In this document: positions 1 through 64,000 of the stretch, piece by piece | Position numbering within the stretch: the first letter of the stretch is position 1 | Layout: every line of letters starts with the position of its first letter | Source: an uncultured Nitrospiraceae bacterium | GTDB lineage: Bacteria > Nitrospirota > Nitrospiria > Nitrospirales > Nitrospiraceae | Direction of reading: 5' to 3' | Length of the DNA: 64,000 nucleotides | NCBI GenBank assembly: GCA_963706325.1 | Contig: CAVPLT010000004.1 | Coordinates: forward strand, 256,001 to 320,000 | Notes under the pieces: generated by a model | The model's input: the letters and a program-made list of their open reading frames with translations, nothing else | The model's database searches: none | Told to the model about the DNA's origin: nothing | Translations under genes and position numbers: made by a program

Positions 1-708
1 AGCGCGCTCGACATTGGCGGCGTAGGTGCCAGTCTCGCTGTAGACGATAGTTTCTTCGCCAGTGTCGGAAAGCACCATGAACTCATGCGACGAGGTACCT
101 CCGATTAGCCCGGTGTCGGCTTCTACCGGGCGAAAGGTGAGGCCGCAGCGTGTGAAAATGCGGTTGTATGCATCGTACATTTTTTGATAGTTCAGCCTGG
201 CTCCGGCCTCGTCCTTGTCGAAGCTGTAGGCATCTTTCATGATGAATTCACGCCCGCGCATCAGTCCGAAGCGAGGGCGGATTTCGTCACGGAATTTTGT
301 CTGGATCTGATAAAAGTTCATCGGCAATTGCCGGTAGGAGCGGACTTCCCGCCGAAAGAGATCGGTGATCACTTCCTCGTGTGTCGGTCCCAGACAGAAA
401 TCGCGCTCGTGCCGATCCTTGAATCGAAGCAGTTCTTTGCCGTAAAAGTCCCAGCGTCCCGTTTCACGCCACAGTTCAGCCGGAGAAGCGACCGGCATCA
501 GCAACTCTTGGGCGCCGGCGCGGTTCATTTCTTCACGGACGATGCGTTCGATTTTGCGAAGAACTCGCAGGCCCAGGGGGAGGTAGATGTAAATCCCGGC
601 TGCGACTTTTCGAATCATCCCCGCGCGCAGCATGAGACGATGGCTGACAGTTTCAGCTTCGCCTGGGTCTTCGCGCAATGTGGGAATGAGGGTTTGGGTG
701 ACGCGCAT
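1..708 (-). CDS. proS: Prolyl-tRNA synthetase, 5' part (runs off the window start)
   Basis: Manual translation from ATG at 708 gives [40 protein letters not shown], with motif-2 [17 protein letters not shown]. Absent from the ORF track because it is truncated. Confidence 0.96.
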
Positions 709-713
709 GCGGA

Positions 714-2105
714 TTACGGAGAAATCAATCGCTCGATATCATTCCAAAAGGCAAAAATCATGATGCCCACGAGCAGAACCAGGCCGACTTGTTGCGCTAG
801 CTCTCGTTGGCGATCCTCCAAAGGTTTCCGCCGGATAGCTTCGATAAAGAAAAACATCAAGTGGCCGCCGTCCAAAATAGGAATAGGCAGGAGATTGAGC
901 ACACCTAGATTAATGCTGAGCATGGCCATGAGGAACACCAAACTGGAGGCCCCTTGTTCAGCTGCGTCCCCGGCGGTTTTGGCGATCGTGAGCGGTCCAC
1001 CGATATTCTTGCGAGAAATATCCCCCGTGATAATCTTATAAATTCCCACCACTGTCAGTTCGGTCCACCCCCAGGTGGCTTTCGCCCCAAGCCATGGCGC
1101 TTTGAGGGGATCGTTGGTTTGGAGAATGGTCTGGTTCTGAGCCGAAATGCCGATCTTCCCGATTTCAATCGGTTTCCCATCCACTGTGGTTTTTTCACCT
1201 AGGGGAGTAACAGAAAATGATTGGTCCGCGCCGCTGCGTTGAATATCAAACTGAAGCGTCTTGTTAGGGTTTTCTCGCACCAGGGACGTCATCTGAGACC
1301 AGGTGAAGATATCATGCCCGTCGATGCGGACGACCCGATCACCCGCCGAGAGTCCGGCGGCCTGTGCGCGCGATCCTGGTATCACCGCAGTAATGACAGG
1401 CGCCCGCTCTTCGATACCAAGTTGATAGACACTGACGGCTTTGCCGTTGTCCTGTAACGTCGTTTTGCTCGGGGTCACGAGCACCGTCTTGACGTGTTCT
1501 CCGCGCGTAAGGTCCAGCGTGAGCTGTTTACCGTTGCTTTGGGAGATGTATTTTAGGAGTTCGGCACTCGTCGAAATTTCTTTTTCGTTGACTCGAAGAA
1601 CACGGTCGCCCGGCTTCAACCCCGCCTGGTCGGCTGGGGACCCTGGCAGCACAGCTTCAACCTCGGGGATGATGTCCTTGAAGCTAGGGACCGGTAAGGT
1701 ATATCCCAAACCGATGTAGACCGTATAAATAAGGTAGGCCAGAATGAAATTGAAAATAGGTCCGGCTGCGACGATCAGCGTCTTTCCCCAGAGAGACTGA
1801 TGGGCAAACGCACGTTTTTTGTCATCCGGTGTGATCGTTTCCTGTTCGTCCTCTCCAAAGAGCTTGACGTAGCCCCCCAGAGGCACCGCGGATAACAGAT
1901 ACTCGGTTTCTCCGACCTGCCGCCCAAAAATCTTCGGCCCGAAGCCGAGGGAAAACTTCAAGACTTTGACCCCGACCCAGCGTGCGGCCAGAAAATGGCC
2001 CATTTCATGGAAGGCGACGAGGACGCCCAGCACGACGAGGAACGGAAGCGCCCAATGGGTCAGAAGCGAGACGAAATCAGGTGACCAGGCAAAGGCTGTT
2101 CCCAC
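714..2105 (-). CDS. rseP: RIP metalloprotease RseP (M50) with two PDZ domains
   Basis: HEMGH (HExxH), [12 protein letters not shown], two PDZ repeats; dxr-rseP-proS order. Confidence 0.96.
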
Positions 2106-2130
2106 AACAACACTCCTTGGGTTCAGAATA

Positions 2131-3291
2131 TTACTGCGTCAGGGCATGCACGAGGGACCCGGCTTTTTCGCGAGCCCAGCGATCAGCCTCCAACGCATCA
2201 TCTAAGCCGTCAATCTGCCGCGGCGTATGTGCTTCCATTGTACTCCGAATGACCTCCGGAATATCGAGAAAACGAATTCCGCTCTGAAGAAATGCCTCAA
2301 CGGCCACTTCATTGGCCGCGTTCATCGTTGCCGGCATGGTTCCGCCGGTCTGCAGTGCGTCATATCCCAACTGCAAACAGGGGAACCGGTCGTGATCCGG
2401 TTTGAAAAACGTGAGCTTGCTGATTTCGGCCAGGTCCAGCGACGGTAATTCCAACGGCATTCGTTCAGGATAACGCATGGCGTAGGAAATCGGGGTGCGC
2501 ATGTCGGGTAACCCAAGCTGAGCGATTACCGACCGGTCGGTGTATTCGACCAGAGAATGGATAATGCTCTCGCGATGGATCAGTACTTCGATTTGACTGT
2601 CCGGAATGTCAAAAAGCCAGCGCGCTTCAATGACCTCCAGCCCTTTGTTCATCAGCGTGGCTGAGTCGATGGTAATCTTCGAGCCCATTTTCCAGTTCGG
2701 ATGTTGCAGCGCCCGTTCAGGGCCGACGTCCTGCAATTGTTCGCGCGTGAAATCCCAGAGGGGACCTCCCGAGGCGGTGAGGATCACGCGTTTGACATCT
2801 TCACGCCGGTGGCCTTCGAGCGATTGGAAAATAGCGCTATGCTCACTGTCGACCGGAAAAATGCGGACGTGATGCTTCTTAGCTTCGGCTTGCATCAGTG
2901 CCCCCGCCATGACCATCGGCTCTTTATTGGCGAGAGCGATCTGCTTTCCGGCGCGAATGGCGGCCAACGTTGGGACTAGCCCTGCGCCGCCGACAATAGC
3001 CGACACGATCAATTCAGCGTCCGGCGATTGTGCGACCTGCGCGACGCCGTCGTTTCCCGAGAGAATGCGGACGGGCAGATCACTACATCGTTGACGCAGC
3101 CTTGCCGCTGCGGACTCGCTGGCGAGCGCCGCGTAGGTCGGTCGAAATCGTCGAATCTGCGCTTCGAGTTTGTCATCGTTTGCGCCGGCGGTCATGCCAA
3201 TGACTCGAAAGTCTTGCGGAAACCGATCCACAATATCGAGGGTGTTGGTTCCGATCGAGCCGGTCGATCCTAAAATGACGATATTCTTCAT
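2131..3291 (-). CDS. dxr: 1-deoxy-D-xylulose-5-phosphate reductoisomerase
   Basis: ILGSTGSIG, LANKE, PVDSEHSAIFQ, HPNWKMGSKITIDSATLMNKGLE. Confidence 0.98.
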   Translation of the reverse strand: MKNIVILGSTGSIGTNTLDIVDRFPQDFRVIGMTAGANDDKLEAQIRRFRPTYAALASESAAARLRQRCSDLPVRILSGNDGVAQVAQSPDAELIVSAIVGGAGLVPTLAAIRAGKQIALANKEPMVMAGALMQAEAKKHHVRIFPVDSEHSAIFQSLEGHRREDVKRVILTASGGPLWDFTREQLQDVGPERALQHPNWKMGSKITIDSATLMNKGLEVIEARWLFDIPDSQIEVLIHRESIIHSLVEYTDRSVIAQLGLPDMRTPISYAMRYPERMPLELPSLDLAEISKLTFFKPDHDRFPCLQLGYDALQTGGTMPATMNAANEVAVEAFLQSGIRFLDIPEVIRSTMEAHTPRQIDGLDDALEADRWAREKAGSLVHALTQ

Positions 3292-3323
3292 GGCATGCTC
3301 CCGAGCAAGCGGACAGTTATCCG

Positions 3324-4172
3324 TTATACATGATGGGTGATGGTGACATAGTAGTAAAAGGCCGGGCCCGTGAACAAGAGGCTATCCAGTCGGTCCAGCA
3401 TGCCTCCGTGTCCGGGAATCAGCGCGCCGGAGTCTTTGAAGCCCGCACTTCGCTTAATGGCGGATTCCGCAAGGTCACCCATGAGTCCAACTATGGTGAG
3501 GATCACGGCCAGCGCGATGCAATCCATGAACGAAAACTCCGGGAGAAACCAGCCCCGCGCCACGAGGGCCGTGACGCAAGCGAGGGTCAAGCCGCCGGCC
3601 AAACCCTCATACGTTTTTTTGTGACTGATCACCGGCGCGAGCGCGTGCCGTCCGAGGGATTTTCCGACGATATAGGCGCCTGTATCACCTGCCCAGGTCA
3701 CGAGAAATAAGAAGAATATGAGCTGCGTTCCCTCAGGCAAACCCCTGATTAGCAGAAGGTAGCTGAGGGTCAAGCCGATATAAAGCACGCCCATCACCAA
3801 GACCAAGCCATCCCTGAGTGCGTCCCGCGTCGGTTTTGCGGACAACATCGGAATGCAAAGCGCGATGACAACGGTGCTGAGGAGCACGACGCGATCGGGC
3901 AGGAGAGTGGGCCACTGTATACTGCCCAATAAGCAGGCGGTGGTTGCCACACCCACCCAGCTCCACCAAGGCCATGGAGCCTGTCCCAGATGGAGCCGGT
4001 AAAATTCGCCCACCGCCAGCATCGCGGCAACCGCGACCAGACCGAAGAATGCCAGCGGTCCGAAATCGTGCACTAAAACATAAAATAGAGGAAGAAAGAC
4101 GACGGCGGCGAGGACGCGACGAAGGATTTCCGATGATGAACGTGGTCGTGCGGCCTCCAGCGGTTTCGGCAT
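3324..4172 (-). CDS. cdsA: Phosphatidate cytidylyltransferase (start may extend to 4274)
   Basis: WAGDTGAY, ISHKKTYEG, DLAESAIKR...KDSGALIPGHGGMLDRLDS; multiple TM segments. Confidence 0.93.
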   Translation of the reverse strand: MPKPLEAARPRSSSEILRRVLAAVVFLPLFYVLVHDFGPLAFFGLVAVAAMLAVGEFYRLHLGQAPWPWWSWVGVATTACLLGSIQWPTLLPDRVVLLSTVVIALCIPMLSAKPTRDALRDGLVLVMGVLYIGLTLSYLLLIRGLPEGTQLIFFLFLVTWAGDTGAYIVGKSLGRHALAPVISHKKTYEGLAGGLTLACVTALVARGWFLPEFSFMDCIALAVILTIVGLMGDLAESAIKRSAGFKDSGALIPGHGGMLDRLDSLLFTGPAFYYYVTITHHV

Positions 4173-4215
4173 CCTGTCCTCGCACTGGGAAGCTCCCGGT
4201 TTCACCACGAAGAGT

Positions 4216-5001
4216 TTAGGAGGAGACGCTGCTGAACACTCGACCGAACCGGCGCTCTCGCCGCTGGTATTCAATCAACGCAACCAACGTTTCGCGTCGA
4301 CGGAAGTCCGGCCATAGTGTTGGGGTGAAGTAGAGTTCCGTATAGGCCAGTTGCCACAACAGAAAGTTGCTGATACGGGTTTCGCCGCTCGTGCGAATTA
4401 AGAGGTCCGGATCGGGGAGATCGTGAGTATAGAGGGCCTGTTGCACTGTACATTCATCAATGTGCTCGACCGATAATCGCCCGTCTTGAACGGCTCGGGC
4501 CAGATTCTTGGCGGCGTCGACCAGTTCCGCCCGGCCACCGTAACTCAAGGCGACATTGAGGATCAATTTATCCTGGTGGGCCGTGTCCCGCTCGGTGGTC
4601 CTCACCCACTGCAGGGCAGACGGAGGAAGGGAGGAGACCCTGCCGATCGTTCGAAACCGTACCCCCTTTTCGACCAAGCTTGACCGTTCGGTCGAGAGGT
4701 AATGCTCCAAGAGACCCATCAGGGCGGTAATCTCCTGAGCGGGCCGGTTCCAATTTTCTTGTGAAAAGGCGTAGATCGTCACAATCTTGATGCCGAGTTC
4801 GAGCGACAGCGCGATTAATTCGCGCACCGATTTGATGCCTTCCTGGTGGCCGGCAATGCGCGGCAGTCCGCGTAACTCGGCCCATCGACCATTGCCATCC
4901 ATAATCACGGCCAAATGTTTGGGCAGGAGGTCTGGTTCGAGTTGCGAGAGCAGGTCAGAGTCAGCAGCGGGCTCGATATCGCGCGATCGAGAATCGTTCA
5001 T
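4216..5001 (-). CDS. uppS: Undecaprenyl diphosphate synthase (isoprenyl transferase)
   Basis: HLAVIMDGNGRWA, YAFSQENWNRP, IRTSGETRISNFLLWQ, RRFG. Confidence 0.97.
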   Translation of the reverse strand: MNDSRSRDIEPAADSDLLSQLEPDLLPKHLAVIMDGNGRWAELRGLPRIAGHQEGIKSVRELIALSLELGIKIVTIYAFSQENWNRPAQEITALMGLLEHYLSTERSSLVEKGVRFRTIGRVSSLPPSALQWVRTTERDTAHQDKLILNVALSYGGRAELVDAAKNLARAVQDGRLSVEHIDECTVQQALYTHDLPDPDLLIRTSGETRISNFLLWQLAYTELYFTPTLWPDFRRRETLVALIEYQRRERRFGRVFSSVSS

Positions 5002-5055
5002 GGAGCAGCGTCGGCACCTTTGTTTATTCTGTGTAGATTTCCGAGAGGTAAGGCG

Positions 5056-5084
5056 AGTCTAGCCTCGGGGTATGGGAATGTCAA
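5056..5084 (-). promoter_or_regulatory. Candidate sigma70 promoter of the uppS-cdsA-dxr-rseP-proS operon
   Basis: Minus strand TTGACA-N17-TAGACT. Confidence 0.6.
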
Positions 5085-5193
5085 ACAGTATTTCCAAATT
5101 TCGCTGTATTTGCAGATGGTTCGGGCGCCTTTACATTGCGCCTTTCGAAACGAGTGCGTTATACTCAGCGACCGCACGAGAGGAGTATTGTTT

Positions 5194-6630
5194 ATGGCTG
5201 AGAACGAGGCTGGCGCGCTGGCGCGTTTCGGGATGACTGATCGAGAAATTGAGCAGGCGCTGGGGCGGGTCAAGATATCCACAGTTGATTACGCCGACTT
5301 ATATTTTGAATATTGTCAGTCGGAGTCGGTTTCCATGGAAGAGGGGATCGTCAAGCGGGCCACAAAGAGTATCGGGCAAGGGGTCGGCGTGCGCGCGACC
5401 GTCGGCGAAAAAACAGGGTTTGCCTACTCCGATGAACTGACGTCGAAAGATCTGAACATCGCCGCCGAGACGGCGCGATATATTGCTGATTCAGGCCAGA
5501 GTACCGCACCAGTTCCCGTGACGCATCGGCCTTCCTTGGCACGGAACCTGTATCCCCACGATCGTATCGACATCGAAGTCGCCACTCGCGATCGGGTCAT
5601 GCTGCTCAATGAGATCGATGCCGAAGCCAGACGGTGCGATCCTCGGATCAAGAACGTGATGGCCGCCTACAACACGGAGTACAAAGTGATGTTGGTTGCG
5701 ACCTCGGACGGCTATATGGTCGGAGACATCCAGCCGCTGTCGCGATTGCAGGTGACCTGCATTGCAGAAGAAAATGGGAATCGGCAGGTCGGGACGTTCG
5801 GCGGCGGCGGTCGGATCGGGCTTGGATATTTTCAACAGGATCAGCGCTACCTGCAATTCGCCAAACAAGCGGCGCGAGAAGCGATCCTCAATCTGAGTGC
5901 CGTCGATGCGCCGGCAGGCGTCATGCCGGTCGTGCTTGGAGGGGGATGGCCCGGTATTCTGCTGCACGAAGCCATCGGACATGGTCTGGAGGCCGACTTC
6001 AACCGCAAGAAGACCTCGGCCTTTTCCAATCTTCTCGGGAAGAAAGTGGCGTCCGAGGTCTGCACGATCGTCGACGATGGGACGCTTCCCTTCAGACGTG
6101 GCTCGCTGAACGTGGATGACGAAGGCACACCCACCAGCCGCACGGTGCTGATCGAGCGAGGCATTTTGCGGGGGTATATTACGGACAAATTGAATGCCCG
6201 TCTCATGAACATTCCCGTCACGGGAAACGGCCGGCGCGAGAGTTATCAGAGTGTTGTGTTGCCGCGTATGACCAATACCTTCATGCTGGCCGGCGAATCC
6301 GACCCGCAGGACATCATCAAGTCCGTGAAGAAGGGTCTCTATGCCGTGTCGTTCGGTGGCGGGCAAGTGGACATCACCAACGGCAAGTTTGTATTTTCCG
6401 CCAGCGAAGCCTACCTCATCGAAGATGGACAGATTACCAAGCCGGTAAAGGGGGCGACGTTGATTGGTAGCGGACCGGAGATCTTGAAGCAGGTCTCAAT
6501 GGTGGGGCACGACTTGAAGCTGGATGAAGGCATCGGAACCTGTGGAAAAGAAGGGCAGTCGGTGCCGGTCGGCGTCGGTCTGCCGACCATCCGCATCAAT
6601 GAAATCACCGTCGGCGGGACGAAGGCATAA
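5194..6630 (+). CDS. tldD: TldD metalloprotease subunit
   Basis: HEAIGHGLEADFNRK, GNGRRESY, PRMTNTFM, GTCGKEGQSVPVG; ATG 5194 follows AGGAG. Confidence 0.95.
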   Translation: MAENEAGALARFGMTDREIEQALGRVKISTVDYADLYFEYCQSESVSMEEGIVKRATKSIGQGVGVRATVGEKTGFAYSDELTSKDLNIAAETARYIADSGQSTAPVPVTHRPSLARNLYPHDRIDIEVATRDRVMLLNEIDAEARRCDPRIKNVMAAYNTEYKVMLVATSDGYMVGDIQPLSRLQVTCIAEENGNRQVGTFGGGGRIGLGYFQQDQRYLQFAKQAAREAILNLSAVDAPAGVMPVVLGGGWPGILLHEAIGHGLEADFNRKKTSAFSNLLGKKVASEVCTIVDDGTLPFRRGSLNVDDEGTPTSRTVLIERGILRGYITDKLNARLMNIPVTGNGRRESYQSVVLPRMTNTFMLAGESDPQDIIKSVKKGLYAVSFGGGQVDITNGKFVFSASEAYLIEDGQITKPVKGATLIGSGPEILKQVSMVGHDLKLDEGIGTCGKEGQSVPVGVGLPTIRINEITVGGTKA

Positions 6631-6631
6631 C

Positions 6632-7990
6632 ATGGCACGTGTGATCACGGAACAGGATTATTCAAGTCTCGCGCAGGATCTACTCGCGCGCGCCGCCAAA
6701 CAGGGAGCAACAGCTGCGGATGTCATGGTGGCCGACGGAGAGAATCTGTCGGTTCAGGTCAGGATGGGAGCGGTGGACCGGTTGACGAAAGCGCGCGAAA
6801 AGCGGCTGGGTCTGCGAGTGTTTTTGGGCCAACGCTCCGCCAGCGCATCGACATCCGATTTTTCCAAAGAATCCTTGGAACGCTTCGTTGGAGAGACTTG
6901 CGCACTGGCGCAGGCCGTTATCGAAGATCCCGTTTCTGGATTGCCCGACCCCGGACAGTGCGCGTCCGAGTTTCCCGAGCTGAACATTCACGATTCCACG
7001 AAACTGCAGACGGATCAGCAGATCGATCTCGCGCTTCGCACTGAACGTGCTGCATTTGCCGCCGATTCGCGGATCACGAATTCGGAGGGCGCGGATTGTG
7101 ATTCATCGTCGGGCCGGATCATATTGGCGAACAGCCATGGGTTTCACGGTCAGTATGCCAACAGTAGCTTTTCGCTCTCCGTGTCGCCTATTGCGTCGGA
7201 TGGCGCCGGCATGCAGCGGGATTACTGGTATGGCGTCGATCGATCCTTCGCAAAACTAGCGAGTCCGGAAGCCATCGGCCAGGAGGCGACCAGACGTACA
7301 GTGCGGAAGCTGGGCGCAAGGAAAGTTACCACCTGCTCCGCACCGGTGGTGTTCGACCCGGAGGTGGCGGGCGGTCTACTGGGGCATCTGTGCGGCGCAC
7401 TGTCCGGCTATGCGCTCTATAAGGGGGCATCCTTCCTCATTGGGCAATTGGGAAAGCAGATCGCCCCGGAGTTCGTGACCATTTATGATGATGGCCGAAT
7501 GCCAGGGGGCTTGGGTACACGTCCATTCGATGGCGAGGGTTTGCCGACAAGAAAACAGGCGGTTGTCGAACGTGGTCGCTTAACCAGTTACTTGCTGGAT
7601 ACCTATTCGGGCAAGAAGTTGGGCATGCCTTCAACTGGAAACGCGGCTCGCAGCATCGGAGAAAGTCCGTCGGCGGGGCCGACGAATTTTTATATGGTGC
7701 CGGGCACGACCAGACCGGAAGACATTCTGGCATCGGTGAAGCAGGGCTTGTACGTGACGGATCTCATCGGGTTTGGAATCAATATGGTGACCGGTGACTA
7801 TTCGCGGGGCGCAAGCGGATTCTGGATTGAGAACGGAGAATTGGCCTATCCCGTGGAGGAGATCACCATCGCGGGCAACCTTAAAAATATGTATGCGAAC
7901 ATTGAGACGATCGGCACGGATTTGGTGTTTCGTGGACGCGTGGCCTGCCCTACGGTAAAGCTTGCGGAGATGACCATCGCAGGGCAATAG
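6632..7990 (+). CDS. pmbA: TldE/PmbA protease subunit
   Basis: MQRDYWY, PFDGEG, TGDYSRGASGFWIENGE, EITIAGNL; no HExxxH; coupled to tldD. Confidence 0.93.
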   Translation: MARVITEQDYSSLAQDLLARAAKQGATAADVMVADGENLSVQVRMGAVDRLTKAREKRLGLRVFLGQRSASASTSDFSKESLERFVGETCALAQAVIEDPVSGLPDPGQCASEFPELNIHDSTKLQTDQQIDLALRTERAAFAADSRITNSEGADCDSSSGRIILANSHGFHGQYANSSFSLSVSPIASDGAGMQRDYWYGVDRSFAKLASPEAIGQEATRRTVRKLGARKVTTCSAPVVFDPEVAGGLLGHLCGALSGYALYKGASFLIGQLGKQIAPEFVTIYDDGRMPGGLGTRPFDGEGLPTRKQAVVERGRLTSYLLDTYSGKKLGMPSTGNAARSIGESPSAGPTNFYMVPGTTRPEDILASVKQGLYVTDLIGFGINMVTGDYSRGASGFWIENGELAYPVEEITIAGNLKNMYANIETIGTDLVFRGRVACPTVKLAEMTIAGQ

Positions 7991-8210
7991 TCCGCCGGTT
8001 TTTTCATGTTGATGCTCATGGCGAATATTTGCAAGAACCATGGTCCAAGATCGCGAAAGCGAGGGATGCCTGGGAGCAGACCACACGGTTCGACCGGCAT
8101 CTTGTCTGAGAACTTCCGGTACCGACCCAACGGACGCGAGATCGGCTTGACACGGAAGCACATCGGGATACAAAAGCGTTTCACGCAACCTACACAACGC
8201 GAGAGGGACC

Positions 8211-8678
8211 ATGGCACTTGATACGGAATTCGGCAAGACGATGCTCCAACTGATTACGTCACGGTATGACGACCGGCATTGGAGAAAGAAAATCGAGAAG
8301 ACGCTCAGCCTTCCACACAGCGGGGTAGGAGATTCGCGCCAGCAACAGGTGTTCATGTATCTGAAGCTGGAACTCAAGGCGTACAAGTCCAGACGCGCCG
8401 ATCCTGACTCTTGGATTTTGGGGGGCTATGCCACCAAGGAAGTGATCGATCGGGCGAAGTTTCAGCCGCATCTGGTCGGAGAAGGCATTTCGTCCGAGGA
8501 TGTGGCATTTCTGGGCGTCGATCCTGGTGCAGAAATTGATGAAGCTTGGTGGGACGAAATGTTGGTGGCTTGGTTCGGGGCTCCCGAGGAGGATGAAGAG
8601 CAAAAGCAAGAATCCGAGGAGACAGCTGACGAACAACCTTTCACCGCCGACGCCGGAAACAATCCCTCCCGCATCTGA
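8211..8678 (+). CDS. Hypothetical protein with acidic C-terminal tail
   Basis: 155-aa ORF with GAGG SD-like signal; no family recognised. Confidence 0.75.
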   Translation: MALDTEFGKTMLQLITSRYDDRHWRKKIEKTLSLPHSGVGDSRQQQVFMYLKLELKAYKSRRADPDSWILGGYATKEVIDRAKFQPHLVGEGISSEDVAFLGVDPGAEIDEAWWDEMLVAWFGAPEEDEEQKQESEETADEQPFTADAGNNPSRI

Positions 8679-8746
8679 CGATACCTCACCGCCGGTCTGG
8701 CAGCCTCGCTCCGTTGAGGGGGCACTCGGATCAGGCGGTGTTTCGG

Positions 8747-9418
8747 CTACGACCCAAACAAATCCATTTGTTGTGCAGTTGAGGCGGGGAGATCGACCTG
8801 GGGCGTACGGACGGCGCTGACGGACGCGTTCTGCGGCGTCGCGGCACTTTGACTGTGTCGGTCGAGAAATTCCTTCAGCTTCTCGAAGTCTTCACGCAAG
8901 GGCTGAAGCATGCTTCCTTGGTGCAAGGCGGCGGCAGGGTGAAGCAGTGGAAAGAGCACGAACTCTTTCAGATAAAAGGCCTGTCCGCGCACTCTAGTGA
9001 TGCCTACTTTGCGCTCCAAGAGGGTTTGTGTCGCCCAGTTCCCCAACGAACAGACCAGTTTGGGTTTGATCATGCCGATCTGCTGCATCAGAAAAGGTTT
9101 GCAGGTTTCGACTTCCTGCGGTTCGGGATCGCGATTGTTTGGCGGTCGACATTTGATGACGTTGGCAATGTAGATGTCAGCACGAGACAGCCCCACCGAC
9201 TGCAATAATTCGTCGAGCAATTGCCCGGCGGCCCCCACGAACGGTTCTCCTTTTTTGTCTTCGTGAAATCCTGGAGCTTCTCCCACAAACATCACGGATG
9301 CGTGTGGACTGCCGACGCCGAAGACCACTTGGCTCCGACCCAGCTTCGCGAGCGGACAGCGTTGACAATTGTGCAGCGAGTCGGCGAGTTCCTGGAGGGG
9401 GCCTAGGGGATGAGACAT
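8747..9418 (-). CDS. Uracil-DNA glycosylase, family 4 (Fe-S)
   Basis: CxxC (CQRC), [27 protein letters not shown]. Confidence 0.95.
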
Positions 9419-9445
9419 GAGGCGTACCGTTAAATGGTAGACGGA

Positions 9446-9474
9446 ATCTTAGTCGCGGCCAAATGCCTTGTCAA
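9446..9474 (-). promoter_or_regulatory. Candidate sigma70 promoter of the UDG gene
   Basis: Minus strand TTGACA-N17-TAAGAT. Confidence 0.6.
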
Positions 9475-9532
9475 TGTCTCAAGAAGCCCAGGGTGCTCGG
9501 CCTAGCTGGAACGGGCTGCGGGTGAAACAGGT

Positions 9533-10849
9533 TTAAAGGGCAGGTGTGTGAGCCTGAATCGCCTGGGCGCATCGTTCGCCACTGACAATAGCTGATTCCA
9601 GATTAGCCGGCCAACCGGTATCAGTCCAATCGCCCGCTACGTAGAGGTTGAGGAAAGGACTGCTCGGCAAGGGCCGACACTGTTGTGTCCCTGGTAGAAG
9701 CATGAGACACGCGTGGGGTTGTCTCACAACATCAGATTCAATGACGTGGCGAGTCGAGGTGGTGGGGAAGGCCGCATTCATGTCTGCTAAGGCGAGGCTC
9801 GTGAGCCCTTCGTCCGACTGCGCGAGGAGATCCTCGGCATCCACCGCGATGACCCACACGACTGATGCCCGTTCGTGCAGTTCTTCATCCTGATGCCGGA
9901 TTATCCAATGAAACGTATGATGTTCGAGCAGGACGAGCTGCGCCTGTTCTATTTCCTCATCGAGGTGCAGACGCACGATCATTAACGGCGACTCCCTGAG
10001 GCGGCTGAGTTGCTGAAAATAGGCATAATGAGTCACGACTCGCTCCGGCAACAGAGGCGTCAGAAGACGGCGGGGCAACGCAGCAACGTACCAGTCGGCG
10101 GTCAGCCTGGTGCGGTCGGCCAATTCGACTTGCGTGACGCGATCCCGATCGAAGTGCAGCTGGGTCGCTTCCATATTCAGCCTGAACTGGATGCCCATCG
10201 CCTCAAGCCGCGCTTTAAGCGGGGCGAGAAGAAACGAATTGAGGCCGCAGGACGGGAGAATGAGTTTCGTCGCTTTGGCGCCCGTCAAAAAACAGCGGCG
10301 CAGGGTTCGCATAAAGATACCGGCCGACACCTGCGGGAGCGCGGCTCCCAGCAATAGTCGGGCCAGGCTGTCCCACACTCCGCGTCTGGCATTCTCGGAC
10401 TGACCAATGCTGGCGAGCCATTCGTCCGCCAGGCGAAGGTCGAGATCGTTCGGCAACGGCGGATCTTGCTCCCACGTGCGCTCCATGAAAGACAGGAGAT
10501 GCCAGCGATCTCGCATCGACAGGCCTTGAAAAAGCGTCGTGCCGAGCAGGGTGTTGAGCGGGGAAGGCAGGGGCAGGTGTAGAAACTGGGTGTGGGTGCC
10601 GGTCGACTGCAGAAATTCGAGAGGCGTATGACGATACCGCCGGGTCAGAGTTTCCTTACCGAGACTGCCGAGCAACGACCACGTGGCGCGGTGCGCTTCA
10701 AGGAGAAGCGGCGGGGGCGCCTGACAGAGGCGGCCTCCGATTGCGTCTCCCTGGTCGATTACCGTGACGGAGTGGCCGCTTGTGCCCAAATGCAGCGCCG
10801 CCGTCAGACCGGCGATCCCGCCGCCAAGGATGAGCACCGTCCCGCTCAT
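9533..10849 (-). CDS. hpnE: HpnE-like FAD-dependent hydroxysqualene dehydroxylase
   Basis: ILGGGIAGL, AGDWTDTGWPANLESAIVSG; ATGA overlap with hpnD. Confidence 0.8.
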   Translation of the reverse strand: MSGTVLILGGGIAGLTAALHLGTSGHSVTVIDQGDAIGGRLCQAPPPLLLEAHRATWSLLGSLGKETLTRRYRHTPLEFLQSTGTHTQFLHLPLPSPLNTLLGTTLFQGLSMRDRWHLLSFMERTWEQDPPLPNDLDLRLADEWLASIGQSENARRGVWDSLARLLLGAALPQVSAGIFMRTLRRCFLTGAKATKLILPSCGLNSFLLAPLKARLEAMGIQFRLNMEATQLHFDRDRVTQVELADRTRLTADWYVAALPRRLLTPLLPERVVTHYAYFQQLSRLRESPLMIVRLHLDEEIEQAQLVLLEHHTFHWIIRHQDEELHERASVVWVIAVDAEDLLAQSDEGLTSLALADMNAAFPTTSTRHVIESDVVRQPHACLMLLPGTQQCRPLPSSPFLNLYVAGDWTDTGWPANLESAIVSGERCAQAIQAHTPAL

Positions 10850-11718
10850 GAAGTCGAGAAAGGGAGCCGAGACTGGAGCCACACGCCGGCGGCCACTGCC
10901 AGCCGGTGACTAGGAGACAATGTGACTCGTTCGCCCAGCACGCGGTATCCGGATTCTTCGATCCGGTGCAGGATACGGCTGTACACGCCGCGCATGATCT
11001 CCGCCACCGTCAGCGCTCGACGTTCAGTGGGCGGCAGTGATTCCAGCGCGCGCGCGGCTTTCGCGTAGAATTCGCGTGCGCGGCCGACCTCGAACCGCAT
11101 GAGTTCGATGAACGCCGGGCTGTATTGCCGGCGCATGAGATCGTTTTCCCCATACGTAAAGCGCGCGAAATCCTCTTGCGGGACGTAGACGCGGCCGCAT
11201 TCGGCGTCGTTGCCGAGGTCGCGAAGTATGTTCGTCAGTTGAAAGGCCATACCGAGATTGACGGCATAATCTTGGGCGCGCGGGGATGTGGTGCCGAACA
11301 CGTGGAGACAAATCAAGCCGACGACAGACGCCACGCGATAGCAATAGAGTGAGAGCTGATCGAAAGTGGCGTAGCGCGTCGTCGTGAGATCCATTTCGAC
11401 GCCCTTGATGAGTTCCTCAAAGTACACCTGTGGGATCGACAGCTCACGGACGTGTCGAGCAAGGCTGATCGTAACGGGGAGGGTCGGCGTGCCTTCGTAG
11501 GCGGCGATCAACTCCCGCCGCCAACGTGTCAGTTCGTCCTGAGGATGACTTCCGGGAGGCGGCTCGTCGACGGCATTGTCCACCTCCTTACAGAATGCGT
11601 ACACCGTATACATCGCGTCGCGGCGTGCCTTCGGGAGAAAAAGAAAGGAATAGTAAAAGTTGCTCCCGCTTTTTTTGGTGAGCGTGGTGCAATAGGCTTG
11701 CGCGTCGGTGGATGTCAT
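10846..11718 (-). CDS. hpnD: Presqualene diphosphate synthase HpnD (squalene/phytoene synthase family)
   Basis: SGSNFYYSF, VYAFCKEVDNAVDE, YCYRVASVVG, FQLTNILRDLGND. Confidence 0.88.
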   Translation of the reverse strand: MTSTDAQAYCTTLTKKSGSNFYYSFLFLPKARRDAMYTVYAFCKEVDNAVDEPPPGSHPQDELTRWRRELIAAYEGTPTLPVTISLARHVRELSIPQVYFEELIKGVEMDLTTTRYATFDQLSLYCYRVASVVGLICLHVFGTTSPRAQDYAVNLGMAFQLTNILRDLGNDAECGRVYVPQEDFARFTYGENDLMRRQYSPAFIELMRFEVGRAREFYAKAARALESLPPTERRALTVAEIMRGVYSRILHRIEESGYRVLGERVTLSPSHRLAVAAGVWLQSRLPFSTS

Positions 11719-12647
11719 CGTGGCAGCGCCGTGCGCTGTGCGAGTCGTTCCACTGCGGGTGGAAGAGAGTGGTCAAATTGGGCCGGATGGAGGATAGCTG
11801 CCAATTGTTCCAGCCCGTCGATCAGGCGTGGACCGGGGCGGCTGAAGTACGCCAGGGCATCGACGAGAAACACCGCTCCTGTCTGAACAGCGGAAAGATT
11901 TTTCCACTGTGGCTGCTCCGTGAGAGCGGCGAGTTCGGTCCTCGTTCGCTCCACCGTAAATCCGCAAGGCATGAGGATGATGACGTCCGGTGAGGCTGCG
12001 GAGAGCGTATCCCAATTCACTTTTTGAGAAGGCGTGCCGGCAGTTGCCAAGACATCAATCCCTCCTGCGGCTTCCACCATGTCAGGGACCCAATGGCCCG
12101 CAGTATAAAGTGGCGCGAGCCATTCGAGGCAGGCGACTGTAGGACGTATGTGCTCGGAGGCTACCTTGGCGTGAACGACGTTGATCCTCGCGCGCAGCTT
12201 GGCGGATAATTGTCTACCGGCTCCCTCCTGTCCTAGGGCTGCGCCAAGCGTTTCGATGTCGCGAAGAATGTCCTCCAGTCGCCGTGGGGTGAGGGTGACC
12301 ATGCGGGGCGACGGCGAGAGGCTGCGAACGACGTGATCCAGTTGCGACGAGGTGATCGCGCACACGTCGCAGAGATCTTGGGCGATGATCAGGTCCGGCC
12401 GCGCCGCCAGCAGCTGCGCTTCGTCCAATTCGTACAGGCCTGTCCCCGCCGAGAGCAGGCTGCCCACCTGTTCATCGATTTGGGAGCTCGAGAGACGGTG
12501 GCTTTCAATGCGCGGGCGCACCATGACGGGGATCTGCGCGAGGCTAGGTGGATAGTCACATTCGTGGCTGATGCCGACCAAGTCTCCTTGACGTCCCAAC
12601 GCCGCGACGACTTCTGTAGCTCCTGGCACCAGTGAACAAATCTTCAT
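11715..12647 (-). CDS. Cobalamin/iron-siderophore type substrate-binding-fold protein (BtuF-like), no evident signal peptide
   Basis: MKICSLVPGATE, GISHECDYP, QDLCDVCA, AGHWVPDM, YFSRPGPRL. Confidence 0.8.
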   Translation of the reverse strand: MKICSLVPGATEVVAALGRQGDLVGISHECDYPPSLAQIPVMVRPRIESHRLSSSQIDEQVGSLLSAGTGLYELDEAQLLAARPDLIIAQDLCDVCAITSSQLDHVVRSLSPSPRMVTLTPRRLEDILRDIETLGAALGQEGAGRQLSAKLRARINVVHAKVASEHIRPTVACLEWLAPLYTAGHWVPDMVEAAGGIDVLATAGTPSQKVNWDTLSAASPDVIILMPCGFTVERTRTELAALTEQPQWKNLSAVQTGAVFLVDALAYFSRPGPRLIDGLEQLAAILHPAQFDHSLPPAVERLAQRTALPR

Positions 12648-12655
12648 GCGCGTCC

Positions 12656-13351
12656 TTAAGCCGTTCCCCACAGACGTGCCTCCAGCTCGGAGAGCCGGAT
12701 TTCTGTAAGCGAATGGGTGATGCTGTCTGCCTCGCCAAGATCTTGCATCGCATGGGTGTTGGCGACAGCCAAGACTTTCATGCCCGCCGCGCGCGCACCT
12801 CGGACCCCGGGCAAGGAATCTTCAATGACCAGGCAATCCCCTGGGGTCAGAGCAAGGCGCTTGGATTGTTGATTCAAGCCTGCCAAGGCATGGAGAAAAG
12901 GCTCCGGAGCCGGCTTGCCGCGGGTGACATCTTCCGCACTGGTTATGTGTCGAAAGGCCTTACGAAGCCCCGCTTCCTCTAGAATCAATTCGATTTCGTT
13001 CCGTAGTGCACCCGAGGCAATGGCGAGTGGATACCGCTCTGCGGCATCGAGGACAAGTTCACGTACCCCGGGAAAGATTGCCAGATGTTGTTTGACTGCA
13101 GTCAGGTAAGCCAATGCCTTTTCATGCATCAACTCGGTGAGCACCGCCGGGGTCACCTGGCGATGGTGCTGGTGCAAGGCCGCCATGAAACAACCGCGAT
13201 CATCGAAACCCAGATAGTCGGTGTAGTATTCCGTCTCTGTGAGGGTAATCTCGATACCTGCCAAGACCTGTTGCAAGGCGGTGCAGTGGAGGGGTTCGGT
13301 ATCGGCGATGACCCCGTCGAAATCAAAAATAACGGCGCGTAATTCGCTCAT
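12656..13351 (-). CDS. HAD-superfamily phosphatase (CbbY/beta-PGM-like)
   Basis: FDFDGVIADTEP, GKPAPEPF, VIEDSLPG. Confidence 0.92.
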   Translation of the reverse strand: MSELRAVIFDFDGVIADTEPLHCTALQQVLAGIEITLTETEYYTDYLGFDDRGCFMAALHQHHRQVTPAVLTELMHEKALAYLTAVKQHLAIFPGVRELVLDAAERYPLAIASGALRNEIELILEEAGLRKAFRHITSAEDVTRGKPAPEPFLHALAGLNQQSKRLALTPGDCLVIEDSLPGVRGARAAGMKVLAVANTHAMQDLGEADSITHSLTEIRLSELEARLWGTA

Positions 13352-13439
13352 GGTCGTGACTCGTTCATCCTTGGGCGTAGATCGCCGAATATCAGTCGGT
13401 CGAGTGTGGGCGCCGCATTATAGCAAGGGAGTGCCGACG

Positions 13440-13481
13440 AAAAAAAGGCGACGGCCCGTTCCGGGGAGGACGGGCCGTCGC
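13440..13481 (-). terminator. Rho-independent terminator of the SH3-protein gene
   Basis: 12-bp stem GCGACGGCCCGT/ACGGGCCGTCGC followed by a T7 run on the minus strand. Confidence 0.85.
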
Positions 13482-13507
13482 AGGTGGGGCCAGACGCCGA
13501 TGATCCG

Positions 13508-14239
13508 TTAACGTTTGAGTCTCAAACCTCGTTCAGGAATCCACCCCTTCCGGCCGTCCTCGGTGCGTACCGCATAGACCCAGCCGCTTTTTTGGTAGTC
13601 CCCATCCAACACGGTCAGCGTGGTGCTGGCTTGCACCGTGGTGCTGGTTTTTCTGCCTGCTGCATCGACGAACAAAGGCACCGGCGAGTTGGGCCGGCTA
13701 GGATTGGGAATGACCGTCACCCGTTGGCCCTCTGAAAAAAGTGGGCCGGCGACATTGGTCACCGCAGGGGAGGATTTTGGTGCCGGTGTGGCAGGCGCTA
13801 CAATGACCGGCGGCGCGGGGGCTGGCGCCGCCGGCGACGAGGAACCGATATCAACCAACTCAGGTGGAGGGATTGTGGGGGCTTGAGCTTGTTCGTTGTT
13901 CGGTAGCATACGAGGGGCGGGTGGGGTGGTTTCCACGCGTTCCTCAAGGTAGGGTTCGATGAGTTGCATGGCTCTATCCGGGTCCATGGCCACATAGCCG
14001 ATCCCTCCGACTACCAGAAGCAGGAAAATCCAGAGGAGAGGTCGGTTCCCAGACCGCTTGGGGGCGTTCATCGGAGGCGCGGGAGGCGGCATGGGTTCAT
14101 CCAAGTCGTCTTCGGAGAACTCAAGGTCCGGTTCGGGCTGACGTGCAAACAAGAGATGCCAGTTCGTCCACTCACTGCTGAGCGCGGAAACGCCCGTAGA
14201 TGAAAACATTGGTGGACCTCCTCCTTCGAAACATATCAT
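13508..14239 (-). CDS. Membrane-anchored protein with Pro-rich linker and C-terminal SH3-like domain
   Basis: One TM (LLWIFLLLVVGGIGYVA), Pro/Ala-rich linker, GWVYAVRTEDGRKGWIP. Confidence 0.75.
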   Translation of the reverse strand: MICFEGGGPPMFSSTGVSALSSEWTNWHLLFARQPEPDLEFSEDDLDEPMPPPAPPMNAPKRSGNRPLLWIFLLLVVGGIGYVAMDPDRAMQLIEPYLEERVETTPPAPRMLPNNEQAQAPTIPPPELVDIGSSSPAAPAPAPPVIVAPATPAPKSSPAVTNVAGPLFSEGQRVTVIPNPSRPNSPVPLFVDAAGRKTSTTVQASTTLTVLDGDYQKSGWVYAVRTEDGRKGWIPERGLRLKR

Positions 14240-14502
14240 GGACTAGGTGATTCTTTAGGTACTTATCACTGACCCTCAAGCCTGTCAATTTTGTTGCCTA
14301 AAGCAACGGGTGGCTCAAGCCTGCTAGAAGGTGGTGTCAATCCGTCTCAACGATCAAGAAATTGACGGAAAGAAAATTTCGAATCGAGTGTGTCTCGGCG
14401 AGCACGTGAGGGCGCCATGAGGCCTCATGACGCATGCAAGGGCTTGCAACTTCGAACATCCTCGTTGCAGAATCGATCACGCACCCTGATGCGCGGAGTT
14501 TC

Positions 14503-14916
14503 ATGAAGTCCTATCGGGAAGAATTGTGGTTCGAGACACAGACGAGACGCGCCTATCTCAATATTACGGCGCAGGTAGACGCCGCAGTGCGGAAAAGCGG
14601 CGTGCGAGAAGGCATGGTCCTGGTGAATGCCATGCACATTACCGCCAGTGTTTACATCAACGATGATGAAGCGGGATTACTCCACGACTACGAGACCGTC
14701 CTTGAACGGCTGGTTCCGCAGCATGCGACCTATCGCCACAATGACACCGGCGAGGATAACGGCGATGCGCACATCAAGCGGCAGCTCATGGGGCGAGAAG
14801 TGGTCGTCGCGATTACGGATGGAAAATTGGATTTCGGACCGTGGGAGCAAATTTTTTACGGGGAGTTTGATGGGCGGCGACGCAAGCGCGTGCTGGTCAA
14901 GGTCATTGGCGAATGA
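14503..14916 (+). CDS. yjbQ: YjbQ/UPF0047 family protein
   Basis: [34 protein letters not shown]. Confidence 0.92.
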
Positions 14917-15074
14917 TTGATCGGCTGATGGCTCAATGCCGGCTCGGATGACTCGGGGCGACCTCGACGAAGATCCGCAACACGCTTGCTACGTTCTGGA
15001 AAGTTTGGCAACATGGACAACAGGATGAACAGAAATCTATCGGAGCGAAATCGTATCGACGTGGGAGGCCGACC

Positions 15075-16088
15075 ATGTTGAGTTGGTCGCGACCTGATCC
15101 ATTGACGCGTGATCTCATTCATTTAATCAATGCGCGTCGTCATGATCATGGCGACACCGATGCCGCGATTGATACGCTGCAGGCGTTTATCGAGCAGGGA
15201 CGCGAGCAGGACCTCCTGACAGTCCTGGCCGCTCTGGATGAGGAAATGGCAGAGTGGATGTTTGATCTGGTGGCGGAAGCCTCGTGCGCCGTCATTATGG
15301 ACGGGCCGGATGATGAGAAGAATGCGTATGCGCTCATGGCCGCCTTGGAGTTGCCGCTTCAAGCTAATTTAAGTCAGCCGCTTGGGCTGAAGATTGATCC
15401 CGTCGCGACCGCCGATCTCCTCCATCGTCATTTGCAACTGCCGGCCGGGGTTGTCGTCCGGGTTGAGCCCCGTCTTCTGACTGACGCAACCTTGGAAGGG
15501 TTAACGTTACAAACGTTAAACGAACATTTGGCGAGCATCGCGGACTCGCAACGCACCCAGGCGATCGCGTCTCGGCTTCATCCGCCGGTGGAAAACACGG
15601 CGTTCCTTTTTTTCCAGCTCATCGGGATGCCCGATCCGGGATTGCCGGACTCGCTGGAGGAGCCGGAACGTCGGGCGCTCCTCGACGGACTGGTGGCGCA
15701 ATGTGCGGAGTTGGCCCTGGCACCGGATACCTTGGAGGTGCCCGTGTATGCATCGTACGCCCTGTTCGACGCGCAGAATGCCGTTCGGCTTCACCGGTTG
15801 GCCGATGAAACTGCTGCGGTGTGGCACGACCTCGACCCCATGGTGCGAGCGCGCACCATTGCCCACCTGCACACGCAATGTGGGAATGGGGTCTACATGC
15901 CGGTCTGGACCGATCTTTTTGATCCGGAACTGCCTGAGGACCATGGCCCGGTCTGGACATCGCCGGATGTGTGGGTGTTCACGGCGGATCTTCCCATCGA
16001 GTGGCCTGGCGAAATGCTCACGAATCGGCTGCTTGCCGAGGGGTGCACGCGATTCGAGAATCACATCGTCGAAGCGCCGGAAAACTAG
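15075..16088 (+). CDS. Hypothetical acidic protein
   Basis: 337-aa ORF with GGAGG SD; no family confidently recognised. Confidence 0.75.
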   Translation: MLSWSRPDPLTRDLIHLINARRHDHGDTDAAIDTLQAFIEQGREQDLLTVLAALDEEMAEWMFDLVAEASCAVIMDGPDDEKNAYALMAALELPLQANLSQPLGLKIDPVATADLLHRHLQLPAGVVVRVEPRLLTDATLEGLTLQTLNEHLASIADSQRTQAIASRLHPPVENTAFLFFQLIGMPDPGLPDSLEEPERRALLDGLVAQCAELALAPDTLEVPVYASYALFDAQNAVRLHRLADETAAVWHDLDPMVRARTIAHLHTQCGNGVYMPVWTDLFDPELPEDHGPVWTSPDVWVFTADLPIEWPGEMLTNRLLAEGCTRFENHIVEAPEN

Positions 16089-16222
16089 CCGGCTGAGGAT
16101 TTTCATCGAGACGGTTCCTGGGGAAAGAGGCTCACCATTTGCGTTTGCCGGACGAGATCCTGAGGAATGCATCACCATCTTCCTAGGCGGACGGCATCGG
16201 TTCCCCATGAAGCAGGAGCTGC

Positions 16223-16831
16223 TTGGCTGACCCATCCCGATTTGGCGCCATCATTGTTGTCACGGTACTCAGCTGTGTGGTGTTGGGTGCGGTTTGGGGT
16301 ATTGTGGTCTATGTGATGCCTCAGAGTGACAGTTCGCCGCAGATACCCGCGCCATCTCCCCCCACGCCAATACTGCCCTCGTCCGCATCACCATCATTGA
16401 GCCTCGGTATGCCGACCACGCCCGTCCACGCCCCTCCCCCCGTGCTGGTGAAGGAGGCGCCAGCTGCCGAGTCTGCGCCGCTAGGGCGACTTGCCTCTGG
16501 GGGCGTGCGACTTCCATTTGGAATGGATGTGAAATGCGCGATGGAAATGGACAGTCTGTGTTCTGAAGACGAGGGTAATCGGGGGATATGTATGGAGCGC
16601 AAGGCGACGCAAGTGTCCGCCCCCTGTCGTCCCATCTTTCGAGAGCGGCTTGTGAGACTGAAAGAAAATCTGCAACAGATGCGGGTGGCCTGTGAGGCAG
16701 ATCGTCGACAGTATTGTCGCGACGAGGCGCTAAGCGGAGGGACCATCGTCCAGTGTTTGGAAGCCCACGCGCAGGAAGTGTCGGATCCATGTTTTAAATT
16801 CCTGCCGAAACGCGGGCGGCTGCTGAACTAG
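16223..16831 (+). CDS. Membrane-anchored protein with two cysteine-rich (Cys_rich_FGFR/GLG1-like) repeats
   Basis: N-terminal TM, Pro-rich stalk, two 4-Cys repeats (CAMEMDSLC...CMERKATQVSAPC; CEADRRQYC...CLEAHAQEVSDPC); AGGAG SD. Confidence 0.75.
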   Translation: MADPSRFGAIIVVTVLSCVVLGAVWGIVVYVMPQSDSSPQIPAPSPPTPILPSSASPSLSLGMPTTPVHAPPPVLVKEAPAAESAPLGRLASGGVRLPFGMDVKCAMEMDSLCSEDEGNRGICMERKATQVSAPCRPIFRERLVRLKENLQQMRVACEADRRQYCRDEALSGGTIVQCLEAHAQEVSDPCFKFLPKRGRLLN

Positions 16832-17010
16832 CCACGACTCTTGAGGAATTCCTGCCGTATCGTCCGATGGTCTCGCTCGACGGGGTTGTTCTCCTTCGAC
16901 CTCGTGACGGACTGTACGTGCGCCCAACCAGGCCTTATTGTCGGAAAACTCGGCGGAGGTCGGTCTCGAACGTCCCACACGGCATTCCGGACCAGGCCGG
17001 ACTAGCACTG

Positions 17011-17754
17011 TCAGCCCTTTGCGAAGGAGACGCGGGGGGTTTTTCTCAGATCCTGCACGAGGAATCGCATCGTGATGCCTGCCACTTCCACCACGTCTGC
17101 ATGCCGGAGAGCCTGTTCTCCTTGAACCGGCCGGCCGTTGACAAGGATTCGTTTGCCGCTCTCGGTCGAGTTCACCACATAGAGATCCCCTCGTCGACTG
17201 ATCACCGCTGCGGTTTTCGGGGCAAACCAGCCGGTGAGGGTGATCACCGCATCGTCCTGCGCCCCGATCAGCGAGACATGCTTGGTGAGGCGATACTGAG
17301 GCTGACTCGTCTTACCCGATAGGATCTCAATCAAACCGACCTTTTGCTCAGACGCCTCGCGTTCCCCGTCACGTGAGTCTGACACCACGATCGTGTTGTC
17401 GGTAACAAAGCTCTCGCTGGCCTGCGGGGCGACTACCGGCGTTGGTTGGTGTGCTCGAAAAATCAGACGGTGTGCGCCGACGCGAATACTGTCGGTATCT
17501 TGAAGCTGCCGCCGGTCGATTTTCTGCTCATTGACGAACGTCCCGTTGGTGCTACGGAGGTCTTCCAAAAACAGGACTTTCTGTACCTGGGAAATGCGCG
17601 CATGGTGGCCCGAGACCGCGACGTCTTCCAAACAAAGATCGTTATCGCTCTTTCGCCCGATCGTAAATGGCGTATGGGAGACCTCGATCTCCTTAATTCC
17701 GCCTTGCGGTGCTTTCACGAGGAGCGTGGTTGAGGGGGAGTGGTTCTGGGACAT
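17011..17754 (-). CDS. FHA domain protein (tandem FHA; second copy degenerate)
   Basis: IGRKSDND...VSGHHA...STNGTFVN; second FHA-like repeat IGAQDDA...ILVNG. Confidence 0.9.
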   Translation of the reverse strand: MSQNHSPSTTLLVKAPQGGIKEIEVSHTPFTIGRKSDNDLCLEDVAVSGHHARISQVQKVLFLEDLRSTNGTFVNEQKIDRRQLQDTDSIRVGAHRLIFRAHQPTPVVAPQASESFVTDNTIVVSDSRDGEREASEQKVGLIEILSGKTSQPQYRLTKHVSLIGAQDDAVITLTGWFAPKTAAVISRRGDLYVVNSTESGKRILVNGRPVQGEQALRHADVVEVAGITMRFLVQDLRKTPRVSFAKG

Positions 17755-17763
17755 AGTCGTTCC

Positions 17764-18600
17764 TTAGTATGAGTCGGTTGAAAGCGTAGCGAAGAGATGG
17801 GCGCGAAGCCGAAGCCACAGTCCTGGCCTGTTCTGGTTCAGTTTCGCGACGATGACGGTCGTATTGTCGGTTCCACCGGCAGCATTTGAGAGGGCGATGA
17901 GGCGGTCAGAGACGCTCTGTGGGGCGGGTAATTCAGATATGGCACGGAGGATGGTGTCCGTCGAGACTCCCGCCGTCAGGCCATCGGAACAAAGCAATAG
18001 GACATCGTCGTCCAGGACAGGAAGCTCTGCCATTTCGACCTCGACGGTGGCGTGAACGCCGACGGCACGGGTCAAGACATGTCTGTGGGACACGTGTTCG
18101 GCATCATCGGCGGCCAAAAGTCCGGACTGCACGTGCGCCTGTGCCAACGAATGATCGGTGGTCAAGCGGTGGAGCAGGTTGCCACGATGCAGGTAAAGGC
18201 GACTGTCTCCAACGTGAGCGATCGAGAGCACAGGCCCGACGAGCCAGGCAGCCACCACTGTGGTGCCCATTCCGCTGTATTCAGCGTGACGCCCCGCCTC
18301 TTGATGCACGGTGTGATTAGCCAGTCGTATGGCGCTAGCCAGGCGATTGGTCGCAGTGGAAAATTCAGGACGCGCCAGACCGACCAATGGGAGCGAGGGA
18401 TCTTCGGTGGCGTCTGCGAGATGGCGGGGAATGATCTCAATCGCGCGGCTACTGGCCACTTCACCCGCCCGGTGACCTCCCATGCCGTCGCAGACGATGA
18501 ACAGGCCGATGGAGGGATCGGCGTGAAACCGGTCTTCGTTGTGATGGCGGGCGAGGCCGACATCTGATGAAGCCCCATGTGTGAGCAGCAAAGAGTGCAT
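17764..18600 (-). CDS. PP2C-type Ser/Thr protein phosphatase (Stp1/PrpC family)
   Basis: NED, VCDGMGGH, GMGTT, HVGDSR, LCSDGL, GGTDNTT. Confidence 0.95.
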   Translation of the reverse strand: MHSLLLTHGASSDVGLARHHNEDRFHADPSIGLFIVCDGMGGHRAGEVASSRAIEIIPRHLADATEDPSLPLVGLARPEFSTATNRLASAIRLANHTVHQEAGRHAEYSGMGTTVVAAWLVGPVLSIAHVGDSRLYLHRGNLLHRLTTDHSLAQAHVQSGLLAADDAEHVSHRHVLTRAVGVHATVEVEMAELPVLDDDVLLLCSDGLTAGVSTDTILRAISELPAPQSVSDRLIALSNAAGGTDNTTVIVAKLNQNRPGLWLRLRAHLFATLSTDSY

Positions 18601-18607
18601 GGCGGAA

Positions 18608-20008
18608 TTATCTTGGCATCACTTGAAAGACATCCCGAAGGTCTTGAGCCATGTCACTGGCATGCCGGTATCGGTTAGGGATCTCTTTCTGCAGCGCTCG
18701 ATCCAGAATAGATTGGACCCGCGTCGGCAGATCACGGCGATATTTGAGCAATGGAGGGTGCGGAGCCTTCGCAATGCGTGTCACCAGCGCCGCCATATTT
18801 TCGGCATTAAACGGGCGTTCGCCGCTCAGCAGTTCGAACAACACCACACCCAGTGAGAATACATCCGATCTGCCATCCACATCCTTGCCGGTTGCTTGCT
18901 CAGGCGACATGTACCGGGGGGTGCCGAGAATCATTCGTGTCTGGGTCTTCGATGCACTGGCCATCTTAGCGATACCAAAATCCATCACTTTTACCAGCCG
19001 CTGCTTGAGAATCATGATGTTGGCGGGCTTCACGTCGCGGTGGACCACCCCTTGGCTGTGCGCGTAATCAAGAGCCTCCGCGACAGTGGCTACAATTTGC
19101 AGGGATTGTTTGGCGGGGAGGATCGTCGACTTCTGGCAATAACAGTTGAGGAGCGTGCCTTCGAGGTATTCCATGGCAATGTAAGCCAGGCCGTCCTGCT
19201 CCCCGGCATCGTAGACGGTGACAATGTTGGGGTGGGACAACCGTCCGGTCGACTCCGCTTCGCGAAAAAATCGATCGCGGAATTCTTTCAGATCTTCCTC
19301 GCGATCAATCTCATCCAGCCGCATGGTTTTGATGGCGACGAAGCGTTGGATCGTCGGGTCCTTGCCAAGATATACGACACCCATTGCCCCACGGCCCAGT
19401 TCCTTGACCACGTGATATCGCCCCAGAGCGGACGGCGCACCGGGGCGGACAACCTGGGGACTCGCTGGACGAGCCGCGAGAGGAGTCGCTCGGCCTGAGT
19501 CGCTAAGGGCTTCCGTTACGGTTGCTTCCTTTTCTTCTTTGTCCACGGGCCGACGACGAGGACGTCTGACGAGCGCGCGAGTCAACGCGTCGACATGCCG
19601 AACCCAGGCAAACGTCAACCAGGTGGCCGAGCCGATGAGCCCGCCGGTGATAAGCCACGTGTAAAGCGGTTGCTTGGGAGGACCGAGCACTGGGATCCCA
19701 TGGGCGTCATAGGCTCGTGAGGCAACGAGAACGATCACCAGAAATGCGGCTGGAAAAAGAATGGAACGGACGAAGGTTTGCCCTTTGCCGTTGTCGACGA
19801 GGTCTCGCCTCGCCCGTGCGGCGGCGAGCCAAATCATGGTGAGGCACAAGCTGTCCGCGATGAGCAGAACGGCCTGCGCGGCGTTCATGCTCAATGGCCT
19901 GACAAACGTATGCGCGAACAGTGGGAGAGTGGCCAAATACGGCCCTACCACGATAGCGAGGATGATGACGATCAAGTACGGGCCGATCCAGCCCCAAGAT
20001 GTTGTCAT
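18608..20008 (-). CDS. Hanks-type Ser/Thr kinase with N-terminal 4-TM region
   Basis: LGRGAMGVVY, VAIK, HRDVKPAN, DFG, GTPRYMSPE, SDVFSLG. Confidence 0.95.
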   Translation of the reverse strand: MTTSWGWIGPYLIVIILAIVVGPYLATLPLFAHTFVRPLSMNAAQAVLLIADSLCLTMIWLAAARARRDLVDNGKGQTFVRSILFPAAFLVIVLVASRAYDAHGIPVLGPPKQPLYTWLITGGLIGSATWLTFAWVRHVDALTRALVRRPRRRPVDKEEKEATVTEALSDSGRATPLAARPASPQVVRPGAPSALGRYHVVKELGRGAMGVVYLGKDPTIQRFVAIKTMRLDEIDREEDLKEFRDRFFREAESTGRLSHPNIVTVYDAGEQDGLAYIAMEYLEGTLLNCYCQKSTILPAKQSLQIVATVAEALDYAHSQGVVHRDVKPANIMILKQRLVKVMDFGIAKMASASKTQTRMILGTPRYMSPEQATGKDVDGRSDVFSLGVVLFELLSGERPFNAENMAALVTRIAKAPHPPLLKYRRDLPTRVQSILDRALQKEIPNRYRHASDMAQDLRDVFQVMPR

Positions 20009-20145
20009 GTCAATGATTCGAGCGGTTGTGTCTCAGTGTAACGGATGGTCCGAAGGTGTCAACGAAAGGAAGAAATGACGCACGGCCGCGCAGGTCGATG
20101 CGGTGTCTCGAAGAATGGTCAGGCCTGGGAAATGCGCGGGCGCGG

Positions 20146-20994
20146 TTAGGCCCGGGTGGCGGCTTTTCTGAGAGGATCGAGCAGTTTGTCGGAGACCTTC
20201 AAGTGGCCTCGCCCGACGCCCACTTCAATGTCGGGCTTGGTGATGCCATGAAAATCACTTCCGCCGGTCACGAGGAGGTCGCATTGTTTAGCAAGGTCGA
20301 GGTATTCAGTGGTTTGGCTGGGACTGTGCGTGCTGTAGTGGACTTCAATCCCGCCCATTCCGGCATCCTTCAGCCGGCGAAGCAGCATGCGCAGACCTTC
20401 GGCGGATGTCCTGACCCAGGTTGGATGGGCGAGGACCGGCACACCTCCCGCCTCACGAATCCACCGCACCGCCTCAATAGGGTCGGGGAGATCGCGATCG
20501 ACAAAGGCGGGACGACCATTGGCCAGGTACCGATCGAAAGCTTCCTTCGCTGAGGTGACGAACTTTTTCTCCATCAACAGGCGCGCGATGTGGGGGCGGC
20601 CGACGGATTCCGTACCGGCCAATGCACGCACTTCGTCGTAGGTGATAGGAATGCCCAACTCATTCAGGCGCTGGACGATTTTTGGATTCCGGGTATGGCG
20701 GCTGTCTCGCAAGCTCACCAGGCGCTTTGCCAGCAGCGGGTCGGTCCAGTTCAAGAAGTAGCCCAGGATATGAAGCTCACTTTCGCCCTGTCGCGAGCTG
20801 ATTTCGACGCCGGGGATGGCTTCAATACCCAGCTCCGCCCCGATCGCGATCGCTTCCGGAACACCGTCGACAATGTCATGATCGGTAATCGCCAGGGCAG
20901 TGACGCCGGCTTGCTTCGCGAAAGTCATCACCTCACGAGTGGAAAAGCTGCCGTCCGAATGGGTGGTGTGGAGGTGCAGATCAATACGACTCAT
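20146..20994 (-). CDS. PHP-domain phosphoesterase (TrpH/YciV-like)
   Basis: DLHLHTTHSDG, AITDHD, GRPHIA, LAHP, TGGSDFHG. Confidence 0.93.
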   Translation of the reverse strand: MSRIDLHLHTTHSDGSFSTREVMTFAKQAGVTALAITDHDIVDGVPEAIAIGAELGIEAIPGVEISSRQGESELHILGYFLNWTDPLLAKRLVSLRDSRHTRNPKIVQRLNELGIPITYDEVRALAGTESVGRPHIARLLMEKKFVTSAKEAFDRYLANGRPAFVDRDLPDPIEAVRWIREAGGVPVLAHPTWVRTSAEGLRMLLRRLKDAGMGGIEVHYSTHSPSQTTEYLDLAKQCDLLVTGGSDFHGITKPDIEVGVGRGHLKVSDKLLDPLRKAATRA

Positions 20995-21920
20995 GGTGAT
21001 GTCTCAGGCCCCGCTTTCTGCGCGACTAACCGCGCGGTATAGGACGGTCCACTGCCATGGCCTCCGTCATGTTCACCTTCGTCGTAGTGGAGTATCCGCA
21101 AGGGAGAAGTCAGGCGGAGCAATTCATTGTGGGCCAGACAAAATTCCCAACGGCGCGGATGCTGATGGCGGAAGTAATTATCGATGGTAAACGTTTCGTA
21201 GAGAAGCACTCCATTCGGTTTCAGTGCGTCCATCAGCGCAGGAAACAACGGACGATGCAAATAGAAGAACACGATTATGGCATCGTAACAGTCTAGCCCT
21301 AAACTAGGGGGACGCTCCGTGGTTGGCTCTAAGTCCACGACTCGCGTGGTGAGCCCGGGGAGATGTCGAGTGTGAGCGGCAGCCTCCAACTCGGCCAGGG
21401 CCTCTGGGTCTCTGTCGATGGCTTCGACCTGCATGCCGTGAGACAGGAGATGAAGCGTATGGCGGCCACGGCCGGCCGCCAGATCGAGGATCTTGCCTTT
21501 GGGCAGTCGTCCAAGTTGTTGTGCCAGAAACGGTGCAGGCCTTGGTCCCGCATGGTGCATTGCGCGCGTTCGTTCGAATCGGACGCCGACCGAGCCGGCG
21601 ACCATGCCGAGGGGGGCGTGAAGTTTGCGTATCCAGATGCGGACTCGATCTACGGGAAACTCTGCAAACATCATCCCGAGGAGCTGTTCTGCCAACGCCT
21701 CCAACAATCTGCACTCCAGCGAGGTTCCGAGAGCCACGAGGCGCTTCGCCACCTGAGCATAGTCGATCGTCTCATCGAGTCGATCCGACAAGGCGGCGGG
21801 TTCTACCGATGCCTCTAACTCCAGGTCTACGGCTATGAGTTGCGCCTTCCGGCGTTCTTCGTCCGTCACTCCGCAGTGGCCGTAGAATTCCAGGCGTTCA
21901 ATGAAGATGCGCTCTGCCAT
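20991..21920 (-). CDS. folB: Dihydroneopterin aldolase fused to a class I SAM methyltransferase (TehB-like)
   Basis: N-terminal FYGHCGVTDEER, TIDY, LLEALAE, RKLHAP; C-terminal ILDLAAGRGRH, YLHRPL, LKPNGVLLYETF. Confidence 0.88.
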   Translation of the reverse strand: MAERIFIERLEFYGHCGVTDEERRKAQLIAVDLELEASVEPAALSDRLDETIDYAQVAKRLVALGTSLECRLLEALAEQLLGMMFAEFPVDRVRIWIRKLHAPLGMVAGSVGVRFERTRAMHHAGPRPAPFLAQQLGRLPKGKILDLAAGRGRHTLHLLSHGMQVEAIDRDPEALAELEAAAHTRHLPGLTTRVVDLEPTTERPPSLGLDCYDAIIVFFYLHRPLFPALMDALKPNGVLLYETFTIDNYFRHQHPRRWEFCLAHNELLRLTSPLRILHYDEGEHDGGHGSGPSYTARLVAQKAGPETSP

Positions 21921-21926
21921 GGCGGC

Positions 21927-21956
21927 ATTGTCGTGGATGGCCTTTCAGGCTGTCAA
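21927..21956 (-). promoter_or_regulatory. Candidate sigma70 promoter, probably giving a leaderless folB-fusion mRNA
   Basis: TTGACA-N18-GACAAT, ending 6 nt before the ATG; no SD. Confidence 0.5.
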
Positions 21957-22267
21957 GCAAGGGGAAGGAGGGAGGGCGATCTATGGATCCGGCTCACTGC
22001 TTCCCCGGCGTGCGAAGAACTGACGCGCAGCATTCTTCGCGTCGAGCACTTTGTACAACGCGCGGTTTCAGAAGACCCTTGTTGGACGCGCGCAGGGAGA
22101 GATCAATCAGGGCACCTTCGGGTGAGTGACGTGGCGAGGTCAGCCTTTGAGGGAGAAAGTTTACAAGCAGAGAGAAATTAGAGTGTGAGGCCGTGGCAAC
22201 TCAGGATACTGGGCGGACTTTTGCGCGATTGAATGTCACATGGGAGCCGTTCGGACTCGGGCTCGGC

Positions 22268-22813
22268 TCAACGGTTCGGCCATGGCGCATGCCGCTTCAA
22301 TCCTGACAACAAGGCTGACAGGAGGTGCCTAGGCAGCGGCACGCAGGGCCATACATCACACAGACGTGTGAATGGTTGCCATACCCGTTGCACCGACAGA
22401 GGTATCGTCTGTGTTGAAATGTGATCACCGAGTTTGTGAGCGAGCCGGCGCGCCCTGGCACTTAACAACTCGATGACCTGTTTGGCTGTGCAGCCGGCCT
22501 CTTGGTTGAGCTGAAGGTAGCTCAATTCCGCCTTGTACACCCTCCGCTTCCGCCATGCCTGAGTCAGTCCCACAGCGGCCACGACGGTGAGAAGAACTGG
22601 ATTCGGCGGGATGGAGAACAACCATCGCCACCATTCGTAAAGGGCGACGACGGCAAGGCATGTTGGTAATGCGAGGAAATCAGCCCATTGGTATCGAAGC
22701 AGGCGCAAGCGTTCTTCCGCTGACTGACCCGGGGATCCCAACGGCTTCATTTGAAGAGGCGTGCGACGGTTTTTCGAATTGAATAATCGCGCCGGCCGGA
22801 ACATTGCGGACAC
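22268..22813 (-). CDS. Two-TM hypothetical protein resembling the N-terminus of NERD-domain proteins (nuclease domain absent)
   Basis: PLQMKPLGSPGQS...YEWWRW...PPNP; AGGAGG SD. Confidence 0.5.
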   Translation of the reverse strand: MSAMFRPARLFNSKNRRTPLQMKPLGSPGQSAEERLRLLRYQWADFLALPTCLAVVALYEWWRWLFSIPPNPVLLTVVAAVGLTQAWRKRRVYKAELSYLQLNQEAGCTAKQVIELLSARARRLAHKLGDHISTQTIPLSVQRVWQPFTRLCDVWPCVPLPRHLLSALLSGLKRHAPWPNR

Positions 22814-23046
22814 CTCCTGCTCTGAGCTTCGCGAACGTCAGGAGGCATTGTAAGTCAGGCCGGTTCATTGGAACAGAAAAGACAGATTTTTTGCAGCGCT
22901 CGTCCGATGTTTGAGTCAGAGGTGGCGCGCCGGTTTGTGCGGATTTTCGTACCCTATTCCATTTGCGCATGATTACGTGTATGAACGTGGAGCAATGATT
23001 TGTATGATCAGAGGCTCACTCACTCAACTATCGCAGGAGGCAGCTT

Positions 23047-23145
23047 ATGGCGAAGGGCATGCAACAGAAGAAGTCGGCCAAGAAGAAACCCGCCAAGACG
23101 CTCATGGAAAAACGTGCTGAAAAAAACGCGAAGAAGAGCCGCTAA
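23047..23145 (+). CDS. 32-aa Lys-rich small basic protein MAKGMQQKKSAKKKPAKTLMEKRAEKNAKKSR
   Basis: Manual translation; AGGAGG SD upstream; below the ORF-track size cutoff. Confidence 0.8.
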   Translation: MAKGMQQKKSAKKKPAKTLMEKRAEKNAKKSR

Positions 23146-23381
23146 CTCGGCAGCCGACGGACATCCCGTCATCACCTGCGTCCCGAGCTCACGGCGGGGT
23201 TTATGCCGTGCTCGGAATGCAGATTGATGGCGGTGAGCTCACGGAGTGGGGTCGTGGACATGCCGACTCGCGGGACGCGCATGTATGGCTAGGACACGCG
23301 AAAGAAGGAGCGGGGGAGCATCGGTAGTGTAGGCGGCAAGGTATACGTATTACCGGCCCCAGGCCAGGCTGCGAGAGAAGC

Positions 23382-23900
23382 TCATCGTATTTTTTTCAAG
23401 AGGCCCTCGGCGACCGTCGAATTTGGATCGCCGCCCACGATCATATCCTTATCGCCGAAGTGAGAGTTCGATCGGGTCGTCACCCGCATGTTCAACCCCC
23501 CCGGCGCGAGAGTGTATTCGAAGAGGGCGACTTCCTGCCGCTGATCCATATAGCCCTGGCTCGCACGTTCAAAGGAGCCAGCGATTCCCACGGACAGCCG
23601 GTTCGTTTCATTTTCGAACGTCTTCACCACCATTCGTTGCACACCACCGCCCCGAGGTACGTATTCCACCATTTGCCCGATGTGCGACAATTCTACCTGC
23701 CGCGCGACACCTTTATTGTTCGTATAGGAATAGAGCGGGAAGCCCTGCGGACTAAAATCGACTTGGACTTCGGCCTGACTGCCGTCGGAGCTGGCGAGGA
23801 TGCCTTTCCATCCGCCGGTCAAATCCGCAGCGCCCACGGTGACAACCATCATCAGCAGGCACAGCGTCGTCAAGGCACCCGTACGCCCAGTAGCAGTCAT
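23382..23900 (-). CDS. Hypothetical secreted beta-rich protein
   Basis: Signal-peptide-like N-terminus then ADLTGGWKG; GAGGGG SD before ATG 23900. Confidence 0.7.
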   Translation of the reverse strand: MTATGRTGALTTLCLLMMVVTVGAADLTGGWKGILASSDGSQAEVQVDFSPQGFPLYSYTNNKGVARQVELSHIGQMVEYVPRGGGVQRMVVKTFENETNRLSVGIAGSFERASQGYMDQRQEVALFEYTLAPGGLNMRVTTRSNSHFGDKDMIVGGDPNSTVAEGLLKKIR

Positions 23901-23916
23901 GAACGCCCCCTCGCAG

Positions 23917-24093
23917 TTATTCCAGGCTCTTTGCCTCGAAGCTTTGAATGACCTCATCCTCAGCGGTATAGCTGATTTCAAGTGGATTGCAGCAGACCTC
24001 GCAGTCTTCGACGTAGGTGTGATGGCGCACCGAGAGGTCTAAGACCATTGAGATCTCTGCGCCGCAGGAAGGACAGGCAAAGAAGTGTTCCAC
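23917..24093 (-). CDS. CPXCG-motif cysteine-rich zinc-ribbon small protein (58 aa)
   Basis: Manual translation from GTG: MEHFFACPSCGAEISMVLDLSVRHHTYVEDCEVCCNPLEISYTAEDEVIQSFEAKSLE. Confidence 0.88.
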   Translation of the reverse strand: MEHFFACPSCGAEISMVLDLSVRHHTYVEDCEVCCNPLEISYTAEDEVIQSFEAKSLE

Positions 24094-24176
24094 AGCAGGG
24101 AGAGCCTACTGCAACCATCGGTGCGATGCAAACGTTCGACTGTGCCAGCCGGGCTTGTTCGACCATACGCCGGCCT

Positions 24177-25088
24177 CTACACCTTGAAGGGCTGTTGTCG
24201 GGCAAAGCGAGCCGCGGTTCCCAGCGTGAAAAGATTCGGTGTCTGGCTGGCCGGTAGCCCCGCCTTGATGGCGGCGTGGAACTTTGCGTAATTCCCGCGG
24301 TAGCCACCGTGATTCCACACCTTTAGCAATTGTTCCGTGAACGCGCCGTTGTGGTCGCCGTCCATGGAGGTCTGATTGTCCTGACAACCCGAGATCAGGA
24401 TCACCGACGGCTTAAACTGTTTTGCGATCGCAGTCAGCCGCGGGCTCACCGCAATGTGAGCGAGCATGCTGTCCGGGTCCGGGGCGGAGACTTTTCCCGC
24501 GGCTTCTGCCACGTCTCGTTGCACCTTGTCATAGAAGGTCTGATGCTCGCGATAGGTGCGGATGCCGACGGCAAGAGGCATCATTTTTGAGCGTCCGGTC
24601 GACAGGCCGCCGTCGCGTTGGGGGGGCATGGCACGAGTCACGGTGCCGCTATGGCAACTATCGGAAAGAACCAGGATTCGCACACCGGATGCGAAGCGGC
24701 TCAATTCGAAGTACAACTCGTCGTCGATGAGCTGGCCGTCGTAGAGACACCATGTTTCGTCCTGTTTATCTGCTTCCTCCCCCGTTACGTCGGGCACCTG
24801 GCCGCCGTGACCCGAATAGGTGAGGAAGAACAGGTCGCCGCTCACCAACCGCTTGGCCGCCTGTCGCATCGCGGCCAGTACATGGGCGCGTGTGCCTTTT
24901 TTGGTCAGCAGCAGGGTAGATTTCATGCTGCCAGAGTTCGCAACTGCCGCCATATCTTTCGCATCAAACTCACAGGCCGCGAGCGGGCCATCCCAGCCGC
25001 CGTATGCGGCCGGGCTCACTGCATTCAGGCCAATATGCAATGAAATGGCCTTGGCTTTGCTGGTCGAGGACGGACTGGTTTTTGACAT
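24177..25088 (-). CDS. Caspase-family (peptidase C14) metacaspase
   Basis: YSGHGGQ His, SDSCHSG Cys, [20 protein letters not shown]. Confidence 0.92.
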
Positions 25089-25275
25089 GCGTATCTCCTT
25101 GGGAGGGCGGGGACCCGCGCGGATGACAAGATCCAGAGCTTATAAGACGGGGATACCGTAATCTGTAGGGAGAAATCTGTCAACGGAGAGCCTGAGTTAA
25201 TGCTGGTACTTCACCGTGATTTGCGTAGTATCTGCGCGATGCCGCATGGTGTGCGTCTTAGGTGGAGTCTATACC

Positions 25276-25425
25276 CTAAGGTTCTTCGTCTTCGACATCC
25301 TCAATGGACTGCTGAAGCGCTGCCACGAACGCCACCGGGTCAGCCAAGTCGCTCTCTCTCAGTTGGAATTCGGAAACCAGCACACCATCTTTGTCGACCA
25401 CGATCAAACGGTACCCCTGTTTCAC
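25276..25425 (-). CDS. 49-aa small acidic hypothetical protein
   Basis: Manual translation from GTG: MKQGYRLIVVDKDGVLVSEFQLRESDLADPVAFVAALQQSIEDVEDEEP; GAGGAG SD. Confidence 0.7.
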   Translation of the reverse strand: MKQGYRLIVVDKDGVLVSEFQLRESDLADPVAFVAALQQSIEDVEDEEP

Positions 25426-25624
25426 GTTCACTCCTCTTGTGCTTCAGTGCGACATCAGCTCGTAGCTATGACTCCTCACGCTCGACTGATGGGGATTCGT
25501 ATCGGGAGAATACGCCGTTGCGGTGGATGGAGACAACCCACGATGCCTCACTACCTGTTATCTTGATGTGGCTGGGTCTTCCGAGGAGTCGCTGTGTGAC
25601 CCGGACTCGACGGTCCCGCATGGC

Positions 25625-25654
25625 TTGACTCCCATTTTCCCCGGCTCCTATAAT
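25625..25654 (+). promoter_or_regulatory. Candidate sigma70 promoter of moaCDEA
   Basis: TTGACT-N18-TATAAT. Confidence 0.65.
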
Positions 25655-25696
25655 TCGGCGATCCGGCCTCGGCAACCATCTGATTTGACTTAGAGA

Positions 25697-26191
25697 ATGG
25701 CTGAATTTACGCATTTTAATGAGTCGGGGCGGGCACGGATGGTCGACGTCGGGGCGAAGGCCTCGACCGAGCGTCTTGCGACCGCGCAAGCGACGGTATT
25801 TCTTCAGCCGGACACCCTGGAAAAGATTCAACATGGAAAAATCGCCAAGGGAGATGTCTTGGCTGTAGCTCAGGTCGCCGGGGTCATGGGGGCCAAGAAG
25901 ACGCCGGACCTCATTCCGATGTGTCATCCCATTCTGCTGACCAGCGTGGATATTTCATTCAAAGAAGCATCTCAACCGGATCGTGATGGGCGTTGCTCGA
26001 TCACGATTACGGCGACGGCCAAGACCACCGGACCGACCGGAGTGGAAATGGAAGCCATGACGGCCGCTTCCGTGGCCGCATTGACCATCTATGATATGTG
26101 CAAGGCGGTGGACCGGGGTATGAGCTTCGGCGACATCTGCCTCCTGTCGAAATCAGGCGGGAAATCCGGCACCTATATGCGTCCAGCTTAA
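25697..26191 (+). CDS. moaC: Cyclic pyranopterin monophosphate synthase accessory protein MoaC
   Basis: MVDV, KGDVL, LIPMCHP, GVEMEA, YDMCKA, KSGGKSG. Confidence 0.97.
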   Translation: MAEFTHFNESGRARMVDVGAKASTERLATAQATVFLQPDTLEKIQHGKIAKGDVLAVAQVAGVMGAKKTPDLIPMCHPILLTSVDISFKEASQPDRDGRCSITITATAKTTGPTGVEMEAMTAASVAALTIYDMCKAVDRGMSFGDICLLSKSGGKSGTYMRPA

Positions 26192-26238
26192 GCCGATCAT
26201 GAGAGGTTTTTTACGGGCAGAGAAGGTGGAGTCCTGAT

Positions 26239-26496
26239 ATGGTGACGGTGCGACTCTTCGGCATGACGAAGCTGCTGGCGGGGAATCAGGGAACGCTGTC
26301 CCTGGCCCTTCATGGTGGAAATCGGGTCAAGGACCTGATCGCCGTGATCGAATCCACCTATCCACAGATCGGCGAATTGCTGCACAAGAAAAAGGTGCTT
26401 GTGTCGGTCAATCAGGACATTGCGCACGAGGATCTTGAAGTCAAAGACGGGGACGAAATTGCGCTGCTGCCTCCCTTTGCGGGCGGAAGCCGATAG
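26239..26496 (+). CDS. moaD: MoaD sulfur carrier (ends GG-SR)
   Basis: VSVNQ...DGDEIALLPPFAGG. Confidence 0.92.
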   Translation: MVTVRLFGMTKLLAGNQGTLSLALHGGNRVKDLIAVIESTYPQIGELLHKKKVLVSVNQDIAHEDLEVKDGDEIALLPPFAGGSR

Positions 26497-26505
26497 GAGC
26501 GACCG

Positions 26506-26979
26506 ATGAGCTTCGAACAGGTTATCAAGGCTGATCTTCCTCTCGTGGACGATGACGCGATGTTGGTTCGCGTCCAACGGGAAGATTTCTCGATCGACGA
26601 GGAGCTTCGACGGGTGCGCCAGCGCTCCAAGAGGATCGGTGGTATTGCCATGTTCCTGGGCACGGCCCGCGACCGCTCGAAGGGCAAGGATGTGGATAGC
26701 ATCACCTTTGAACATTACGAAGGCATGGCGCAGAAGAAGTTGCGCGAGATTCGCGCGCGCGCGTTGAAGGATTTTGACGTCATCGAAATGCTCGTGTTGC
26801 ATCGGTATGGCGAGATCGGTATCGGAGACAACATCGTCTTGATCATCGCGGGCGCCGAGCATCGGGCTGAGGCTTTTCAGGCCTGCAAGTGGGCCATCGA
26901 CGAACTGAAGCAAATTACTCCGATTTGGAAACTCGAACATACTCCCGAAGGGGAGGTGTGGGTCGAGGAGCACCCATAG
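26506..26979 (+). CDS. moaE: Molybdopterin synthase catalytic subunit
   Basis: GGIAMFLG, EHYEGMA, HRYG, HRAEAF, DELKQITPIWKLE. Confidence 0.95.
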   Translation: MSFEQVIKADLPLVDDDAMLVRVQREDFSIDEELRRVRQRSKRIGGIAMFLGTARDRSKGKDVDSITFEHYEGMAQKKLREIRARALKDFDVIEMLVLHRYGEIGIGDNIVLIIAGAEHRAEAFQACKWAIDELKQITPIWKLEHTPEGEVWVEEHP

Positions 26980-27031
26980 CCCCCTCAGGGGTGAGTAGTA
27001 GGGAGTAGGAGGCAGTTGCCTTCGAGTCACT

Positions 27032-28096
27032 ATGGATCACACCACGCTTGATACGCCCACTCCTACGATCCACGACCGGTTGGGGCGCCCACTCCGTAGT
27101 TTGCGTCTCTCCGTTACAGACCGCTGCAACCTCCGGTGCAAGTACTGCATGCCCGAGGACGACTACGCCTGGCTGCCGCGGGATACCATCCTGACATTCG
27201 AGGAGATGGCAGAACTGACGGCGGTCTTCACCGAGTTGGGTGTCGACAAGGTGAGGCTGACGGGCGGGGAACCGCTGCTACGCCGGGACCTGCCGCGTTT
27301 TGTGCGACAGCTGTCCGAGAATCGCCGGATTACCGAAATCGCTTTGACCAGCAACGGCGTGCTCATGGCTGACCAAGCCGCCGATCTGTCGTTTGCGGGG
27401 TTGAATCGCGTGACGATCAGTCTGGATACGCTGCGCCCGGACCGATTTCGCGCGTTAACGAAGCGTGACCTACACCACCAAGTGTTCGATGGCATCAAGG
27501 CCGTGGTGCAAGCCGGATTTCCCTCCCTGAAATTCGACACCGTTGTGATGAAAGGCTACAACGACGACGAACTCATCGATCTCATCGAATACGCGAAGAC
27601 CGTCGGCGGCGAAGTACGGTTCATTGAGTATATGGATGTAGGCGGCGCTACCAATTGGTCCATGGGGAAGGTGCTGTCGCGAGCGGAGATGCTGGATCAT
27701 ATAAGCCGGCATTATGGCGAGGTCAAGCCGATCGTTGAGAACTCGGTCGCACCGGCTGAACGCTTCGTCCTCCCCGATGGCACGAGCTTCGGCATCATTC
27801 CTTCGACTACGACGCCGTTCTGTCGTTCCTGTGATCGCAGCCGGCTTACGGCCGATGGGATGTGGTATCTCTGTTTGTACGCCAAGGACGGTCTCGACCT
27901 GCGAGCCCCGCTACGGGCGGGCCGCACCCGCAATGAACTGAAGGCCCTGATCAGCGAGGCCTGGCAAGGGCGGGCAGACCGGGGGGCCGAGGAACGAAAA
28001 GCCTTGGAAGTGCTGGGATTGCGGGAACAACGACTCATTGAGATCAACCGCCTCCGTGAAGATCCCCACCTGGAAATGCATGCGCGAGGAGGATGA
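27032..28096 (+). CDS. moaA: GTP 3',8-cyclase (radical SAM)
   Basis: LSVTDRCNLRCKYC, TGGEP, FCRSCDR...LCL, C-terminal GG. Confidence 0.97.
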   Translation: MDHTTLDTPTPTIHDRLGRPLRSLRLSVTDRCNLRCKYCMPEDDYAWLPRDTILTFEEMAELTAVFTELGVDKVRLTGGEPLLRRDLPRFVRQLSENRRITEIALTSNGVLMADQAADLSFAGLNRVTISLDTLRPDRFRALTKRDLHHQVFDGIKAVVQAGFPSLKFDTVVMKGYNDDELIDLIEYAKTVGGEVRFIEYMDVGGATNWSMGKVLSRAEMLDHISRHYGEVKPIVENSVAPAERFVLPDGTSFGIIPSTTTPFCRSCDRSRLTADGMWYLCLYAKDGLDLRAPLRAGRTRNELKALISEAWQGRADRGAEERKALEVLGLREQRLIEINRLREDPHLEMHARGG

Positions 28097-28157
28097 CCGT
28101 CAGTTCGTCCTGCTCCAAGTACCGGATCGGTCACCCATCAATCTCCCGGAGCAGTAA

Positions 28158-28865
28158 ATGTTCGATCCTCATACCCTGACAATTTTGGGACTTGGATTCG
28201 TGCTGGGGTTGCGTCATGCCTTGGACGCGGACCATCTTGCCGCGCTGTCGACAGTCTTGGCCGAACGTCCCACGGTGCAGGCCTCCGCCACCATCGGATT
28301 TTTTTGGGGACTTGGGCACACGCTCATGCTGCTCTGTGTCGGGATCGCGCTCTTGGCGCTCAATCTGACGATTCCAGAAACCCTGGCCTCTCTCTTTGAA
28401 TTTGCTGTGGGAGTCATGTTAGTGGGTCTCGGGCTTTTACTGGCTCGCCGAATGTATCGGGAGCAATGGCATCTCCATGCGCATGACCATGAGGGGCATC
28501 CCCATGTACATCTGCACAGTCATCATCTTCAGCCGGATCACGCTCACGGACATTGGTATCAAGGGTCGCTGCGTCCGCTCCTGATCGGCATGGTGCATGG
28601 GTTGGCGGGATCTGCGGCGCTCATGTTGATCGTGCTTTCCACGGCGACGGGGATTGGTCAGGGGATTGGGTATATTGTGATATTTGGGGTCGGATCGATT
28701 CTCGGCATGGTCGGTGTCGGGGCCGTGCTCAGTCTGCCGGTCGTCTACTCCGTCACAGTGGGACAGAGGGCCTATTGGATGGTGCAAGGAGTGGCCTGCC
28801 TTGCGAGCATCGGGTTGGGACTTTTGATGATGGTGCGCATCGGGTTGGGCAGTGGATGGGCGTAA
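28158..28865 (+). CDS. NiCoT/UreH-like His-rich membrane metal transporter
   Basis: GLRHALDADH, WGLGH, His-rich loop, GMVHGLAGSA. Confidence 0.85.
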   Translation: MFDPHTLTILGLGFVLGLRHALDADHLAALSTVLAERPTVQASATIGFFWGLGHTLMLLCVGIALLALNLTIPETLASLFEFAVGVMLVGLGLLLARRMYREQWHLHAHDHEGHPHVHLHSHHLQPDHAHGHWYQGSLRPLLIGMVHGLAGSAALMLIVLSTATGIGQGIGYIVIFGVGSILGMVGVGAVLSLPVVYSVTVGQRAYWMVQGVACLASIGLGLLMMVRIGLGSGWA

Positions 28866-29489
28866 GCCGATCGACCTCTTGTGTATCGGCGTCTCTGTGG
28901 AATCCGTGGTCTGACGGTCTCCTCTGTCAGGCGCATGCGTTCGGTCTGTAGTCACGCAACCCTGCAAATCTGTGTGCGCCTTCCCAAGAGGTATGCTATT
29001 CTCCCGCGCAGCAGCTGTCGCATCCACAAGAGTGTGAGGCAGGGCCTAGGCTCGCAGATATTCCTGAGAAGCCGTGGCTATGAATAGTCGCGTGCTAGAT
29101 TGTTCTGACTCTGGGCAGTTGGTGATTGGGTGAAATGGTTCGATTCAGTGTGGCACCTGCGGGTTGTTGGTCAATGACCGCGTGGTGGTTGATGCCGACA
29201 GAGTTGGGTCGAAGTGACGCCTTGAGGAGCAGCGGCGTATTCGAGTGGTCTCATTGACCCACCTCCATTTCATTCATAGTCCCGAGTTTCCGCCGCCGGC
29301 CGATAACCTGGTCGGTGAGATTGATGAGCCGTCGTCATTGCTCTCATTCCCAAGATTTTGAACAGGTATATGCCCACCATCTCAAACCTCGATTTCGCGA
29401 ACGGATCAGGCAGGAACTCGGGCAATTGGACATTCCATATTTGACCGCGTTCGAAGAGGGCCGCGCCCTTCCACTATAGGTGACCACAG

Positions 29490-30326
29490 ATGGCTTGGTT
29501 TAAAAAAGGGAAGACAGACGAGGCAGAGCCTCCCAAACGCTCCAAGGTGGCGGAGGGGATGTGGCTGAAGTGCAATCACTGCCGGGAGATCGTCTATCGC
29601 AAGGAGGTGGACCGCAACAACAAGGTCTGCCCCAAGTGTGACTATCACTTCCCCATCTCGGTCATCGAACGCATCAACCTATTGGTTGATCTCGGGACTT
29701 TCAAAGAGTGGGACGCCGGCCTGGAGCCTCAAGACCCTCTCCTCTTTCACGACACTCGCTCGTATAAGGATCGGATCAAAGCCCAACAGGAGAAGACCGG
29801 ACGGAAAGATGCCATGGTCATTGGCCAGGGGGCGATCAATGGACGCAAGGTGGCGCTATGCGTTTTTGACTTTGGATTCATGGGCGGGAGCATGGGATCG
29901 GTCGTGGGGGAGAAAATCTGTCGCGCTGTCGATCGAGCGTTGGAGGGGCGATTGCCCTTGATCCTCGTGACGGCTTCAGGAGGAGCGCGCATGCAGGAGG
30001 GCATTCTGTCACTGATGCAAATGGCGAAAACGTCTGCTGCGGTGGCGAAATTAGGAGAGGCGAAGCTTCCGTTCGTCTCGATTTTGGCCGATCCCACCTT
30101 CGGCGGAGTCACGGCGAGTATTGCCATGCTCGGGGATGTCATCATCGCGGAACCGAAAGCGTTGATTGGATTCGCCGGCCCGCGCGTTATCGAACAGACC
30201 ATCAAGCAACAATTGCCCGATCAGTTTCAACGAGCCGAGTTTTTGCTCGATCATGGAATGATCGATATGATCGTCGAGCGGAAACAATTGAAAGAAGCGG
30301 TGAGCACATTAGTGGGTCACTTTTAG
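29490..30326 (+). CDS. accD: Acetyl-CoA carboxylase carboxyltransferase beta subunit
   Basis: Zn finger [36 protein letters not shown]. Confidence 0.97.
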
Positions 30327-30354
30327 GTCGAATGCCCTTCCCCGGATTGCCACG

Positions 30355-31650
30355 ATGACCTATTCCGAGACCGTGCAGTTTCTCTATGGCCTGCAGCAGC
30401 ACGGCATCAAGTTGGGGCTTGAAACGGTACGCGACTTATTGACCAGGGCAGGCGAGCCTCAGCGCCGCTATCCTGCGCTCCACATCGGCGGGACCAACGG
30501 CAAAGGATCGACGGCCGCGATGGTTGCGTCCATCCTGCAGGCGGCTGGCCATCGCGTAGGTCTCTATACCTCGCCGCACCTGATTGATTTTCGTGAGCGG
30601 ATTCGGGTCAACGGCGTCATGGTTCCAGAAGCCCGCGTGACCGCGTTAGTTGAGACCTTACAGGCCGCTGCGGCGCCCGATCTGGCCCCGACTTTTTTTG
30701 AATTCACGACGGCGCTTGCGTTTCAATATTTTGCCGAATGCCATATCGATGTGGCGGTGCTGGAAGTGGGGTTGGGCGGGCGATTCGACGCCACCAATGT
30801 TGTGGAACCGCTGGCGACCGCCATCACCACGATCGGACTTGATCATGAAGCGTATCTCGGCCCGACCTTGGAGGCGATTGCGTTTGAGAAGGCCGGCATT
30901 ATCAAGCCTGCGGCGCCGGTGGTGATCGGCCGCATCGACGCGCCGGCTCGTCATGTGATTGAGGCGCGTGCGTTGACGGAAGCCGCGCCTATTGTGGCCT
31001 TGGATCGAGAGTTTCGCTGCGAAGGGCCATCGCCGGCCGACTGTCACTATGTGGGGATAGCGGCAGAATACGAACATTTGTGCTGCCCCCTGAAGGGACG
31101 TTTTCAACTGGACAATATCGCCTGCGCTTTGGCCTTAATCGAATTGGCCCGATCGCGGAGCCTCGGAATCTCAGAAGGTGCGGTTCGCCTGGGGTTGCAG
31201 CACACTGCCTGGGAAGGTCGGCTGGAAATCGTCGGTGAGACGCCCACCGTGCTCGTGGACGGAGCCCATAATCCTGCCGCTGCGCTTGCCTTGGCAGAGT
31301 TTCTTGCGGAATGGCGATGGAAAAATCCTGCTGCGCGAATCCATGCGATCATCGGGATGATGCGCGATAAACATCCGCGCGAATTTATCGGTCCATTGTT
31401 GGGGGTGATCGACAGCGTGATCCTGACGCAGGCTGATCTACCTCGTGCTTTGACTGGCTCGGATCTGCGTAAGATCCTGCGTGATTGCGCGCCTTTCGCA
31501 CAGGTGGCGACGACGTCGGCTGATGCGCTTGCTTGTGCGAAGCGCTCGGCGATTTCATCCGACCTCATTTGTGTCACAGGCTCTCTGATGCTGGTCGGCG
31601 AGATCAAGGCCCTCCTACGAGGGTGCTCCCTCTCACCTCTTCGTGGCTGA
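30355..31650 (+). CDS. folC: Folylpolyglutamate/dihydrofolate synthase
   Basis: GTNGKGST, YTSPHL, EVGLGGRFDATN, DGAHNP, TGSL. Confidence 0.96.
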   Translation: MTYSETVQFLYGLQQHGIKLGLETVRDLLTRAGEPQRRYPALHIGGTNGKGSTAAMVASILQAAGHRVGLYTSPHLIDFRERIRVNGVMVPEARVTALVETLQAAAAPDLAPTFFEFTTALAFQYFAECHIDVAVLEVGLGGRFDATNVVEPLATAITTIGLDHEAYLGPTLEAIAFEKAGIIKPAAPVVIGRIDAPARHVIEARALTEAAPIVALDREFRCEGPSPADCHYVGIAAEYEHLCCPLKGRFQLDNIACALALIELARSRSLGISEGAVRLGLQHTAWEGRLEIVGETPTVLVDGAHNPAAALALAEFLAEWRWKNPAARIHAIIGMMRDKHPREFIGPLLGVIDSVILTQADLPRALTGSDLRKILRDCAPFAQVATTSADALACAKRSAISSDLICVTGSLMLVGEIKALLRGCSLSPLRG

Positions 31651-34135
31651 GATGGGGCCAGACCGCTACTCGATGTTCACGCGGTGGTCGGCATTCGCAC
31701 GTCACGCATCGGTTGGTCTCTTCTGTGGACTCTTCTCTCTGCTCCTGATGTCTGGATCGGCCGGGGCGCAATCCACGGTTACCGCGCCTTCACCGACGAA
31801 TCAACCCCTCACGATCACCGCGGCGCGAATCGATCAGCTTCAAGAGTACGATGTGTATGAGGCGGATGGGTCGGTAGTGGTTACCCAGGGTCCGCTTCGC
31901 CTCACGGCCGATCATGTGACGCTCAACGCCTTGCCGGGCACGCTCGTGGCAACCGGGCATGTGCACTTCGTCGATCCGACCTCAGATCTGACGTCGGAAC
32001 GGTTAGAGTTGAACGTGAACACGGAAGCAGGGGTGATCACGCAAGGGTCGATGTACATCCGGCCCAGCAACTCCTTGTTTACAGGGCGAAGCATCCGACG
32101 CCTGTCGGAAGATCATTACCGGATTAAAGAGGGCACGTTCACCAACTGTGACGCGCAGGAAGGCGAACTCCCGGCCTGGCGGTTCAAGTTTGACGATCTC
32201 GATGTGAACACCGGCGAGAGTGTCGGCATGAAACGAGGGTGGCTCTGCGTGCGTGACACTCCGATTATTCCGATCCCGACGCTGACCTATCCGCTCAGCA
32301 ATCGCCACAGCGGTTTTCTGATTCCCACGCCGGGTTACGACAACCGGTTCGGACTCCATTATCAGCAGGGCTATTTCTGGGCGATCAATCCCAGCCAGGA
32401 TCTCACGATTTCACCCTCATACTATTCGAACCTCGGCTACGGGAGCGATTTCCTCTATCGGTATTACCTGAATCGGCGATCCAGCGGGCAGTGGTTCGCG
32501 AGCGTTCTGCAGCAGACTGAATTGCCCAATGTGTCGGGAGTAGATCAGACGAGTACCGATGAACGACGTTTACGAGGCATGATTAGCGGGCAACATGTCC
32601 AGCAGGTAACGGACACACTCCTAGTTCGCGGGCAAGCGTCGTTCGTATCGGACCGGGAATATCTCCAACAGCTCAGCAATTCAGGAGCGCAACGTGCCTC
32701 TCCTAGCGGCGAGTCGAATTTGTTGGCGACGCAACGATTGCCCTATGGAAGCGCCTATTTTCTTGGGCAATACCTGCAACCGTTGAACTCTGGCGGTCCC
32801 GATACCTTTCAGCGTCTTCCCGAAGTCGGATATGTCTTGCCGAATACAGCTCCGTTCGGGATGCCGTTTCTTCTGAATGTGGACAGTAACTTTGTAAATT
32901 TTTATCGCGAAGAGGGCTTTGCGGTGAATCGCATGGATTTGATGCCGGGCATCACCACGGACGTGATCGACGTCGGGCATCTCGTGGGGATCACGCCGCA
33001 TTTCAAATTTAAGGAGGTCTACTATTCGCGCGGGATTCAGGATGCGAGTCCTCTGCATCGCGAGACCTTTTGGGGTGCGATCGACGCGACTTCGCGGTTA
33101 AGCCGACGCTTTACCGGCAGCGAAGGGACCAACTTCCTGCATACAATCGAGCCCAGCGTCATCTATGAGTACGTGCCTAGCAGCGACCAGTCTCAAATCG
33201 CGCAAATCGATCAGGTGGATGACCTCCCGAAGAAGAACTTGTTAACCTATTCGTTCAGGACGAAGCTGCTTGAGCAGAAGGTGAATGGACAATCCTTCAA
33301 TTGGCTGGATTTGACCGTGGCGCAGAGCTACCACGTCGGTGCGGTGCAGACGAGTGCCCGTGATTTTACCCCCGGGGTCTTGCCTTTTCTGGGCTCCCCC
33401 ACGCAGCCCTTACAGCCGGCGACGGTGGATATGCAGGGTCGGAAGTTCTCCGACTTCTGGATGCGGGCGGTGATCGGCAATACCGCGCCGGAATTTTACC
33501 GGCCTCCCGCCACGAATGAGGCGCTCGGAAAAAACGTGACCGGCGGGCAGATCCTGCCCCCGACGAATTCGTATCTCACAGTTGATGCGTTTTTAGATCC
33601 TTACCGCGGCACATTCAGCCAGTGGAATACCGATCTTCGGATTCAGCAGTCCAACTATTGGTATGTTGAGGTAGGGCAACGATTCAGTCGGGAGGGCAAC
33701 CGAGTCCGACGCGGCGACATTTGGAATCCGATTTCCTTCAATGAGGTCTATGCTCCTACGAATGAAATCCAGTTCGTCACTGCGGGCGGAGGATTTCGAA
33801 CGCCGTGGGGATGGACCCTTGGCGCGAAAGGCTATTATGATGTCAAAGGCGGCCGCAGCCCGGAGTTTGATGTGGTGGCCCTTTATCAAAATCCGTGCAA
33901 GTGCTGGTCCCTCGGGTTCTACTATTTGCAGTTCCCGGACCGCCAGAGCTATTCTTTTATGCTGAGTATGACCGGCATCGGATGGACAGAGAACTTCGGC
34001 ACGATTGTCGCGCGGACAGTGTTGGGCCCCTTGTTGGTTGGGGACCGCGGATTGCCTTGGGCCGCGCCAGGAGGTCCCTACGGTCGAACTGAGAACTCTC
34101 TACCTGCGCAGTCGATGCCGATGGGTCGATACTAA
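31643..34135 (+). CDS. lptD: LPS-assembly outer-membrane protein LptD
   Basis: OstA-like N-domain, FTNCD...PAW, SGFLIP, QRLPE, C-terminal beta-barrel with CKCW. Confidence 0.85.
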   Translation: MAEMGPDRYSMFTRWSAFARHASVGLFCGLFSLLLMSGSAGAQSTVTAPSPTNQPLTITAARIDQLQEYDVYEADGSVVVTQGPLRLTADHVTLNALPGTLVATGHVHFVDPTSDLTSERLELNVNTEAGVITQGSMYIRPSNSLFTGRSIRRLSEDHYRIKEGTFTNCDAQEGELPAWRFKFDDLDVNTGESVGMKRGWLCVRDTPIIPIPTLTYPLSNRHSGFLIPTPGYDNRFGLHYQQGYFWAINPSQDLTISPSYYSNLGYGSDFLYRYYLNRRSSGQWFASVLQQTELPNVSGVDQTSTDERRLRGMISGQHVQQVTDTLLVRGQASFVSDREYLQQLSNSGAQRASPSGESNLLATQRLPYGSAYFLGQYLQPLNSGGPDTFQRLPEVGYVLPNTAPFGMPFLLNVDSNFVNFYREEGFAVNRMDLMPGITTDVIDVGHLVGITPHFKFKEVYYSRGIQDASPLHRETFWGAIDATSRLSRRFTGSEGTNFLHTIEPSVIYEYVPSSDQSQIAQIDQVDDLPKKNLLTYSFRTKLLEQKVNGQSFNWLDLTVAQSYHVGAVQTSARDFTPGVLPFLGSPTQPLQPATVDMQGRKFSDFWMRAVIGNTAPEFYRPPATNEALGKNVTGGQILPPTNSYLTVDAFLDPYRGTFSQWNTDLRIQQSNYWYVEVGQRFSREGNRVRRGDIWNPISFNEVYAPTNEIQFVTAGGGFRTPWGWTLGAKGYYDVKGGRSPEFDVVALYQNPCKCWSLGFYYLQFPDRQSYSFMLSMTGIGWTENFGTIVARTVLGPLLVGDRGLPWAAPGGPYGRTENSLPAQSMPMGRY

Positions 34136-34146
34136 AGCGGGGCGTT

Positions 34147-34743
34147 GTGATCACTGCTCATCGGAGTCACCTCTCTTGGTCGTCTAAAAGCAGGCCACAG
34201 CGAATGGGACAGCAGCTGAGAACAATTCTTTCTGCAAGCGTGCTGTTGATAGGCATGGGGATGCAACTCGCAACCTCGTCGTCTATTCTGGCGGCCGAGA
34301 GTCCCTCCCATTTGCAGCGGGCGACGGTGTTTTTGAAAGCCGGTGATTACCGGCAAGCGGTAGAGGCCTGCCAATCGGAAGTGCGAGACGCTCCATCGAC
34401 CCGGAGCTATGTCTTTCTCACCTATGCGTATCACGCGCTCGATGGCTATCTTGGGCATCTGGCGAGCACCGATCAATGGGTGCGCGTCGAACAGCTGTAT
34501 GTAAATCTCATCGGCGGGAGACGGGAAGATTTAATCGATCCGCCGGACGTGTTGGCCCGCATCGCAAAGGAACTGATCCAACAAGCAGTGCAACGGCAAG
34601 CTGAAGTAACGGCTGCCATGGCTGCTCGACTAGATGAAGCGCTGGTGAAGCAGCTGTGGCAGGAGCAAGCGTCTTGGCGTCAGTCCAGACCGACCGAATG
34701 GTGGTTCGGTGCGCCCCCCGAATGGCAATGGGAGGGCTCGTGA
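34147..34743 (+). CDS. Hypothetical secreted helical (TPR-like) protein; start may be 34204
   Basis: Signal-like N-terminus, AGDYRQAVEAC helix pattern. Confidence 0.65.
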   Translation: MITAHRSHLSWSSKSRPQRMGQQLRTILSASVLLIGMGMQLATSSSILAAESPSHLQRATVFLKAGDYRQAVEACQSEVRDAPSTRSYVFLTYAYHALDGYLGHLASTDQWVRVEQLYVNLIGGRREDLIDPPDVLARIAKELIQQAVQRQAEVTAAMAARLDEALVKQLWQEQASWRQSRPTEWWFGAPPEWQWEGS

Positions 34744-34866
34744 TTTGACTCTCCGCGAAACCGTGTTATAGGATGACCCGACTGCCCTGATGTGGTTCAG
34801 GGCTTGTAGTGTGACCGGTTAGGAAAGCGTGATCGCGATCTTAAATCGCGACAAGGAGGGGATACT

Positions 34867-35214
34867 GTGGCAGGCGATGCGTTACAAGCGACGGATGCGA
34901 CGTGGGATGAGGATGTCATGAAGGCATCCGAATTGGTCATGGTGGATTTTTGGGCGGTCTGGTGCGGGCCATGCCAAATGGTTGCTCCGATCGTCGATGA
35001 ATTGGCGACGGAATATGCGGGCAAGATCAAGGTCCGCAAACTTAATACGGACGAGAATCCAGAAATCGCGGGCCGGTATCAGGTTATGAGCATTCCGACG
35101 ATTCTCTTTTTTAAGAACGGGCAAGCGGTGGAACGGTTGGTGGGTGCGCGCCCGAAGCGACAGTTCAAAGAGATTATCGACTCACTGCTGACTCAACATT
35201 CCGGCGCTGCCTAG
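34867..35214 (+). CDS. trxA: Thioredoxin
   Basis: DFWAVWCGPC, SIPT; AGGAGG SD. Confidence 0.97.
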   Translation: MAGDALQATDATWDEDVMKASELVMVDFWAVWCGPCQMVAPIVDELATEYAGKIKVRKLNTDENPEIAGRYQVMSIPTILFFKNGQAVERLVGARPKRQFKEIIDSLLTQHSGAA

Positions 35215-35233
35215 CGTCCCGGTCCCCCGCAGC

Positions 35234-36919
35234 ATGCTGACTGAGCTGCGCATCTCGAATTTCGGTGTCATCGAGCAGCTTGCTATACGTTTTAGCTCCG
35301 GTTTTATCGTTTTTACCGGTGAAACCGGAGCTGGCAAATCTCTTCTTATTGATGCGGTCACCTTGCTGGTGGGCGGCCGCGCTTCTATCGATCACATCCG
35401 TGCGCAAGCCGACGAAGCCGACCTCGAAGCGGCGTTCGTGCTGGCGTCCGACCATTCGCTTCTTCAACTGCTCCAAGCCAAGGGTTTTGGGCGTGCCGGT
35501 GAGACGGAGATCCTGATCCGTCGAGTTATTTCCCGTACGGGGCGAAACCGGACATATTTGAATGGCAACCTTTGCCCAGTTCACCTGCTTGAGGAATTAG
35601 GGGGGGCGCTGGTCGATGTGCATGGTCAGCACGAGCAACAATCGCTGCTGTCGTCGTCCGCTCAGTTGGAAGCGTTGGATGCCTTCGGCCGACATCAGTC
35701 TCGCCGTCTTGAGTATCAGGAGGCCTACAAGACGTGGCGAGAACAGAAGGCGGAACTCGAAGTCCTCACTAGTCAGATTGCTCAGCGCCGAGATCGTGAA
35801 GATCTGTTGCGTTTCCAGTTCCAAGAGATTGCTGACGCCGCGGTGGAGGCAGGCGAGGATACGAGGTTGGATCAGGAGCGACCACGTCTGATGCACAGTC
35901 AACAGCTTGGAGAATTATCCGATCAGCTCCATGAGTTGCTGTATGCGGGTGATCAAGGAGTGTTGAGTTTGCTCGTCTCCGCGCGCAAGATCCTGTCGAG
36001 GATGGATGCCGTCGATGCCACAACAGCTGGATGGACCAGAATTGTAGACGAGGCAGTGATCCCGCTCCGAGATTTGGCTGATCAGATTCGGGAGTATCGA
36101 GATCGTGTGGAAGTGAACCCGGCAAGATTGATGGAGATCGAGCAACGACTTGACCGACTTCATCGCCTTGCGAAGAAGTATGGAGGATCATTGGACGCGA
36201 TGCTGGGTTTGCAGGAGTCCTTGCGTGCTCAGATTGCTCAATTAGATACTGCGGATACTCGTTTGCAGGAGCTGGACAATGCGGTGGGTGATGCCGCTCG
36301 CCGTACACGTGAACTTGCCGGGCGGCTATCACGCAAGCGGCTTGATGCAGCGAAGAAGCTCATGATTCAGGTGATGAAGGAGCTGGCTGCATTGCGCATG
36401 GACCGTACTCGTTTCGCTGTAGAGGTGTCATCGCTATCTGGGGAAATGGGATGCGACCAGACCGGACAAGATGGCGTGGAGTTTCTCTTCTCTGCCAATC
36501 CTGGCGAGCTGCTCAAGCCGCTGGCGCGAGTAGCATCGGGAGGAGAACTATCTCGGGTGATGTTGGCGCTCAAAACAATTCTGGCCGAAAGCGACCAAGT
36601 TCCCGTGCTCATTTTTGATGAGGTGGACGCAGGGGTCGGTGGGGCAGTCGCCGAGGTTATGGGGACACGGCTTCGAGATCTCGGCAGGCATCATCAAGTC
36701 TTATGTGTGACGCATCTGCCGCAGGTGGCATCTCAGGCGCAAGCGCACTATCTCGTGGAAAAAGAGATTCGACAGGGGCGTACCGTCACCCAAGTGAGAT
36801 TGCTCAAACCAAAGGAACGGGAAGAAGAAGTAGCGCGAATGCTGGCTGGGGTCACGGTGACGAAGCGTGCGCGTGCGGCGGCGGCGGAAATGATCGGGAG
36901 CGTCAAAGATAAGCTATAG
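35234..36919 (+). CDS. recN: DNA repair protein RecN
   Basis: TGETGAGKS, HGQHE, ASGGELSR, IFDEVDAG, VTHLPQVA. Confidence 0.97.
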   Translation: MLTELRISNFGVIEQLAIRFSSGFIVFTGETGAGKSLLIDAVTLLVGGRASIDHIRAQADEADLEAAFVLASDHSLLQLLQAKGFGRAGETEILIRRVISRTGRNRTYLNGNLCPVHLLEELGGALVDVHGQHEQQSLLSSSAQLEALDAFGRHQSRRLEYQEAYKTWREQKAELEVLTSQIAQRRDREDLLRFQFQEIADAAVEAGEDTRLDQERPRLMHSQQLGELSDQLHELLYAGDQGVLSLLVSARKILSRMDAVDATTAGWTRIVDEAVIPLRDLADQIREYRDRVEVNPARLMEIEQRLDRLHRLAKKYGGSLDAMLGLQESLRAQIAQLDTADTRLQELDNAVGDAARRTRELAGRLSRKRLDAAKKLMIQVMKELAALRMDRTRFAVEVSSLSGEMGCDQTGQDGVEFLFSANPGELLKPLARVASGGELSRVMLALKTILAESDQVPVLIFDEVDAGVGGAVAEVMGTRLRDLGRHHQVLCVTHLPQVASQAQAHYLVEKEIRQGRTVTQVRLLKPKEREEEVARMLAGVTVTKRARAAAAEMIGSVKDKL

Positions 36920-36927
36920 CCGTCGGC

Positions 36928-38070
36928 TCAATTGTCCGGAGACGTCTTTGCGATCGCAAGGGCGGGCAATGAAGATTTGCACTCCCGTACGACGCGGACA
37001 AACAGCTCCGTCAGTTTCGGATCGAAATGCGTATCGGCTTGCAGGGAAACCCGTAGGATTGCGTCATCAATGGACAGAGGAAGGTGCCCAGGCATATCGA
37101 CCGTAAGGTTATCGAACGCCTGCGCAATAGCGACGATACGCGCCAACAACGGAATGCCGGCGCCCTGCAGGCCGTGAGGATTGCCCACACCGTCGAACCG
37201 TTCGTGATGATACGCCACGATTTGTCCCACTTCGGCTTGGAACCCTAATGGTAACAGCATGCGCGCGCCGGCCTCGGAATGCTCCTTGCCGTATGCGCTG
37301 TTTCCGATGCAATCGTCTTCATCCGGCGTATATTTATAGTTGGACAGGCTGATTTTTCCGATGTCGTGGAGAAAGGCCCCGAGTGCCAGGGCTTTCTGTT
37401 CTGGGAGGGGGAGATTCATCTGGTTGGCGAGAAGCGATCCGTAAAAACTGACGCGACTGCAGTGATTCAAGAGCTGGCGGTCCTTGGCTTCCAGCAGGTC
37501 AGATAGCAAGGGGATCAAAGCGGTCACCTCGCCCGCACCAGTGACAGCATCGGAAGAAGACTTGCCGATGGCAAAATAGTTCGATTGCACGTCCTTCCAG
37601 GCTTGGGTCACTTCTTGTTCCGTGCCCCATAACGCGGTCGAGGTTTTCAGGAACGATCGTAAGTAGTCCAGACGCTGTTTTTTTTCCAGCGTTTGGTTGA
37701 TCAGCGTGATGAGCTCGGTGACATTGAAAGGCTTGAGCAAGTACCCGGCTGCACCGTGCCGGATTCCTTCCATGGCGGACTTCAAGCTTCCATAACCGGT
37801 GATGATGATGACTTCAATATCTGCGTAGTCTTGCTTGATATCCTGGAGCAGGTCGATGCCCTGACGATCGGGCAATTTTTGGTCGAGCGTGATGAGGTCG
37901 ATGTGCCGTTCTTTCAGGACTTGTAGTGCAGACTTGGCGTTGTCGGCCGAATGGATTGTGAAGAAGGGTCGGAGGATAACTTTGAGCGCATCGCGCGGTC
38001 CGGTCTCATCATCGACGACTAGCACCGATGGTTTCTCAACTACGTAATCGACTGGTGCGTCAATCTCCAT
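36928..38070 (-). CDS. Response regulator with degenerate HD-GYP output domain
   Basis: REC (VVDDE, TLDQ, ITG, KPF); LHDIGK, HHERFDGVGNP, ARIVAIAQAFD. Confidence 0.9.
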   Translation of the reverse strand: MEIDAPVDYVVEKPSVLVVDDETGPRDALKVILRPFFTIHSADNAKSALQVLKERHIDLITLDQKLPDRQGIDLLQDIKQDYADIEVIIITGYGSLKSAMEGIRHGAAGYLLKPFNVTELITLINQTLEKKQRLDYLRSFLKTSTALWGTEQEVTQAWKDVQSNYFAIGKSSSDAVTGAGEVTALIPLLSDLLEAKDRQLLNHCSRVSFYGSLLANQMNLPLPEQKALALGAFLHDIGKISLSNYKYTPDEDDCIGNSAYGKEHSEAGARMLLPLGFQAEVGQIVAYHHERFDGVGNPHGLQGAGIPLLARIVAIAQAFDNLTVDMPGHLPLSIDDAILRVSLQADTHFDPKLTELFVRVVRECKSSLPALAIAKTSPDN

Positions 38071-38160
38071 CCTGAGCGCTCCTCAAGTGCAGTGCAGCTT
38101 CAAGGAAGATGAAACGAAAGACCCATACCGTTCATTTTCCTACCCATGACGCCAATATAT

Positions 38161-38176
38161 AGCAGGTCCGAATCCA
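38161..38176 (-). promoter_or_regulatory. Candidate sigma54 (-24/-12) promoter upstream of the HD-GYP gene
   Basis: Minus strand TGGATTCGGACCTGCT has correct GG-N10-GC spacing. Confidence 0.45.
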
Positions 38177-38225
38177 TCGGGCTACAAGATAATTGTCGTG
38201 AGCCTGTGGAACGGGTCGCCGACTG

Positions 38226-38250
38226 TGTCTCAAGTGGAGGAAATGAGACA
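38226..38250. promoter_or_regulatory. Inverted repeat TGTCTCA-N11-TGAGACA, candidate enhancer (UAS)
   Basis: Perfect 7-bp inverted repeat 50-75 bp upstream of the candidate sigma54 site. Confidence 0.45.
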
Positions 38251-38279
38251 TCGTCCGGACGTTATTGTGTCAACCGGTG

Positions 38280-39692
38280 TCATTCCTGAGTCACCGGAGG
38301 ATCGATCGCCGTGCCGTTGTCCGGCCTGCTGATACCCAAGGTGTCCATGCGATATTTCAGCATACGGCGGCTGATTCCCAACATGGTGGCTGCATGTGTT
38401 TGTACGTAGGTTGTACGTTTAAGGGCGTCCAGAATGATTTCGCGTTCGAATTCCATGACGGCTTTTTCGAGGGACAGCCGCCCTGCCAGCGTATCGTCTC
38501 GGAGCGAGGTTGATCGCGTATCGGCCCGCAGAATCGTCGGCAGATGCTCGGGCAGGATCACATTGGAGCCCTTGGACCAGATGAACGCTTGTTCGATGAT
38601 GTTCTCCATCTCGCGCACGTTTCCCGGCCACGGATAGTGCGAAACCAGTTCCAGCGATTCCTTGGTGAATTCCTGCGAGGGCCGCTTCTCTTCTTCGATA
38701 CGTTTGGCAAGAAAGTGTTTGGCGAGCAGTGAGATGTCCTCCCCGCGTTCGCGCAACGGCGGCAGATACAGCGCGATGACATTGATTCGGTAATAGAGGT
38801 CCTCTCGGAACAGGCCCTTGCGGACCAGTTCATCGAGATTTTTGTTGGTGGCAGCCACGATGCGCACATCGACTTTAATGGACTGCACGCCTCCGACTCG
38901 GGTGAACTCGCGTTCTTGTAGCACACGCAAGAGCTTCGCCTGGGTCGCCGGGCTGAGATCGCCGATCTCATCCAGGAAGAGGGTGCCCGTATGCGCCAGT
39001 TCGAATTGCCCTACGCGCCTCGCCGTCGCGTCGGTGAAAGAGCCTTTCTCGTGTCCGAAGAGTTCGCTTTCGATCAGGGTTTCCGGCAGTGCCGCGCAAT
39101 TCAGCGCTATGAAGGGACGCTCGCGCCGCGCGCTGTTGTAATGGATGGCCTTTGCTACGAGTTCCTTCCCGGTGCCACTCTCCCCCGTCACCAACACGGT
39201 GGTGCGGCTATCGGCGACCTGTTCGATCTTCGCGTAGATTTCTTGCATTGACGGGCTTTTGCCAATGAGATTGTGGAAAGCGTATCGCTGCACCACCTGG
39301 GCGCGTAATTGACGGACTTCCTGTTCCAATTCATGTTTGCCCAGCGCGCGCTCAATCACGATTTGTAACTCTTCCACATCGAAGGGCTTGGACAGATAGT
39401 CGGCTGCGCCAATTTTCATGGCGTCCACGGCGGTTTTAACAGCTTTCGTTCCAGTCAGCATGATCACAGGGACGGCACGATTTTCCGTGCGCATAGCGTG
39501 GAGAACGGCCAGGCCATCGGTTCCCGGCAGGATCACATCCAGTAGGACTAAATCAGGGGACTCGCGCTTGAAGAGCTGGAGGCCCTCGGTGGCCTCCGCC
39601 GCTTCCAGAATATCGTAGGTCGGTTCCAGAACCGCCTTTACTGAAGCGCGAACACGCGGCTCGTCGTCGACTAGTAACACCCGTTTTTTCAT
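38280..39692 (-). CDS. Sigma54-dependent response regulator (NtrC/AtoC family)
   Basis: REC, GESGTGKE, ESELFGHEKGSFTDA, LFLDEIGD, WPGNVRE, C-terminal HTH. Confidence 0.96.
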   Translation of the reverse strand: MKKRVLLVDDEPRVRASVKAVLEPTYDILEAAEATEGLQLFKRESPDLVLLDVILPGTDGLAVLHAMRTENRAVPVIMLTGTKAVKTAVDAMKIGAADYLSKPFDVEELQIVIERALGKHELEQEVRQLRAQVVQRYAFHNLIGKSPSMQEIYAKIEQVADSRTTVLVTGESGTGKELVAKAIHYNSARRERPFIALNCAALPETLIESELFGHEKGSFTDATARRVGQFELAHTGTLFLDEIGDLSPATQAKLLRVLQEREFTRVGGVQSIKVDVRIVAATNKNLDELVRKGLFREDLYYRINVIALYLPPLRERGEDISLLAKHFLAKRIEEEKRPSQEFTKESLELVSHYPWPGNVREMENIIEQAFIWSKGSNVILPEHLPTILRADTRSTSLRDDTLAGRLSLEKAVMEFEREIILDALKRTTYVQTHAATMLGISRRMLKYRMDTLGISRPDNGTAIDPPVTQE

Positions 39693-39693
39693 G

Positions 39694-40977
39694 TTACTCC
39701 CGTGCTGCTGACGCTGCAGCCCGCATACCCGATGCCGGAAGATTGACGGAGAACGTGGAGCCTACGCCCACTCGACTCTCGACCAGAAGTTGGCCACCAT
39801 GATCATGGACGATCTGGTGCGCACTGGTTAGTCCTAGGCCCGATCCGTCGCCGGCGCTGTTGGAGTGCTTTGTGGTAAAAAACGGATCGAAGATGCGCTC
39901 CAGATGTTCCGTCGCAATGCCGCATCCTTCATCCTCGACCTGCAATTGCACCCATGCGGTCCCCCCACTGTAGGGTAATAATCGGGTTTGTACGGAAATT
40001 ATGCCCTGGCCATTCGGCATTGCATCCAGCGCATTAAAGAAGAGGTTGAGGAGAACCTGTTTGATTTGTTGACGATCCATTGTGACGAGAGGCAGGTCAG
40101 GCGCCAAGGTGGTGCGGACGCGCGTGCCCCGCTGCGATGCGCGGGCCGATACGAAACAGAGACATGAGGTGACGAGTTCGTTGAGATCTACGTCGCTCAG
40201 TTGCGGAGCCATGTAGCTGGCGTAGTCAAGAATTTCGTGCAATAAACGCTCGATGCGATGGACATCCTCGATGGCTAGCCGGCTGAACTCCTTGATGAAC
40301 ACGGGGTCGTGCTGGCGCTGCGGGGCCAACTGGATAAAAGTCTTAATCGATGTAAGAGGATTGCGGATTTCATGGGCAAATCCGCCCGCCATCATCTCCA
40401 ACGAACGCAGCCGGTCCGTTCGTCTCATTAGCATCGAAGATCGCCGAAAATCGTCCTGTGCCAGGTGATTATCTAAGGCATTGGAGGCGATGTGTCCTAT
40501 GGTTTCGGTCACGGCAGTATTATCTTTGCCTATGTGAGTATCTGTGGTTTGCGGGCCGAAGGCACACACTCCGAGGAGGCCCCGGTGTGACCTGAGCGGA
40601 AGACAGAGGGCCGCCTGCAATGCCGACAAGGTCGCGTCAAGCCGAGAATCCCGCTCTTTTTGGTATTGAAGCATGTGCACGCTGTTCGAAAGGGACGTGA
40701 CAAGGGGGTGGTCATCGCGCAATATTGAGGGCAATGAATGCGCAGTAGGGTGCCCTGAAGTCGATAGGAGAAAGAACTGCTGAGCATCGATCCCTCGCAC
40801 CCAGATCGCCGCTTCAGGCATGTCAAGTTGTTCTGAGAGAGTTGCGAGAATGCAATGGCCAAGGTGCGGTAGATCCTTCTCGCGTCCCGCAGCCTCGGCA
40901 AAGGCACCGATCATTCTGACGAGGTCAAGTGAGTCTGTAAGGATAGAAGCGTGCGGGGTATGTTTGTCGGGTGTCAT
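39694..40977 (-). CDS. Cytoplasmic GAF-like sensor histidine kinase
   Basis: FAHEIRNPL, NLFFNALDA, DEGCGI, FDPFFTTK, GSGLGL; no TM. Confidence 0.93.
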   Translation of the reverse strand: MTPDKHTPHASILTDSLDLVRMIGAFAEAAGREKDLPHLGHCILATLSEQLDMPEAAIWVRGIDAQQFFLLSTSGHPTAHSLPSILRDDHPLVTSLSNSVHMLQYQKERDSRLDATLSALQAALCLPLRSHRGLLGVCAFGPQTTDTHIGKDNTAVTETIGHIASNALDNHLAQDDFRRSSMLMRRTDRLRSLEMMAGGFAHEIRNPLTSIKTFIQLAPQRQHDPVFIKEFSRLAIEDVHRIERLLHEILDYASYMAPQLSDVDLNELVTSCLCFVSARASQRGTRVRTTLAPDLPLVTMDRQQIKQVLLNLFFNALDAMPNGQGIISVQTRLLPYSGGTAWVQLQVEDEGCGIATEHLERIFDPFFTTKHSNSAGDGSGLGLTSAHQIVHDHGGQLLVESRVGVGSTFSVNLPASGMRAAASAARE

Positions 40978-41083
40978 TGTCCTGTGCAGGGAAAATCACT
41001 CCAGGCACCATGCTGCTCGTGATGCCAATCAACTCGCTGCCTGTACGGTGCTGGTGAAGGAAGTATATAGACACGGTTTTCTT

Positions 41084-44000
41084 TCAGCCAGCGGAATCAG
41101 GTTTTTCGACGACAGCGATGAGAATATGTCCGGAGAGCATACGCAGAAGTCTCGCTGGAGAAGGTGTGATTTGTGAAAGGCGCGCGTTGAGGGTGTCCTC
41201 TTCGAAGGTGTGCAATTGACCGATGCGAAGGGCTTTGCAGCACTGCGCCATGTGATTCAAGACCAGGCGGGTTTCCCCCGTGAACGCATCGCGACCCTCT
41301 TGTTGTACCGCAGACCGATATAAAAGACCCACATCTGCGGAGGGGGCGAAGGTGCTCACGACAAGTTTTCCACCCGGCCTGAGTACACGGAAAAGTTCAC
41401 GTAGTGCATGGAGGGGCGAAGGCGCAAAGCTGAGTGAGAGGTCCGCTACGATACGATCGAACGAATGGTCAGCGAAGGGAAGGGCTTCCGCAGATCGGCC
41501 GAGCACCCAACTCTGAGCTAAAGGGGTGGGGCCGGAAATCCGCCCCGAGAACAGTCCGTCCACCTGCTTCAGCGCGTCCTTTGTCGCAGACTGTGCGGCA
41601 TGAAGTGCCAAGGTGGAGAAGTCTACTCCGACATAGCGGAGTGGTCTCGCGTGACGCCACGTTTGAGCACGAAGGCGATAGGAAAGATTGAGCAAAAGTA
41701 GCCTTGCGAAGGAATGCATGCCACATCCGATGTCGAGAAGAGCTAGGCCTCCGTCCAGAGGTTGTGCGAGTTGGTAGAGCTGCTCGATATGTTGCCAATA
41801 GGTTGGTAGTTCTTCCAGGGCTTGAGTGAGATGTGTTTGCACGCTCCAAAGGCGATCCCTGGCTTCGGCGTTGACGAAATACTTGGCTCGGAGCCGGTCG
41901 CGTTCGAAGCGTGAACGAATGGCGATAGGCCTTGAGATGGAGAGGGGGATTGTTGCGGACGAAGGCGCGAAGTTGTTGGACGGCTGGCAGAGCTGCCGGA
42001 GACGTTGCCAACTCACCTCCAAGCCCTTCGGCGCGATGTCGCCGGCAGTCAAGATGGAATATGGTAGGCTCGCGCGGCGACCTTTTAATCCGAGTAGACC
42101 CATCGCATCGTTCAAGTGAATCGGTGAAGTTCCTGGTACCGTTGGTGCAGAAGCTTCGGGGTTGGCCGTGATAATCACGACCTCGGTTTCACAGTGCGTG
42201 AGATCACTACGTAGTGCGGTTACGTCCGTGTACTGTGCGGCAATGGCGTCAGTCAAGAAACGATCGATGTCTAGAGGAATTCCCAACAGATTGCCTATGC
42301 CGAATCGGGTTCCTGCTAGATGTTCTTGGATCAGATTACGTTCATGTAGTGCATCGAGACAATTCCGAAGGTCCAGAGTCGGATTGATCAGAATGAGCCG
42401 ACGAATCAATCGATGCCAGTCTTGACGTCGTAGCGCAATTCGCCCAAGGATGTCCGGCGCTACCATAGTCAGTGACGCCCCAGGCCACATTTTCTGCGTG
42501 AAGGCTAGGACGGTGTCGAGGTCGTCTTCCAGGGAGGTGAAGGTTGTCTGGGCTGGATCACCGTCGCTGAGGCCCAGATGGCAACTGTGGTCATAACGCA
42601 GAACTCGCAGCCCACCTTCTGCAAGAAGGTAGGCAAAGGCTACGTATGCCTGCTGAGTCATGCCATATCCCGAGCATAGGAGTACGATGGGAAGCAAAGT
42701 GGTCTGCGCTTGCCGGGGCGCGTCATGACACAGCGCGATAATGTGGCCCTCACGATTCCGCAATGCATGTGAGACCGTGATCACGGAACTATTGGCCGTC
42801 GGTTCGGCGAGATCGTGCGAAGGGCCGATCGCCGGCATAGTGATGCTTCGCAGTCTGTATTCCTGAGCAGTTGACAAATTCTCAAAACGCACTCCTAGCT
42901 GAAAACGTCCCTTCGATGCGGTCTCCGGGCGAGATGTTGTATTGATGCGCAGGATGCGCGTCCATATAACACGCGCGGTCCATAGGTCATCCGCCTCTTT
43001 TGAAGCCGGAGCGCCGATGGGTTGCGCGATTGGACCAACAAGAATTAATTGGATGATCTGATGCTCCGCCAGGGAGTCCAGGTGCCCGGACAATTCGAGG
43101 CAGGCTCCGTCTCGGCTGAGGTCCAAGATCAGGCCGGGCGGCCGATCCGACCGATTCTCCTCGATCGCAAGTCGAATGGGAATTGTAATCGCCAGACGAA
43201 CCGTTTCACGCCGGTCTTTCGGCATGTCACTCGATATAGGTACATTCTCATGCCCGTTCTTTACCGGTGAAAAGGGCGAAAGAATTAAGGCTTCGAAGCT
43301 CACCGAGGTGGAACCTTCTTGGAGTCCATCCAGAAGTGACTGCAGCACGTTTCGGTCACCGTCACTAGTGAGCGCAAATGATATGACGATGTCCTTGGTG
43401 AACTGCAATGTGGATTCGTCGGTTGTAGGAGGACGCTCATGCGCCATACCCTGAAGTTCCAGAAAGCTGACCGGTGTTTTGATGACCACATACGCCGGTT
43501 GCAAATGAACTGAGGGCGACTGGTCACGGAGCGTTAGTAGCGCTCCTCTTGTGCTCATGTTTCGAAGGACGCAGCGAAGTGTACTATTACCGATGGTCAG
43601 TTCAACGGGGAGCGATAGCAGGTGGCGCGGAAACCGACGGCGCTCACGAGTTGATACGGAAGGATTTGACGTATCAGCGGGGTACTGGCTGGTTCCAACT
43701 ATCGAAGCTTGTGTTCCAAGTTTGTCGAGACTGTCGGATGAGGTCAGCGTATCGCCGGCGGCCGGAATTCTAACCTTGATCGTCACTCCTTTGTCCGGTG
43801 TGCTCTCAATCTCGATGGCGCCCTTATGTGCATGGACGATCTGGTGAGCCCGCAGAAAATCCTCGGGCGATACGTCTTTGGCAGAGACGACGGATGGAAA
43901 ATTACTGTCGCTTGCGACGACTTGGATGGTGAAGCTGGCATAGGTGCGGGTGGTGTTCGGATCGGCGGCGATGACATCATGTGGCGTCCTTCTGCTATGA

Positions 44001-45283
44001 AGGACGAGTGGTTCGGTGTACAGAGTGAGCCAAGAGGATGTAGGCATTCCAGAAATGCAACGTTGAGCATAGTCGAGAAGAATTCGTGCGAGATCTTCGA
44101 CTGCCTCACGCGATCCTGTGATGACAGGGAGATCCTTAGCGAAGCGTGCCGTTAGCTGGGGGCCCTTGCCTTGTGATTCGCGTAGGGCAGACTGCATCAC
44201 CGCCTGGAGGATTTCATTGAGGATGAGAGGTTCATCTGACAACGGTTGTGCTTGAATAATCTGTACCAGCTGTTGGGTTAGTTGGTTGGCTTGCGAAGCC
44301 TGGGCGATCATGGTTTCTACATGCTGCTGGATTTTACTCTGCTGGATTGTGCTCAGCAGTCGTTGTGAGTCTTGGAGTAGAGTGGTCAGAGGCTGCTGGA
44401 GTTGACGTGATACCCTGGCGGCTTCCTGTGAGAGAGCGAGCTGGCAGTTGGTTTCTTGGAGTCTGGATTCCAACTGTGTGAGGCGGTCCTGCTGGGATTT
44501 TTCTTGTGAAAGATCACGTACCAACCCCACCGTGCCGATATATCGATGGGCATGGTCGAGCAATCCTTTGGCCGTAACCTCTACGGATACGACAGAAGGT
44601 GTCACATTTGGGGTCGATTTTCGATGCAGCGTGAGTTTAAACCTGCGCACGGAGCGGCTTCCGGCCCGGCGTTCGTTCACGCGAAAGCGTCCGGTAGCCT
44701 CCTCTTGCGGTGGAATAAGGATTGAGTAATGCTGGCCGGCAAGCTCCTCTGGTGTGTAGCCGAGCATTGCCGTCACGATGCCGCTGACATAGATAAAGCG
44801 GCCATCCTGGTCGAGCTCATATAAAAGGTCGTTCACGGTATCAATAAATCGAAGGTGCCGCTGAAAAGTGTGGTCGAGTTTCGCTTGCAGCTCGCGTTTC
44901 TCAACGGCCTCCTGGGCAGAGAAGAGCAACTCTGTGACAAAACCAGGTGAATTCTTAAACAGGAGGAAGTCTGCGCCGTTCTGCAAGGCTTGGATTGCCG
45001 TCTGTGAATCGCTCTGGTTTGTTTGAAGAAGGATTGCCGCATAGGGGGCATTGCGGCGGATACGAGCGATGATGTCGAGGCCGCTGTTGGGCTGCAAGTC
45101 CTGATCGATCAGGATGATCTGCCAGTCGGCTCGCTGACTAAAGGTGAGAGCGTCTTCTGAGGAGAAGCCGGCTTCAATGCGGCAATTTGCGAAGAAACCT
45201 CTTAAGCTGGAGGTCACCAGTTTGAGTTCGTCCGGATGTTCACTGATGAGCAGAATGTTTAATGACGATTCAGGACTCGGCAT
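41084..45283 (-). CDS. 1399-aa multidomain protein: REC-PAS-degenerate HK-PilZ-PilZ-LuxD-like alpha/beta hydrolase-SAM methyltransferase
   Basis: ILIDQDL (REC); ELDQDGRFIYVS...LGYTPEEL (PAS); RRRFPR/NMSTRG and RRETVR/DLSRDG (PilZ); SGYG...RVLRYDHSCHLGLSDG (LuxD-like); LLDIGCG, LPFADHSFD, VLRPGG (MTase). Confidence 0.85.
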   Translation of the reverse strand: MPSPESSLNILLISEHPDELKLVTSSLRGFFANCRIEAGFSSEDALTFSQRADWQIILIDQDLQPNSGLDIIARIRRNAPYAAILLQTNQSDSQTAIQALQNGADFLLFKNSPGFVTELLFSAQEAVEKRELQAKLDHTFQRHLRFIDTVNDLLYELDQDGRFIYVSGIVTAMLGYTPEELAGQHYSILIPPQEEATGRFRVNERRAGSRSVRRFKLTLHRKSTPNVTPSVVSVEVTAKGLLDHAHRYIGTVGLVRDLSQEKSQQDRLTQLESRLQETNCQLALSQEAARVSRQLQQPLTTLLQDSQRLLSTIQQSKIQQHVETMIAQASQANQLTQQLVQIIQAQPLSDEPLILNEILQAVMQSALRESQGKGPQLTARFAKDLPVITGSREAVEDLARILLDYAQRCISGMPTSSWLTLYTEPLVLHSRRTPHDVIAADPNTTRTYASFTIQVVASDSNFPSVVSAKDVSPEDFLRAHQIVHAHKGAIEIESTPDKGVTIKVRIPAAGDTLTSSDSLDKLGTQASIVGTSQYPADTSNPSVSTRERRRFPRHLLSLPVELTIGNSTLRCVLRNMSTRGALLTLRDQSPSVHLQPAYVVIKTPVSFLELQGMAHERPPTTDESTLQFTKDIVISFALTSDGDRNVLQSLLDGLQEGSTSVSFEALILSPFSPVKNGHENVPISSDMPKDRRETVRLAITIPIRLAIEENRSDRPPGLILDLSRDGACLELSGHLDSLAEHQIIQLILVGPIAQPIGAPASKEADDLWTARVIWTRILRINTTSRPETASKGRFQLGVRFENLSTAQEYRLRSITMPAIGPSHDLAEPTANSSVITVSHALRNREGHIIALCHDAPRQAQTTLLPIVLLCSGYGMTQQAYVAFAYLLAEGGLRVLRYDHSCHLGLSDGDPAQTTFTSLEDDLDTVLAFTQKMWPGASLTMVAPDILGRIALRRQDWHRLIRRLILINPTLDLRNCLDALHERNLIQEHLAGTRFGIGNLLGIPLDIDRFLTDAIAAQYTDVTALRSDLTHCETEVVIITANPEASAPTVPGTSPIHLNDAMGLLGLKGRRASLPYSILTAGDIAPKGLEVSWQRLRQLCQPSNNFAPSSATIPLSISRPIAIRSRFERDRLRAKYFVNAEARDRLWSVQTHLTQALEELPTYWQHIEQLYQLAQPLDGGLALLDIGCGMHSFARLLLLNLSYRLRAQTWRHARPLRYVGVDFSTLALHAAQSATKDALKQVDGLFSGRISGPTPLAQSWVLGRSAEALPFADHSFDRIVADLSLSFAPSPLHALRELFRVLRPGGKLVVSTFAPSADVGLLYRSAVQQEGRDAFTGETRLVLNHMAQCCKALRIGQLHTFEEDTLNARLSQITPSPARLLRMLSGHILIAVVEKPDSAG

Positions 45284-45665
45284 GAAAGATCTCAGGTCCT
45301 CACACAGGGGATATGATCGTGCGGTCCAGATGCTATTCGTGGCATGCCCAGCGTTTTGCCGTTCATCATTGACAGTTCGCCCTATTAGGGGGGACTGTAT
45401 GCTTAAAAACGGCTATTGGCGACATAAGTGGTTCAATATCATACAACCCCCCGAGATGCCCAGTCCGCTGCATGCGGGGACAATGTTACTTCGGTAGGGG
45501 AATAGCTTGTAATGGATTGAAGAAGGATCAGCGAGGGAGCTAAGCGCGCTTGGCTGAAAAATAGGTCAGCAGCCAGCTCTGAGCGATGAAGTCGCAAAGA
45601 CCAATATACGGGGGCATTGGCCCACTGCAAACTCTAGTCTGCCCCGGGCGCCGAGCAAGGCCTAT

Positions 45666-46667
45666 TTAACGGGCAGCGGTTGTGCTGGCAGGTTGTTGAC
45701 AGACGCCGGGAGTCATGTAGAGAAGATAGTTCCCCATTCCATAATGAATATTAGGGTTCTGCAAGGGGTGATGGTGAACCATGATCATTTCATAGTCGTC
45801 TTGTTTGGTGACCGCGAATCCTAAGTCATTTTTATACACTTGGTAAGGTCTAAAGTCGCGAAAGGTACCATCGGCATCCACGTCGGGAACGGTTCTGAGG
45901 AGGGTCTGGTTGGTAGTCTTATTCTCAAGCGCGACCATGAGGAGTTCATCGTGGCCGTGAGGGTAGGCGAATTTTACACATCCGTCCATGTTGAACTTCA
46001 GCGGCGCCGAAAGCACTGACACGCCCGGTTTAATTTCGATTCCCTCGTCGGTTTGATCCCCGCCTCGTTGACCGAACTTGCTGTAGCAGACGATATTCAC
46101 ACCCACTTGGTAGACATCCATCTCCTGTACTTTCGCGCCCCTCGGTGCCACATACATCGTGAACCGTGCCATTACGTCCTTCGTGGGTGGGGCCTTGTGA
46201 TAAAACGCGACCACGGACATCAGATTTTGACCTTTGCCCAGTTTCACGCCATATCCGTCCGGAAAGCGGGCTTCTGTCATCTCCAACCCCGCCCCGGCGA
46301 AAAACAACGGTTCCCCATCGCATGACACGCTGGGTTTGTCGTTATTCAACATGAGAATGTGATGGAGGTAGTTCTTCGGCAGCGGCTGGCCGTCCTTCGT
46401 GAATACTTCGGATTTATATCCGATCATGAACGTGTCGTCCGGCAACTGAAACACTTTTTTCGGCATGCTGGAGGCGAGATCGCCATCGTGCCCGGTCGGC
46501 AGATCAACCGGGCCGAACGTGAGGGTAACGGTGTGATCGTCGATGGTAATTTTGGTGTCGCCCGTACTGGGCATCGTAGGAATTGCGTGATGATCATGGC
46601 CGCCATCGGCATAGACCGCACTCGTGAGCCCTAGCAGGATCAGCATTGTCAGTAGCGCACGAATCAT
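45666..46667 (-). CDS. Secreted copper type II (PHM/DBH-like) monooxygenase-like protein
   Basis: Signal peptide, HDHH, YLHHIL, RFPDGYGVKL, FAYPHGH, GMGNYLLY; GAGGAGG SD. Confidence 0.65.
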   Translation of the reverse strand: MIRALLTMLILLGLTSAVYADGGHDHHAIPTMPSTGDTKITIDDHTVTLTFGPVDLPTGHDGDLASSMPKKVFQLPDDTFMIGYKSEVFTKDGQPLPKNYLHHILMLNNDKPSVSCDGEPLFFAGAGLEMTEARFPDGYGVKLGKGQNLMSVVAFYHKAPPTKDVMARFTMYVAPRGAKVQEMDVYQVGVNIVCYSKFGQRGGDQTDEGIEIKPGVSVLSAPLKFNMDGCVKFAYPHGHDELLMVALENKTTNQTLLRTVPDVDADGTFRDFRPYQVYKNDLGFAVTKQDDYEMIMVHHHPLQNPNIHYGMGNYLLYMTPGVCQQPASTTAAR

Positions 46668-46742
46668 AGCCCCTCCTCGTTGTAACAGACCGGCCGTCCG
46701 TGAAGTATATGTGAACCATGTCAGGGGAGTGTCGCCCGCGTG

Positions 46743-47735
46743 CTAAGGAGTTGGAGGCGGTGTGAGTCTTTTCCACAGGTAACTGCCACCGTGCTGCCGG
46801 GGCGGGATATGGTCCTTCGTGCCGACTCGAACATACCACCATATTCCCTTGGCTTGTGTGCCGTCTTCAGAAAGAACGATTTCAAATGCGCCTTCGCGGT
46901 CATTGCCCGTTTGTTTCCACGTGCCCTGCCATCGGCGGTCGTTATAGTTGGTGGTGGAGAATTGCCCCCCTTGCCAGGTATAGGGACCATTGCCTTGCGC
47001 ATTCAGAGTCGCAACGTATTTTTTATTGTCCTCGATCTCAGTGACTTCCCATTCTCCACTTAAATCCGCGCTAGCTTGAATGCCCGCTTGGCTGTCGGCG
47101 GCTCGATGAAGGAGCGTGGTCTTGTCGGCCGAGGCGATCCCCGAACGGGTGTCATGATGCCGGGTTGACTCATGCCAGGAGACGAGAATCCAGCGTCCAT
47201 CCCGTCGTTCCAGCACGCCGGTTTCGCGGAGTGGGAGTACCATCGGTTGATCGTCGGAATTGACGTGACGGATATAGTCCAATTCCATCGCAAACCAGGT
47301 AATTTCGCCGTTGCGCCAGAGTTGCAGATGCGTGATTGGGATATCCAGCTTGACGACGGAGTCGAATTCACTGCGCATGTCAGCCGCAAGGGCAGGCCAG
47401 CCCTCATATTTGCGTCCATCGAGCGTATAGCCGAGGGCGTCGGCATCGTGCGACATGTACTTCGACATCGTGGCAAGATCCCGTTCTGCATTGGCTCGCA
47501 CGAGCATACGCAACGTCGTTTCCGCGTCGAGAGGTTCGTCGGCAGACGCCGGAGAACCAAGCAGCATGCTGATCAGCACAACAAAAACAAGCTGGGTCCA
47601 GTGCGGGAGGAGGTCGGATTGATGTCTACGCAGCCGATTGTTCATAGGCAGAAAAAATCGTCTCACTGAAATAAGCGCACACTCCAAAACTACCTGGTGC
47701 TCGGAGGTGCTGTCAATGTCTATTTGCCTGATCAA
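46743..47735 (-). CDS. Secreted SnoaL/NTF2-like domain protein with extra C-terminal beta domain (start probably 47645)
   Basis: Signal peptide, LRETGVLERRDGRWILVSWHES. Confidence 0.75.
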   Translation of the reverse strand: MIRQIDIDSTSEHQVVLECALISVRRFFLPMNNRLRRHQSDLLPHWTQLVFVVLISMLLGSPASADEPLDAETTLRMLVRANAERDLATMSKYMSHDADALGYTLDGRKYEGWPALAADMRSEFDSVVKLDIPITHLQLWRNGEITWFAMELDYIRHVNSDDQPMVLPLRETGVLERRDGRWILVSWHESTRHHDTRSGIASADKTTLLHRAADSQAGIQASADLSGEWEVTEIEDNKKYVATLNAQGNGPYTWQGGQFSTTNYNDRRWQGTWKQTGNDREGAFEIVLSEDGTQAKGIWWYVRVGTKDHIPPRQHGGSYLWKRLTPPPTP

Positions 47736-48513
47736 CGCTCTCCGTGCTGGTGCAGGCCACCACGGTCACATTGTCGATTCCCCCTGCCTCGAGCGCCGCC
47801 GTGATCAGTGCTTCGGTACAGAGGGGGGGATGGTGTCGGTGGGGCAAGGCTGCCTGTAGAATGCGCTCGTCCGTCAACATTTTCGTGAGGCCGTCAGAAC
47901 AGAGCAGCAACAGATCGCCCTGGATGAGATCATAGGGGAAAACATCGCTTTTGATCGTGGGACCAACTCCCATCGCTCGAGTCAGCACATGGCGGTCAGG
48001 GTGATGAGCGGCCTCGTCTGGAGTGAGGCGTCCGTCGCGAATCCTTTCTTCGACCAGCGTATGGTCACGGGTCAGTTGGATGATCGTCTTGTCCCTGATC
48101 ACATAGGCCCGGCTGTCGCCGACGTTCACCACCACCAGACGGGGAGTGGGATGCTGGAGTAGATGCGCCGCGACCAACGTGGTTCCCATTCCCTGCAACG
48201 GTGGTTCGTGATCGGCGCGGGCAAGGATAGCGGCATGGGCATGGTCGACCATAGCGGTGAGGGGGAAGATGGCGCGTTCTTCCTCCGTGACATCAGATGT
48301 GGCCGTCCTCAGGGAGAGAGTGGGAGCAAAATCAGCGAGGGTGTCCACCACGAGTCGACTGGCGACGTCGCCTCCCGGTTGGCCGCCCATGCCGTCCGCC
48401 ACGACCCATAGCCGGTGACGGTTATCGACAAGGAAGGTATCTTGGTTGGAACGACGGACCAAGCCGCGATCCGTCTGACCATATGCCGTCCATTCCCACG
48501 TACTTGGGGTCAT
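47713..48513 (-). CDS. Second PP2C-type Ser/Thr phosphatase
   Basis: NQD, VADGMGG, GMGTT, NVGDSRAY, LCSDGL, GGIDNVT. Confidence 0.93.
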   Translation of the reverse strand: MTPSTWEWTAYGQTDRGLVRRSNQDTFLVDNRHRLWVVADGMGGQPGGDVASRLVVDTLADFAPTLSLRTATSDVTEEERAIFPLTAMVDHAHAAILARADHEPPLQGMGTTLVAAHLLQHPTPRLVVVNVGDSRAYVIRDKTIIQLTRDHTLVEERIRDGRLTPDEAAHHPDRHVLTRAMGVGPTIKSDVFPYDLIQGDLLLLCSDGLTKMLTDERILQAALPHRHHPPLCTEALITAALEAGGIDNVTVVACTSTESVDQANRH

Positions 48514-49295
48514 GCGCCTGCTATCCGAGAGGAAAGTAGGGATTGTGGGCCATATCGGGCGATTAGCCGATCAAACAAGCATTCCGCCAAGGGCTCAAGA
48601 TTTCGAGTGTCCGCGGCGTTATATCGAACGAGGAGGTCCAGAGCGGCTGCGTCGCCCGCCCGGTGTTGATGCCATAATCGAACTGCTTCCATTCCGTCGA
48701 GCTGATGCAGATCACATTCCCGGGTGATGTCCAACTCGCGTTCGATGTGTTTGAGTCCACCTTGCAGTCCCACCCGCCGCGCAGCGAAACACAAATCGAA
48801 GTGCGGAATTGATACTCGAAGCCCTTTGAAGTGAACTTGCAGGTACGGGATATCAAAGACGCTGCCGAAAAATGTGATCAACAAGTCGGCTTGATCAAGC
48901 TCTTCTTGAATCACATCTCGGGTCAAGGAGTCGCCCCAGATCAGGGTGCTCATTCGACCATTACGATACAGCCCGACGATGGTCACCTGACCGTCATGGG
49001 CGGACAGGCCGGTTGTTTCAATGTCGAGGTAGAGCGCCCGCGTTCCGAAGGTCCGATACAGACGCCAGTGGTCGCGAGCATGGAGGCAGCCGGCGAAATA
49101 CCGGGCATTCCGCCGATCGAGGTGTTCTTGAGCCGAAGCCAGGTCGGCGTCATACAAGACCTTGCGGGCAGCCGAAATTCCGGCCAATCGAGATTGTTGA
49201 CGGAAGGCCGCCCAATCGGGAATACCTTCTTCCCACAGTCGTCGTTCTGTGGAAGAACCGATGCCTTTGAGATGGACAAACGTCGAGGTCAACAT
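48510..49295 (-). CDS. RNase H-like (YprB/RNase_H_2) DEDD exonuclease
   Basis: YLDIETTG, FFGSVFDIPYL, GGLKHIE, YNAAD. Confidence 0.88.
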   Translation of the reverse strand: MLTSTFVHLKGIGSSTERRLWEEGIPDWAAFRQQSRLAGISAARKVLYDADLASAQEHLDRRNARYFAGCLHARDHWRLYRTFGTRALYLDIETTGLSAHDGQVTIVGLYRNGRMSTLIWGDSLTRDVIQEELDQADLLITFFGSVFDIPYLQVHFKGLRVSIPHFDLCFAARRVGLQGGLKHIERELDITRECDLHQLDGMEAVRLWHQHRAGDAAALDLLVRYNAADTRNLEPLAECLFDRLIARYGPQSLLSSRIAGA

Positions 49296-49438
49296 ACAGG
49301 TATTCCGACAAGCCTGGGCCGGATTGTAGCCTTGATTTCACGGGATAAACAAGTTAGAGTCCGCGACTGGTGCGGAGTTTCGTCATTCTATGCTCGATAT
49401 CACCGTGCACGCGAGGGGTCATGACTACGAATGGAAGA

Positions 49439-49831
49439 ATGAAACGTATTCGAATCAGCGTGGGCGGGGTCCATCTGGATGTTGAATTGAAAGGCACCCG
49501 CACGGCCGAGGAGATTTATCGAGCGCTTCCTGCTGAAGGACCGTTGAATGTCTGGGGGGAAGAGTTCTATTTTAAAATTGACGGCGTGAAAGACCATCGG
49601 GAGACGGCGACCACCCAGGTCAAAGTCGGCGATGTGGCATTCTGGGGCGCCGGGCAAGTGTTGGCGATTTTTTTCGGGCGCACCCCGATGAGCATGGGAC
49701 CGGATCCGGTTCCTGCAGACCGGGTCAATGTGGTCGGGCGGGTGGTGGGGGATGCGGCGGCCCTGCGTCAGGCCATGAACGCGAGCACCATCCGTGTGGA
49801 GCGGATTGAGCAGGAGTCGCCCGTTGGATAA
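49439..49831 (+). CDS. Cyclophilin-like fold protein (DUF369/TM1367-like)
   Basis: NVWGEEFYF, VGDVAFW...IFFGRTP...VNVVG. Confidence 0.8.
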   Translation: MKRIRISVGGVHLDVELKGTRTAEEIYRALPAEGPLNVWGEEFYFKIDGVKDHRETATTQVKVGDVAFWGAGQVLAIFFGRTPMSMGPDPVPADRVNVVGRVVGDAAALRQAMNASTIRVERIEQESPVG

Positions 49832-49888
49832 TTGTCTGTGCTGCGGCACAGTTGTCCCTGGGGAAATTCTTGGAAGGACTGCGAATCG

Positions 49889-50170
49889 ATGAGGCTGGCC
49901 AAAGAACGAATTCGTCATATGGCTGAGGCGCTGATCACTCGGTTGCATGAACTTTCGTTTTTGGAAGTGACCGGAGATCGGAAGGCGCTTCGCGGAGCGT
50001 TGGAACAGACGATGACAGAGGAACTTGGGGTGGAAGATCGGTTGAATGCTGAAGTGCGCCGATTAATGCAGCCATACGAGCGGCAAATCGAACAGGGTCA
50101 AGTGGACTATCAGAAAATGTTCACCATGATTAAGCAGAAGTTGGTGCGCGAACGGGGTCTGATATTATAG
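49889..50170 (+). CDS. DUF507 family protein (copy 1)
   Basis: MRLAKERIRHMA...EDRLNAEVR...DYQKMFTMIKQKL. Confidence 0.8.
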   Translation: MRLAKERIRHMAEALITRLHELSFLEVTGDRKALRGALEQTMTEELGVEDRLNAEVRRLMQPYERQIEQGQVDYQKMFTMIKQKLVRERGLIL

Positions 50171-50269
50171 GGGTGTGCGACCGGGATTGGAGCGGTGCAT
50201 GATGTTCCGTCGGTTGCTTGGGGCTCGCATAGCTCGCACCCTCCTGTATACCAAATAACGGTAGGAATT

Positions 50270-50545
50270 GTGATCAGCGACGACAAGGCCAGCCATCTCG
50301 CCCATCTTGCACTTGGAACATTTAAGAAGAGTGCGTTGTGCCGACTCATCGAGGACGACGGCAAGGTATTACGGGAGATTAAGCGCGTGGTGGCGGCGGA
50401 ACTAGTCTTAGAAGCGGAAACCGACAAAAAAGTTCGGGCTCGCTTGGCGTCCTATTCCAGGCATATTGTAGAGGGGAGTGCCGAATGGGATGTCATGTAT
50501 CGAAAAGCTTTTGAAGAAGAACAAAAAAAGCGCGCCAAACCGTAA
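50270..50545 (+). CDS. DUF507 family protein (copy 2)
   Basis: MISDDKASHLAH...VRARLASYSRHIVEGSAEWDVMY; GTG start. Confidence 0.8.
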   Translation: MISDDKASHLAHLALGTFKKSALCRLIEDDGKVLREIKRVVAAELVLEAETDKKVRARLASYSRHIVEGSAEWDVMYRKAFEEEQKKRAKP

Positions 50546-50585
50546 GATGCGCGACGAAATATCCTGACGAGGTTGAGGTTATGGT

Positions 50586-51026
50586 ATGAGATACACGTTG
50601 CTGATTTCTCTCGGTGCGGTGCTGCTGTTGTTCCCGGCCTGCACTCATTCCAAGCCGAAACCGCTGGTGCCGCTGGAACTCACCTCTGGAGCAAATGCCC
50701 AGGCCATTGCGCTCAATACCCAGGGCACGCAGGCGTTCCAGGGCGGCCAACTTGCTGAAGCCAAGAACTATTTTGCCCAGGCAATCAAAGTGGTCCCAGA
50801 CTCAGGCCAGGCGCATTACAATTATGCGTTGACCTTGAATGCGTTGGGCGAAAGCGATTCTGCTCGTCAACACTTTATTGAGGCGGCAAACTTGGCGCCG
50901 GGCGATAAGGTGATTTGGGACTCTCCCGCATTGCGGCCGTTCGGAAGCCCGGCACCCCCAAAGGGGCCGCCCAAGGAACATCCATATGGTACGAGAAAGC
51001 CGGATATCGGCACTGGGCCACGCTAG
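50586..51026 (+). CDS. TPR-containing putative lipoprotein
   Basis: Lipobox-like FPAC; AHYNYALTL TPR pair. Confidence 0.8.
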   Translation: MRYTLLISLGAVLLLFPACTHSKPKPLVPLELTSGANAQAIALNTQGTQAFQGGQLAEAKNYFAQAIKVVPDSGQAHYNYALTLNALGESDSARQHFIEAANLAPGDKVIWDSPALRPFGSPAPPKGPPKEHPYGTRKPDIGTGPR

Positions 51027-51064
51027 CCGGATGATCCGACGCCTGTTCAGACGGAGAGAGGCAT

Positions 51065-51532
51065 ATGGCAGGTGACTTAGCAGTGGGCAAGAAGGCGCCG
51101 GACTTTTCTTTGCCGGATCAAGACGGCAGCATGGTGTCGCTGAAGAGTCTCAAGGGCAAGCAGATCGTGCTGTATTTTTATCCCAAGGACAATACTTCCG
51201 GCTGTACAAAGCAGGCGTGCGACTTCCGGGACTCCCTCGCACCGATCAAGAAAACAGGGGCAGTTGTGCTCGGAGTCAGCACGGATGGGAAAGGGTCGCA
51301 CCAGAAGTTTATCGCGAAGTATGGGCTTCCCTTTGCACTGCTAAGCGATGAGGATGCGGCCACGTCCAAGGCGTACGGGGTCTATAAAGAGAAAAGCATG
51401 TATGGCCGGAAGTACTGGGGTATTGAGCGGAGCACTTTCGTGATCGATGCTACTGGACGACTGAAGGCCTTGTTCAGGAAGGTGAAGGTGCCTGGCCATG
51501 TCGACGAAGTGCTGGCGGTGCTCGAGGCCTAA
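51065..51532 (+). CDS. bcp: Thioredoxin-dependent peroxiredoxin BCP
   Basis: YFYPKDNTSGCTKQACDF, GIERSTF. Confidence 0.95.
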   Translation: MAGDLAVGKKAPDFSLPDQDGSMVSLKSLKGKQIVLYFYPKDNTSGCTKQACDFRDSLAPIKKTGAVVLGVSTDGKGSHQKFIAKYGLPFALLSDEDAATSKAYGVYKEKSMYGRKYWGIERSTFVIDATGRLKALFRKVKVPGHVDEVLAVLEA

Positions 51533-51574
51533 CAAGGCGGTCTGCGAGGCAGCCTTGCATCGCCTTGACCATTG

Positions 51575-51817
51575 ATGGATCCCCTTGAAAAAACCTCGCA
51601 CGCCTGCCGTGCCGCCGCCCTGTCCATCCTGCCGGGCATGGGCCATCTCTATATCGGGGAAAAGCGTGGTGGGCTGCTACTCCTTGCCGGAATAGCCCTC
51701 ATTGTCATCTGGCTGTATCTGTTTTCCATGGCCTCCGTAGCCTTGGTCGCGCTGGTCCTGTATTGCATGGTCGATACCTATCTCACCGTCAGCCGGGACC
51801 GTGGTCTTCTTGGCTAA
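51575..51817 (+). CDS. Small membrane protein (TM2/DUF-like PGxGHxY motif)
   Basis: LSILPGMGHLYIG plus hydrophobic helices. Confidence 0.65.
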   Translation: MDPLEKTSHACRAAALSILPGMGHLYIGEKRGGLLLLAGIALIVIWLYLFSMASVALVALVLYCMVDTYLTVSRDRGLLG

Positions 51818-52718
51818 TCAAGCCCCATTCGAGCCACAATGGAGTCGGACAGTTACTATGGCAGCATTGCTCCATGTTGGGCTTCACAGCGTCCTCATCG
51901 TGCTTCTGCTCTGTTGGGTGATGAGTGTGCCCGGAGAAGCGGCCAACCAGGCCTCAGGCATTCTTGCAGTGAAGGATGTATTAGCCCTGCCGAACCACCT
52001 CGCTCGAATTGAAGCTCAACTCTCCGGCAAGACGCCGGCCGGAGTGGCGACGTGGGCTGGGGTTCCGTTGCAACTATCCATCGACGGCAAGCCTGTGGGG
52101 ACCGTCAAGACCGGTGAAAGTGGGCAGGCCATCTTCGAGTACATGCCGAAGTTGCGGGGCACCTACGGAATCACCGTGTCGATCGATGGCACAGCTTCGG
52201 TCTCGGCGGAAACGACCCAAGCGACCCTGTGTGTATGGGAGCGCAGACGACCAATATTATTAGTCGAACTCGAAGCGATTATGCAGCCTAACCTTTCAGC
52301 CACGGCTGCTGGTTCCCTTACCTCGGCGGGACCGCTGGCTGAGCCACCGGCACAACCGGTTCCCGATGCGGCCGAGGAGCTGTGGCGCCTCACGCAGTAT
52401 TACTACAACGTGATCTATGTGCAGTCGTCCCCAGAAGCTGCGTCAGTCAGAGGGGTACATCGGTGGCTGGAGACCCATAAGTTTCCTGCGGGCTTTGTGA
52501 TGACGCCGCCTTCCGGAGATGTGAATGCCGCGATCGAGGCTGTTAAACAAAGTGGCTGGACGACCATGAAAACCGGTATCGGACGCACGCGCTCGTTTGC
52601 GGACACATTGCTTCATCAGAGGATGGAGGTGGTCGTGGTGCCGGAACTCCCTAAAGGCGAGTTGCCACGAAAGGCGAAGGCGGCGAAGGAATGGAAAGAG
52701 GTGAGAAAGAAATTGTGA
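51801..52718 (+). CDS. Secreted protein with Ig-like domain plus degenerate HAD/LNS2-like domain (start uncertain, possibly 51858)
   Basis: KTGESGQAIF beta-sandwich pattern; PILLVELE, PVPDAAEEL, YNVIY, WLETHKFP. Confidence 0.6.
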   Translation: MVFLANQAPFEPQWSRTVTMAALLHVGLHSVLIVLLLCWVMSVPGEAANQASGILAVKDVLALPNHLARIEAQLSGKTPAGVATWAGVPLQLSIDGKPVGTVKTGESGQAIFEYMPKLRGTYGITVSIDGTASVSAETTQATLCVWERRRPILLVELEAIMQPNLSATAAGSLTSAGPLAEPPAQPVPDAAEELWRLTQYYYNVIYVQSSPEAASVRGVHRWLETHKFPAGFVMTPPSGDVNAAIEAVKQSGWTTMKTGIGRTRSFADTLLHQRMEVVVVPELPKGELPRKAKAAKEWKEVRKKL

Positions 52719-53087
52719 GCGCGACGGAGTTTCCTTTCTTGCCGAGCAACGCGCGGCTTCAGAAAGCCCTCGTTGGAGGCGCGCAGTTGAAAGGAAAGCT
52801 CCATGCGCTCACCGAGGATGATAAAGTAGGGGAGGAATCGTCTTAGTGCTCGGGGACAGGGTGCTCGCAGAACGTGCAGGTTCGTTCGATGCCCAGTTCA
52901 TGGCTCCCCGGACATACCTTCCCGCTTTCGAAGGTTAAGGAGAAACCTGGTGGTCACTGTGATCGGCGGTGATTGATAAAAAGGTGTTACTGAGCAATTC
53001 GTGACCGAGTACGATTCACTCCCGGATCGAATCATGGTATGTTCAGCCCCGACAGAGCGTGATCTCATTGAAGGAGTAAGAGCCGGT

Positions 53088-53867
53088 ATGTTGTTAGAAG
53101 GAAAGAAGGGACTGATCATCGGTGTGGCCAACAAGCATAGCATCGCCTGGGCGATCGCGCAGTCTGCGGCGCGTGAAGGCGCGCAGATGCTCTTCAGCTA
53201 TCAGAGCGAACGCTTGCGCGAAAACGTCGAGGAATTAGTTCAGACCTTGCCTGGCTCATCGTCCTGCGTGTGTGATGTCGGAGATGACAGCCAGATCGAC
53301 GCGATGATGAAACAAGCAGGACAGAAATTAGGACGGTTGGATTTTCTCGTGCACTCCCTGGCCTTTGCTCCGCGAGAAGAACTCACGGGAGAGTTTGTGA
53401 ATACGACTCGCCAGGGTTTTGCGACGGCCCTTGATGTCAGCGCCTATTCTCTTGTTGCGGTCACACGAGCAGCTGTGCCGTTGATGACGGAGGGTGGATC
53501 CGTGGTCACCCTGACCTATCTTGGAAGCGAACGAGTCGTCCCACACTACAATGTCATGGGGGTAGCCAAGGCAGCGCTTGAGGCGACGGTGCGTTATCTA
53601 GCCCACGATCTGGGGCCTAAGAATATTCGCGTGAACGCTGTGTCTGCCGGACCGATCAAGACCTTGGCCGCCCGGGGTGTCTCCGGGATCAGCAAAATGG
53701 TCGACCACCATCGCCTGTTCGCTCCGCTCCGGCGGGCGACGGAGCAAGGCGAGGTCGGCGACACGGCTATGTTCCTGGTGAGCCCACTGGGCCGTGGTAT
53801 CACCGGAGAGGTGATCTACGTCGATGGGGGATACCATATTCTCGGATCGCTGGCGTCCGTCGATTAG
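53088..53867 (+). CDS. fabI: Enoyl-ACP reductase
   Basis: GVANKHSIAW, HSLAFAP, TLTY...YNVMGVAKAALE, AGPIKTLAA. Confidence 0.97.
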   Translation: MLLEGKKGLIIGVANKHSIAWAIAQSAAREGAQMLFSYQSERLRENVEELVQTLPGSSSCVCDVGDDSQIDAMMKQAGQKLGRLDFLVHSLAFAPREELTGEFVNTTRQGFATALDVSAYSLVAVTRAAVPLMTEGGSVVTLTYLGSERVVPHYNVMGVAKAALEATVRYLAHDLGPKNIRVNAVSAGPIKTLAARGVSGISKMVDHHRLFAPLRRATEQGEVGDTAMFLVSPLGRGITGEVIYVDGGYHILGSLASVD

Positions 53868-54843
53868 GAACCTGGCGCCGCCGTTCACACGACCTCTCCC
53901 GATCCACTACCCTCATTGGTTTCACGGCCTGTCTTGGTACGGGCGGCTGCTTCTTTTCCCGTCACGCCGCTTCATTCTGCTCTTAACGGGTATGTTACTC
54001 TGGGCGCTTCCGGCTACCCCGGAGGTTTCTGTCGAACGTTTCGACCGGGAAGAGGAGGGCTTGACAGGACCTGTTCTCTCGGTTGAAACCAGGGAAAGTT
54101 TGCTGGTGCAGATTGATTGGTTTGATCCACAGGGACGCCTGATTGAGCGCCTTCAGCATGGCATGGAAACCTCGCAAGGACTGTGGCCGTTACGTTTTGT
54201 ATATAGCTACGACCAGGCGGGCAGACGGACGGCTGAAATAGTGCATGACGCGCGTGGTGAACTCGTGAAAGAAACGCGCTTCGCCCATGATGAGTATGGC
54301 CATCGATCGGCCGAGGTTGCCACATGGAGTGATGGTACGTTTGAAAACGCGTCGCTCTACGAGTATGACGAGGCGCATCGCCTGATACGAGGGCTTCACT
54401 ACAACGCGCAGCAAGTCATTAATCGAAACCTCTATACCTTCGACGGCGCCGGGCGCTTGGTCCGGGAGCGCTTTGAGCGCAACTACGGATACGATGCCCG
54501 CGGGCGCCAGGTGATGAGGTCCGATCGATTCAATATGGGATACGAGGTGGTCCTGCGGTACGACGATCAGGGCCGAATTCGTGAAAAGGCCGTGTTTGAT
54601 TTTGCGGGACTTGCGCAGGGCCGTTCGGAGTTTCAATACGATGAGCACGGCAGTCAAGATGAGGAGCGCATCTTCAATGCCGAGGGACGCGCCACAGACC
54701 GCAAAGGCTATCGATATGAATACGATGACATGGGAAACTGGATTCTCGAAGCGCTCCAATGGTGGGCGGTACGAGACGGTCGCGAGACTCTCAAGCAGTT
54801 TCATATTCGCGAGCGTAGCTTCACCTATCATCCGTTGCCCTGA
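53824..54843 (+). CDS. YD/RHS-like repeat protein (start uncertain, possibly 53992)
   Basis: Repeated Y-x-YD-xx-G-R units (YSYDQAGR, YEYDEAHR, YGYDARGR, YEYDDMGNW); LTGPVLSV N-motif. Confidence 0.75.
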   Translation: MGDTIFSDRWRPSIRNLAPPFTRPLPIHYPHWFHGLSWYGRLLLFPSRRFILLLTGMLLWALPATPEVSVERFDREEEGLTGPVLSVETRESLLVQIDWFDPQGRLIERLQHGMETSQGLWPLRFVYSYDQAGRRTAEIVHDARGELVKETRFAHDEYGHRSAEVATWSDGTFENASLYEYDEAHRLIRGLHYNAQQVINRNLYTFDGAGRLVRERFERNYGYDARGRQVMRSDRFNMGYEVVLRYDDQGRIREKAVFDFAGLAQGRSEFQYDEHGSQDEERIFNAEGRATDRKGYRYEYDDMGNWILEALQWWAVRDGRETLKQFHIRERSFTYHPLP

Positions 54844-55163
54844 GGCTGAATCCTCGTCTGCTTCTTCTGCTACATGGGACTGACGTGGGTCTCATTCTGT
54901 CCTTCATCGCGGTGAGCCTCCTGAACCCTTGACCTCTTGCATTCATCGAGTGGTTCCGCTCCCTTCGGTGGCGCCGCCACCCCCCGCCCATGGTCCTTGT
55001 CGTTCACCTCCCAGGGACGACCCTCCTCTTGCATTAGAATCGCTACTCCAGTACTGGTAGACTGATTTTATTGCGGCTGCGTTTTTTACGTGCTGGGCTT
55101 CAGGCTGCCACACACCGCGCGTGTGCGCATGCTCGTGCATGCATGATAGAGAGCAGGAAGGCC

Positions 55164-56702
55164 ATGTCGGATTGTCATCTTGGACGGATTCGGGCGGAAT
55201 GGCTTGTCGCCTTCATCGTGGGGGCTTGGTTCATGTCCGGCGTCAATGTGGCGAATGGCTCCGTATCTGAAAATGTCCAGAAAGATTCAGCGATACATAG
55301 ACCCGAGGTCCCCGGAACATTTCGAGACCCCGCGTCTCACTCCATGCAAGGTCATGCAGCGACCGCATCCACATCCGAAGGATCTGACTCTTCATTTACC
55401 TGGGAGGTGCGACCCTCCCGGAGCTATCTGATCCCAGCGCTCGAGATTCCCGTTTATCCGTTGCTCCTAAGTCAGTACGACCGGCATTTCACTGCGCCGA
55501 AGGATGACTATCGCACGACCGCCAATACATTCTGGACTCATGTGACTGATTCGAAGTGGGTTCACGACAATGACCAGTTTTCCGTGAATCAGTTTCTGCA
55601 TCCCTATGGTGGAACGGTCTACTTTGGGTTGGCTCGATCGGCGGCCCCCAATTTCTGGGAGTCATGGCTCTATACCGAAGCCGGGAGTCTGCTGTGGGAA
55701 CTTGGTGGAGAGAAAACGTGCCATTCTATCAATGATCAGATTACGACCACCTTCGGGGGCACGTTCCTCGGTGAGCCGCTCTTCAGGCCAACCTGTTATT
55801 GGAGAGTGATGACGAGGGCAAGCCAGGCTTCTTGCGGGAACTCGCCGCGGGAATCATCTCACCGCCGACCGCATTCAACCGCCTCGTCTTCGGCAATCGG
55901 TTTGACGAAGTGTATCCCAGTCACACACCGGCCACCTTTATGCGTCTCCAGGTCGGCGGCACCCTGACTGCGAGCAGCAATAACGTATTATCGACCGTCA
56001 AAGAATGTGGGGCCATTTGGGATTTCACGTTTACCTATGGGCTTCGGGGATAGCCCGGCTATACGTACGCCAGACGCTTTGACTATTTTGACTTCCATCT
56101 CACCGCCGTGACGGCAAGCATCTTAGAGACCATCAATACCCGCGGTTTATTGATTGGATCGACGTATGCACCAAATGATTCCACGCGCGGAATCTGGGGA
56201 CTGTACGGAAGCTACGATTACATTTCGCCTCAAGTTTTTCGTGTATCCAGCACCCGCGCTGTCACTCGGGACCACCTGGCAAACATGGCTGTCGCAGGAC
56301 GTGGCGCTTCAGGGCGCCGCCCTCGGGGGGCCGGCTATGGGGCAGCCGGCAGCATTCAAGCGTACGGGCGATCGAGACTATCACTATGGCGCCAATCCGC
56401 AGGCGCTTCTCGCGCTCCGGCTCATTCTTGGCGATCGAGCCATGTTCGATGTTACCGGGCGCGAGTATTATGTCACCGGGATACTCTCCCCGGAGCCACA
56501 AGGGAGCGAAAATATCGTGCGCGCAGATGCCTCGTTCACGGTCAGGCTCTTCGATCGTCATGGCCTTGCGATTCGATACGCGATGTCACATCGCGATGCG
56601 AGTTATCCCAACGTCGAGTATCGCAATCAGACCGTCGGGACGGCCAGCCTCATGTATGTATTGCTGGGAAAGAGCGGATTCGATGCGGTCGACTGGCGCT
56701 AA
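55164..56702 (+). pseudogene. Disrupted DUF3943-like outer-membrane protein gene
   Basis: DNDQFSVNQFLHPYGG, SLLWEL, SINDQITT, LGEPLFR; frameshift near 55787, in-frame TAG at 56051, further frameshifts near 56254, 56328 and 56360. Confidence 0.8.
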
Positions 56703-56731
56703 CGGTGGGTTCTCGTCCGGACTTTAAGTGG

Positions 56732-57622
56732 TCATCCTTCCAAAGGTGAACAATGGAACTGTATGGCTCCTCGAAAACGTCCCACCAAGCGCCCTACTCG
56801 CCATGCGAGCAGCACTCGATTTTCCCGGTCCGTGAGCAGGCTGGGAGAGCGTTTCAGCACGGCAAGCCACGTCTGCCCGTAGGCCCGCCAGCGCCACCAT
56901 TCCGGCTGCTGAGGCGGCGCTGCTTTTTTCGCCACCAACACTTCCCACTGCGACCAGTTCCGAGACTGTACATAAATGCCTCGCAGAGTGGCGCGTAATC
57001 GAATGTGCACCGTGCCCTCGGCAACGTACTGCAGGCGCACACCCGCCTGGTGGAGCCGCCAACAGTATTCCGTATCGAATAAATAAGGGATCGTCTCGTC
57101 GAATCCGCCGATAGCGTTATGGATCTGGCGACGGATTGCGAAGTTTCCGCTGCCCGCGTGCGGGAAGTAGGGGGGATAAAAACTGGTTTGCAGGCACATT
57201 TGCTGAGGATGGTGACCGAAAGTGGCCTGTAGCCAGTCGGGATTGAGTTTTTGCGTATCGATCCGGCCGGCCACTGCGTCTTGTTTCAGCAGCGCTTCTC
57301 CCATTGCCTCCACCCAGCCTGGCGCTGTCGCGTCGTCCGCATCGCAAATGGCGATCGCATCGGAACGGGCATTGGCGATACCCACGTTGAGCGCGTAGGC
57401 TTGCGACTTGCGCGCCGACGCCGGGACCATTCGGATATAAGGGAATTGACGAGTGTAATCCCGCACAATGTGCGTCAATTGGTCGGTCGAGCAATTGTCC
57501 ACCAGGACAATTTCCCATGGATGCCTCCATTGCTGGCCCACCAGTGACTCCAGTTGTCCGCGGATAACCGACGCCGCATTATGACAAGGAATCACGACGC
57601 TGAGTTTGATGTTGGAGGACAT
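56732..57622 (-). CDS. Glycosyltransferase family 2
   Basis: SVVIPCHN, VDNCSTD, CDADD, GGFDE. Confidence 0.92.
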   Translation of the reverse strand: MSSNIKLSVVIPCHNAASVIRGQLESLVGQQWRHPWEIVLVDNCSTDQLTHIVRDYTRQFPYIRMVPASARKSQAYALNVGIANARSDAIAICDADDATAPGWVEAMGEALLKQDAVAGRIDTQKLNPDWLQATFGHHPQQMCLQTSFYPPYFPHAGSGNFAIRRQIHNAIGGFDETIPYLFDTEYCWRLHQAGVRLQYVAEGTVHIRLRATLRGIYVQSRNWSQWEVLVAKKAAPPQQPEWWRWRAYGQTWLAVLKRSPSLLTDRENRVLLAWRVGRLVGRFRGAIQFHCSPLEG

Positions 57623-57768
57623 GATCCTGGGTGTCTTTCCTCTCCATTCGGTAAGGCCTGCCGGTCACAGAGACTGTGTCACATGTCGGAAAGATAAGAC
57701 CGTATGGCACCGACGCCCTAAGTCCGTTCTGCCACACTCGATGCGAATGCGCTTGGACAGATGAGTGG

Positions 57769-57816
57769 GCGCATGCACAAGCCGCCCAGCGCTATGTCGC
57801 AGGCTTGTGCATGCGC
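57769..57816. repeat. Perfect 15-bp inverted repeat with 18-nt loop
   Basis: GCGCATGCACAAGCC ... GGCTTGTGCATGCGC. Confidence 0.85.
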
Positions 57817-58222
57817 GACGTTCGCTGTAGCCTGACGAGACGCCGTTCAGACAGGTGACCCGGACATCAGAGTGTTCCGTCGCTGAGACGATGCCCGTTG
57901 TCGCATTCGTTTTTACTACTCTACCGGCAATAGGCCTACGGCTGGACTAGGAGTTTCCCTAGATCTGGAATTTTTGTCTCATGCGCTGCAATGATGTCGT
58001 CCACCATTCTTTCAGGAGCACAAACCATCATCGGCGGTCGCATAGCACAATAATTTTTAGGGCTCATGCGGACTAGTGTCGAGAGATGTTCACTGTTCTG
58101 TGGAGGAAATCATGGCCGCCCCAAGAGTCGGTCTTTACAGTATGCCGACAGTAATCGCTCGCGACAATCGAGGGTTCGCCGTTTGACAGCGAGCAGGTCG
58201 GAAAGAGATACGGTCTTTCACA

Positions 58223-59320
58223 TTATGGGGTCAGTGGACCAGTGATAGGCTTGCCGGTATCTGCCCCGACTGTTGAGGCCATGGCTTCTTGCGGCAGAAT
58301 GCGGAAGTGGGTCACGGCGAACGACACGGCTTGGCCTACGGTAAAGCGGCATCGACGAAACTCTTCCTTGTTCATGCGAGATCGTAGTATCTGGCCATCG
58401 GCAGTTTCAATCTCCAGCCGGTAGGCGACGCCAAGAAAATAGATGTGCCGGAGTTTGGCCTGCTGACGATAGCGGGCCGGATCTTCAGCCACCTTGAGGT
58501 AGTAGGGGCGAAATCCCACCTGCAGTTTACGGCCGTCGTCAAAGCCGGGTGCCGGAAACTCAAGAGAGCCGATCTGAACCTGCTCGCGCCGCACGACCCC
58601 TTCCACTATATTCATCGAACCGATAAATCGAGCGACGAATTCTGTGGCCGGTTCTTCGTACACATCCGCGGGAGACCCGGCCTGTTCCAACTTACCCTTG
58701 GAGAACACGATAATGCGGCCGGATACTTCCATCGCCTCCTCCTGATCGTGGGTGACGAACAGGCTGGTGACATTTAAATCAGTATGCAGGCGGATCAACC
58801 ATTCGCGGAGTTCCTGCCGCACCTTCGCATCGACGGCGCCGAAGGGCTCATCCATCAACAACACGGCGGGCCGGGGCGCCAGCGCGCGGGCAATGGCGAC
58901 GCGCTGGCGTTGTCCGCCGGACAGTTGATGCGGGTAGCGGCCGCCCAATCCTTCCAGACTCATGAGCGTGAGCAGTTCCTGGACACGCTGGTCGCTGTCC
59001 GAACGGCTCCATTTCTTGATCTTCAATCCAAACGAAATGTTGTCGAGCACCGTCAGATGTTTGAAGAGCGCGTAATGCTGAAAGACGAATCCAATATTGC
59101 GCTCCTGCACCGTCAGGTCGTTGACCCGTTTGCCGTCGATGAATATGTCGCCCGCGGTTGGGACTTCCAGCCCGGCGATCAAGCGCAGCACCGTGGTTTT
59201 TCCGCTGCCGCTCGGTCCGAGTAAGCCAAGCAGTTCTCCTTCGTGCACGACGAATGAGACGTTGCCGACCGCCGTTCCAGACCCGAATTTTTTTGTGAGC
59301 CCCCGCACTTCGATTTTCAC
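58223..59320 (-). CDS. cysA: Sulfate/thiosulfate ABC transporter ATPase
   Basis: GPSGSGKT, FVFQHYALF, LSGGQRQR, DEPFGAVDAKVRQELR. Confidence 0.94.
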   Translation of the reverse strand: MKIEVRGLTKKFGSGTAVGNVSFVVHEGELLGLLGPSGSGKTTVLRLIAGLEVPTAGDIFIDGKRVNDLTVQERNIGFVFQHYALFKHLTVLDNISFGLKIKKWSRSDSDQRVQELLTLMSLEGLGGRYPHQLSGGQRQRVAIARALAPRPAVLLMDEPFGAVDAKVRQELREWLIRLHTDLNVTSLFVTHDQEEAMEVSGRIIVFSKGKLEQAGSPADVYEEPATEFVARFIGSMNIVEGVVRREQVQIGSLEFPAPGFDDGRKLQVGFRPYYLKVAEDPARYRQQAKLRHIYFLGVAYRLEIETADGQILRSRMNKEEFRRCRFTVGQAVSFAVTHFRILPQEAMASTVGADTGKPITGPLTP

Positions 59321-59324
59321 CGGG

Positions 59325-60134
59325 TTACTGCGCTCCCGCTTTCGCCACGGTCGTGTCTGCTCTGGCCTTGGCGATCTCCAGCACCGTCAAGATCGCAAAC
59401 GAGACCGCCAGCAATGTCAGCGCGACGGCATTCGCCGCCACATAGTTGAAGTCGACGTAGCTTTGATAGATGTGCAAGGTAGCGGTCTGGGTCAGTGACA
59501 AGATATTGCCGGAGACGACCAGCACGGCGCCGAATTCGCCGATCGCCCGCGCCACGGTGAGCGTCGCGCCATAGACCAGCCCCCAGCGAAGCGCCGGCAG
59601 TGTGACCTTTAAAAAAACCTGCCATTCGCCGGCGCCCAACGTTCTGGCTGCTTCCTCCTCATCGGTGCCCAGCGTTTGTAACAGGGGCGTGAGTTCGCGC
59701 ACCATGAAGGGAAATGTCACAAAGAGGGTCGCAAGGATCATAGCCGGCAAGGCAAACAGTACTTTGATTTGCACATGACCGAAGAACGCGCCCAATAATG
59801 TGTCGGGCCCGAACATCAAAATCAGCATGAACCCCGCGATGACGGGAGACACGGCAAACGGCAGGTCGATCACGCCGCTGACCAGGCTACGACCCCAGAA
59901 CTGTTGGCGTGCCAGCACTAGCGCGGTCATGGTGCCGAAGATCAGATTCAGCACCAACACGATGACTGTAATTTCAGCCGTGAGAGTGAACCCATGCAGC
60001 GCTTCCGGCCGCGAGATCTCCGTCCAAAACGCGTCGATGCCCTGACTGAAACTCTGGTTGGCCAGGTAGAGAATCGGTCCGACCAGCAGAACGAGAAAAT
60101 AGAGCCAGACGATTCCGATCAGGACCCGTCGCAT
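59325..60134 (-). CDS. cysW: Sulfate ABC transporter permease CysW
   Basis: DLPFAVSPVIAG, EEEAARTLGA, GEFGAVLVVSG. Confidence 0.93.
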   Translation of the reverse strand: MRRVLIGIVWLYFLVLLVGPILYLANQSFSQGIDAFWTEISRPEALHGFTLTAEITVIVLVLNLIFGTMTALVLARQQFWGRSLVSGVIDLPFAVSPVIAGFMLILMFGPDTLLGAFFGHVQIKVLFALPAMILATLFVTFPFMVRELTPLLQTLGTDEEEAARTLGAGEWQVFLKVTLPALRWGLVYGATLTVARAIGEFGAVLVVSGNILSLTQTATLHIYQSYVDFNYVAANAVALTLLAVSFAILTVLEIAKARADTTVAKAGAQ

Positions 60135-60185
60135 GCCGATGCCCCCATTACAGTCACGCCATGTGTTACTGCCGGATCCACACTG

Positions 60186-61067
60186 TCAGATCCTCGTGGT
60201 CGATGCAGTCAAACGGCCTGCACGCTCTTCCTTGGCGTGAGCCCATTGAAACCATCGCGGCAATCGCTCTCCCGGTCGGCGTGTTAATCGCTCCAGAACC
60301 AGGAGGACGACAAAAGAAATGAGTAAAATGAACACCGAAACCGACGTGGCGGCTTGCGGATTGTAGCTTTCGATCTCCCCATAGACATACACCGAGGCGA
60401 CCTGCGTCTTCATCGGAATATTGCCCGCTACGATCACGATCGAGCCGAACTCGCCGAGTGCCCGCACGAAGGTGAGGAATACCCCGGTCAGAAGGCCCGG
60501 CAAGACAGACGGAACAGTTACTTTCCAAAACGTCATCCAGGGGCTGGCGCCCAAGGTAAAGGCAGCCTCTTCCTGATCGCGGTCCAATCCCATCAGTACC
60601 GGTTGCAGGGAGCGGATCGTAAAGGGCATGGTGACGAACAGCATGGCGAGAATGATGCCGGGTTGGTTATACAGCACTGCCATGCCGCCCTGTTGCAGCC
60701 ATGTGCCCAGCAAACTAGTCGGGCCATAAATTGCCGCGATCATCAATCCTGCCACAAGCGTGGGAATGGCAAAGGGTAGGTCAACCAACGCATTCAAGAG
60801 CCAGCGTCCCGGAAATTCATACCGCACGAGGACCAGCGCCGAGACGGTGCCGAACACGGCATTGATAGCGGTGGCGATAGCGGCGGTCTCCACAGTGAGC
60901 CAGAGGGCCGCCGCGGCTTGTGGCGCCGCGAGGTCTTGGATGAATCGGTCGAGTCCAGCCGCAACCGATTGCTGAGCCAAGGCCGCAAGCGGAAGAAAAA
61001 TCAGTAGCAGCACATATCCCACCGCGGTCGATCGGAGCGCCAGGCTCAGTAACATGTGAGAGGTCAC
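60186..61067 (-). CDS. cysT: Sulfate ABC transporter permease CysT
   Basis: VDLPFAIPTLVAG, EEAAFTLGA, GEFGSIVIVAGNIP. Confidence 0.93.
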   Translation of the reverse strand: MTSHMLLSLALRSTAVGYVLLLIFLPLAALAQQSVAAGLDRFIQDLAAPQAAAALWLTVETAAIATAINAVFGTVSALVLVRYEFPGRWLLNALVDLPFAIPTLVAGLMIAAIYGPTSLLGTWLQQGGMAVLYNQPGIILAMLFVTMPFTIRSLQPVLMGLDRDQEEAAFTLGASPWMTFWKVTVPSVLPGLLTGVFLTFVRALGEFGSIVIVAGNIPMKTQVASVYVYGEIESYNPQAATSVSVFILLISFVVLLVLERLTRRPGERLPRWFQWAHAKEERAGRLTASTTRI

Positions 61068-61083
61068 GCAAACACCCTGTGCG

Positions 61084-62145
61084 TTATTTTTTGGCTAGAT
61101 CTTCGACGACCTTGGTCCAGAGGCCCTGCGCGCCGAATAATCGTCTACTCACTTTGTCCCAGCCGCCGAGGTCTTCGATGGTAAAGAGCTGCGTCGGTTG
61201 GGGGAATGATGCCGAGGCGCTGGCCTGACGATCAAGGGGTCGAAACCCCAATTCGAGAAAGGCCGCTTGCGCTTCCGGGCCGTGAAGGAATGCGACGAAG
61301 GCGTCGGCGACATCTCTGACCTTGTGACGATCGGCGTACTTGTCGACGACAGCTGCGGGGTTCTCGATCCACACGGTTTCAGCCGGCACGATGATTTCGT
61401 ATGGACGCTGACTCTTCACACGGGGGAGCAATTCGTTTTCATAGGTGACGATCACATCGCCGACGCCCCGCTCGAAGGTCGTCACTGATTCCCGCCCGCT
61501 CTTATCCATGACCTTCACATTGCGTTGAATGCGGGTGAGCAAGTCCGCCGCCTGCGAGTCGGCGGCGTCCGAGGCGACAGGTTTGCCTGCCGCGCGTTGT
61601 TCGGCCAGCTTCAATCCGGCGCCATAGATGGCGATGACATCCCACATCGCGCCGCCGGAGGTCTTCGGATTTGGATAGAGTACCTCCACCCCGGGACGCG
61701 CGGTATCTTCCCAACCCTTGATCCCTTTCGGATTACCCTTGCGGACCCCGAGCGCCACGACCGAGGCGGAAATCATGCCGCCGTGCGGCGCCGTTCTCCA
61801 ATCATGGGCAATCAAACCAGCCTTGGCGATTTGATCGACGTCGCCTTCAAGGGACAACACGGCGACATCTGCGTCGAAACCCCCGATGATGGCACGGGCT
61901 TGGGCGCCGGAGGCGCCATAGGAACTGCGTATCCGCACCTCTTGGCCGGTCTTTTGTTTCCAATGCCGTTGGAAGGCGGGAATGATGTGTCGCTCGTACG
62001 CTTCCTTCGGGACGCTATAGGCCGCGAGTATGAGCTCGCGCGTGTCAGCGGCTTGAAGAGGAATAGACCACAGCGCGAGGATCGAGAACACGACCCCGAA
62101 TGTCACGCGCAGGGTCGCGATGTTATGACCGGTCATGATGGGCAT
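61084..62145 (-). CDS. sbp: Sulfate/thiosulfate-binding periplasmic protein (Sbp/CysP)
   Basis: SYGASGAQARA, VRKGNPKGI, PNPKTSGGA, TYENE. Confidence 0.92.
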   Translation of the reverse strand: MPIMTGHNIATLRVTFGVVFSILALWSIPLQAADTRELILAAYSVPKEAYERHIIPAFQRHWKQKTGQEVRIRSSYGASGAQARAIIGGFDADVAVLSLEGDVDQIAKAGLIAHDWRTAPHGGMISASVVALGVRKGNPKGIKGWEDTARPGVEVLYPNPKTSGGAMWDVIAIYGAGLKLAEQRAAGKPVASDAADSQAADLLTRIQRNVKVMDKSGRESVTTFERGVGDVIVTYENELLPRVKSQRPYEIIVPAETVWIENPAAVVDKYADRHKVRDVADAFVAFLHGPEAQAAFLELGFRPLDRQASASASFPQPTQLFTIEDLGGWDKVSRRLFGAQGLWTKVVEDLAKK

Positions 62146-62584
62146 AGGATCCTTCCGTCTGCTTAGAAAGGGCGAAGCGACTTAAGGTGTAATGGTCAAG
62201 AATGTTGGCAATGGCATCACGCACCTCTCCCATGGCTTCTTGCAGAGGGCAGGAGGCCTTGGTGGCATAGGGACAATCCGAACATTTTTGGTAAGCCGTT
62301 TTGCTGACACAGCTGATCGGCGCCAACGGCCCGTCCAGAATGCGGATGACTTGACCGAGGGTGATTTCTTCCGGGGACTTGATGAGGGAATACCCGCCTC
62401 GAATACCACGTCGACTGGCCAGCAGGCCGGCGCGTTTCAATGCAAGTAAGATTTGTTCGAGAAACTCCACGGGGATGTTTTGACGCTCCGCGATCTCATG
62501 GCGCTGGATCACGCGTCCGCCATAGGTCGCGCACAGTTCGAGCAGCGCGCGCAGGCCATATTCACTTTTCTTGGAAAATCTCAT
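62123..62584 (-). CDS. Rrf2-family transcriptional regulator (CymR/IscR-like, 4 Cys)
   Basis: SEYGLRAL, FLEQIL, SRRGIRGGY, CVSKTAYQKCSDCPYATKASC. Confidence 0.93.
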   Translation of the reverse strand: MRFSKKSEYGLRALLELCATYGGRVIQRHEIAERQNIPVEFLEQILLALKRAGLLASRRGIRGGYSLIKSPEEITLGQVIRILDGPLAPISCVSKTAYQKCSDCPYATKASCPLQEAMGEVRDAIANILDHYTLSRFALSKQTEGSYAHHDRS

Positions 62585-62601
62585 CTGGTAAACGGATTTT
62601 G

Positions 62602-62620
62602 TCTAGTGAGTTACTCAAGA
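62602..62620. promoter_or_regulatory. Candidate Rrf2 operator
   Basis: TGAGT-T-ACTCA palindrome 23-33 bp upstream of the Rrf2 ATG. Confidence 0.5.
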
Positions 62621-62745
62621 ATTCCCAGAATAAACCAGCGCGCGATGTGATTCAAGCTTCTCGTGTGCGACAAGGCCCAGCGGATCGCCCCTTCTGATGT
62701 TCGGGGATGGTCTCCGCAACCTATTGAAATCGGACGCTCTGTTTC

Positions 62746-62775
62746 TTGACACCCTCTCACCGTTCTTGCTAGCTT
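62746..62775 (+). promoter_or_regulatory. Candidate sigma70 promoter of glyQS
   Basis: TTGACA-N18-TAGCTT with extended TG. Confidence 0.5.
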
Positions 62776-62830
62776 CAGCCTACTTTTCTTCAGCCTTCAT
62801 AAGCAGCCCGCTGCTAGATCTGGACATCCG

Positions 62831-63751
62831 GTGAATTTCCAAGACCTCATTTTGACGCTGCACCGATTTTGGTCGGATCGTGGATGTGTAATTCATCAAC
62901 CATACGATTTAGAAATGGGCGCAGGGACTTTTCATCCGGCGACGTTTTTACGATCACTGGGTCCTGAACCCTGGCGCGCCGCCTATCCGCAAGCCTGCCG
63001 CCGGCCGACCGACGGCCGTTACGGCGAAAATCCCAACCGCATGCAGCACTATTACCAGTATCAGGTCGTGTTAAAGCCCGCGCCGGACAATATCCAGGAC
63101 CTGTATCTGGAGAGCCTCAAACAGCTGGGGATAGATCCCAAGAAGCACGACATTCGATTTGTGCAGGACGATTGGGAGTCGCCCACGCTCGGCGCCTGGG
63201 GACTGGGCTGGGAAGTCCGGCTCGACGGCATGGAGATTACCCAGTTCACCTATTTTCAGGAGATCGGCGGCATTCCCTTGAATCCCATCACCGGCGAAAT
63301 CACCTATGGAACAGAACGCATCGCGATGTACCTCCAGCAGGTCGACAACGTGTACGATCTGACCTGGACCGATGGCGTTACCTATGGCGATGTCCACCAC
63401 CGCAGCGAGGTGGAGTTCTCGCGCTACAATTTCGAGGAAGGGGATGTGCCCATGCTCATGGCCACCTTCCAGTCCTTTGAGGGAGAGTGCAAGCGCCTGT
63501 TGGATAAGAACCTGACATTGCCGGCCTATGATTATTGCATCAAGACCTCGCACATGTTCAATCTGCTCGACGCGCGCGGAGCCATCAGCGTGACCGAACG
63601 AACCTCCTACATCGGCCGCGTGCGGGCGCTGGCCCGTCGCTGCGCGGAATCGTATCTCGCCGATCGCGAGGCGATGGGACACCCCTTGATCAAGCAACCG
63701 GCTCGAGCAGGCAAGGGCTCCTCCAGCCACTCAGCCGTAGCCACCAAGTAG
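62831..63751 (+). CDS. glyQ: Glycyl-tRNA synthetase alpha subunit
   Basis: [38 protein letters not shown]. Confidence 0.98.
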
Positions 63752-63771
63752 CTGCAGGGCAGTACCTTACG

Positions 63772-64000
63772 ATGCTATCCAAAAAGACCATGACGAAGAC
63801 TGCCTCACGCTCCAAAGTTTCCAAAGCTCCGGCGACCACAGAATTGCTTCTCGAAATCGGGACAGAGGAACTGCCCTATCAGTTTGTGGCCCCAGCGCGA
63901 CGCGCCCTGCAACAAGCGGCGGAGACGTTGCTGAAAGACTTCCGGCTCACTTATGGCTCCATCCGTACGATGGGCACTCCGCGGCGGTTGGTGCTGTTGA
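63772..64000 (+). CDS. glyS: Glycyl-tRNA synthetase beta subunit, 5' part (runs off the window end)
   Basis: Manual translation: ...ELLLEIGTEELPYQF...MGTPRRLVL. Confidence 0.93.
   Translation, partial: MLSKKTMTKTASRSKVSKAPATTELLLEIGTEELPYQFVAPARRALQQAAETLLKDFRLTYGSIRTMGTPRRLVLL

Follow-up and report, generated by a model that had tools for sequence, protein, structure and literature searches.

Do the four genes of this locus, which belongs to an uncultured Nitrospiraceae bacterium, make up a circuit that both synthesizes and senses a lipid signal? They lie in a stretch of 64,000 nucleotides (the window) and were originally predicted to form a cytoplasmic, c-di-GMP-linked signalling system composed of a fusion enzyme, a GAF kinase, a sigma54 activator, and a degenerate HD-GYP protein. 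The inventory itself is confirmed (Table 1). There are four minus-strand open reading frames, separated by gaps of 106, 1, and 209 bp (confirming the 1 bp noted between the kinase and the activator); transmembrane segments are absent, as mean hydropathy is at most 1.6 in every 19-residue window of all four proteins; and three REC domains share a single intact kinase, the module inside the fusion being dead. Pfam assigns REC-PAS-weak HisKA-PilZ-PilZ-Acyl_transf_2(LuxD)-Methyltransf_11 to the fusion and GAF-HisKA-HATPase, REC-Sigma54_activat-HTH_8, and REC-HD_5 to the other three proteins. The interpretation placed on these genes is partly supported.

Table 1. Genes, domains, and conserved non-coding elements of the locus (window coordinates)
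Feature	Coordinates	Strand	Remarks
Fusion gene	41084..45283	-	1399 aa; REC-PAS-pseudokinase-PilZ-PilZ-pseudo-thioesterase (LuxD fold)-SAM methyltransferase-like
Fusion, REC	44909..45262	-	phospho-acceptor Asp, Thr, Lys retained; acidic pocket atypical (S/N-E); dN/dS 0.08
Fusion, PAS	44498..44851	-	Pfam; dN/dS 0.10
Fusion, dead HisKA-HATPase	43760..44434	-	Gln for phospho-His (30/30 orthologs); N and G boxes lost
Fusion, PilZ 1	43304..43645	-	RxxxR + NxSxxG, 30/30 orthologs
Fusion, PilZ 2	42839..43216	-	RxxxR + [DN]xSxxG; both Arg and Gly 30/30, Ser 26/30
Fusion, LuxD-fold alpha/beta hydrolase without catalytic triad	41969..42793	-	Asp944 at Ser position; acid and His segments replaced
Fusion, class I SAM methyltransferase-like	41099..41926	-	motif I DxGxG retained; third Gly replaced by His1190
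Soluble kinase gene	39694..40977	-	427 aa; GAF-HisKA-HATPase; paralog of C5 7TM kinase without membrane sensor
Activator gene	38280..39692	-	470 aa; NtrC-type sigma54 activator; REC-AAA+-Fis HTH; GSFTDA loop
REC-HD-GYP gene	36928..38070	-	380 aa; REC + non-canonical HD-GYP
Non-coding block 5' of fusion	45430..45500	-	conserved; TGnTATGAT-like element
ATATACT (-10-like) element 5' of kinase	41061..41068	-	conserved
CCTGCTATA (extended -10-like) element 5' of REC-HD-GYP	38153..38166	-	conserved

The fusion is not the intact enzyme that it was taken for. Its hydrolase domain keeps the LuxD fold (1THT is the top fold match of the model, with Z 24.8 and rmsd 3.7 over 282 aligned positions), and the triad columns map onto Ser114/His241 of 1THT (E 8e-19). 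In the alignment, however, all 33 window-type rows carry Asp at the Ser site and lack the His, whereas the triad is kept in the intact-type rows (Ser 24/25, Asp 25/25, His 25/25). An intact pair, paralogous to that of the window, is found on contig C5 of the same genome: a PilZ-thioesterase-methyltransferase enzyme with the Ser-Asp-His triad (aligned to 1THT) and a HisKA_7TM-GAF-HisKA-HATPase kinase, with no regulator gene beside them. The C5 enzyme gene spans L001:8388-11303, and Ca. Nitrospira defluvii (L103) carries a named homolog. The C5 and window kinases are identical at 18 of 21 residues of the phosphotransfer/specificity helix, in which none of the genome's remaining 29 H-box ORFs exceeds 10. 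Moreover, an intact triad is accompanied by a 7TM kinase in 80/80 loci with the kinase in view, and the Ser-to-Asp change by a soluble kinase in 47/47. As the latter probably form one clade, the triad and the 7TM domain may have been lost in a single event. The original prediction misplaced synthesis and sensing: the kinase descends from a membrane 7TM receptor, not from a cytoplasmic protein, and the complete enzyme and receptor are encoded at another locus. The thioesterase/methyltransferase/kinase/REC-HD-GYP logic of the predicted lipid-signal circuit stands. On balance, and with moderate confidence, the locus is best regarded as a derivative of a signal-synthase/receptor module, likely serving as its output end plus a second, cytoplasmic input.

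For the intact C5 module, we infer product, ligand, and phosphotransfer as follows. Acyl-ACP would be cleaved by the LuxD-like domain to free a fatty acid, which the fused SAM domain would turn into a diffusible methyl ester. Through the PilZ domains, c-di-GMP would control this synthesis, and the ester would be perceived by the HisKA_7TM-GAF kinase; both the soluble and the 7TM kinases are predicted to phosphorylate the same two window receivers, those of the sigma54 activator and the REC-HD-GYP protein. Such a lipid-signal system is apparently new to the literature. Alternatively, the module might serve lipid remodelling or detoxification, or produce a non-signal metabolite, under c-di-GMP control, with the 7TM kinase sensing membrane state or an unrelated cue. 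Indeed, the parts of published descriptions that we found name no HisKA_7TM ligand. The matches of the methyltransferase, among which no characterised close relative was found, assign it no methyl acceptor (they comprise N-, O-, and C-methyltransferases, with the carboxyl methyltransferase LahSB ranking second at E 2e-9). The 7TM model resembles GPCRs, AdipoR2, and ceramidase as a helical arrangement only (Z 13-16, near-tied); LuxN-, CqsS-, or PhcS-like structures are not among its fold matches, which excludes nothing. Nonetheless, this alternative appears unlikely. The enzyme and the 7TM kinase remain neighbours across two phyla, recurring as a pair across Nitrospirales and, within Verrucomicrobiota, in 12 of 301 genomes, and the FadL fatty-acid channel adjoins them in 9 of 12 verrucomicrobial loci. 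In some loci, a PilZ-FabH or PilZ-diiron oxidase sits between the two, and the receptor motif tracks the enzyme set: helix 6 reads xx[NTSA][FY][PFL][LI]W in 79 plain loci, SLDYLPI in 4/4 oxidase loci, and xNFLLV in 2/2 FabH loci. One complete genome (G384) has a two-7TM kinase and no intact enzyme, which fits the expectation for a listener. START-like fusions also occur among family members. More tentatively, and with odds that we put below even, these modules could constitute a new lipid quorum-sensing family of Nitrospirota, Verrucomicrobiota, and one Omnitrophota member, with a PilZ-gated synthase, a GPCR-like HisKA_7TM receptor, and swappable FabH/diiron-oxidase chemistry with matching pockets; in most Nitrospiraceae, the synthase would have become a dead, c-di-GMP-binding internal sensor when the kinase was deprived of its membrane receptor, so that signalling between cells became internal.

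Whether the window fusion has retained any catalytic activity is a separate matter. Its methyltransferase might use an acid supplied in trans, or Asp944 might support new chemistry, the intracellular product being read by the soluble kinase. The retention of DxGxG, the motif II Asp, and 23 of the 34 family-conserved methyltransferase columns, a dN/dS of 0.15 for this domain, and the invariant Asp at the elbow are all compatible with such a role. However, an Asp nucleophile would have no His base, the 11 lost columns include the family-invariant Tyr318, Tyr455, Lys482, and Gly359, three genera (g14, g31, g34) have also lost the SAM motif while keeping the gene, and the GAF domain is the least conserved part of the window kinase (43% identity, dN/dS 0.35). 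A continuing enzymatic function is thus rather improbable. A complex predicted between the thioesterase-methyltransferase region and the GAF region of the kinase scored 0.00 and gave no answer. The dN/dS values of the thioesterase (0.19) and the methyltransferase, each from 9 close pairs, indicate that purifying selection acts on the dead domains. We infer that the fusion of the derived copy is likely a c-di-GMP-binding, possibly phosphorylatable regulator or a ligand-binding scaffold. PilZ receptors of c-di-GMP are recognized by RxxxR + [DN]xSxxG, a motif that both PilZ sequences fit.

The four genes were rightly taken to belong together. Their identical order, expected by the original prediction to recur in related genomes, is present in 31 of 34 genus loci, the other 3 being cut by contig ends; flanking housekeeping genes show equal synteny within the genus. 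The order also recurs in another family in a different genomic context. The same chromosomal slot (SnoaL, U333 ... RecN) holds an intact enzyme, a two-7TM kinase, the activator, and the REC-HD-GYP gene in two loci (L122, L203). Our tree is a quick, midpoint-rooted version in which a long branch leads to the window type and one further locus (L169) clusters with that type; as such a tree gives no event order, the order of events was taken from synteny. An apparent enzyme-receptor fusion (L207) was set aside because its junction reads as a frameshift. In one genus, 43 of 93 genomes yielded no fusion gene (5 candidates scored in each); it has been deleted from the slot in all five such genomes examined, the kinase being left in four, whereas two other genomes retain the fusion and have lost the kinase. 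These separate losses indicate that neither the fusion nor the soluble kinase strictly requires the other. The graded series in one slot, where the fusion, the kinase, or both are deleted and the two regulators are always retained, might suggest that the former are slowly decaying relics and that the activator and the REC-HD-GYP protein alone matter, but this is very doubtful given that the window-type gene is present in 35 of 36 genus genomes, dN/dS is well below 1 in all domains (0.09 in the kinase core), and the PilZ motifs are invariant.

The two retained regulators appear to form the output end of the derived module. NtrC-type activators have the loop consensus GAFTGA; the window activator (dN/dS 0.03) matches the NtrC-type architecture in sequence, with a loop that would be a variant of this consensus (GSFTDA in 29 and GAFTDA in 2 of 31 orthologs). 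In the HD-GYP domain, the HD and most His are retained and the HD-motif and N-terminal Glu/His ligand residues E194, H203, H235, D236, and H288 are present in 44-45 of 45 rows, with Gln317 at the position of PmGH Asp305. Compared with 4MCW, it has GNP for GYP, lacks KPG, and has MPGH for RPYK, i.e., it is degenerate, as predicted: the GYP Tyr, KPG, and RxxK, all missing here, are named as substrate motifs of HD-GYP phosphodiesterases in part of a published report (10.1101/2021.11.05.467447). From its residues, it likely acts as an adaptor or has altered enzymatic specificity, and is probably no c-di-GMP phosphodiesterase. The proposed c-di-GMP link may hold for the PilZ domains, whose motifs are intact in 30/30 orthologs, but probably not for the HD-GYP domain, whose c-di-GMP-binding motifs are missing. 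The adjoining REC domain is 97% identical across the genus (dN/dS 0.02); verrucomicrobial receivers agree with it in helix 1, but only 3 of 10 have it as their best hit.

Promoters were assigned from conservation alone. The block upstream of the fusion is likely a promoter/operator; scans yielded 5 sigma70 sites (5.4 expected) and 6 terminators (6.6 expected), and Rfam had zero matches in the window or in locus L001. No conserved sigma54 box precedes the fusion, kinase, REC-HD-GYP, or C5 enzyme gene in the genus. Such a box precedes the enzyme in 38 of 53 outgroup loci, but an ortholog of the activator was not found in 5/5 genomes of the outgroup lineages; autoinduction via the window activator was rejected because lineages with the box yielded no such ortholog. 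Tandem GTCA-N6-TGAC sites upstream of the C5 enzyme fit the FleQ consensus (PMC6120874) as a sequence match only.

In biofilms and flocs, Nitrospira oxidize nitrite and perform comammox. If the proposed module is real, lipid-ester signalling in Nitrospira would be shared with Verrucomicrobiota and would define a new synthase family, and the widespread HisKA_7TM sensor would gain a candidate class of ligands. The window offers a well-sampled example in which a synthase turned into a pseudo-enzyme that has been retained, with the receptor domain being lost as well. Lipid profiling of the expressed region 41084-45283 would probably mislead, giving a false negative, because the window thioesterase has no triad and the intact pair is elsewhere; the obvious gene here is the wrong assay target and the C5 paralog the right one.

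Among known systems, PrsK/PrsR resembles the module in combining a membrane-GAF-kinase with a sigma54 activator. The matches to TIGR02916 and TIGR02915 fall below the NCBIfam equivalog cut-offs (107 and 146 vs. 300; 432 vs. 503), and no exosortase or PEP-CTERM gene was seen in the loci read. LuxD of Vibrio harveyi, described in part of a published account (PMC6279958) as a myristoyl-ACP thioesterase with a Ser114 triad (1THT), is the best sequence and fold match. Its triad is retained in the C5 paralog, which scores 87 against an NCBIfam LuxD cut-off of 420; here, however, the domain is fused to a methyltransferase, the window copy has lost the triad, and no lux genes occur in the loci read. 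In Xanthomonas, the DSF module unites RpfF, which has acyl-ACP thioesterase activity, the kinase RpfC, and the REC-HD-GYP protein RpfG. The analogy originally drawn with RpfF/RpfC survives as module logic, a REC-HD-GYP protein being encoded with a kinase, but RpfF and RpfC are not homologs of these proteins: RpfF has a crotonase fold and the present domain the LuxD alpha/beta-hydrolase fold (Pfam and fold search), the kinases are GAF-HisKA-HATPase (window) and HisKA_7TM-GAF-HisKA-HATPase (C5) rather than a membrane hybrid REC-HPt kinase, and the HD-GYP motifs named above are missing. The Phc quorum-sensing system comprises PhcB and PhcS-PhcRQ, and its signal is a 3-hydroxy fatty acid methyl ester. 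In Ralstonia, PhcB, a SAM methyltransferase proposed, in part of a published report, to make a fatty-acid methyl ester, is encoded beside the histidine kinase PhcS (PMC11298618). The name PhcB is absent among 91 relatives of the present methyltransferase, most of them generically named, in what is a comparison of names only. Phc shares with the module a methyltransferase encoded beside a histidine kinase. The present methyltransferase, by contrast, forms one protein with a LuxD-like thioesterase and PilZ domains; the receptor is of the HisKA_7TM-GAF type, output runs through a sigma54 activator and a REC-HD-GYP protein, and the window copy carries no working thioesterase.

The four co-oriented genes of the original prediction indeed lie on the minus strand of the window, separated by gaps of 106, 1, and 209 bp, and no membrane-like segment was found in any of the four proteins, as had been claimed. 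According to Pfam, they encode a 1399-aa REC-PAS-weak HisKA-PilZ-PilZ-LuxD-like hydrolase-SAM methyltransferase fusion, a GAF-HisKA-HATPase kinase, an NtrC-type activator, and a REC-HD_5 protein. The first had been taken for a fusion enzyme; however, its thioesterase triad is lost. The hydrolase domain has a LuxD-like fold in the predicted model (pLDDT 86), whose best match in both Foldseek and VIA is LuxD (1THT; Z 24.8, rmsd 3.7, 282 aligned). The acylated residue of LuxD, as given in PMC6279958, is Ser114, part of a catalytic triad. In the alignment, Asp occupies this site in 33/33 window-type (Ser-to-Asp) rows and the catalytic His is gone, while 25 intact-type rows have Ser (24/25), Asp (25/25), and His (25/25), counts that omit three rows missed by the anchoring pattern and one frameshifted gene. 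S-D-H is kept in 85 of 125 near-full-length representatives (125 of the 150 listed). The methyltransferase retains DxGxG and 23 of 34 family-conserved columns, with His in place of the third Gly and some conserved Tyr and Lys columns lost. Gln replaces the phospho-His of the internal kinase module in 30/30 orthologs; the two arginines and the glycine are intact in each of the PilZ domains (30/30), and REC keeps its Asp.

Every domain of the locus is under purifying selection in the genus: over 8-9 close pairs, dN/dS is 0.19 (thioesterase), 0.15 (methyltransferase), 0.08 (REC), 0.14 (PilZ1), and 0.43 (PilZ2) for the fusion, 0.35 (GAF) and 0.09 (core) for the kinase, 0.03 for the activator, and 0.02 for the HD-GYP REC, with RecN at 0.10. 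The locus is always preceded in Nitrospiraceae by a SnoaL-like protein and a secreted-looking 333-aa protein, U333 (85-97% conserved, no Pfam match).

The idea of a lipid-signal circuit was right in kind and wrong as to the gene, since the intact pair sits on another contig of the same genome (C5). There, a PilZ-PilZ-LuxD-like-methyltransferase enzyme with the full triad is encoded 33 bp ahead of a kinase that joins two HisKA_7TM domains to GAF and a kinase core; no response regulator lies beside the pair, which adjoins Pup-proteasome genes. The upstream run (arc, dop, prcB, prcA, pafA) is complete. The pair is present in all 20 further genus loci fetched, and named homologs of the enzyme at 80-87% identity are from Nitrospira, including Ca. 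N. defluvii, which places the host in Nitrospira. The C5 and window kinases have 74% of the DHp region in common and 18/21 identical residues after the His, compared with at most 10/21 for the remaining 29 H-box ORFs found in the genome. The helix after the phospho-His has an established role in partner choice of histidine kinases; because this helix is nearly identical, the two kinases are predicted to share their receivers.

Coordinates of the features discussed (G000, genome of the window; L, loci)
Feature	Position	Context
Fusion gene	41084-45283 (-)	window
Kinase gene	39694-40977 (-)	window
Sigma54 activator gene	38280-39692 (-)	window
REC-HD-GYP gene	36928-38070 (-)	window
U333 gene	45666-46667	window
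SnoaL-like gene	46743-47735	window
Pup-proteasome run	L001:1-6649	upstream of C5 pair
Two GTCA-N6-TGAC palindromes, 18 bp apart, and promoter-like site	L001:8160-8191 and 8305-8332	G000:C5, upstream of intact enzyme
Canonical REC-HD-GYP (L002)	G000:C4:657053-658102	
FadL-like genes	C7:270731-272218, C1:937471-939090	G000
Fusion lacking thioesterase, PilZ-FabH, kinase	L224:6733-10713	
GAF-PAS-REC-like gene	L191:12075-13517	

The HD-GYP domain is degenerate, as had been supposed: HD and most histidines are kept and substrate motifs are altered. Relative to PmGH (4MCW), Asn replaces Tyr285, KPG is missing, Met and His replace Arg314 and Lys317, and Gln replaces Asp305, a metal ligand. This degeneracy is old, because orthologs in distant Nitrospirales have the same changes. 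The motif roles follow section 6 of 10.1101/2021.11.05.467447. The genome also encodes a canonical REC-HD-GYP with GYP, KPG, and RVYK motifs, and a pattern search of it returned just two ORFs in which GGDEF occurs together with the DGC metal motif.

The four genes occur in the same order in 31 of 34 genus loci, the other three being cut by contig ends; because flanking genes keep their order equally well, this is weak evidence alone. Stronger evidence comes from another family, where the enzyme, 7TM kinase, activator (68%), and REC-HD-GYP (45-52%) stand together in different surroundings, and from L122 and L203, where the slot between U333 and RecN holds an intact enzyme, a two-7TM kinase, and both regulators. 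Among distinct loci, which are related by kinship and not independent, the intact triad is paired with a 7TM kinase in 80/80 with a kinase in view (eight more have none in view), and Ser-to-Asp with a kinase that has no 7TM domain in 47/47, although L208 keeps a 7TM remnant. The 47 probably reflect one event. Four dead enzymes retain a 7TM kinase, three of them with FabH or diiron oxidase inserted; for nine other dead enzymes, no kinase is in view. The LuxD-like-methyltransferase didomain occurs in 179/244 genomes of the family, mostly as a single copy, and in its large genera the copies examined are dead, some of them lacking the SAM motif as well. Further losses in the slot affect the fusion, the kinase, or both, and the two regulators are always kept. 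In the complete genomes G400 and G456, the dead fusion is present and neither intact enzyme nor 7TM kinase was found; thus, a locus of the window type can occur where the C5 pair does not. A third (G384) keeps the two-7TM kinase and no intact enzyme.

Outside this phylum, the didomain was found in 12/301 Verrucomicrobiota genomes searched, with a HisKA_7TM-GAF kinase clearly next in 11/12 loci and a FadL-family outer-membrane channel two genes off in 9/12; one member has a record name that points to an Omnitrophica genome. In 11 Verrucomicrobiota loci, the 7TM kinase is followed by a GAF-PAS-REC-like protein of 450-495 aa that is conserved but has no clear family (L191 and relatives). In the window's own genome, the two FadL-like genes directly adjoin histidine kinase genes, possibly as further lipid-sensing units. 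Accessory genes of the module include PilZ-FabH, PilZ-CADD/PqqC-like oxidase, P450, and START-like fusions. In the 79 loci that lack an accessory enzyme, the receptor has a sixth-helix motif conserved between the two phyla; the motif is different in 4/4 oxidase and 2/2 FabH loci. The sensor domain was modelled as a seven-helix GPCR-like bundle, with matches (Z 13-16) that are not discriminating. At L224, a REC-PAS-PilZ-methyltransferase fusion with the thioesterase deleted precedes PilZ-FabH and a two-7TM kinase, which suggests that FabH can replace the thioesterase.

Candidate regulatory elements precede the intact enzyme. The C5 palindromes match a published FleQ consensus, form the sole tandem among 92 GTCA-N6-TGAC sites in the genome, are conserved in 18/21 genus loci, and are followed by a promoter-like TTGACA-N16-TAGAAT. 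A sigma54 box stands before the enzyme gene in 38/53 outgroup loci; in marine-type Nitrospirales (L129-L171), a conserved box reads TGGCAY-N5-TTGCT, with GTCA-N6-C(G/A/T)AC repeats upstream of it and an AT-rich element. Feedback on the enzyme gene via a window-type activator is unsupported, as no ortholog of this activator was found in five outgroup genomes of the sigma54-box type.

The second-best solved relative of the methyltransferase is LahSB, a carboxyl methyltransferase according to PMC11285071, and the alignment spans the N-terminal W-x-x-Y motif. In the simplest reading, a LuxD-like thioesterase step and subsequent carboxyl methylation would yield a fatty-acid methyl ester, which would be sensed by the adjacent membrane kinase. 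No description of this enzyme-receptor pair was found in the titles and abstract openings covered, a search with subscription papers mostly outside its scope, and HisKA_7TM is named in two papers there, one of which gives no ligand in the passages covered. The module is real and ancient, and apparently undescribed; the window encodes its outputs together with a soluble second kinase and a pseudo-enzyme that has been retained. The intact enzyme and kinase would act in the manner of PhcB/PhcS in Ralstonia, as outlined in PMC11298618. The module has its kinase and REC-HD-GYP layout in common with DSF systems, but it is neither a DSF system nor a PrsK/PrsR system.

Follow-up and report, generated by a model that had tools for sequence, protein, structure and literature searches.

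The window, a stretch of 64,000 nucleotides of Nitrospiraceae DNA, contains on its minus strand a single intact open reading frame (41084..45283) that encodes a protein of 1399 amino acids; an identical protein is present in a public collection, where its cluster has 15 members. In this giant a receiver (REC) domain, a PAS domain, a pseudokinase, two PilZ domains, a LuxD-like alpha/beta-hydrolase fold and a methyltransferase (MT) follow one another, a layout that is real and conserved across Nitrospiraceae. A Pfam scan finds Response_reg at residues 10-111 (E 1e-10), PAS at 145-257 (1e-10), PilZ in two stretches (7e-13), Acyl_transf_2/LuxD at 836-953 (4e-7) and Methyltransf_11 at 1183-1309 (1e-12), together with a weak HisKA match (284-341, E 0.016) that lies below the cut-off. 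These per-segment matches bear out the domain order proposed in an earlier sequence-only reading of the locus, and the motifs named there were all found at the positions given: ILID starts at 45115, ARVSRQLQQPL at 44419, SGYG at 42673, RVLRYDHSCHLGLSDG at 42607 and DIGCG at 41734, and the RxxxR motifs of the PilZ domains start at 43648 and 43216, accompanied by NMSTRG and DLSRDG. That reading also held that no characterised protein has such an architecture, and a literature search found no published description of one. A tblastn search of 72,556 plasmid records returned no full-length relative, and five of the 59 loci from a metagenome scan belong to the LuxD-MT family, the remainder being generic hydrolase or MT matches. 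Matches to TAL repeats are an artefact, being sums of non-significant stretches of which none passes.

The neighbouring genes, also on the minus strand, are signalling genes. A soluble GAF-HisKA-HATPase kinase of 427 amino acids (39694..40977) has intact H and N boxes, and its start coincides with the end of the 7TM region in its relatives; it has lost its 7TM sensor. It is followed by a REC-sigma-54 activator of the NtrC/AtoC type with a GSFTDA loop (38280..39692) and by a REC-HD-GYP-like protein (36928..38070) in which, measured against the HD-GYP consensus, the last metal-ligand Asp is replaced by Gln and GYP reads GNP. Upstream of the giant gene, a conserved block on the same strand (45432..45501) ending in TGTATGATATTGAA has invariant columns in all eight same-genus upstream regions, and is likely to be the promoter of the gene, with a -10-like element; the sigma-70 scan did not report this block, and the sigma-70 and terminator scans were at chance level.

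The receiver (aa 7-128; 44900..45265, minus strand) keeps D60, T88 and K110, with D60 present in 68 of 69 full-length homologs (one row lacks the N-terminus) and K110 in 69/69. Its acidic pocket is S14/E15; position 14 is Asn in 67/69 homologs, and Asn or Ser is also found there in the intact relatives. The PAS domain (aa 145-262; 44498..44851, minus strand) matches PF00989 with an E of 1e-10. In the pseudo-histidine kinase (aa 263-508; 43760..44497, minus strand) the DHp-like helices are conserved, and the replacement of the H-box His by Arg, reported previously, is confirmed by the alignment: R293 lines up with a His that belongs to AHELSSPL in relatives with an intact enzyme and to AHEIRNPL in the neighbour kinase. 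No His occurs at this position in any of the 69 rows, and the ATP-binding domain is eroded to the point where it has no N or G boxes, also as described. A complex prediction for the pseudokinase (aa 255-512) with the core of the neighbour kinase gave a score of 0.02, a value that counts neither for nor against contact. Both PilZ domains had been said to carry intact c-di-GMP motifs, and they do: PilZ domain 1 (aa 546-655; 43319..43648, minus strand) has RxxxR (R549/R553) and NxSxxG, and PilZ domain 2 (aa 690-815; 42839..43216, minus strand) has RxxxR (R692/R696) and DxSxxG, with R549, R553, G580, R692, R696 and G726 each present in 69/69 homologs. With the canonical motifs in place, both domains are predicted to bind c-di-GMP.

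The next region (aa 830-1105; 41969..42796, minus strand) retains a LuxD-like alpha/beta-hydrolase fold. The proposed kinship with LuxD stands, since PF02273 matches with 29.9 bits against a cut-off of 20.3, although over residues 836-953 only; the NCBIfam LuxD equivalog cut-off is not reached by the giant (30 vs 420 bits). An AF2 model (pLDDT 90.6, pTM 0.89) has the same order of elements as the intact model, and Foldseek places LuxD (PDB 1THT) at rank 2 for the window copy (E 8e-13, TM 0.71 by target). For the family, a PDB profile search gives LuxD an E of 2e-46 against 4e-18 for the next match, and VIA aligns the intact paralog to LuxD with a Z of 31.7 over 282 residues. The nucleophile of LuxD is Ser114 (PMC6279958). 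In the giant D944 aligns with this Ser, T1079 aligns with the His of intact relatives, and E1043 occupies the acid position. The rest of the LuxD catalytic triad is Asp211 and His241, and by alignment the Ser-Asp-His triad is absent from the window copy. The nucleophile column contains Ser in 0/69 full-length homologs (67 Asp, 2 Asn), and in an alignment of 305 near-full-length rows out of the 332 given, which includes 139 intact and 87 Ser-to-Asp rows, the His is present in only 3 of the 87. An Asp-nucleophile hydrolase of the dehalogenase or epoxide-hydrolase type is ruled out by the lack of conservation in the His column. The sequence-only reading had missed the loss of the triad in this domain.

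The C-terminal region (aa 1106-1395; 41099..41968, minus strand) comprises a helical linker and a class I SAM methyltransferase fold in which the SAM motifs are kept and family-specific pocket residues are replaced. The window copy has motif I (DxGxG) and the acidic residue of motif II (D1184, G1186, G1188 and D1221). The DIGCG described earlier as intact is indeed present at 41734, but it covers just half of the motif typical of the family, DxGCGNG in intact members and DIGCGMH here. Across the 87 Ser-to-Asp rows, the motif I D/E is retained in 87, G1186 in 85, G1188 in 84 and the motif II D/E in 73, and residues newly conserved in this clade include W1259 (87/87), F1286 (84/87), R1194 and R1353 (82/87 each) and H1358 (77/87). 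Eight MT residues conserved in at least 90% of the 139 intact rows have, on the other hand, been lost from the clade, where retention among the 87 rows is 0 for F713, 16 for Y717, 12 for G758, 3 for Y854, 0 for K881, 1 for I916 and 0 for both E920 and F927. The window copy lacks the family-invariant pocket set (the GCGNG glycine, FWxxY, NLVxxY, KP, E920 and F927), with all eight positions replaced, and in sister rows motif I has decayed further, to MDVEVGLG, VDAGIAQS and IDSTFGES. The search for the substrate class of the MT by PDB profile search, Foldseek, VIA and Atlas gave no answer; the hydrolase filled the VIA lists, and Atlas returned generic MT clusters. A fusion of the BioH-BioC type was rejected on the weak BioC scores (27.8-29.9 vs 185 bits) and the signalling context.

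Among nine same-genus genomes dN/dS is about 0.06 for the pseudo-DHp, 0.07 for REC, 0.13 for PilZ1, 0.13 for the N-terminal half of the hydrolase and 0.11 for the MT, against about 0.33 for the CA part of the pseudokinase (52% identical, vs 85% for the DHp) and about 0.37 for the hydrolase half that held the Asp and His (0.09 in the paralog), although these ratios are rough, dS being close to saturation (0 to 15 of 36 pairs per region). This pattern indicates that the domains of the giant remain under purifying selection. On the family tree the Ser-to-Asp clade is nested among intact REC-PAS giants (SH-aLRT 98) and the triad-less state is derived; the nucleophile has been lost repeatedly, with six changes. 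Matches to the giant family occur in 30/30 genomes of genus g1, 41/51 of g5 and 21/21 of g6, and almost every carrier has an open 1400-aa frame (G240 shows a stop or split). In the sister genus g2, 50/102 genomes have no match and deletions are observed, two genomes retaining just a relic of the last codons of the giant. Among 16 g2 genomes without a match, 15 still carry the TM-less kinase along with the HD-GYP gene, so the giant is to be regarded as an accessory.

The family also has members in which the enzyme is intact. A paralog of 910 amino acids in the same genome (contig C5), which consists of two PilZ domains, the LuxD-like domain and the methyltransferase, lies directly before the only HisKA_7TM kinase of the genome, and its S518, D617 and H647 align to S114, D211 and H241 of LuxD. 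Relatives with the same 1400-aa layout as the giant (P0162, P0163, P0165, P0190, P0193, P0194 and P0226) likewise have an intact Ser-Asp-His. The earlier proposal of a single-chain, gated enzyme acting on acyl and methyl groups therefore fits these relatives and the paralog, but the window copy is unfit as an acyl-ACP thioesterase because the Ser and His are lost across the whole clade, and methylation of a partner by it is doubtful. In a survey of 56 loci, copies with Ser have a 7TM kinase next to them or one gene on in 27/29 cases, while the 27 Ser-less copies are accompanied by a TM-less kinase (17), none or another kind (6) or a 7TM kinase (4), with a TM-less kinase at 16/16 Ser-to-Asp loci. 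At L155 a 7TM kinase comes directly after a Ser-to-Gly copy. Loss of the 7TM region requires only one change on the tree, and the phylogenetic contrast for its coupling to the loss of Ser comes down to 3 independent pairs (p = 1), too few for a statistical decision. The order of the window cassette recurs with an intact synthase and a 7TM kinase at L049, L050, L148, L150, L174 and L187. A sigma-54 site lies upstream of 15/26 REC-less intact copies outside the window genus (0.21 expected), the 15 positive loci being kin, and of 0/30 dead copies, 0/12 C5-type paralogs and 0/3 REC-bearing intact copies. Sigma-54 sites across the rest of the genome are not attributable to the activator beside the giant. 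At some loci the same slot holds other PilZ-fused enzymes (HDO, KAS III, aldehyde dehydrogenase, acyl-ACP-reductase-like and HMG-CoA-reductase-like). From the adjacency of 7TM kinases, the sigma-54 sites and these alternative enzymes we infer an undescribed c-di-GMP-gated lipid autoinducer circuit.

The ancestral cassette would thus have comprised four genes: the synthase, of which the giant gene is the descendant, a 7TM-GAF kinase, a sigma-54 activator and a REC-HD-GYP protein. In its intact form the LuxD-like domain would split acyl-ACP to free the acyl chain, which the methyltransferase fused to it would then methylate. The resulting lipid, probably the methyl ester of a fatty acid, would be diffusible and would be sensed by the 7TM kinase, with sigma-54 feedback on transcription and gating of the enzyme by c-di-GMP through PilZ. 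For the window lineage the sequences show that both the chemistry of the synthase and the 7TM sensor of the kinase have been lost. The giant reads as a synthase-derived pseudoenzyme whose catalytic residues are gone and whose sensing parts are kept, and because of this combination it is probably a repurposed regulator. We consider the chances about even that it serves the cassette of kinase, sigma-54 activator and HD-GYP protein as an accessory modulator without catalytic activity, reading c-di-GMP and phosphorylation. Its receiver would take, or compete for, phosphoryl groups of the neighbour kinase, its PilZ domains would read c-di-GMP, and the DHp-like helices and dead enzyme folds would relay these inputs to the cassette by protein contact in a DivL-like manner. 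Signal making in the window genus would fall to the intact C5 paralog and its own double-7TM kinase.

It is possible, if somewhat unlikely, that only the hydrolase is dead and that the methyltransferase acts on a new substrate, gated by c-di-GMP and phosphorylation; the substrate would be a cassette protein, or a small molecule in the dead hydrolase pocket, which amounts to the sequence-only idea minus its thioesterase step. The largely retained SAM motifs, the new clade-wide conserved residues, the low MT dN/dS (roughly 0.11) and a Pfam MT score as high as that of the C5 paralog would be expected from such an enzyme, but the loss of eight near-invariant residues and the further decay of motif I in sister rows would not. 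We regard as unlikely the idea that the dead LuxD-MT module detects the lipid signal, or the status of acyl-ACP or SAM, inside the cell and so supplies the soluble kinase with the input once given by the 7TM sensor, as an eavesdropper on a signal that it does not make. Catalytically dead hydrolase folds do act as receptors elsewhere (GID1), the oxyanion loop (PGYG), elbow Asp (87/87) and cap region are conserved, the kinase is TM-less at all 16 Ser-to-Asp loci, and many g2, g5, g6 and g8 genomes have just one diverged copy; the kinase, however, has a GAF domain of its own and is independent of the input of the giant, because it outlasts clean deletion of the giant in 15/16 genomes tested. The same persistence weakens any model of the giant as an obligate sensor for the kinase.

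The presence of both copies in 8/8 same-genus genomes and in most of a set of 30 would suit a regulatory subunit, dominant-negative or activating, of the intact paralog, but this is very improbable given that g2, g5, g6 and g8 genomes nearly always have a single match, which scores like the dead copy and has a broken triad in those examined. Decay of the gene into a functionless relic would account for its deletion in many g2 genomes and the repeated loss of the nucleophile, yet it seems scarcely credible: the open frame in nearly all carriers, the invariant promoter block, the matches in most or all genomes of g1, g5 and g6 and the rough dN/dS of 0.06-0.13 in six domains count against it, and the pattern of selection largely refutes it. 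A wider proposal is less likely than not to hold. Nitrospirales, Omnitrophota, Verrucomicrobiota and others may have an undescribed quorum-sensing family in which interchangeable c-di-GMP-gated enzymes offload acyl-ACP and produce lipid autoinducers that orphan HisKA_7TM kinases detect, sigma-54 providing autoinduction. In dominant nitrifier lineages the synthase may have been turned into an intracellular receptor or integrator for a sensor-less kinase, a maker of the signal becoming its reader.

The closest solved relative of the family hydrolase domain is LuxD, the Vibrio harveyi myristoyl-ACP thioesterase/acyltransferase (PDB 1THT, PF02273), from which the family differs in its fusion to PilZ and methyltransferase domains, and the window copy also in its want of Ser and His. 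There is no luxCDE context in the window, and a Lux-type aldehyde pathway is ruled out, as LuxE (PF04443) was not found in the 96% complete genome and PF05893 gave just weak partial matches. DSF systems pair RpfF with RpfC/RpfG or with RpfR. In the account of PMC6361424, the fatty-acid signal comes from an acyl-ACP thioesterase and is tied to the turnover of c-di-GMP, and protein contact regulates the synthase. The family would share the link of an acyl-ACP thioesterase signal to c-di-GMP, but RpfF has a crotonase fold, whereas the family combines an alpha/beta hydrolase and a methyltransferase with built-in PilZ. No match to PhcB came up in the profile, plasmid and Atlas searches. In function the intact family looks like Ralstonia phc (PhcB, PhcS, PhcR/PhcQ), in which, as outlined in PMC11960443, the methyltransferase PhcB makes a fatty-acid methyl ester signal that a kinase of the same operon senses. 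A signal-enzyme gene next to a sensor kinase is likewise found in intact members (27/29 loci), though not for the window copy; unlike phc, the family joins the methyltransferase in one chain with its thioesterase and PilZ domains, and it has a HisKA_7TM-GAF kinase as receptor, and sigma-54 and HD-GYP as output. Caulobacter DivL, described in PMC4211667 as a PAS protein with a kinase core that has no kinase activity and is repurposed to read response-regulator phosphorylation, stands alone, while the pseudokinase of the giant is one part of a chain of REC, PilZ and dead-enzyme modules. PrsK-PrsR (PEP-CTERM) likewise couples a membrane-GAF kinase to a sigma-54 activator, and both give weak profile matches here, under the equivalog cut-offs (106.7-155.6 vs 300 bits and 432 vs 503 bits). 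We know of no synthase fusion in that system.

AHL signalling is the sole quorum sensing described for Nitrospirales, and many lineage I genomes are without LuxI (PMC12342949). For these bacteria, which are central to nitrification in wastewater, the intact paralog is a concrete candidate for a non-AHL signal synthase and could be tested in E. coli; it would also provide HisKA_7TM sensors with a first candidate class of ligands. Annotated as a methyltransferase, the window gene is probably the wrong enzyme to assay for signal synthesis. It clearly illustrates how an enzyme of five modules turned into a pseudoenzyme under selection, and its relatives include intermediates at the nucleophile (Ser to Asn, Gly or Asp) as well as clean deletions.

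The gene at 41084-45283 (minus strand), a stop-free open reading frame of 1399 aa, encodes a real, conserved and undescribed protein, yet it is a pseudoenzyme. Pfam returns the domain order claimed by the sequence-only reading (REC, PAS, a weak HisKA, two PilZ, Acyl_transf_2 and a class I methyltransferase), and a motif check finds every motif quoted there at its quoted place in this protein, hereafter the giant. The giant had also been proposed as an enzyme, a role that belongs instead to a paralog on contig C5 of the same genome. A search of a 5.8-billion protein set with the giant returned 91 proteins, and the giant was aligned with 68 homologs (query coverage 93-100%, identity 29-80%), the named ones being Nitrospira, so that the source genome would be of a lineage I type within that genus. 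The phospho-site and the c-di-GMP motifs are kept, while the triad and the kinase residues are lost. The kinase His column holds His in 0 of the 69 rows, and D944, which aligns with Ser114, given as the nucleophile of V. harveyi LuxD (1THT; PMC6279958), lies in a column that is Asp in 67 rows and Asn in 2.

This loss can be placed within a wider LuxD-methyltransferase family, the core of which is found in 219 cluster representatives (E < 1e-30) either alone as a protein of 550-600 aa, or joined to one to three PilZ domains or to REC-PAS, or in the full 1400-aa layout, which has an intact triad in six rows of one search and one row of another. Matching genomes number 45/251 in the phylum and 264/401 in the order; of ten clusters, two have names pointing to Omnitrophota and one to WOR-1, and Atlas clusters extend the family to Verrucomicrobiota and Myxococcota. 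When 332 proteins were aligned to a profile of the intact members, the nucleophile residue in the 305 near-full-length rows was Ser in 198, Asp in 88, Gly in 13 and Asn in 6. An Asp-nucleophile hydrolase is ruled out for the Asp copies, because the catalytic His column holds His in just 3 of 87 rows (P0229, a family protein, set aside). With the triad columns left out of tree building, the clade of Ser-to-Asp copies that contains the giant falls inside the intact REC-PAS giants (27 rows, SH-aLRT 98 in a quick tree; support 85/89 in a smaller tree made with more care), and the nucleophile undergoes at least six changes on a 56-row tree. AlphaFold predicts one compact two-domain fold that the intact module (pLDDT 93.9) and the dead one (pLDDT 90.6) share. 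The kinship with LuxD is borne out by structure searches: for the intact module LuxD comes first in Foldseek and reaches Z 31.7 in VIA (rmsd 2.8, 282 residues), and for the giant's dead module it ranks second in Foldseek. Distant PilZ-hydrolase-methyltransferase subfamilies (loci L064 and L065, genomes G153 and G213; proteins P0086 and P0316) have the elbow FSxxS or PFSLSAR, and the L065 copy also adjoins a membrane kinase. At L160:5085-8633 and L161:5036-8629 the family proteins run on into a further C-terminal domain, about 300 aa long, to which Pfam has no match.

The C5 copy, a PilZ-PilZ-LuxD-methyltransferase protein, is the one paralog found in the source genome by tblastn with the giant, and measures 971 aa from the first GTG or 910 aa from an ATG behind a ribosome-binding site. 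Its S518, D617 and H647 align with LuxD S114, D211 and H241, the last two of which we take to be catalytic. The paralog and its kinase (L001:8388-14342; genome G000, contig C5, about 44.4-50.3 kb) adjoin Pup-proteasome genes. The kinase begins 34 bp past the paralog, combines two tandem HisKA_7TM domains with GAF, HisKA and HATPase, and no other HisKA_7TM gene was found in the genome. In 16 loci an alpha/beta hydrolase of 343 aa, which could be a signal-degrading esterase, follows on the opposite strand.

In the window the genes after the giant encode, in order, a 427-aa kinase, a sigma-54 activator and a REC-HD-GYP protein; this kinase, 59% identical in its core to the C5 kinase, begins past the membrane part. 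Since the same gene order is seen in six loci (L049, L050, L148, L150, L174 and L187) where the synthase is intact and the kinase is of the 7TM kind, the cassette in the window is derived. From the loci fetched, 56 were scored, after setting aside two distant rows, near-duplicates and any locus cut off ahead of the next gene. Of the 29 Ser copies, 25 have a 7TM kinase immediately after them (four with only the N-terminal part on the contig), 2 have it one gene on and 2 have none nearby. The 27 Ser-less copies are accompanied by a TM-less kinase in 17, none or another gene in 6, and a 7TM kinase one gene on in 3 and directly next in 1 (L155). The association is strong, but the loci are not independent: the 7TM loss requires only one change on the tree, and a pair test has no power. 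A single 1641-aa frame at L154:2883-7808 joins an intact PilZ2-LuxD-methyltransferase to a 7TM kinase, with a junction near the methyltransferase end that looks like a frameshift, real or an assembly error. In L063, L157 and L204 the kinase gene is lost and the sigma-54 activator and HD-GYP genes are kept, L204 also being without the giant. The HD-GYP protein (36928-38070, minus strand) may be a degenerate c-di-GMP binder; its phosphodiesterase activity is likewise uncertain, because the last metal-ligand Asp is absent in 31/31 rows (mostly Gln), intact cassettes included.

Signs of an autoinducer circuit are found in the promoters and in the enzymes that occupy the synthase slot. A sense-strand scan for sigma-54 -24/-12 sites (at least 7 of 8 scored positions of what we take to be the consensus) places a site 30-272 bp upstream of 15/26 REC-less intact copies outside the giant's own genus, a count inflated by kin, versus 0.21 expected from Markov shuffles. 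The same scan finds none upstream of dead copies with a TM-less kinase (0/30), other broken copies (0/12), paralog-type copies (0/12) or REC-bearing intact copies (0/3), and none in the window. Directly behind one intact LuxD-methyltransferase gene with such a site lies a small gene (L176:5603-6337) whose product has a PEP-CTERM-like tail at its C-terminus. The slot before the 7TM kinase may instead hold a PilZ-fused haem-oxygenase-like diiron (HDO)/TenA fold (L158, L160, L161 and L166; L178 has a similar ORF), PilZ-KAS III (L170), a PilZ-HMG-CoA-reductase-like protein (L203) or a PilZ-acyl-ACP-reductase-like one (L205, E 4e-25, under the cut-off); in L156 a PilZ-aldehyde dehydrogenase stands behind the LuxD-methyltransferase gene, where the contig ends. 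These PilZ-fused enzymes, mostly before HisKA_7TM kinases, appear to form an interchangeable c-di-GMP-gated set, and several act on acyl-thioesters, so that a variable lipid signal would fit. We lean towards the intact protein making a methylated fatty-acyl signal that is sensed by the 7TM kinase. The likeness of the intact family to Ralstonia phc and the DSF systems would be one of function. The synthase-7TM kinase family is a more testable discovery than the giant. The literature covered on Nitrospira, HisKA_7TM, LuxD fusions and quorum sensing, in which subscription journals are mostly missing, describes neither the giant nor a LuxD-PilZ-methyltransferase fusion, and the main text of a 2025 Nitrospirales survey, whose supplements could list the gene, mentions no PilZ, luxD, c-di-GMP or thioesterase.

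For the giant itself, the reading that it modulates its cassette without catalysis is held with about even confidence; its pseudokinase part is similar to DivL. The gene is not decaying. Nei-Gojobori dN/dS over nine same-genus genomes that hold both copies (dS is near saturation and the ratios are rough) is about 0.06-0.13 for REC, PAS, the pseudo-DHp, PilZ1, the hydrolase N-half and cap, and the methyltransferase, and higher, about 0.3-0.37, in PilZ2, the ATP domain of the kinase and the half of the hydrolase that once carried Asp and His, for which the C5-type paralog gives a similarly rough 0.09; a block upstream of the giant is invariant in 8/8 sequences. Set beside these values, a relic is very improbable; a subunit of the C5 paralog is equally so. 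In the methyltransferase the SAM-binding residues are kept, eight positions with at least 90% conservation across 139 intact rows carry other residues, and new conserved residues run through the clade (87 Asp-group rows). A re-targeted methyltransferase is a tentative alternative, and a lipid receptor is unlikely.

Losses in the sister genus g2, where 50/102 genomes have no match to the giant, speak against an essential role for it. Sixteen of those genomes were tested: 15 retain the genes for the TM-less kinase and the HD-GYP protein, the upstream neighbour now abutting the kinase in 14 of these, and two of the deletion genomes hold a relic of the giant's C-terminus; the giant is therefore an accessory, cleanly deletable part. 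Upstream of the cassette in Nitrospiraceae, giant-deleted loci included, there is a conserved 333-aa protein (45666-46667, minus strand, in the window) that looks secreted, carries His-rich motifs and matches neither Pfam nor NCBIfam.
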